From contig JBILDU010000072.1 of assembly GCA_044352465.1 (NCBI GenBank), positions 1 through 15,861 of the forward strand: 15,861 nt of DNA, read 5' to 3'. Within the stretch, counting starts at the first letter, position 1, and each line of letters begins with the position of its first letter. The notes below the pieces were generated by a model. That model had not been told where the DNA came from and did not search any database. It saw nothing but the letters and a program-made list of their open reading frames with translations. Below are positions 1 to 15,861 of this stretch, in pieces. Both the position numbers and the translations under genes were made by a program. This DNA is from Bdellovibrionota bacterium. GTDB taxonomy: Bacteria; Bdellovibrionota_C; UBA2361.

Positions 1-103
1 TTTGCTTCGGCACCCGTACAAAAAAAGCTACTGAAAGAGACGCCCGTCACTTCAGATCGGAGGATTCGAAGATCTCAGAGGTGTCCGTCGGGTAATGTAG
101 ATC

Positions 104-751
104 TTACTTTGCCGCAACGCGAAGGGGGCGTTCCTTCGGTCGTTGTCCGATCTGTATAGGGGTGTTCTCCTCGGCCCGATGGGCGCAGGCGTGACGTACG
201 TCGCATTTTCGGCACTTGCGGGGGTGCGGGGTCGGTTGGGAGGGGCCTCCGGCCAAGATAGCGCGCATCTCATCGAGGTGTTTTTGGAGCCAGGCCTGAC
301 GGGCCGGTGAGTTCTCGATTTTAAATCGGCGACAATTCGGTCCCAAGATGAGGTAGCCGTAGGGTGGCTTTTTGCCCTCGAATTCCTCGACGAGGCGCAT
401 GTAGACCAAGAGTTGAGCGACGTAGCGATCGCGCACCTTTCGGGCGAGCGGCTTTCGTTCGATCGGGATGATGAATCCATCCTCGGAGATGAGTGCGTCG
501 GGTTTACCGGCGAGGCCTTGTATTTCGGAGACGTAGTTTCTGACCGGCAGGGTTTTCGTGCCGTCGACGCTCACCGTGATGGTGGAGGTGGAGACGCCCA
601 CTTCACGCTCTTTGCTTTCGAGTACGGTGCCGACGCGGCCTAGAATGACAAGGGTGATCACACCGAGGAGGACAAGGATTATCAGATCCACGTCGAGCTG
701 AGCCAACTCGCTGGTGGTTCGGCTGATCCAATCGAGGAGAGTCGCCCACAT
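104..751 (-). CDS. cas4: Cas4-family (RecB-like PD-(D/E)xK) nuclease, C-terminal/catalytic part, with N-terminal transmembrane anchor; solo, no CRISPR array in window
   Basis: Motif II GLAGKPD, motif III IERK (E-x-K), QLLVY (QxxxY), GYL, and C-terminal P-x4-KCRKCDVRHAC (CxxC-x5-C, three Fe-S ligands). The usual N-terminal Cys is absent. Hydrophobic helix LIILVLLGVITLVILG near the N-terminus. SD-like GAGGT 8 nt upstream of the ATG at 751. Confidence 0.85.
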   Translation of the reverse strand: MWATLLDWISRTTSELAQLDVDLIILVLLGVITLVILGRVGTVLESKEREVGVSTSTITVSVDGTKTLPVRNYVSEIQGLAGKPDALISEDGFIIPIERKPLARKVRDRYVAQLLVYMRLVEEFEGKKPPYGYLILGPNCRRFKIENSPARQAWLQKHLDEMRAILAGGPSQPTPHPRKCRKCDVRHACAHRAEENTPIQIGQRPKERPLRVAAK

Positions 752-757
752 TTTTTG

Positions 758-1021
758 TTACCTCGACTGTAAGAGGAGGTAGACCACTGCTGCGGTAACG
801 AGGAGGACGACGATAAGGTGGGCCTTCCGTCCGAGATATACGAACTCTTCATATGCTTTGGCCCACTCTTGGTGGAGGAGCCGGCCGTCGGTGCTGGAGG
901 TCTCCCGAGAGGTGCGGACTTGCTCTACGTTGCGGAGACGCCACGATTCGGGGCAGACGGTGTAAGCGCCGACTTCACCGGCTGAAATGATGTATTTTCC
1001 ATATTCGGTCTTTCGAGCCAT
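758..1021 (-). CDS. Small membrane protein resembling the N-terminal segment of Cas4 (first Fe-S cysteine), with C-terminal transmembrane helix
   Basis: IISAGEVGAYTVCPESW matches the Cas4/AddB N-terminal I-S-x-S-x3-Y-x2-C-P-x2-W pattern (Cys23). It is followed by GRLLH (G-x3-H helix) and the TM segment LIVVLLVTAAVVYLLL. The ORF ends 6 nt before the start of 104-751, in the same frame. Confidence 0.75.
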   Translation of the reverse strand: MARKTEYGKYIISAGEVGAYTVCPESWRLRNVEQVRTSRETSSTDGRLLHQEWAKAYEEFVYLGRKAHLIVVLLVTAAVVYLLLQSR

Positions 1022-1124
1022 CGCGCCCCTATGCTCTTTCCGTGTGTCTTATTGGTTGTTATGGCAAGGCGGCGTCTCGAAGAGGCATAGGCCTACACCT
1101 TGCGAGGGGACTGTCTATCCGGTT

Positions 1125-1153
1125 GATTCGGCACAATAAATGGGGGTCTTTGA
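1125..1153 (-). promoter_or_regulatory. Putative sigma28 (FliA)-type promoter upstream of the split cas4 pair
   Basis: Minus strand reads TCAAAG-N15-GCCGAATC, resembling TAAA-N15/16-GCCGATAA; about 100 nt upstream of the ATG at 1021. Confidence 0.4.
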
Positions 1154-1164
1154 CGGGTGGGGGA

Positions 1165-1725
1165 CTATCTCTTCCACCAGCCCCGCAGGGACCGGCGGAG
1201 ATGACCGAGGAATCGCTCTAACGGAGATGCTCGCTGCACCTCGCGCCACCCCGGGATAAACGGCGCCTCTGCCTCGAGGGGTTGCATGTCAGGAGCCGCT
1301 ATGAGGTTCTCGAAAAGGGAATCCGCTATCGGGATGTGGGCTGTCTCGATAATGCACTGGGTCTCGGGGGCTTGGTGGTGGGTGATGCGCCAGAAGGCGC
1401 TTTTGGCGCATGCCGATACGAACTCGCAGCGCATAAGATAGCGTCCTGCCTCCGGATCGGCGACGACGTCGATATTGAAATCGTGACCGAGTTGAAGGAC
1501 GAAGTTAGCCTCGAGAACCTGGCGCCACCCCCGTCGGGCTCGGTAGAGGGCAAGCTCGTCCGAGTAAACCCCCGCGAGCGCGTTTGTTTCAGGGTCGAAT
1601 CGAACCGGCGAGTCGAGCCCGATTCGTTTGGTCAATTCAATCAGTTCTAAACCTGCGTGTTCCACCCCAAGCTCGCCGTTCGGTGTCTGTAACCTATGGA
1701 TTCCTTTGACATAAGGCCTCCTCAT
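1165..1725 (-). CDS. Hypothetical protein (~186 aa) with C-terminal basic amphipathic helix
   Basis: Long ORF with globular-looking composition. ATG at 1725 (MRRPYVKG) preferred over the TTG at 1785. Ends PLERFLGHLRRSLRGWWKR. No family recognised. Confidence 0.65.
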   Translation of the reverse strand: MRRPYVKGIHRLQTPNGELGVEHAGLELIELTKRIGLDSPVRFDPETNALAGVYSDELALYRARRGWRQVLEANFVLQLGHDFNIDVVADPEAGRYLMRCEFVSACAKSAFWRITHHQAPETQCIIETAHIPIADSLFENLIAAPDMQPLEAEAPFIPGWREVQRASPLERFLGHLRRSLRGWWKR

Positions 1726-1862
1726 AGTATATCGACTCAAAAGGCGGGGTCCTTGAGGTGGGGGGCGAGCTAAATAGCGGTGCAACGGGGGAGGTGAAGC
1801 GGTCGGGTAGGGGGCTTATCAAAGCCGTTTTTTTAGAGTTACTCTGGAAAAATAATCTCTAG

Positions 1863-1875
1863 TAAGGTATTGAAA
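1863..1875 (-). promoter_or_regulatory. IHF-like binding site in divergent intergenic region
   Basis: Reverse complement TTTCAATACCTTA matches WATCAANNNNTTR with one mismatch, in an AT-rich context. Confidence 0.35.
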
Positions 1876-1941
1876 TCTTTCTGGACCGTTCAACGGTTTG
1901 AGGGCTTAAAGCAACGCAAATTTTTTTGCGGGGCTCGAAAG

Positions 1942-1971
1942 CGAGATCTAAAATCCGAGATCTAAAATCCG
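1942..1971. repeat. Perfect 14-bp tandem direct repeat (CGAGATCTAAAATC x2 + CG)
   Basis: Read directly: cgagatctaaaatc cgagatctaaaatc cg. Confidence 0.9.
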
Positions 1972-2067
1972 GAAGTTTGTGGTGTCTTAAAGGCACGTTG
2001 TTTTCAGTCAGTTTATTTTCAAAACAGTGCCCCGGATATTCCCGGGGGTTAAAAAAGAGATATCGAT

Positions 2068-2769
2068 ATGGGACGAGGTAAATTCGGTCGTGGTCGTGGT
2101 CGGGACAACTTTCGTCGTGGTGGTAACGGCGGCGGTGGTGGCGGTCGGCGGGGTGGTCGGCGGCATCGGGGTCACCCCCGTCAATCCGCTGATAGCGGCA
2201 ATAAGCGGGAGAGAATAGCTGTTGAGAGCGGGCATCTGGTCTTCATCGATCAGTTCATGCTGGCGAATCCGCAATTCATCGATCGTCTTTTGACCGTCAT
2301 CGACGCCTCTGCTGAGGAGAAGGACAAGCTCATTCAGGATTACGGTGGATGTGTCGTTGATGTGGAGCCTGGTACGTATCGTATCGAGCGTGACCCGTTT
2401 GCGTTTTCGATCGTTGTTCACCCCGAGGGATACCGAGCTGAGGGCGAGTCTCTTCCCGAGCTTGCGACGATGAGTCGTGGGCATGTGTTCGTTGATACCC
2501 GTTGCCTCGCGATGGTGGATCGGGAGCTTCTTGACGACAGCAGCCTTCTTCAAAAGTACCAGGAGCTGTGGTTCGCTGGGGAGGATAAGGCGTGTCGGGA
2601 TCTCCTCCGTGATAACGGTGGAGCGGTGCGTTACGGTTTCCAACGTGAGGGTGATGAGCTGGGGATCTATTCGATTCCGGGCGAGAACGTGATCTGCCTC
2701 TGGCCGGACCTCAAAGAGGAGGTCGCTGGCGATGAGTCGGTAGCGAGCGAAGCTACTCCTGAGGTGTAG
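2068..2769 (+). CDS. Hypothetical protein with RG/RGG-rich N-terminal tail and internally duplicated globular domain
   Basis: 233-aa ORF. The first ~45 aa are Gly/Arg low complexity. Two similar segments follow: IAVESGHLVFID...LIQDYGG and VFVDTRCLAMVD...LLRDNGG. Acidic C-terminal tail. Confidence 0.8.
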   Translation: MGRGKFGRGRGRDNFRRGGNGGGGGGRRGGRRHRGHPRQSADSGNKRERIAVESGHLVFIDQFMLANPQFIDRLLTVIDASAEEKDKLIQDYGGCVVDVEPGTYRIERDPFAFSIVVHPEGYRAEGESLPELATMSRGHVFVDTRCLAMVDRELLDDSSLLQKYQELWFAGEDKACRDLLRDNGGAVRYGFQREGDELGIYSIPGENVICLWPDLKEEVAGDESVASEATPEV

Positions 2770-4606
2770 AGCGAGGCGATTGCGCCTTGATGTGATTAAT
2801 CAGGTTCGCCTCGTTTAATGGGAGGCCACTGAGCTGCTCGATCGACCGTTTGAGCGCGCTCTGTGCCTCCCTACTTTTTTCGGCGAAGTAGCGGGCGGAG
2901 AGGAACCCGAGGGCGCGCCGATCGCCTAGCTCGGCGAGGGCGCGCGCAGTTGCGATCCGCACCTGTTCGTCCGAGTCTTCGAGCATCACGACAAGGTGCG
3001 GCACGATGCGACGGTCCGCGGTATTCCCCAGTAATTTGATGGTGGCGAAGCGAATCCCGGCTGAGGGGTGTTTGAGTGTGGCGACGCTCGCATCGACGAA
3101 CTCGGCGATGCGGCGATCGGCTGCGAGGGTCAGCGCATCGAGGACCCGTTGCTCCGAGGCGGTTGTCCCCATTATCACCCCTAAAAGCTGTCGGTTCGAA
3201 AGTTCACTCACCGCTAGTGAGTCGGGGGCAGCCTCGACGCGTGGAACGATCAGCTCACTTTCAAGCTCTGCGGGAGCGGCGATCTCGAGGACGCTGCTTT
3301 GAAGGTGAGGGGCGCCGCTTTGGTTTCCACTCAAAAGCAGGTAGGTGATGAGAAACGTGAGGGGGGTAATGAGACCCACCACCACGAGCAGGAGCGCCTT
3401 TTCGGGGTGGATCTTCGGCACGCGGCGGAGTCCTTTCCGGGGCTCCTCACTCCGCTGTGGAGCCATCACCGGTAGGGTGCCCCCCTCAAAGATCGTTCCG
3501 GGTTTTAGAGGCCGGGGCCCCGTATTCTGTCGGGGGGAGTAGGCATCTTCCCGTGAGCTACGGGGTGGGGGATCGTTGCGCGGTGACTCAGTCTTGACGG
3601 GGGTCACGGGCTCGCCGGCGAGAGGTGCCTCGGTGGATTGGTGCGCTTTCGCGCCATCACGGCGCCGCAGAGAGATAGGGCTATCATCGGGAGGATTCGA
3701 GGGGTTCCGGGTGTCGCTCATACCGAATGCCTGCGCCAACGAGTTTACAAATTCATCGGCGGTATCGAAACGTTTTTCTCGCGGGATCGAGAATGCGCGG
3801 TCGAATGCGAACTCGAGCTCGACCGGGAGCTCGGGGGCTACTGAGCCGAGCGCGCGCCTCTTTCCTGCCACGATATTACGCATGAGTCCGGTCGCTGTCT
3901 CCCCCAGAAACGGGATCTTACCGGTAAGGCACTCGAAGGCGAGAGCGGCAAAGCTGAAGAGATCGGAACGACCGTCGAGCTCCTCGTTCCGTACCTGTTC
4001 GGGTGACATGTACGCAGGTGTCCCCACGATGATGTCCGGGTCGTGCGCGGGGAGCGGGATCGCCCCGGCGATCCGCTTCGACATGCTCGCTACTCCAAAG
4101 TCGAGGATATAAACCTTGTCCTCTCCTTCGATAAGGACGTTACTGGGCTTGATATCGCGGTGAACTATCCCTTTCGAATGGGCGTAGTCGAGTCCGGCCG
4201 CGATCTGGCGGAAGATCGCGAGTGCGCGCGCCGGTTGAAGTCGTCGCTCACGGGTGAGGATCTGGTCAAGCCCTTCGCCGCGGATGTACTCCATCACGAT
4301 GTAGGGGCGATCGCTCTCTTGGTGGGCCTCGAATATCGCGATGATGTTCGGGTGACGCAGATTGCCCGCCGATCGAGCTTCGAGGCGGAAACGTTTGAAT
4401 GCATCGGCAGCATCTTGGGGGTGGGCGGATTGCATCGAGCGCAAAACCTTGATCGCAACGTCACGACCTATCTCGGGGTCGCGCGCCTTGTACACCACAC
4501 CCATCGCGCCTTGTCCGATCGTTTCCACAAGACGATACTTTCCGATGGTCGGGGAGCCCGTCCTATTCGGGGTATCGTTCGATTCATGTAGAGGGACAAC
4601 GCGCAT
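2753..4606 (-). CDS. Membrane-anchored Hanks-type Ser/Thr protein kinase with C-terminal HEAT (PBS-lyase-like) repeats
   Basis: GQGAMGVVY, VAIK, HPNI, HRDIKPSN, DFG, GTPAYMSPEQ, SDLFS; Pro-rich linker; TM LLLVVVGLITPLTFLITYLLL; HEAT-like LKHPSAGIRFATIKLLG and LEDSDEQVRIATARALAELGD. Confidence 0.95.
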   Translation of the reverse strand: MRVVPLHESNDTPNRTGSPTIGKYRLVETIGQGAMGVVYKARDPEIGRDVAIKVLRSMQSAHPQDAADAFKRFRLEARSAGNLRHPNIIAIFEAHQESDRPYIVMEYIRGEGLDQILTRERRLQPARALAIFRQIAAGLDYAHSKGIVHRDIKPSNVLIEGEDKVYILDFGVASMSKRIAGAIPLPAHDPDIIVGTPAYMSPEQVRNEELDGRSDLFSFAALAFECLTGKIPFLGETATGLMRNIVAGKRRALGSVAPELPVELEFAFDRAFSIPREKRFDTADEFVNSLAQAFGMSDTRNPSNPPDDSPISLRRRDGAKAHQSTEAPLAGEPVTPVKTESPRNDPPPRSSREDAYSPRQNTGPRPLKPGTIFEGGTLPVMAPQRSEEPRKGLRRVPKIHPEKALLLVVVGLITPLTFLITYLLLSGNQSGAPHLQSSVLEIAAPAELESELIVPRVEAAPDSLAVSELSNRQLLGVIMGTTASEQRVLDALTLAADRRIAEFVDASVATLKHPSAGIRFATIKLLGNTADRRIVPHLVVMLEDSDEQVRIATARALAELGDRRALGFLSARYFAEKSREAQSALKRSIEQLSGLPLNEANLINHIKAQSPRSTPQE

Positions 4607-4863
4607 ATATCCCCTTATCGGGGTTTCCGCCTATTTTGATTCACGGGGAGATCGTTGGGGGTGCTACCGAAGGAAGCGTTATCTCGCGAAGTGGTTTCAA
4701 AAATGGGCGTCTGCCCAGCTCTGCGATCGCTTCTTACCGCGAGGCGACAGACGCTACGGGCGCAAGACTCTGGAGCGTCTCAGGAGCTCACGCATCGGTC
4801 CTTAGCTCTGCCCTGCGACGAAAAGAAGTCGGGACTCCAAAGTAGCTGTGGTGAGGGGATGTG

Positions 4864-5835
4864 CTATCGACGATTGGCGTCCCCGACACGGCGCATAATT
4901 CGGCCCTTGTAGACCGCAAACTCACGCCGTTCACCATCGGCTTCACGGAAGCTGACGACGCCCTCGAGCCCTTCGGCTTGATGGCTTTCACCCTCGGTGC
5001 GGGGCAAGAGGCCTTTAAATCCCATCGTCGTCACGTTGGCGGTCGCTTTGCCGGAATCGCTCGCTCCACGGAGCGCTAAGACGATCTGGCCACCGGTCGA
5101 GGCGAGGAGCACCTTTTGGGCATCACGCTCGTTTGTCAGCAAGGTAACGGTGGTCGGGATCGGTGCATTCGGCTCGGCACGGGGATCGAATTGTCGCTCG
5201 GCTGAGAGAACTTTGGCGTTTTGCACGATAAGATTAGCGGTCTTCTCACCCAGCACGTCGGTGATCCAGTGCACGTCGACGTGGGCGCCGGCGCGTGCCC
5301 ATCCTTCAACCGCCGAGGTGGCGTTGGTGCTGATTGTGATAGCGCGGTGCCCCTCGGGGATATTCTCGATCACCTGATTTTGCGGCGGGCGGTTCGTGAC
5401 GACCGATTTGACGATCGGTTGGTGCGCCGGGAGAAGGCTGCGGGCGAACTGGCCGGTGAGGTCGTCGTAGGTAAGGATCGCGTCGGGGGGTAATCCTACC
5501 CGTGCCCGTTTTACGCGCATAAAGAGGGCGGGGTCGAGCGGTTTGCCCGGCTCGATCTCTTTGACCGGAACGAGGACGTCGACCATCTCGATCGGCGCGG
5601 GCTTTTCAACCTTCACCGTTTTGACGGCAGCGACCGGTTGAGATGCATTCGTGTTGGTTGAAGAGACCAGGAGGACGGTGCTCAGCGTCACCGCCATAAA
5701 GAGTCCGATGCCTGAGAGGATTAAAAGCCGGGTGCGTTGGGACTGTCGGCTGGCGTTAAAGCCGCCCGAGCGTTTTGCTGCGAATCCAGCGCCTTCATCG
5801 TAACGATTCCACTCTTTTGAACCATCTAGTCGCAT
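4864..5835 (-). CDS. cpaB: Flp/Tad pilus assembly protein CpaB (RcpC; SAF domain)
   Basis: N-terminal TM; SAF-like VLVPVKEIEPGKPL; RcpC motifs IPEGHRAITI, VEGWARAGAHVDV, IVQNAKVL, TVTLL, GQIVLALR. Confidence 0.9.
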   Translation of the reverse strand: MRLDGSKEWNRYDEGAGFAAKRSGGFNASRQSQRTRLLILSGIGLFMAVTLSTVLLVSSTNTNASQPVAAVKTVKVEKPAPIEMVDVLVPVKEIEPGKPLDPALFMRVKRARVGLPPDAILTYDDLTGQFARSLLPAHQPIVKSVVTNRPPQNQVIENIPEGHRAITISTNATSAVEGWARAGAHVDVHWITDVLGEKTANLIVQNAKVLSAERQFDPRAEPNAPIPTTVTLLTNERDAQKVLLASTGGQIVLALRGASDSGKATANVTTMGFKGLLPRTEGESHQAEGLEGVVSFREADGERREFAVYKGRIMRRVGDANRR

Positions 5836-6065
5836 ACGTTGCGATCTCCCAAAAACCCCGGATTACATCCGTAAAACCAACCGGTGGAGGACTCTTCCGC
5901 GTCGCTCCTTGGCGCGGCCCGATGCTGCGCTCCCTCGCCTGAGGGCATACGGCTGCTCACCCTCCTATCTGGTATGGCGGGCGGGGTGCTTCAGGTGATT
6001 TTTAAAATCTTCAAATGAGGCAGTTCCATAACCACTTGAAGGTATTCGTTAATGTTTGGTCATCG

Positions 6066-6758
6066 CTACGGTGTTGTTGTCTGAATCGAACCGATCGACT
6101 CACGGGTAAGTCCCCCAACCTCGGAGGTTCCGGCCCAGGCGAGGGGGAAAAACGAACGCATCGAGGTCATCTGAATTCTAATACGGGCGGCGTTGGCGTA
6201 CCGATAGTTGTTGTTCATACAGAATTCAGGACAGTCGCCGGTGTCGCTCTCTAGGGGTACAAAATACGGACCGTTTGGCTCGCCATCCACATTTGCACCG
6301 GAGGAGCTGTCTTCGTTGTAAAGCCACGCCCCGCGCTCGATCGTGATGATCAGTCTCCCCACGCGGATCTCGGAGCCGCGATAGGGATTCATCACCCCGT
6401 CCCCGGTTGTTTCAAGCTCGTAAAAGTCCATAATGCCGCGGGGCTCCCATGTTCCCCCTCCGGCGAGCACGTTCGTATCCTCGGCGATAAGATTACTTCG
6501 GAGAGCCAACACCGCAGCGCGGCGCGCCTCTTTCCAATCGCTAGGTGTTCCCGCAGGGGTATACGGATCGCCCTTCAATTGAAGGCTCGCCGCCAGTGCG
6601 GCGGCATCGGCCGCGCGCTGAAGCGAGCGACCGATCCGCTCCATCCGTAAGATATCGACCACTAGTGCCCCCATGGCAAGAAGCACCATAATTCCGAACA
6701 TCCCGGCGATAAGGACTGCACCCCGTTCGTTTTTATCGGCGCGTGGGCTGGCTAACAT
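6066..6758 (-). CDS. TadG-like / Tad N-terminal domain pseudopilin
   Basis: ERG|AVLIAGMFGIMVLLAMGALVVD...LQRAADAAALAA is the Tad_N signature. ATG at 6758 overlaps the upstream TAG (ATGTTAG); the ORF-track extension to 7019 overlaps tadE and is unlikely to be translated. Confidence 0.85.
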   Translation of the reverse strand: MLASPRADKNERGAVLIAGMFGIMVLLAMGALVVDILRMERIGRSLQRAADAAALAASLQLKGDPYTPAGTPSDWKEARRAAVLALRSNLIAEDTNVLAGGGTWEPRGIMDFYELETTGDGVMNPYRGSEIRVGRLIITIERGAWLYNEDSSSGANVDGEPNGPYFVPLESDTGDCPEFCMNNNYRYANAARIRIQMTSMRSFFPLAWAGTSEVGGLTRESIGSIQTTTP

Positions 6759-7243
6759 GTGTGTGTCCCACTGTCGTCGCACCCGGTCGTACCACTTTCG
6801 ATAACGAGGAGGCTCCGCGCCGTCAAAGTTATCTCCCACGGCATGAGGGAGCAAAAGAGGCACCTGGCCTCGGCGGTACCGTCGATCCGAATGAGCGGAT
6901 ACGGGGCATAATTCCCGAGTTCGCCCGAATTCGCCGCGATAATCGTCGGCTCGAAAGTGAAGCCGGTCAGATGGGGTTGATTCGTCGCACCCTCGATGAG
7001 GTTTTGCGCTCGCGTGCATAAATCAACGCATCCCCCCGCGGGTTCGCGCACGACCTCAGAGGCGATTTTACGTACAAGGGTAGCGCTCGTTTCGGTCAGG
7101 AGGGTGTGGCGGTGAAAGAGGAGGCTCCCATCGATGATGAGCGCAACCAACATTAAAATGCCGAGGGTCGCGACCGCGAGCTCCACGAGCGCCGCGCCAC
7201 GCTCCTCTCTCCGTTCATGATGGGTGAAGCGACTCGACATCAT
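6752..7243 (-). CDS. tadE: TadE-like pseudopilin
   Basis: ERG|AALVELAVATLGILMLVALIIDG (G-x4-E prepilin cleavage motif). ATG at 7243 forms an ATGA overlap with the upstream stop codon. Confidence 0.85.
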   Translation of the reverse strand: MMSSRFTHHERREERGAALVELAVATLGILMLVALIIDGSLLFHRHTLLTETSATLVRKIASEVVREPAGGCVDLCTRAQNLIEGATNQPHLTGFTFEPTIIAANSGELGNYAPYPLIRIDGTAEARCLFCSLMPWEITLTARSLLVIESGTTGCDDSGTHTC

Positions 7244-7803
7244 GATGCGCACTGTACCGGAAAGAAACTGGTCTCATCGAGGATAAGGCTTTCGAACTGA
7301 TCTTGGAGGCAAAACAAACATTTTTGCGCGGCGTGAGCGCGCTGCACCTTTACTTCGAGCCAGCGCATCTGGACCTGATTTGGCCCCGGGTCCTCGATTC
7401 GGGTGACCGGACCTTTAAACTCGACCCGCCAGTCGGTTGGTTCAAAGCCCGCTTCCCGGAGGTAGTGACACGCCATATACATCCCGCTTCTGAGGGGAAT
7501 AGCGTCGTTTGGAAAATCGCCCCCGAGAACTGTCGCGCAGCCTCCGCTGCCAACCAGCTCTGCCGCTGTTGCCCCGCACCAGGCGGCGGTTGCGGTTGGT
7601 GAAAGCTTCGCTGTCATCGAGCCAGCGGTGCGGGCTCCAGCGCGGGAGGCTTGGTAGATAACTGTTGATTGCTGAAAGACGTATCCGAGGTCGATGATGC
7701 CGGCGATAATAAAGAGGACGAGCGGAAAGATAACCGCGGTTTCGACGAGGACCGACCCCTGAGTTTGGTGCCGCGCGTGTGCGCGGGACGAGCCCACAAC
7801 CAT
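7240..7803 (-). CDS. tadE: TadE-like pseudopilin
   Basis: QG|SVLVETAVIFPLVLFIIAGIIDLG...ASRAGARTA, a classic TadE N-terminus. Confidence 0.9.
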   Translation of the reverse strand: MVVGSSRAHARHQTQGSVLVETAVIFPLVLFIIAGIIDLGYVFQQSTVIYQASRAGARTAGSMTAKLSPTATAAWCGATAAELVGSGGCATVLGGDFPNDAIPLRSGMYMACHYLREAGFEPTDWRVEFKGPVTRIEDPGPNQVQMRWLEVKVQRAHAAQKCLFCLQDQFESLILDETSFFPVQCAS

Positions 7804-7971
7804 CGTAAGAACCCCACATCAACCGGAGGTGCCTGAAGCGCTATGCGATCCATCCCCCGATGGGCGCGGTAGCGGCTGAGACGTGACCAAACGTATGGGT
7901 CAAACGACCCTCGCCGGTGAGGCACACCCCCTCTTCGCCATAGTTATGGCCCAACTCCGCGTTAACGCTAC

Positions 7972-8000
7972 TTATCGGCACAACAACCGCTCGAGCTTAA
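7972..8000 (-). promoter_or_regulatory. Putative sigma28 (FliA)-type promoter for the tadE-tadE-tadG cluster
   Basis: Minus strand reads TTAAG-N16-GCCGATAA, with a perfect sigma28 -10 element, about 170 nt upstream of the tadE ATG. Confidence 0.6.
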
Positions 8001-8063
8001 GGGGGTGGCACCACTAAGTGCGCGGATACTCACCATTTCGAGGCAATGATCGCCTATTGGTAC

Positions 8064-8972
8064 TTACGCCACCGGCACATCACTCACCGCGCCTACGGCG
8101 GCGCGTGGGATGGCGTTGTTTATGCGTTTCAAGAGCCCTGAGAGCACCGCGCCGGCTCCGAATTCGACCGCTTTCTCGATCGCCTCGCCGGTGATTGCAT
8201 TCTCCATACATTCAATCCACCGTACTCGCCCACAGACCTGGGCTTTAAGCGCTCCGCGGATCTCCTCGGGGGAGCGGACCGGTTGGGCGGTGAAATTAGC
8301 GTACACCGGGAAAGCGGCGGGCTTAATTTCGGTGTGATCGAGGTCGACGGCGAGCTTGTCAGCCGCAGGTTGCATGAGGGCGCAATGGAACGGTGCGCTC
8401 ACCGCGAGGTCGGTCATCCGCGCATCTCCCAGCGCTAATTTAAAAGCATCGACCGCTGCCGCAGCGCCGGCGACGACGATTTGACCGGGGGAGTTGATGT
8501 TGGCGATCTGCACCACGCCGGAGGTGACGGAAGCGATAGCGGCTTCGATCTCAGCGGTCTCTTTGCCGAGCACCGCGACCATCTTACCCTCGCCCACCGG
8601 GACCGCTGTCTGCATGTATTTGCCCCGCTTGTGGACGAGTACGACCGCATCCTCGAAGCGGAGCGCCCCGGCAGCGACGAGGGCGGAGTATTCGCCGAGG
8701 CTGTGGCCTGCTGCGGCGGTGAGGGTGAGGCCCGCCTCGGCGGCGAGTCGGTAGCAGATGGTGCTAACCGTCAAGATGGCGGGTTGGGCGTGCTCGGTCG
8801 CCGTCAACGCTTCGGCGGGACCTTCGAAACAGAGGGTCGAAAGTTTAAACCCAAGCGCCTCGTCGGCGGCGCTGAAGATGCTTCGAGCTATCGGGGACTG
8901 CTCAAAGAGCTCCTTTCCCATACCGACTTTTTGTGAACCTTGACCGGGGAAAAGACCGAGAATTTTCGCCAT
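8064..8972 (-). CDS. fabD: Malonyl-CoA:ACP transacylase
   Basis: FPGQGSQ, TEHAQPAIL, catalytic GHSLGEY, R of HKRG, ANINSPGQIVVAG, VSAPFHC, VRW, VEFGAG. Confidence 0.97.
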   Translation of the reverse strand: MAKILGLFPGQGSQKVGMGKELFEQSPIARSIFSAADEALGFKLSTLCFEGPAEALTATEHAQPAILTVSTICYRLAAEAGLTLTAAAGHSLGEYSALVAAGALRFEDAVVLVHKRGKYMQTAVPVGEGKMVAVLGKETAEIEAAIASVTSGVVQIANINSPGQIVVAGAAAAVDAFKLALGDARMTDLAVSAPFHCALMQPAADKLAVDLDHTEIKPAAFPVYANFTAQPVRSPEEIRGALKAQVCGRVRWIECMENAITGEAIEKAVEFGAGAVLSGLLKRINNAIPRAAVGAVSDVPVA

Positions 8973-9012
8973 ATAACGCCGTGTTTCCTCAATGGTTTTG
9001 GAGGGGGAAGAT

Positions 9013-9182
9013 AATGGCTCTGCCGAAGAAAGGGAAGAGCCATTCTAACCACTATAGTTAGGGAGGTTCGCTTCGCTCGCCGCGAGCTACGGACAGAAGC
9101 GTCCTGTCGGGAGTTCGGAACCCCTCAAACTCCGATTCTCGAGGTTGCCCCAGCGCTTTGCGCTGACCGCGCCACCTCTAAG
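9013..9182. other. Cluster of inverted repeats in the fabD/kinase divergent intergenic region (possible REP/MITE-like element or structured RNA)
   Basis: Stems: AATGGCTCT/AGAGCCATT (9013-9044), CTAAC/GTTAG (9045-9061), GCTCG/CGAGC (9075-9087), GACAG/CTGTC (9092-9108), GGAGTT/AACTCC (9110-9133), and CAGCGC/GCGCTG (9151-9165) nested in GAGGT/ACCTC (9141-9178). Confidence 0.45.
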
Positions 9183-9333
9183 CCGATGCGTCAGATAAAC
9201 CGATGATCTCCATCGATTTTCTTTCGCTTTAGGAGCGCTGCGAACGGGTCGATATCCCTTGAGGAGCCGGTTATAGCGACGGCTCTATCGTGGTGTGCCC
9301 ACCCACGAGTCGCACGGAGTTGTTGTTGTGAGT

Positions 9334-10467
9334 ATGCAGTTATCCACTACTGAGCGGGCCTCAGTTCTCGTTGTCGATGATAACCCCCTTGTTCTTGGGG
9401 TGATGCGCACCTTATTGGCGGCGCACGATTACGCTGTTCTGACCTCTGAAAACGGTAAGCAAGCGCTGGCGACCCTCGCCGAGCACTCCGTCGATCTCAT
9501 TATCTGTGATGTCATGATGCCCGAGATGGGGGGGTATGACCTCCACAAAGCGGTGCGCGAGAACCGCAAGCTCTCCCATGTGCCGTTTGTTTTTTTAACC
9601 GCCCTCGCCGATCCCGGTGAGATCGAGCAGGGGCTCCGTTCAGGCGCGGACGACTATCTCGTCAAGCCGTTTGACCCCCAAAAGATGCTCTCGATTGTTG
9701 AAGGGAAAATCGCACGCTCGCGCATGTTACGACGCGCGTCGGCCGATCAATTCGATGATTATCGAAAGCGGGTAGTGCACACGTTGTCGCACGAGTTTCG
9801 TACCCCACTGGTGGCGATTAATACCGGAACCGAGCTCCTGATCGATAATCACAGCGCCATGCCGGTTGAAAAGGTGCAACATCTCCTGGAGGCGATCCAG
9901 CGGGGGGGGCAACGACTCGAGCGGCTCGTGAGCGACTTTATGTTGCTTCAACAGGTCGAGGCCGGGGTGAGTCAGCGGTTGTTTGAATCGCGGAGTACGG
10001 TGCTTGTGGTCGGGGAGGTAGTTGCCCGGGTTGTTGAGGGGCTCGGCGAGCAGATTGCCTCGCTCGGTTATGAGTTGTCGTATCGTGATGAGACGGCGCG
10101 TGCCCGGTGCAAGATCTACGAGCCGCAGTTTCATGAGATTTTAGCTCGTCTCGTCGATAATGCGGTGAAATTCTCACCGGAGCATCGGCGAATCGATGTC
10201 GTGGGGCGCCTCGTTGACTCAGCGGTATGGGTTGACGTGTGTGATCGGGGCATCGGTATCGATCCCCAGGCGCTCGACGAAGCCGGTAATCCCTTCGGCC
10301 AGATGAACCGTGATAAGCTTGAGCAGCAAGGGGGGGGCTTTGGGCTCGCCATCGCGAAACGCTTCGCGGGGGTAAATCGTGGCCGGATCGAGATCGGTCC
10401 ACGCGAGGGGGGCGGAACGGTAGTCTCAGTTATCATCCCGGTTTACGACCCGTTACACGAGCGCTGA
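9334..10467 (+). CDS. Cytoplasmic hybrid signalling protein: receiver domain + histidine kinase (REC-HisKA-HATPase_c)
   Basis: REC: VLVVDD, DVMMP (phospho-Asp), FLTA, KPF. H-box SHEFRTPL, N-box LVDNAVKF, G1 DRGIGI, F NPFGQ, G2 GGFGLAI. Start uncertain (ATG 9334 or GTG 9295). Confidence 0.93.
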   Translation: MQLSTTERASVLVVDDNPLVLGVMRTLLAAHDYAVLTSENGKQALATLAEHSVDLIICDVMMPEMGGYDLHKAVRENRKLSHVPFVFLTALADPGEIEQGLRSGADDYLVKPFDPQKMLSIVEGKIARSRMLRRASADQFDDYRKRVVHTLSHEFRTPLVAINTGTELLIDNHSAMPVEKVQHLLEAIQRGGQRLERLVSDFMLLQQVEAGVSQRLFESRSTVLVVGEVVARVVEGLGEQIASLGYELSYRDETARARCKIYEPQFHEILARLVDNAVKFSPEHRRIDVVGRLVDSAVWVDVCDRGIGIDPQALDEAGNPFGQMNRDKLEQQGGGFGLAIAKRFAGVNRGRIEIGPREGGGTVVSVIIPVYDPLHER

Positions 10468-10684
10468 AGAGGGCGCTCTGGGCGGTTCTCCGATTGTCCT
10501 TACCGGATAGCCCGGATATCATCCACAGTGATTGATGACATGGGTTTCCCAAAGCCCTGGTATCGTCCGTGGGGAGGATGGCGCGCATCGACGGTGTAGC
10601 CCCTTTTCCTCCCCGGGGACGTTGTGTCGGTGTGGTACGATCGCGCCTGCAGCGCGATAACAGCCCCGTTCGTAAGGATTGCTG

Positions 10685-12235
10685 ATGCATCGCTCGAGCT
10701 CGCGAATTATTTTTTTTCTGCTCTCGTTTTGTTTCGCCGTGGGTGGCTTTTCCGCGGTAGTGCGGGCGGACGTGAGTGAAACTCGGGCGACGCTTTCGCG
10801 ACTCGCTGATAACGTGCACACCGCCACGTTGTCGAACGGATTGCGGGTGGTTTTGTACCGGCGGGGCGTGGCACCGGTATTCGCCGGCGCCGTAGGAGTA
10901 CGGGTAGGTGGAAGCGATGAGAAGCCGGGACATACCGGGATCGCCCATATGCTTGAGCATATGGCCTTTAAGGGCACCTCAGAGATCGGAACCCGCGATT
11001 TTAGCCGTGAGAAAAAGCTGCTGGCTGAGCTTGAGGAGCTGGTGCGGTTCCAGCTTCCGGATGGGTCTCTCCCCGCGAAGGAAAAAAAGCGGTGGGATGA
11101 GATTCATGCTGACTTAGAGAAGTTGTGGGTGGCGGAAGAGTTCACTCGCCGTTACGAGGAGCGGGGCGCGGTGGGGATGAACGCCACGACCGACTCGGAG
11201 CTCACCCGTTATTTTACCGAGATGCCGCGCGCCGCGTTCGAGTTCTGGTGTCGGATGGAGTCGGCCCGGATTCTCGACCCGGTGATGCGCCAGTTCTACC
11301 GTGAGCGGGACGTCGTCATGGAGGAGCGGCGGATGCGGAGTGAGGACTCGCCCGAAGGGAAGCTCTACGAGCATCTTCTCGGAATGACCTTTTTGCACCA
11401 TCCATATCAGAATCCGGTGATCGGTTTCGCCCGCGATATCGCCGGTCTGACCGCGACGCAGGTGCGGGATTTTCATCGGCGTTACTACGTTCCAGCGAAC
11501 ATCGCGGTGAGCCTGGTGGGGGATGTTGACCCGGCCCGCGATATCCCGATCCTTGAGCGTTACTTTGGAAGAATACCCCGCGGTCCGCTCCCTGAACGGC
11601 CCCAGGCAGTCGAGCCTCCCCAAGAGGGAGCGCGCGAGTTCGTGCTTGAAAACAAAGCCTCGCCGCAGATGTTTATCGCCTATCGGAAGATGCAGTACCC
11701 GCATCCGGATGACGCACCGGTTTCGATACTCCTGGAGATGCTTGCGGGAAGCTCGATCTCTCCGCTCTATAAGGAGCTGGTGAAGAAACGTCAAATCGCT
11801 GCCGCAATAGGCTACGATGAGGCTCCCGGGAATGCCTATCCGAACTTAGCGATCTTTTCTCTAACGACGAAGGCCCCCCATACGAACGCCCAATTATTAG
11901 TGGCTTTCGATGAGGTGCTTGAGCAGTTCCGCGCTCATCCGGTCGACCCGAGTGCACTCGAGATCGCCAAACGGGCGGTCGCAGTGGAGTATCTCGAGCA
12001 TCTCCGCTCGAACCTGTCGCTCGCCATCGATTTCGCCTCATCGACACTGCTCTACGATAATTGGCGCGCAATGATCGATTGGTACGACCAAGCGATGCGG
12101 GTAACTCCCGCGGATATAGAGCGGGTGGCCGCGACCTATCTGGTGCCGCGCAATCGTGTCGTGGCGCGGCTCGAGCGGCAGGACGATGGCGTTGGGCCGG
12201 GTGGGGCTCGCTTGGAAAAGGGAAGGGGGCGATGA
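10685..12235 (+). CDS. M16B zinc peptidase, catalytic (HxxEH) subunit, with signal peptide
   Basis: LSNGLRV, VGGSDEKPGHTGIAHMLEHMAFKG (inverted Zn motif), NATT, ERDVVMEERRMR, HPYQNPVIG, YYVPAN. Hydrophobic N-terminus ending AVVRA. Start ATG 10685 (TTG 10679 alternative). Confidence 0.95.
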   Translation: MHRSSSRIIFFLLSFCFAVGGFSAVVRADVSETRATLSRLADNVHTATLSNGLRVVLYRRGVAPVFAGAVGVRVGGSDEKPGHTGIAHMLEHMAFKGTSEIGTRDFSREKKLLAELEELVRFQLPDGSLPAKEKKRWDEIHADLEKLWVAEEFTRRYEERGAVGMNATTDSELTRYFTEMPRAAFEFWCRMESARILDPVMRQFYRERDVVMEERRMRSEDSPEGKLYEHLLGMTFLHHPYQNPVIGFARDIAGLTATQVRDFHRRYYVPANIAVSLVGDVDPARDIPILERYFGRIPRGPLPERPQAVEPPQEGAREFVLENKASPQMFIAYRKMQYPHPDDAPVSILLEMLAGSSISPLYKELVKKRQIAAAIGYDEAPGNAYPNLAIFSLTTKAPHTNAQLLVAFDEVLEQFRAHPVDPSALEIAKRAVAVEYLEHLRSNLSLAIDFASSTLLYDNWRAMIDWYDQAMRVTPADIERVAATYLVPRNRVVARLERQDDGVGPGGARLEKGRGR

Positions 12236-13725
12236 AGAGAATTGATTTCACCTTATCTCGCATTTTGACCAGCGCCATTTTGGTGGCGCTGGTGGGGCTT
12301 ACTACCGGCGGGTGTCGTGGTCCCCTTGGTCGAATACCACAGGTGCCGGCGGTGGATGTTGCCCCGGCCTACACCCCACCCAAGCCGGAGGAGTGGGTGA
12401 TGGGGAACGGCCTGCGGGTCATGTTTATCCGGGATGGGGAGCTTCCGCTCGTAAGGGTCAATCTGCTCATGCGAGGCGGAACCTTATGGGAGCCCCTTGA
12501 ACGTTGGGGGGCGGTGAGCGCTGTGGGTGCGCAGTTACGGCTCGGCGGTGCGGGGGAGCGGAGCGCCGACGAGCTCGATCGACTTCTGGAGGAGCTTTCG
12601 GCGGGGATCAGTACCTCAGCGGGCGGGGAGTCGATCAACGCGTCGTTGCGATGTCTCTCGTCCGATCTCGATGCTGTGCTTGGTCTTTTCGCTGATGTGA
12701 TTCAACGGCCTCGTTTCGAGGAGGGGCGGCTGAATTTATGGAAGGGGCAAAATCTCGAAGCGATTCGGCGACGGGTCGACGACCCCTCAACAGTTGCGGG
12801 TCTCGCCCTCGGCGAGCTGCTCTACGGGTGGAGCCCCTACGGGCGTTTCCCGCTGGAGGAGGATATCAGTGCGCTTTCGCGGGCCGATCTGACTGCGGTC
12901 CATGGGCAGTTTGTGGTGCCGAGCGGTGCGATCTTAACGATAACCGGGGATGTCTCCCGCGCGGAGGTTGAGCGGTTACTTGAGAAACATCTGGGTGGCT
13001 GGCGCGCGGCGGGTGCCGTGGCGCGTGTTTTACCACCGGTCGAGACGGCACCCGTCCCCGGGATCTATTTTATTCGCCTCCCCTTTTCGCAGGCGACCGT
13101 TTATCTGGGGCAACTCGGTGTTCCACGGCTTACGGATGATTACATTGAGATAGAGGGATTTAACGAGCTTTTTGGGGCGTCGGGTTTTAGTTCGCTCTTG
13201 ATGCAGCGGATCCGTTCCGAGCTCGGTCTCGCTTATTCGGTCTACGGGGGGATCCTCCCTGGGCCGGTGAAGGGTAAAAACGTCATCGCGCTGCAGACAA
13301 AAGCTGAGTCGAGTGGTACGGCGGTCGTAGAGTCGCTCCGTGTTCTTAAAGCGATGCAATCGACTCCGGTCGAGACTGAGAAACTCGCCGAGGCGCAACG
13401 CTCGATTACGAACTCGTTTATATTTAGGTTCGACACTATCGACGAGGCGCTCAATCGGCGTGCGCTGCAAACGTACCTGGATTACCCCACCGATTACGAT
13501 GCGACCTACCTTCCCCGTATCGCTGCGCTCAGCCCCGAGGCGATTCGGCGCACTGGGGAGCGGCGTTGGGATCTCTCTCAATTTGTTATCGTTGTCGTTG
13601 GAGACGATAAGGCGTACGCTGCTCTTAGAGAGACCTTAGCGAACGGGGCTCCAGAGCTTGCGGGCTACTCGCTGCGTGAGGTGACGTTCGATAAGCGGCT
13701 GGGAGAGAGAGGGGAGCGGTCATGA
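12232..13725 (+). CDS. M16B peptidase partner subunit (no HxxEH; carries R/Y pair), probable lipoprotein
   Basis: ATGA overlap with the upstream stop at 12232-12235. Signal peptide ending LTTGGC; MGNGLRV; zinc motif replaced (AVGAQLR); SSLLMQRIRSELGLAYSV. Confidence 0.92.
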   Translation: MKRIDFTLSRILTSAILVALVGLTTGGCRGPLGRIPQVPAVDVAPAYTPPKPEEWVMGNGLRVMFIRDGELPLVRVNLLMRGGTLWEPLERWGAVSAVGAQLRLGGAGERSADELDRLLEELSAGISTSAGGESINASLRCLSSDLDAVLGLFADVIQRPRFEEGRLNLWKGQNLEAIRRRVDDPSTVAGLALGELLYGWSPYGRFPLEEDISALSRADLTAVHGQFVVPSGAILTITGDVSRAEVERLLEKHLGGWRAAGAVARVLPPVETAPVPGIYFIRLPFSQATVYLGQLGVPRLTDDYIEIEGFNELFGASGFSSLLMQRIRSELGLAYSVYGGILPGPVKGKNVIALQTKAESSGTAVVESLRVLKAMQSTPVETEKLAEAQRSITNSFIFRFDTIDEALNRRALQTYLDYPTDYDATYLPRIAALSPEAIRRTGERRWDLSQFVIVVVGDDKAYAALRETLANGAPELAGYSLREVTFDKRLGERGERS

Positions 13726-14432
13726 GAGGATTCGGAAGTTTGTGTCGACGCGCTACGGTGGCCCTTGGCGCGAGCGCTCTGGTGGCGTGCGCCCCAGCCA
13801 CTCCTGGCCCCGACAAGCAATTTGCTGGGGCGCTCGAGGGCGCCGCTCTCGGGGCGGGTAGCGGAGCGATTACCGGTTTCCACGTCGCCGCGGCATCTGG
13901 ACCAGGGGCTGCCATCGGGGCGGGCTTCGGTGCGGTCGTTGGTGGTATTCAAGGATTAGTCGCCGATCAGGAGGAGGAGGCGATGTTGGCCCTCGCCGCG
14001 GAGCGACGGGGTGAGCGCTCCCGTGCGCAAGTTCATGAGACGCTCAGCGAGCACTATCAGCGTCGTCTTGAGCTTCATCCCACGCGAGATATCTATCCCG
14101 CCGATCTTTTCTTTGATGGGGACGAGGTCGATTTAAAGCCAGGAGCAGTAGCCTTAATCGATGAGATGGCTCGACTCAATAAGCGGCGGTTACCGTGGTC
14201 CCGTTTGGTAGTGGCGGCGTATGCGAAATCCTCGTCTCCAGACTCGGAGTTTGCCCGCCATTTAACCGAACGGCGTTCGCGGGCGATCGGCGACCAGCTT
14301 ATCCGGGGGGGGATCGAGCCGCGCCGGATAGTTACCAGGGCTGTGGTTATCGACGAGCCGGTTTTAATCGACCCGCACGATAAAGTTTCGCGATACAATC
14401 AAGCAATTGAAATCATTCCGGCCGATCGGTAA
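13722..14432 (+). CDS. Lipoprotein with glycine zipper and degenerate OmpA-like C-terminal domain
   Basis: Lipobox LVAC; GAALGAGSGA...GAAIGAGFGAVVGG zipper; OmpA_C-like LFFDGDEVDLKP...LTERRSRAIGDQLIRGGIEPRRI...NQAIEI. ATGA overlap with the upstream gene. Confidence 0.8.
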   Translation: MRGFGSLCRRATVALGASALVACAPATPGPDKQFAGALEGAALGAGSGAITGFHVAAASGPGAAIGAGFGAVVGGIQGLVADQEEEAMLALAAERRGERSRAQVHETLSEHYQRRLELHPTRDIYPADLFFDGDEVDLKPGAVALIDEMARLNKRRLPWSRLVVAAYAKSSSPDSEFARHLTERRSRAIGDQLIRGGIEPRRIVTRAVVIDEPVLIDPHDKVSRYNQAIEIIPADR

Positions 14433-14492
14433 TCTTAATAAAAATGCCCCGGCGAGCACCGCTCCCCGCACGGCAAAGGTATGGGAGGGTGT

Positions 14493-14825
14493 ATGAAGGC
14501 GAAGAAAGAGTCTAAGGGAAAAAACGGGAAACCTATGGGTGGTGACGGCGAGCGGTTTGGTGAGATCTCAAACAAGGCTGAGCTTAAAACTTTTCTCCTC
14601 AATGTTCGGGATAAGATGGCTGAAGGATCGGCTGCGGCGATTTACAGCCTTAGCGCGATGAATTTTGCTCTCAATCTCCCCGATATTCACGGCATGCTCG
14701 ATAATGAAAACAAAGAGTTGGCCCGTGACATCTGGCTTCGATTGAAGCAGGCTGGGGTTCAATTGAGGAATCCTCCGATGCTCTTCACTGCTGAAGAGGA
14801 AGATCTGACGGCGGCGAGCGCTTAG
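14493..14825 (+). CDS. Hypothetical protein (~110 aa, predicted helical)
   Basis: ATG at 14493 preceded by a GGAGG SD; protein-like composition; followed by a terminator. Confidence 0.7.
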   Translation: MKAKKESKGKNGKPMGGDGERFGEISNKAELKTFLLNVRDKMAEGSAAAIYSLSAMNFALNLPDIHGMLDNENKELARDIWLRLKQAGVQLRNPPMLFTAEEEDLTAASA

Positions 14826-14852
14826 GGCCTCACCGTCTTGGGTCGATAGAGG

Positions 14853-14896
14853 GGGCCGGCGCTGTTAGCCAGCGTTGGCCCTCTTTCTTTTTCTTT
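14853..14896 (+). terminator. Rho-independent terminator
   Basis: GGGCCGGCGCTG-TTAGC-CAGCGTTGGCCC, a 12-bp stem with two G-U pairs, followed by TCTTTCTTTTTCTTT. Confidence 0.75.
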
Positions 14897-15025
14897 GTGG
14901 GCTAAACGTATCGGAGGAACTGGTATCGTGGCAGCAGACGCCCCGCATGCACTCCGTCCGAGTGCACGCCGCCCTCATGCTCCGTCATTTTTTACTTCGT
15001 GAGTGTGGAACTCTACCGGCGGCTA

Positions 15026-15358
15026 CTAATCGCCCGCCTCGAGCTCGCTCTCGGACACATGCTCGCCGTTAATGGCGCGACGCAGCAGTTGGCTCGGCTT
15101 GAATTTGACCACTTTGCGGGCCCGGAGGATGATTGAATCTCCGGTCTGCGGGTTACGACCCCGGCGCGGGGGCTTAAATTTGACCTCGTAAGAACCAAAG
15201 CCTGAAAGCATTACCTTGCCGTCTTTCTCGAGGGAGTCCTTGATTATCTCGATATAGTCCTCGACGATCTGAGCCGCTTTCTGCTTGTCGACGGGAAGCG
15301 TCGCATAGATTGCATCAGCTAGATCAGCCTTAGTCAGACAGTACCGTGCATTTCCCAT
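15026..15358 (-). CDS. ihfA: Integration host factor alpha subunit (HU/IHF family)
   Basis: LTKADLA, VMLSGFGSY, RRGRNPQTG, ARKVVKFKPSQLLR. LTKA, LSGFG and F(K/R)PSQ.L are closer to IHF-alpha than to HU. Confidence 0.85.
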   Translation of the reverse strand: MGNARYCLTKADLADAIYATLPVDKQKAAQIVEDYIEIIKDSLEKDGKVMLSGFGSYEVKFKPPRRGRNPQTGDSIILRARKVVKFKPSQLLRRAINGEHVSESELEAGD

Positions 15359-15549
15359 ATACGCCCTGTTCGAATTCCTCTTTTAACAGTGGACTCAAAG
15401 CCTTAGTTAGCTTACCGGTCGAGTATTACTCTAAAGGTCTAATCATGACAAGTGTTTAGACGAAGCTAACTGAAATCACTACTTATTAGACGCAGTCTCG
15501 TCTGGTGGGGATTTAAATCAATCAGAAAAAAATTACCTTGTGATGGGCT

Positions 15550-15562
15550 TAACTTATTGAAA
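15550..15562 (-). promoter_or_regulatory. IHF-like binding site upstream of ihfA
   Basis: Reverse complement TTTCAATAAGTTA matches WATCAANNNNTTR with one mismatch, within an AT-rich region. Confidence 0.4.
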
Positions 15563-15716
15563 ATACATTAAAGAGACGCTCTTCCCACCGGACTGGGGAA
15601 GCTCAATAATGACTCACGTTCTCCTGGTTTTGATGGCGTGAAGTGCGTTTGCTTGGGGAGCGGAAGGGGGAGCCGGGGTTAGGTTTGGCTGCCGCATAAA
15701 TGGATGACGGGTGAAT

Positions 15717-15861
15717 ATGAAGAAGGACGTGGGGGAGGCCCAGTTCGAGGCGAGCGTGGAGCAGGACCTTGCGGAGACCGAAGAGGTCGCTCAGCAAGCT
15801 ATCGCGGCCGATCCGCAGTCTCTTGAGGCAACGTCGTGGCAACGCGCCCGGGAGGTGGTGA
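15717..15861 (+). CDS. 5' part of a CDS truncated by the window end (unknown product)
   Basis: ATG at 15717 (GTG 15711 alternative) opens a frame running to the window edge: MKKDVGEAQFEASVEQDLAETEEVAQQAIAADPQSLEATSWQRAREVV. Confidence 0.5.
   Translation, partial: MKKDVGEAQFEASVEQDLAETEEVAQQAIAADPQSLEATSWQRAREVV

Follow-up and report, generated by a model that had tools for sequence, protein, structure and literature searches.

A predicted Cas4-like nuclease divided between two membrane-anchored proteins in a Bdellovibrionota bacterium

Cas4 and related nucleases are considered to be soluble enzymes. Cas4/AddB-type nucleases bind one Fe-S cluster through one N-terminal and three C-terminal cysteines, an arrangement known as the 'iron staple'. 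In AddB, AdnAB, Dna2 and EXO5, the PD-(D/E)XK core is flanked by cysteine ligands within soluble domains of large helicase-nucleases or eukaryotic enzymes. CRISPR-associated Cas4 (PF01930/TIGR00372; 8D3L, 7MI4/7MI5, 4IC1, 4R5Q) combines one N-terminal cysteine and a CX2CX5C motif with the D, E-x-K and QxxxY motifs. Cas4-family nucleases located away from cas genes have also been described, as solo Cas4 and Cas4-like pfam12705 proteins (Hudaiberdiev et al. 2017, PMC5704561). Judged by its terms, the main text of that survey describes no membrane-inserted or two-gene form of Cas4: the words 'transmembrane', 'split', 'Bdellovibrio', 'Deltaproteobacteria' and 'Oligoflex' are absent from it and 'membrane' occurs once, in an unrelated context. 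A full-text literature search found no published transmembrane or split Cas4 either, a point of novelty that the preliminary description of the present locus had left to the literature.

The locus analysed here is predicted to share the fold, the cysteine pattern and the motifs of CRISPR-associated Cas4. It differs from it by a membrane hairpin placed between the N-terminal helices and the core, by its distribution over two genes, by the absence of any Cas1 match in the genome, by a score below the TIGR00372 equivalog cut-off and by its status as a near-universal single-copy gene of its phylum. Unlike the domains of AddB, AdnAB, Dna2 and EXO5, the domain is free-standing and tethered to the membrane, with its cysteine ligands distributed over two chains. 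It resembles the solo Cas4 proteins of the above survey in being a Cas4-family nuclease located away from cas genes. With a probability of about 0.8, the two ORFs constitute one Cas4-family PD-(D/E)XK nuclease with an iron-staple site, built from two single-pass membrane proteins. The molecular identity as a split Cas4-like nuclease is supported by computation; Fe-S binding, catalysis and the cellular role are inferred.

The window, that is the whole stretch of 15,861 nucleotides submitted to the analysis, carries the two ORFs on its minus strand, separated by 6 nt and encoding proteins of 87 aa (758-1021) and 215 aa (104-751). All the motifs quoted in the preliminary description were recovered. 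The small subunit gene (758..1021, minus strand; 87 aa plus TAA) encodes the Cas4 N-terminal helix region followed by a first hydrophobic helix, TM1. Its product displays ISAGEVGAYTVCP with Cys23 (codon at nt 953-955), GRLLH with His50 (codon at nt 872-874) and a hydrophobic C-terminus, where TM1 (residues 67-85; 767..823, by Kyte-Doolittle hydropathy) leaves only 2-3 residues after the helix. The large subunit gene (104..751, minus strand; 215 aa plus stop) encodes a short acidic N-tail, a second hydrophobic helix TM2 (approximately residues 19-39; 635..697, by the same scale), a linker, the catalytic core and a C-terminal cysteine triad. The PD-(D/E)XK core spans residues 62-190 (182..568) and contains GKPD (D85), IERK (E98, K100) and QLLVY (Q113, Y117), followed by CRKCDVRHAC, which forms the CX2CX5C triad of C180, C183 and C189 (nt 185-214). 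At the junction (752..764, minus strand), a Shine-Dalgarno-like GAGG (761-764) lies 9 nt ahead of the ATG of the large gene (749-751), and the TAA of the small gene (758-760) is followed by the 6-nt spacer, reading TAA-CAAAAA-ATG. The two ORFs share one frame, with a single TAA and two codons between them. A promoter and terminator scan of positions 1-2100 returned counts no higher than those of shuffled sequences and nothing useful between the genes.

The junction was compared with independent sequence data. Contigs from three other lake-water runs span positions 751-760 without any difference or indel, and one of them is a 95-99% variant in which the junction is still unchanged; the 24 runs listed are all of DNA, and contigs carry no information on transcripts. 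A genome of the same genus likewise carries the gene in split form, with a 5-nt gap and in another frame. Comparison with these same-genus homologues gave a dN/dS of 0.07 for the small ORF and, for the large ORF, a dN of 0.16 with saturated dS. Both halves are under purifying selection.

Profile searches assign the two ORFs to complementary parts of the same family. Pfam PDDEXK_1 matches residues 12-58 of the small ORF over profile positions 2-50 of 247 (E 0.0025, 18.2 bits, under the cut-off of 22) and residues 63-189 of the large ORF over positions 120-246 (E 1.1e-8, 35.8 bits against the same cut-off of 22). The PADLOC Cas4 model PDLC01611 is divided in the same manner, the small ORF covering positions 5-48 of 158 (E 0.043) and the large ORF positions 53-157. 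Pfam Cas_Cas4 matches the large ORF over profile positions 48-159 of 160, at 30.2 bits and above the cut-off of 22.7. When the search is performed in six frames through the TAA, PDDEXK_1 aligns in one piece from position 2 to 246 of 247, at 52.4 bits and with an E value of 8e-14. The earlier proposal that the ORFs are complementary halves of one Cas4 is therefore borne out by profile coverage that breaks at the hydrophobic helices: the small ORF is the N-terminal part, similar to the Cas4 N-terminus although below curated thresholds when taken alone, and the large ORF the C-terminal part. The NCBIfam scan of the small ORF returned no match, and TIGR00372 aligns to the large ORF over positions 58-179 of 180 at 52.8 bits, under its cut-off of 65. 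The profile, the motifs, the four cysteines and the fold all place the pair in the Cas4 family (PF01930 / COG1468-type RecB-like nucleases). The equivalog score and the absence of any Cas1 match place it outside CRISPR-associated Cas4 proper, defined by the TIGR00372 equivalog and the adaptation module.

Homologues of the large ORF numbered 488 at E<=1e-3. Cys23 is invariant in all 27 aligned small subunits (alignment A2), while D85, C180, C183 and C189 are invariant in the 27 large subunits (alignment A3), where K100 and Q113 are conserved to at least 90% and position 98 is E or D. None of the four cysteines varies across the 20 fused proteins aligned (alignment A1). The profile of this fused family aligns to Cas4 8d3l in two stretches, profile positions 5-52 corresponding to residues 3-48 with the cysteine aligned, and positions 182-280 to residues 104-202. 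The E-x-K, Q and cysteine columns of the large subunit align to 8d3l as well. Profiles built from the 27 small and from the 27 large subunits were also searched against PDB sequences; the former matched no chain even at E<=10, and the latter no Cas4 chain at E<=0.01, its sole match being a spurious designed repeat protein. In the window's order, the conservation of the motifs argues for an active enzyme. Judging from the alignments, catalysis is not universal in the family, because the E-x-K and QxxxY positions are degenerate in some relatives from other orders (D-I-H, I-I-R or N-L-L, for example) that keep the cysteines invariant.

The small part adjoins the large part, or is fused to it, in 60 of the 60 loci examined (55 non-redundant relatives plus the window). 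Homologues of the 215-aa protein generally retain the small neighbour, the reverse of an outcome that the preliminary description had named as refuting, and both parts are present in each of the 55 non-redundant related loci. Among the 54 rows that were scored, 28 are split into two tightly coupled genes and 26 encode a single chain. The fused form is a protein of about 280-310 aa in which a membrane hairpin of two helices interrupts the Cas4 fold, and the sequence of the small ORF corresponds to the N-terminal part of these natural fusions. The split relatives vary in frame and junction, with 1- and 4-nt overlaps (ATGA/TGATG-type) and gaps of 0-17 nt. The protein tree, obtained by a quick IQ-TREE search, clusters the genomes of one family together. 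Most likely, the ancestral form was a single chain with the two-helix hairpin inserted in Cas4, and at least two splitting events then divided the gene in the hairpin region. A nuclease switched on by dimerisation, as had been entertained earlier, is disfavoured, since the translational coupling or fusion of the genes points to constitutive co-assembly.

Structure prediction was applied to the window's pair and to a naturally fused relative belonging to the same family as the window. The AlphaFold2 model of the fused relative (pLDDT 86.3) displays long helices at residues 41-89 and 98-129. Its best structural match is the Cas4/Cas1 chain 7mi5_A (Z 17.4, rmsd 3.4, 185 aligned residues, model residues 7-276), followed by 8d3l_J (Z 16.4, rmsd 3.9, 190 aligned) and 4ic1_D (Z 12.3); the top Foldseek match is 8d3l_J as well (E 7e-7). 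As modelled, the fused relative aligns with solved Cas4 over the whole nuclease domain. Lower Z scores of 9-13 were obtained against Dna2, AdnAB, AddB, MGME1 and EXO5. The complex model of the window's two chains, with a 4Fe-4S cluster riding along, reached ipSAE values of 0.80, 0.80 and 0.79, compared to 0.00 for the best of three controls, with at least 93% of the contacts in agreement between runs and a partner pLDDT of at least 76. In calibration, 116 of 157 solved complexes attained this mark, as did 2 of 215 mismatched pairs. Resemblance to solved Cas4 structures may account for part of the result, since the two chains are halves of one fold. The predicted interface involves residues 9-30 of the small chain and residues 179, 183-189 and 191 of the large chain, in addition to helix-helix contacts in which residues 66-67, 70 and 74 of the small subunit touch the helix of the large subunit and residues 33-48 of the latter touch the helix of the former. 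Conserved adjacency, natural fused orthologues and the predicted interface all accord with a split-enzyme heterodimer, as first proposed.

The Kyte-Doolittle maxima over 19 residues are 2.37 in the small ORF (residues 67-85) and 2.81 in the large ORF (residues 19-37). Across the family (22 pairs), the segment preceding TM2 totals 31 K/R to 68 D/E, and the 15 residues that follow TM2 total 90 K/R to 30 D/E. This bias follows the positive-inside rule and supports a cytoplasmic location of both soluble parts. Hydropathy and charge counts agree on an integral-membrane hairpin with both ends inside, which upholds the anchoring and orientation originally assigned to both halves. In distant relatives, the inserted helices are predicted to number 2, 4 or 8, and this even number would keep both soluble parts on one side of the membrane.

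The distant relatives with 4 or 8 predicted inserted helices are single chains (P0196, P0200, P0247 and others), and belong to Thermoplasmata archaea according to the names given by their sources. They match the fused-family profile at E values of 1e-20 to 1e-31 and share with the window family an N-terminal cysteine helix, an even number of hydrophobic helices and a Cas4 core with CX2CX5C. They differ from the window pair in being single chains with more helices and in usually having in front of them a gene with LTD and PLD domains. In 58 of 80 loci, the gene directly upstream of the 4-helix cousins encodes a secreted-looking LTD-PLD protein, which is similar to the nucleases DrmC and NucT but scores under their cut-offs. 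The Pfam scans of the archaeal context covered 48 of 140 selected neighbour ORFs, those closest to the nuclease gene at 13 of 14 selected loci (all but L115). At the archaeal loci, shadow ORFs in the GC-rich DNA overwhelmed plain ORF clustering. No LTD-PLD gene was seen among the clustered ORFs of at least 90 aa within about 1.5-3 kb of the bacterial loci.

The gene is found in 87 of the 96 genomes of its phylum and in 67 of the 73 high-quality ones, mostly in one copy, while one family of 5 genomes (91-96% complete) is devoid of it. A search for Cas1 (PF01867) gave 0 matches in the present genome, which is 94.9% complete, and a Pfam scan of 13 window ORFs revealed no cas gene, in agreement with the lack of a CRISPR link noted from the outset. 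These data support a vertically inherited, single-copy, CRISPR-independent gene of the phylum, which forms part of the best explanation. The window neighbourhood is of a housekeeping nature (Tad pilus, FabD, kinases, peptidases) and no defence gene was seen in it. PADLOC matched the large ORF with Cas4 and DruK nuclease models only, and no known anti-phage system was complete. Five matches in viral contigs were weak and partial (29-33% identity), and none was of this nuclease family. The upstream neighbour (1165..1725, minus strand; about 186 aa if translation starts at the ATG at 1725, although the longest ORF reaches 1785) is located upstream on the same strand in 31 of 56 loci, all of the window's order, and in 0 of 15 loci of other orders. 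It has no Pfam, PADLOC or usable Atlas match, and its AlphaFold2 model (pLDDT 79.8) retrieved nothing with Foldseek at E<=0.001; a resemblance to I-DmoI, the best structural match with a Z of 6.2, was discarded as being within the range of chance arrangements. The homologue of the downstream neighbour, taken from a relative locus (L001), has no PADLOC match. ComEC lies within 2 kb of the gene in 4 of the 87 carrier genomes, from two families. It is present in 92 of the 96 genomes, including all 5 of the family lacking the nuclease gene, so that the presence or absence of the two genes is not linked.

In the proposed mechanism, the small chain would have its N-terminus inside and end in TM1, providing the N-terminal helices that carry Cys23 and, probably, the metal-site residue His50. 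The large chain would expose its acidic N-tail outside, cross the membrane through TM2 and contribute the cytoplasmic core with D85, E98-x-K100, Q113/Y117 and Cys180/183/189. TM1 and TM2 would pack as a hairpin and, on the cytoplasmic side of the inner membrane, the soluble parts would together rebuild the Cas4 fold. The two chains would thus share the Fe-S site and probably the active site too. Tight coupling, in the window through the GAGG and the 6-nt gap, would keep the halves co-expressed. As to its role, we tentatively propose, with the odds against it, that the enzyme trims or degrades the ends of DNA at the membrane, the most plausible substrate being DNA imported via a ComEC-type channel. 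The leads that may point toward DNA uptake are the ComEC adjacency in four genomes and the secreted-looking PLD partner in archaea. A wider proposal, which we hold to be doubtful, is that membrane-inserted Cas4-like nucleases form the cytoplasmic-face part of an unrecognised DNA-import or scavenging route in this bacterial phylum and in Thermoplasmata. DNA would be cut outside, in archaea by the co-encoded secreted LTD-PLD nuclease-like protein, then cross the membrane, in bacteria through a ComEC without its own nuclease domain, and be trimmed or digested by the tethered Fe-S nuclease as it emerges.

Other explanations of the two ORFs were weighed against a divided nuclease. The shared frame of the window ORFs, one TAA and two codons apart, would fit a broken gene, an assembly error or read-through of the stop codon in a single Cas4-like gene. 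This explanation is contradicted by the recurrence of the split in more than half of the scored rows with varied frames and junctions, the different frame used in the same genus, the purifying selection on both halves and the identical junction in contigs from three other samples; its probability is negligible. It is highly improbable, too, that the 215-aa protein works alone beside an unrelated small membrane protein. The sub-threshold profile matches of the small ORF could be taken that way, but this ORF corresponds to the N-terminal part of natural fused proteins and has a counterpart at every locus examined, and without it only three of the four cysteines would be available. The four cysteines, invariant in every aligned fused protein while E-x-K and QxxxY are replaced in several members from other orders, could also denote mainly a membrane Fe-S protein, such as a sensor of redox state or iron or a scaffold that binds DNA, whose nuclease chemistry is secondary or lost. 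This is quite unlikely for the window and its order, where position 98 holds an acidic residue (E or D) and D85, K100 and Q113 show either no variation or at least 90% conservation.

Other explanations retain the two-chain membrane nuclease and give it a different task. It might serve in defence, destroying phage or plasmid DNA injected through the inner membrane: members of the Cas4/PD-(D/E)XK family are common in defence systems, the large ORF matches the PADLOC DruK models (E 2e-7), and a membrane tether would put the nuclease at the site of DNA entry. Defence genes are, however, usually patchy and mobile in their distribution, unlike this core-like gene, which is single-copy across most of the phylum and whose tree groups genomes by family. 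The housekeeping surroundings, the neighbours without PADLOC match and the lack of close relatives in viral contigs weigh in the same direction, and a defence role appears unlikely. The core-gene-like distribution would suit a lineage-specific housekeeping nuclease acting on endogenous DNA (intermediates of repair, of replication ends or of segregation) and held at the membrane to limit its access to the nucleoid, and the fold is common to the repair nucleases Dna2, AdnAB, AddB, MGME1 and EXO5. Against this stand the lack of a conserved repair-gene neighbour at the nuclease loci, the presence in the genome of a separate 933-aa PDDEXK_1 protein that could serve end resection, and the dispensability of the gene, deduced from the family of 5 genomes without it; such a role is as unlikely as defence.

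The divided Cas4-like nuclease indicates that the Cas4 fold can accommodate, behind its first helices, an inserted membrane hairpin or, in the distant relatives, 4 or 8 predicted helices. According to the models, the fold can also be split at this insert, with the Fe-S ligands and probably one active-site ligand placed on two polypeptides. The split pair is a naturally occurring case in which to examine how the 'iron staple' keeps these nucleases together and, if the import reading is true, the two-gene form would show an iron-staple nuclease assembled across two membrane-anchored chains. In current annotation, the large half is called 'Cas4' or 'hypothetical' and the small half usually has no name, with the consequence that surveys of CRISPR components miscount the gene. 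Being near-universal in a poorly studied and largely uncultured phylum, the gene would mark a conserved piece of the membrane DNA handling of these bacteria.

The gene pair is encoded on the minus strand of the window. The small ORF (758..1021, 87 aa) carries Cys23 within ...YTVCPESW..., His50 within GRLLHQEW and, at its end, a hydrophobic stretch. In the large ORF (104..751, 215 aa), a hydrophobic head precedes GKPD (D85), IERK (E98 and K100), QLLVY (Q113 and Y117) and CRKCDVRHAC (C180, C183 and C189). All the motifs quoted in the preliminary description were found at these positions. The two reading frames are joined by TAA-CAAAAA-ATG, with a GAGG sequence 9 nt ahead of the second ATG. Positions 751-760 display neither difference nor indel in contigs from three other lake-water runs, one of which is a 95-99% variant. 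A same-genus genome has a 5-nt gap at the junction and another frame than the window; relative to this genome, the dN/dS of the small ORF is 0.07, and the large ORF shows a dN of 0.16 with saturated dS. The split junctions of the relatives are diverse, with 1- and 4-nt overlaps, gaps of 0 to 17 nt and varying relative frames. All 60 loci examined carry the small part, either immediately ahead of the large part or fused with it (55 non-redundant relatives, the window itself as L006 and L007, and L008, L011 and L034, which duplicate L001, L002 and L003). The expected conservation of the pair across genomes was therefore observed, none of these loci containing a homologue of the large protein devoid of the small part. 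A split of artefactual origin is contradicted by these 60 paired loci, together with the varied junctions, the dN/dS and the identical junction in three other runs.

The two ORFs had been proposed to be complementary halves of one Cas4, a reading sustained by the complementary coverage of profiles, by a read-through match in one piece and by natural fusions. The Pfam PDDEXK_1 profile is matched at 2-50/247 by the small ORF (E 0.0025, under the cut-off) and at 120-246/247 by the large ORF (E 1.1e-8); reading through the stop in a six-frame search yields one continuous match (2-246/247). A single PADLOC Cas4 model is shared in the same manner, 5-48/158 being taken by the small ORF and 53-157/158 by the large one. 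The large ORF also matches Cas_Cas4 over the cut-off (48-159/160) and TIGR00372 at 58-179/180, the latter scoring 52.8 bits, short of the 65 required. The Cas4 likeness of the small chain, whose own profile matches are sub-threshold, is drawn from fused orthologues and models. The strongest argument for a single domain is comparative: relatives often carry both parts in a single reading frame (about 276-313 aa) whose middle contains two hydrophobic helices, and the four cysteines are invariant in an alignment of 20 such fusions. The fusion profile was aligned to Cas4 8d3l in two stretches, the first (profile 5-52 to residues 3-48, weak alone with 8.3 bits) matching the cysteine and the second (182-280 to 104-202) matching E-x-K, Q and the Cys triad.

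An AlphaFold2 model of L056, a fused protein from the window's own family, was obtained with a pLDDT of 86.3 and a pTM of 0.82, and displays long helices at 41-89 and 98-129. Foldseek returned Cas4 8d3l_J as the top hit (E 7e-7), followed by Dna2, Cas4/Cas1, MGME1, AdnAB, SSO0001 and ACE1. VIA alignment gave Z 17.4 with 7mi5_A (rmsd 3.4, 185 aligned), 16.4 with 8d3l_J and 12.3 with 4ic1_D; residues 7-276 of the model align with 6-206 of 7mi5_A. The window's own chains were modeled as a complex using separate 27-row alignments, a 4Fe-4S cluster and three controls. The ipSAE values were 0.80, 0.80 and 0.79, against 0.00 for the best of the three controls, with at least 93% contact agreement between runs and a partner pLDDT of at least 76. 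Of 157 solved complexes, 116 attain the score mark applied, as do 2 of 215 mismatched pairs, a calibration that is rough here given our own alignments and the ligand. As structures of the complete fold have been solved and the chains are its two halves, this pass shows likeness to Cas4 and not binding of these particular copies. Two interfaces are confident: small-chain residues 9-30, including Cys23, contact large-chain 179, 183-189 and 191, and small-chain 66-74 contacts large-chain 33-48, which represents the two membrane helices.

Hydropathy maxima (Kyte-Doolittle, 19 residues) reach 2.37 at 67-85 of the small chain (TM1) and 2.81 at 19-37 of the large chain (TM2). Among 22 split pairs, the 15 residues following TM2 total 90 K/R to 30 D/E and the preceding N-tail 31 to 68, in line with the cytoplasmic location first suggested for both soluble halves. 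These counts fit a small chain with its N-terminus inside, a short exterior and a cytoplasmic catalytic domain. The exterior part would comprise 0-7 residues past TM1 and about 20 acidic residues ahead of TM2.

Homologues of the large ORF numbered 488 at E≤1e-3 in a 90%-clustered database. The best 120 of these measure 189-231 aa, are called Cas4 or hypothetical where named, and originate from Oligoflexia, Bdellovibrionales or 'Pseudomonadota' MAGs. Within the window's order, 38 of 41 genomes carry the gene. It is present in 87 of 96 phylum genomes (at least 85% complete; one class), or 67 of the 73 of high quality, mostly in one copy. The sole family of this sample lacking it is f27, where neither protein query nor profile detected it in any of five genomes (G048-G052, 91-96% complete). 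The window's own genome (94.9% complete) contains one Cas4-family match only, the large ORF, and no Cas1 match. The only other PDDEXK_1 match of this genome lies on contig C100 (10465-11217, plus strand) in a 933-aa open frame that could encode an AddB- or helicase-nuclease-type protein.

Scoring of 54 loci gave 28 split and 26 fused forms, after leaving out L005 (frameshifted), L006, L008, L011 and L034 (duplicates) and L038 (uncertain start). In L005 (3007-3658), the frameshift is near GxPD in the large-subunit gene of one MAG and reflects either a pseudogene or a faulty assembly. Fused forms were found in 12 of 15 other-order loci and once in the window's own family; family f9 provides 11 of the 26. 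The breakpoint is located directly after TM1 in the window's order, and past the loop in two other-order genomes, whose small chains are accordingly 110 and 116 aa long. A quick IQ-TREE analysis of the catalytic part yields seven state changes on the best tree, at least two being forced by well-supported branches. With the tree unrooted, we infer a single-chain ancestor with an inserted hairpin, which would have undergone at least two fissions.

The window's other genes belong to chromosomal housekeeping classes. A 617-aa Ser/Thr kinase bearing HEAT repeats in its C-terminal part (2753-4606, minus) precedes a set of Tad/Flp pilus genes (RcpC/CpaB, TadG-like and TadE; 4864-7803, minus); the window also encodes FabD, M16 peptidases, an OmpA-like protein and a hybrid histidine kinase. 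Only three neighbours are frequent among 56 non-redundant loci, and none across the whole class. A protein of about 170 aa (1165-1785, minus, upstream on the same strand) occurs in 31 loci, every one belonging to the window's order. Neither Pfam nor PADLOC matches it, no fold match is clear (best Z 6.2), and its core motif reads ...YRARxxW...FLLE...CxFxTACGRYAFWRLTNxQAPEAQYxIETAHIP. A divergent protein of 233 aa (2068-2769, plus), rich in Gly and Arg at its N-terminus and unmatched in Pfam, is found in 16 loci; the 211-aa ORF overlapping it (2008-2643, minus) is probably a shadow. The third, a convergent downstream Cys-rich protein of about 265 aa without Pfam or PADLOC match (L001 3664-4470, minus), occurs in 11 loci, and its position falls past the contig end in the window.

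The fused-family profile retrieved 1772 clusters at 50% identity (E≤0.001), 539 at 1e-10 and 72 at 1e-30. These include fused, large-only and small-only forms in addition to proteins of 320-345 and 500-600 aa, from Thermoplasmata archaea where sources name them, which possess an N-terminal Cys helix, four or eight hydrophobic segments in a hydropathy scan and a Cas4 core with CX2CX5C. Helices are consistently even in number, which fits both soluble parts residing on one membrane side. In P0191, P0200 and P0213 (550-596 aa), eight predicted helices separate the Cys helix from the catalytic core; the source of one of the three names it 'CRISPR-associated protein Cas4 [Thermoplasmata archaeon]'. 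For the archaeal four-helix group, 80 metagenome loci were considered (L068-L147, the best 80 of 539 confirmed). In 58 of these (for example L083 4095-6978 and L139 879-3939), a protein of about 690 aa is encoded directly upstream on the same strand, overlapping or abutting. This secreted-looking protein has a hydrophobic N-terminus and combines a lamin-tail domain with a pair of PLD domains; its best NCBIfam matches, all under the cut-off, are the nuclease-type DrmC and NucT. No Cas1 or Cas2 was found in the 48 nearest neighbour ORFs scanned, of 140 selected from 14 loci.

By modeled fold and motifs, the pair clearly belongs to the Cas4 family without being a CRISPR-associated Cas4, from which it differs by predicted membrane insertion and by its two genes. 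Full-text literature searches, judged by listings and abstract starts, returned no published membrane-inserted or split Cas4, and the main text of the Cas4 phylogenomics paper PMC5704561 does not contain the terms 'transmembrane', 'split' or 'Bdellovibrio'. An architecture combining membrane insertion, a two-gene form and shared predicted Fe-S ligands was not found described in these sources.

The proposed mechanism can be summarized as follows. Both chains would be produced from one transcript by coupled translation, as the junction suggests. Their helices would insert and pack as a hairpin, and the cytoplasmic parts would form a Cas4 fold held together by an Fe-S cluster, with Cys23 of the small chain and Cys180, Cys183 and Cys189 of the large chain as predicted ligands. 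Small-chain His50 aligns weakly with the conserved Cas4 histidine, a metal ligand in 4IC1 according to PMC13621843. If this match is correct, His50 would bind metal and the active site would be composite too. Cas4 enzymes act on single-stranded DNA ends. DNA ends on the cytoplasmic side of the inner membrane would be the substrate of the predicted enzyme.

Several substrates may be considered for such an enzyme. Injected DNA, implying defence, is an improbable target, and housekeeping repair is an equally improbable role. A non-catalytic Fe-S function is more doubtful still. Catalytic residues are kept in the window's order; in several members from other orders, the E-x-K or QxxxY positions carry different residues and all four cysteines are retained. 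Imported DNA is given a probability of about one in three. ComEC, whose beta-lactamase-like domain is a nuclease, had been chosen beforehand as a test of the uptake idea. Counting against it, 92 of 96 genomes contain ComEC, among them all five of the f27 family, which is devoid of the Cas4-like gene. ComEC is adjacent to this gene in 4 of 87 carrier genomes (L057 2246-5202, L058 2263-5149, L149 2837-5768 and L148 3184-6474). Three belong to family f8, where a membrane ORF of about 120 aa, the fused Cas4-like gene, ComEC and PyrG follow each other on one strand; in the single f16 genome, ComEC is divergently oriented and separated by one gene. A Pfam scan of two f8 ComEC ORFs, 515 and 461 aa long, gave the Competence domain alone. 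As chance adjacency is about 0.002 per lineage by our own arithmetic (5 kb in 3 Mb), its occurrence in two lineages is suggestive of a role in uptake, short of proof. Lamin-tail domains are found in secreted nucleases and NucT serves DNA uptake or salvage. The secreted-looking partner of the archaeal cousins, combining lamin-tail and PLD domains, provides a second lead to DNA uptake.
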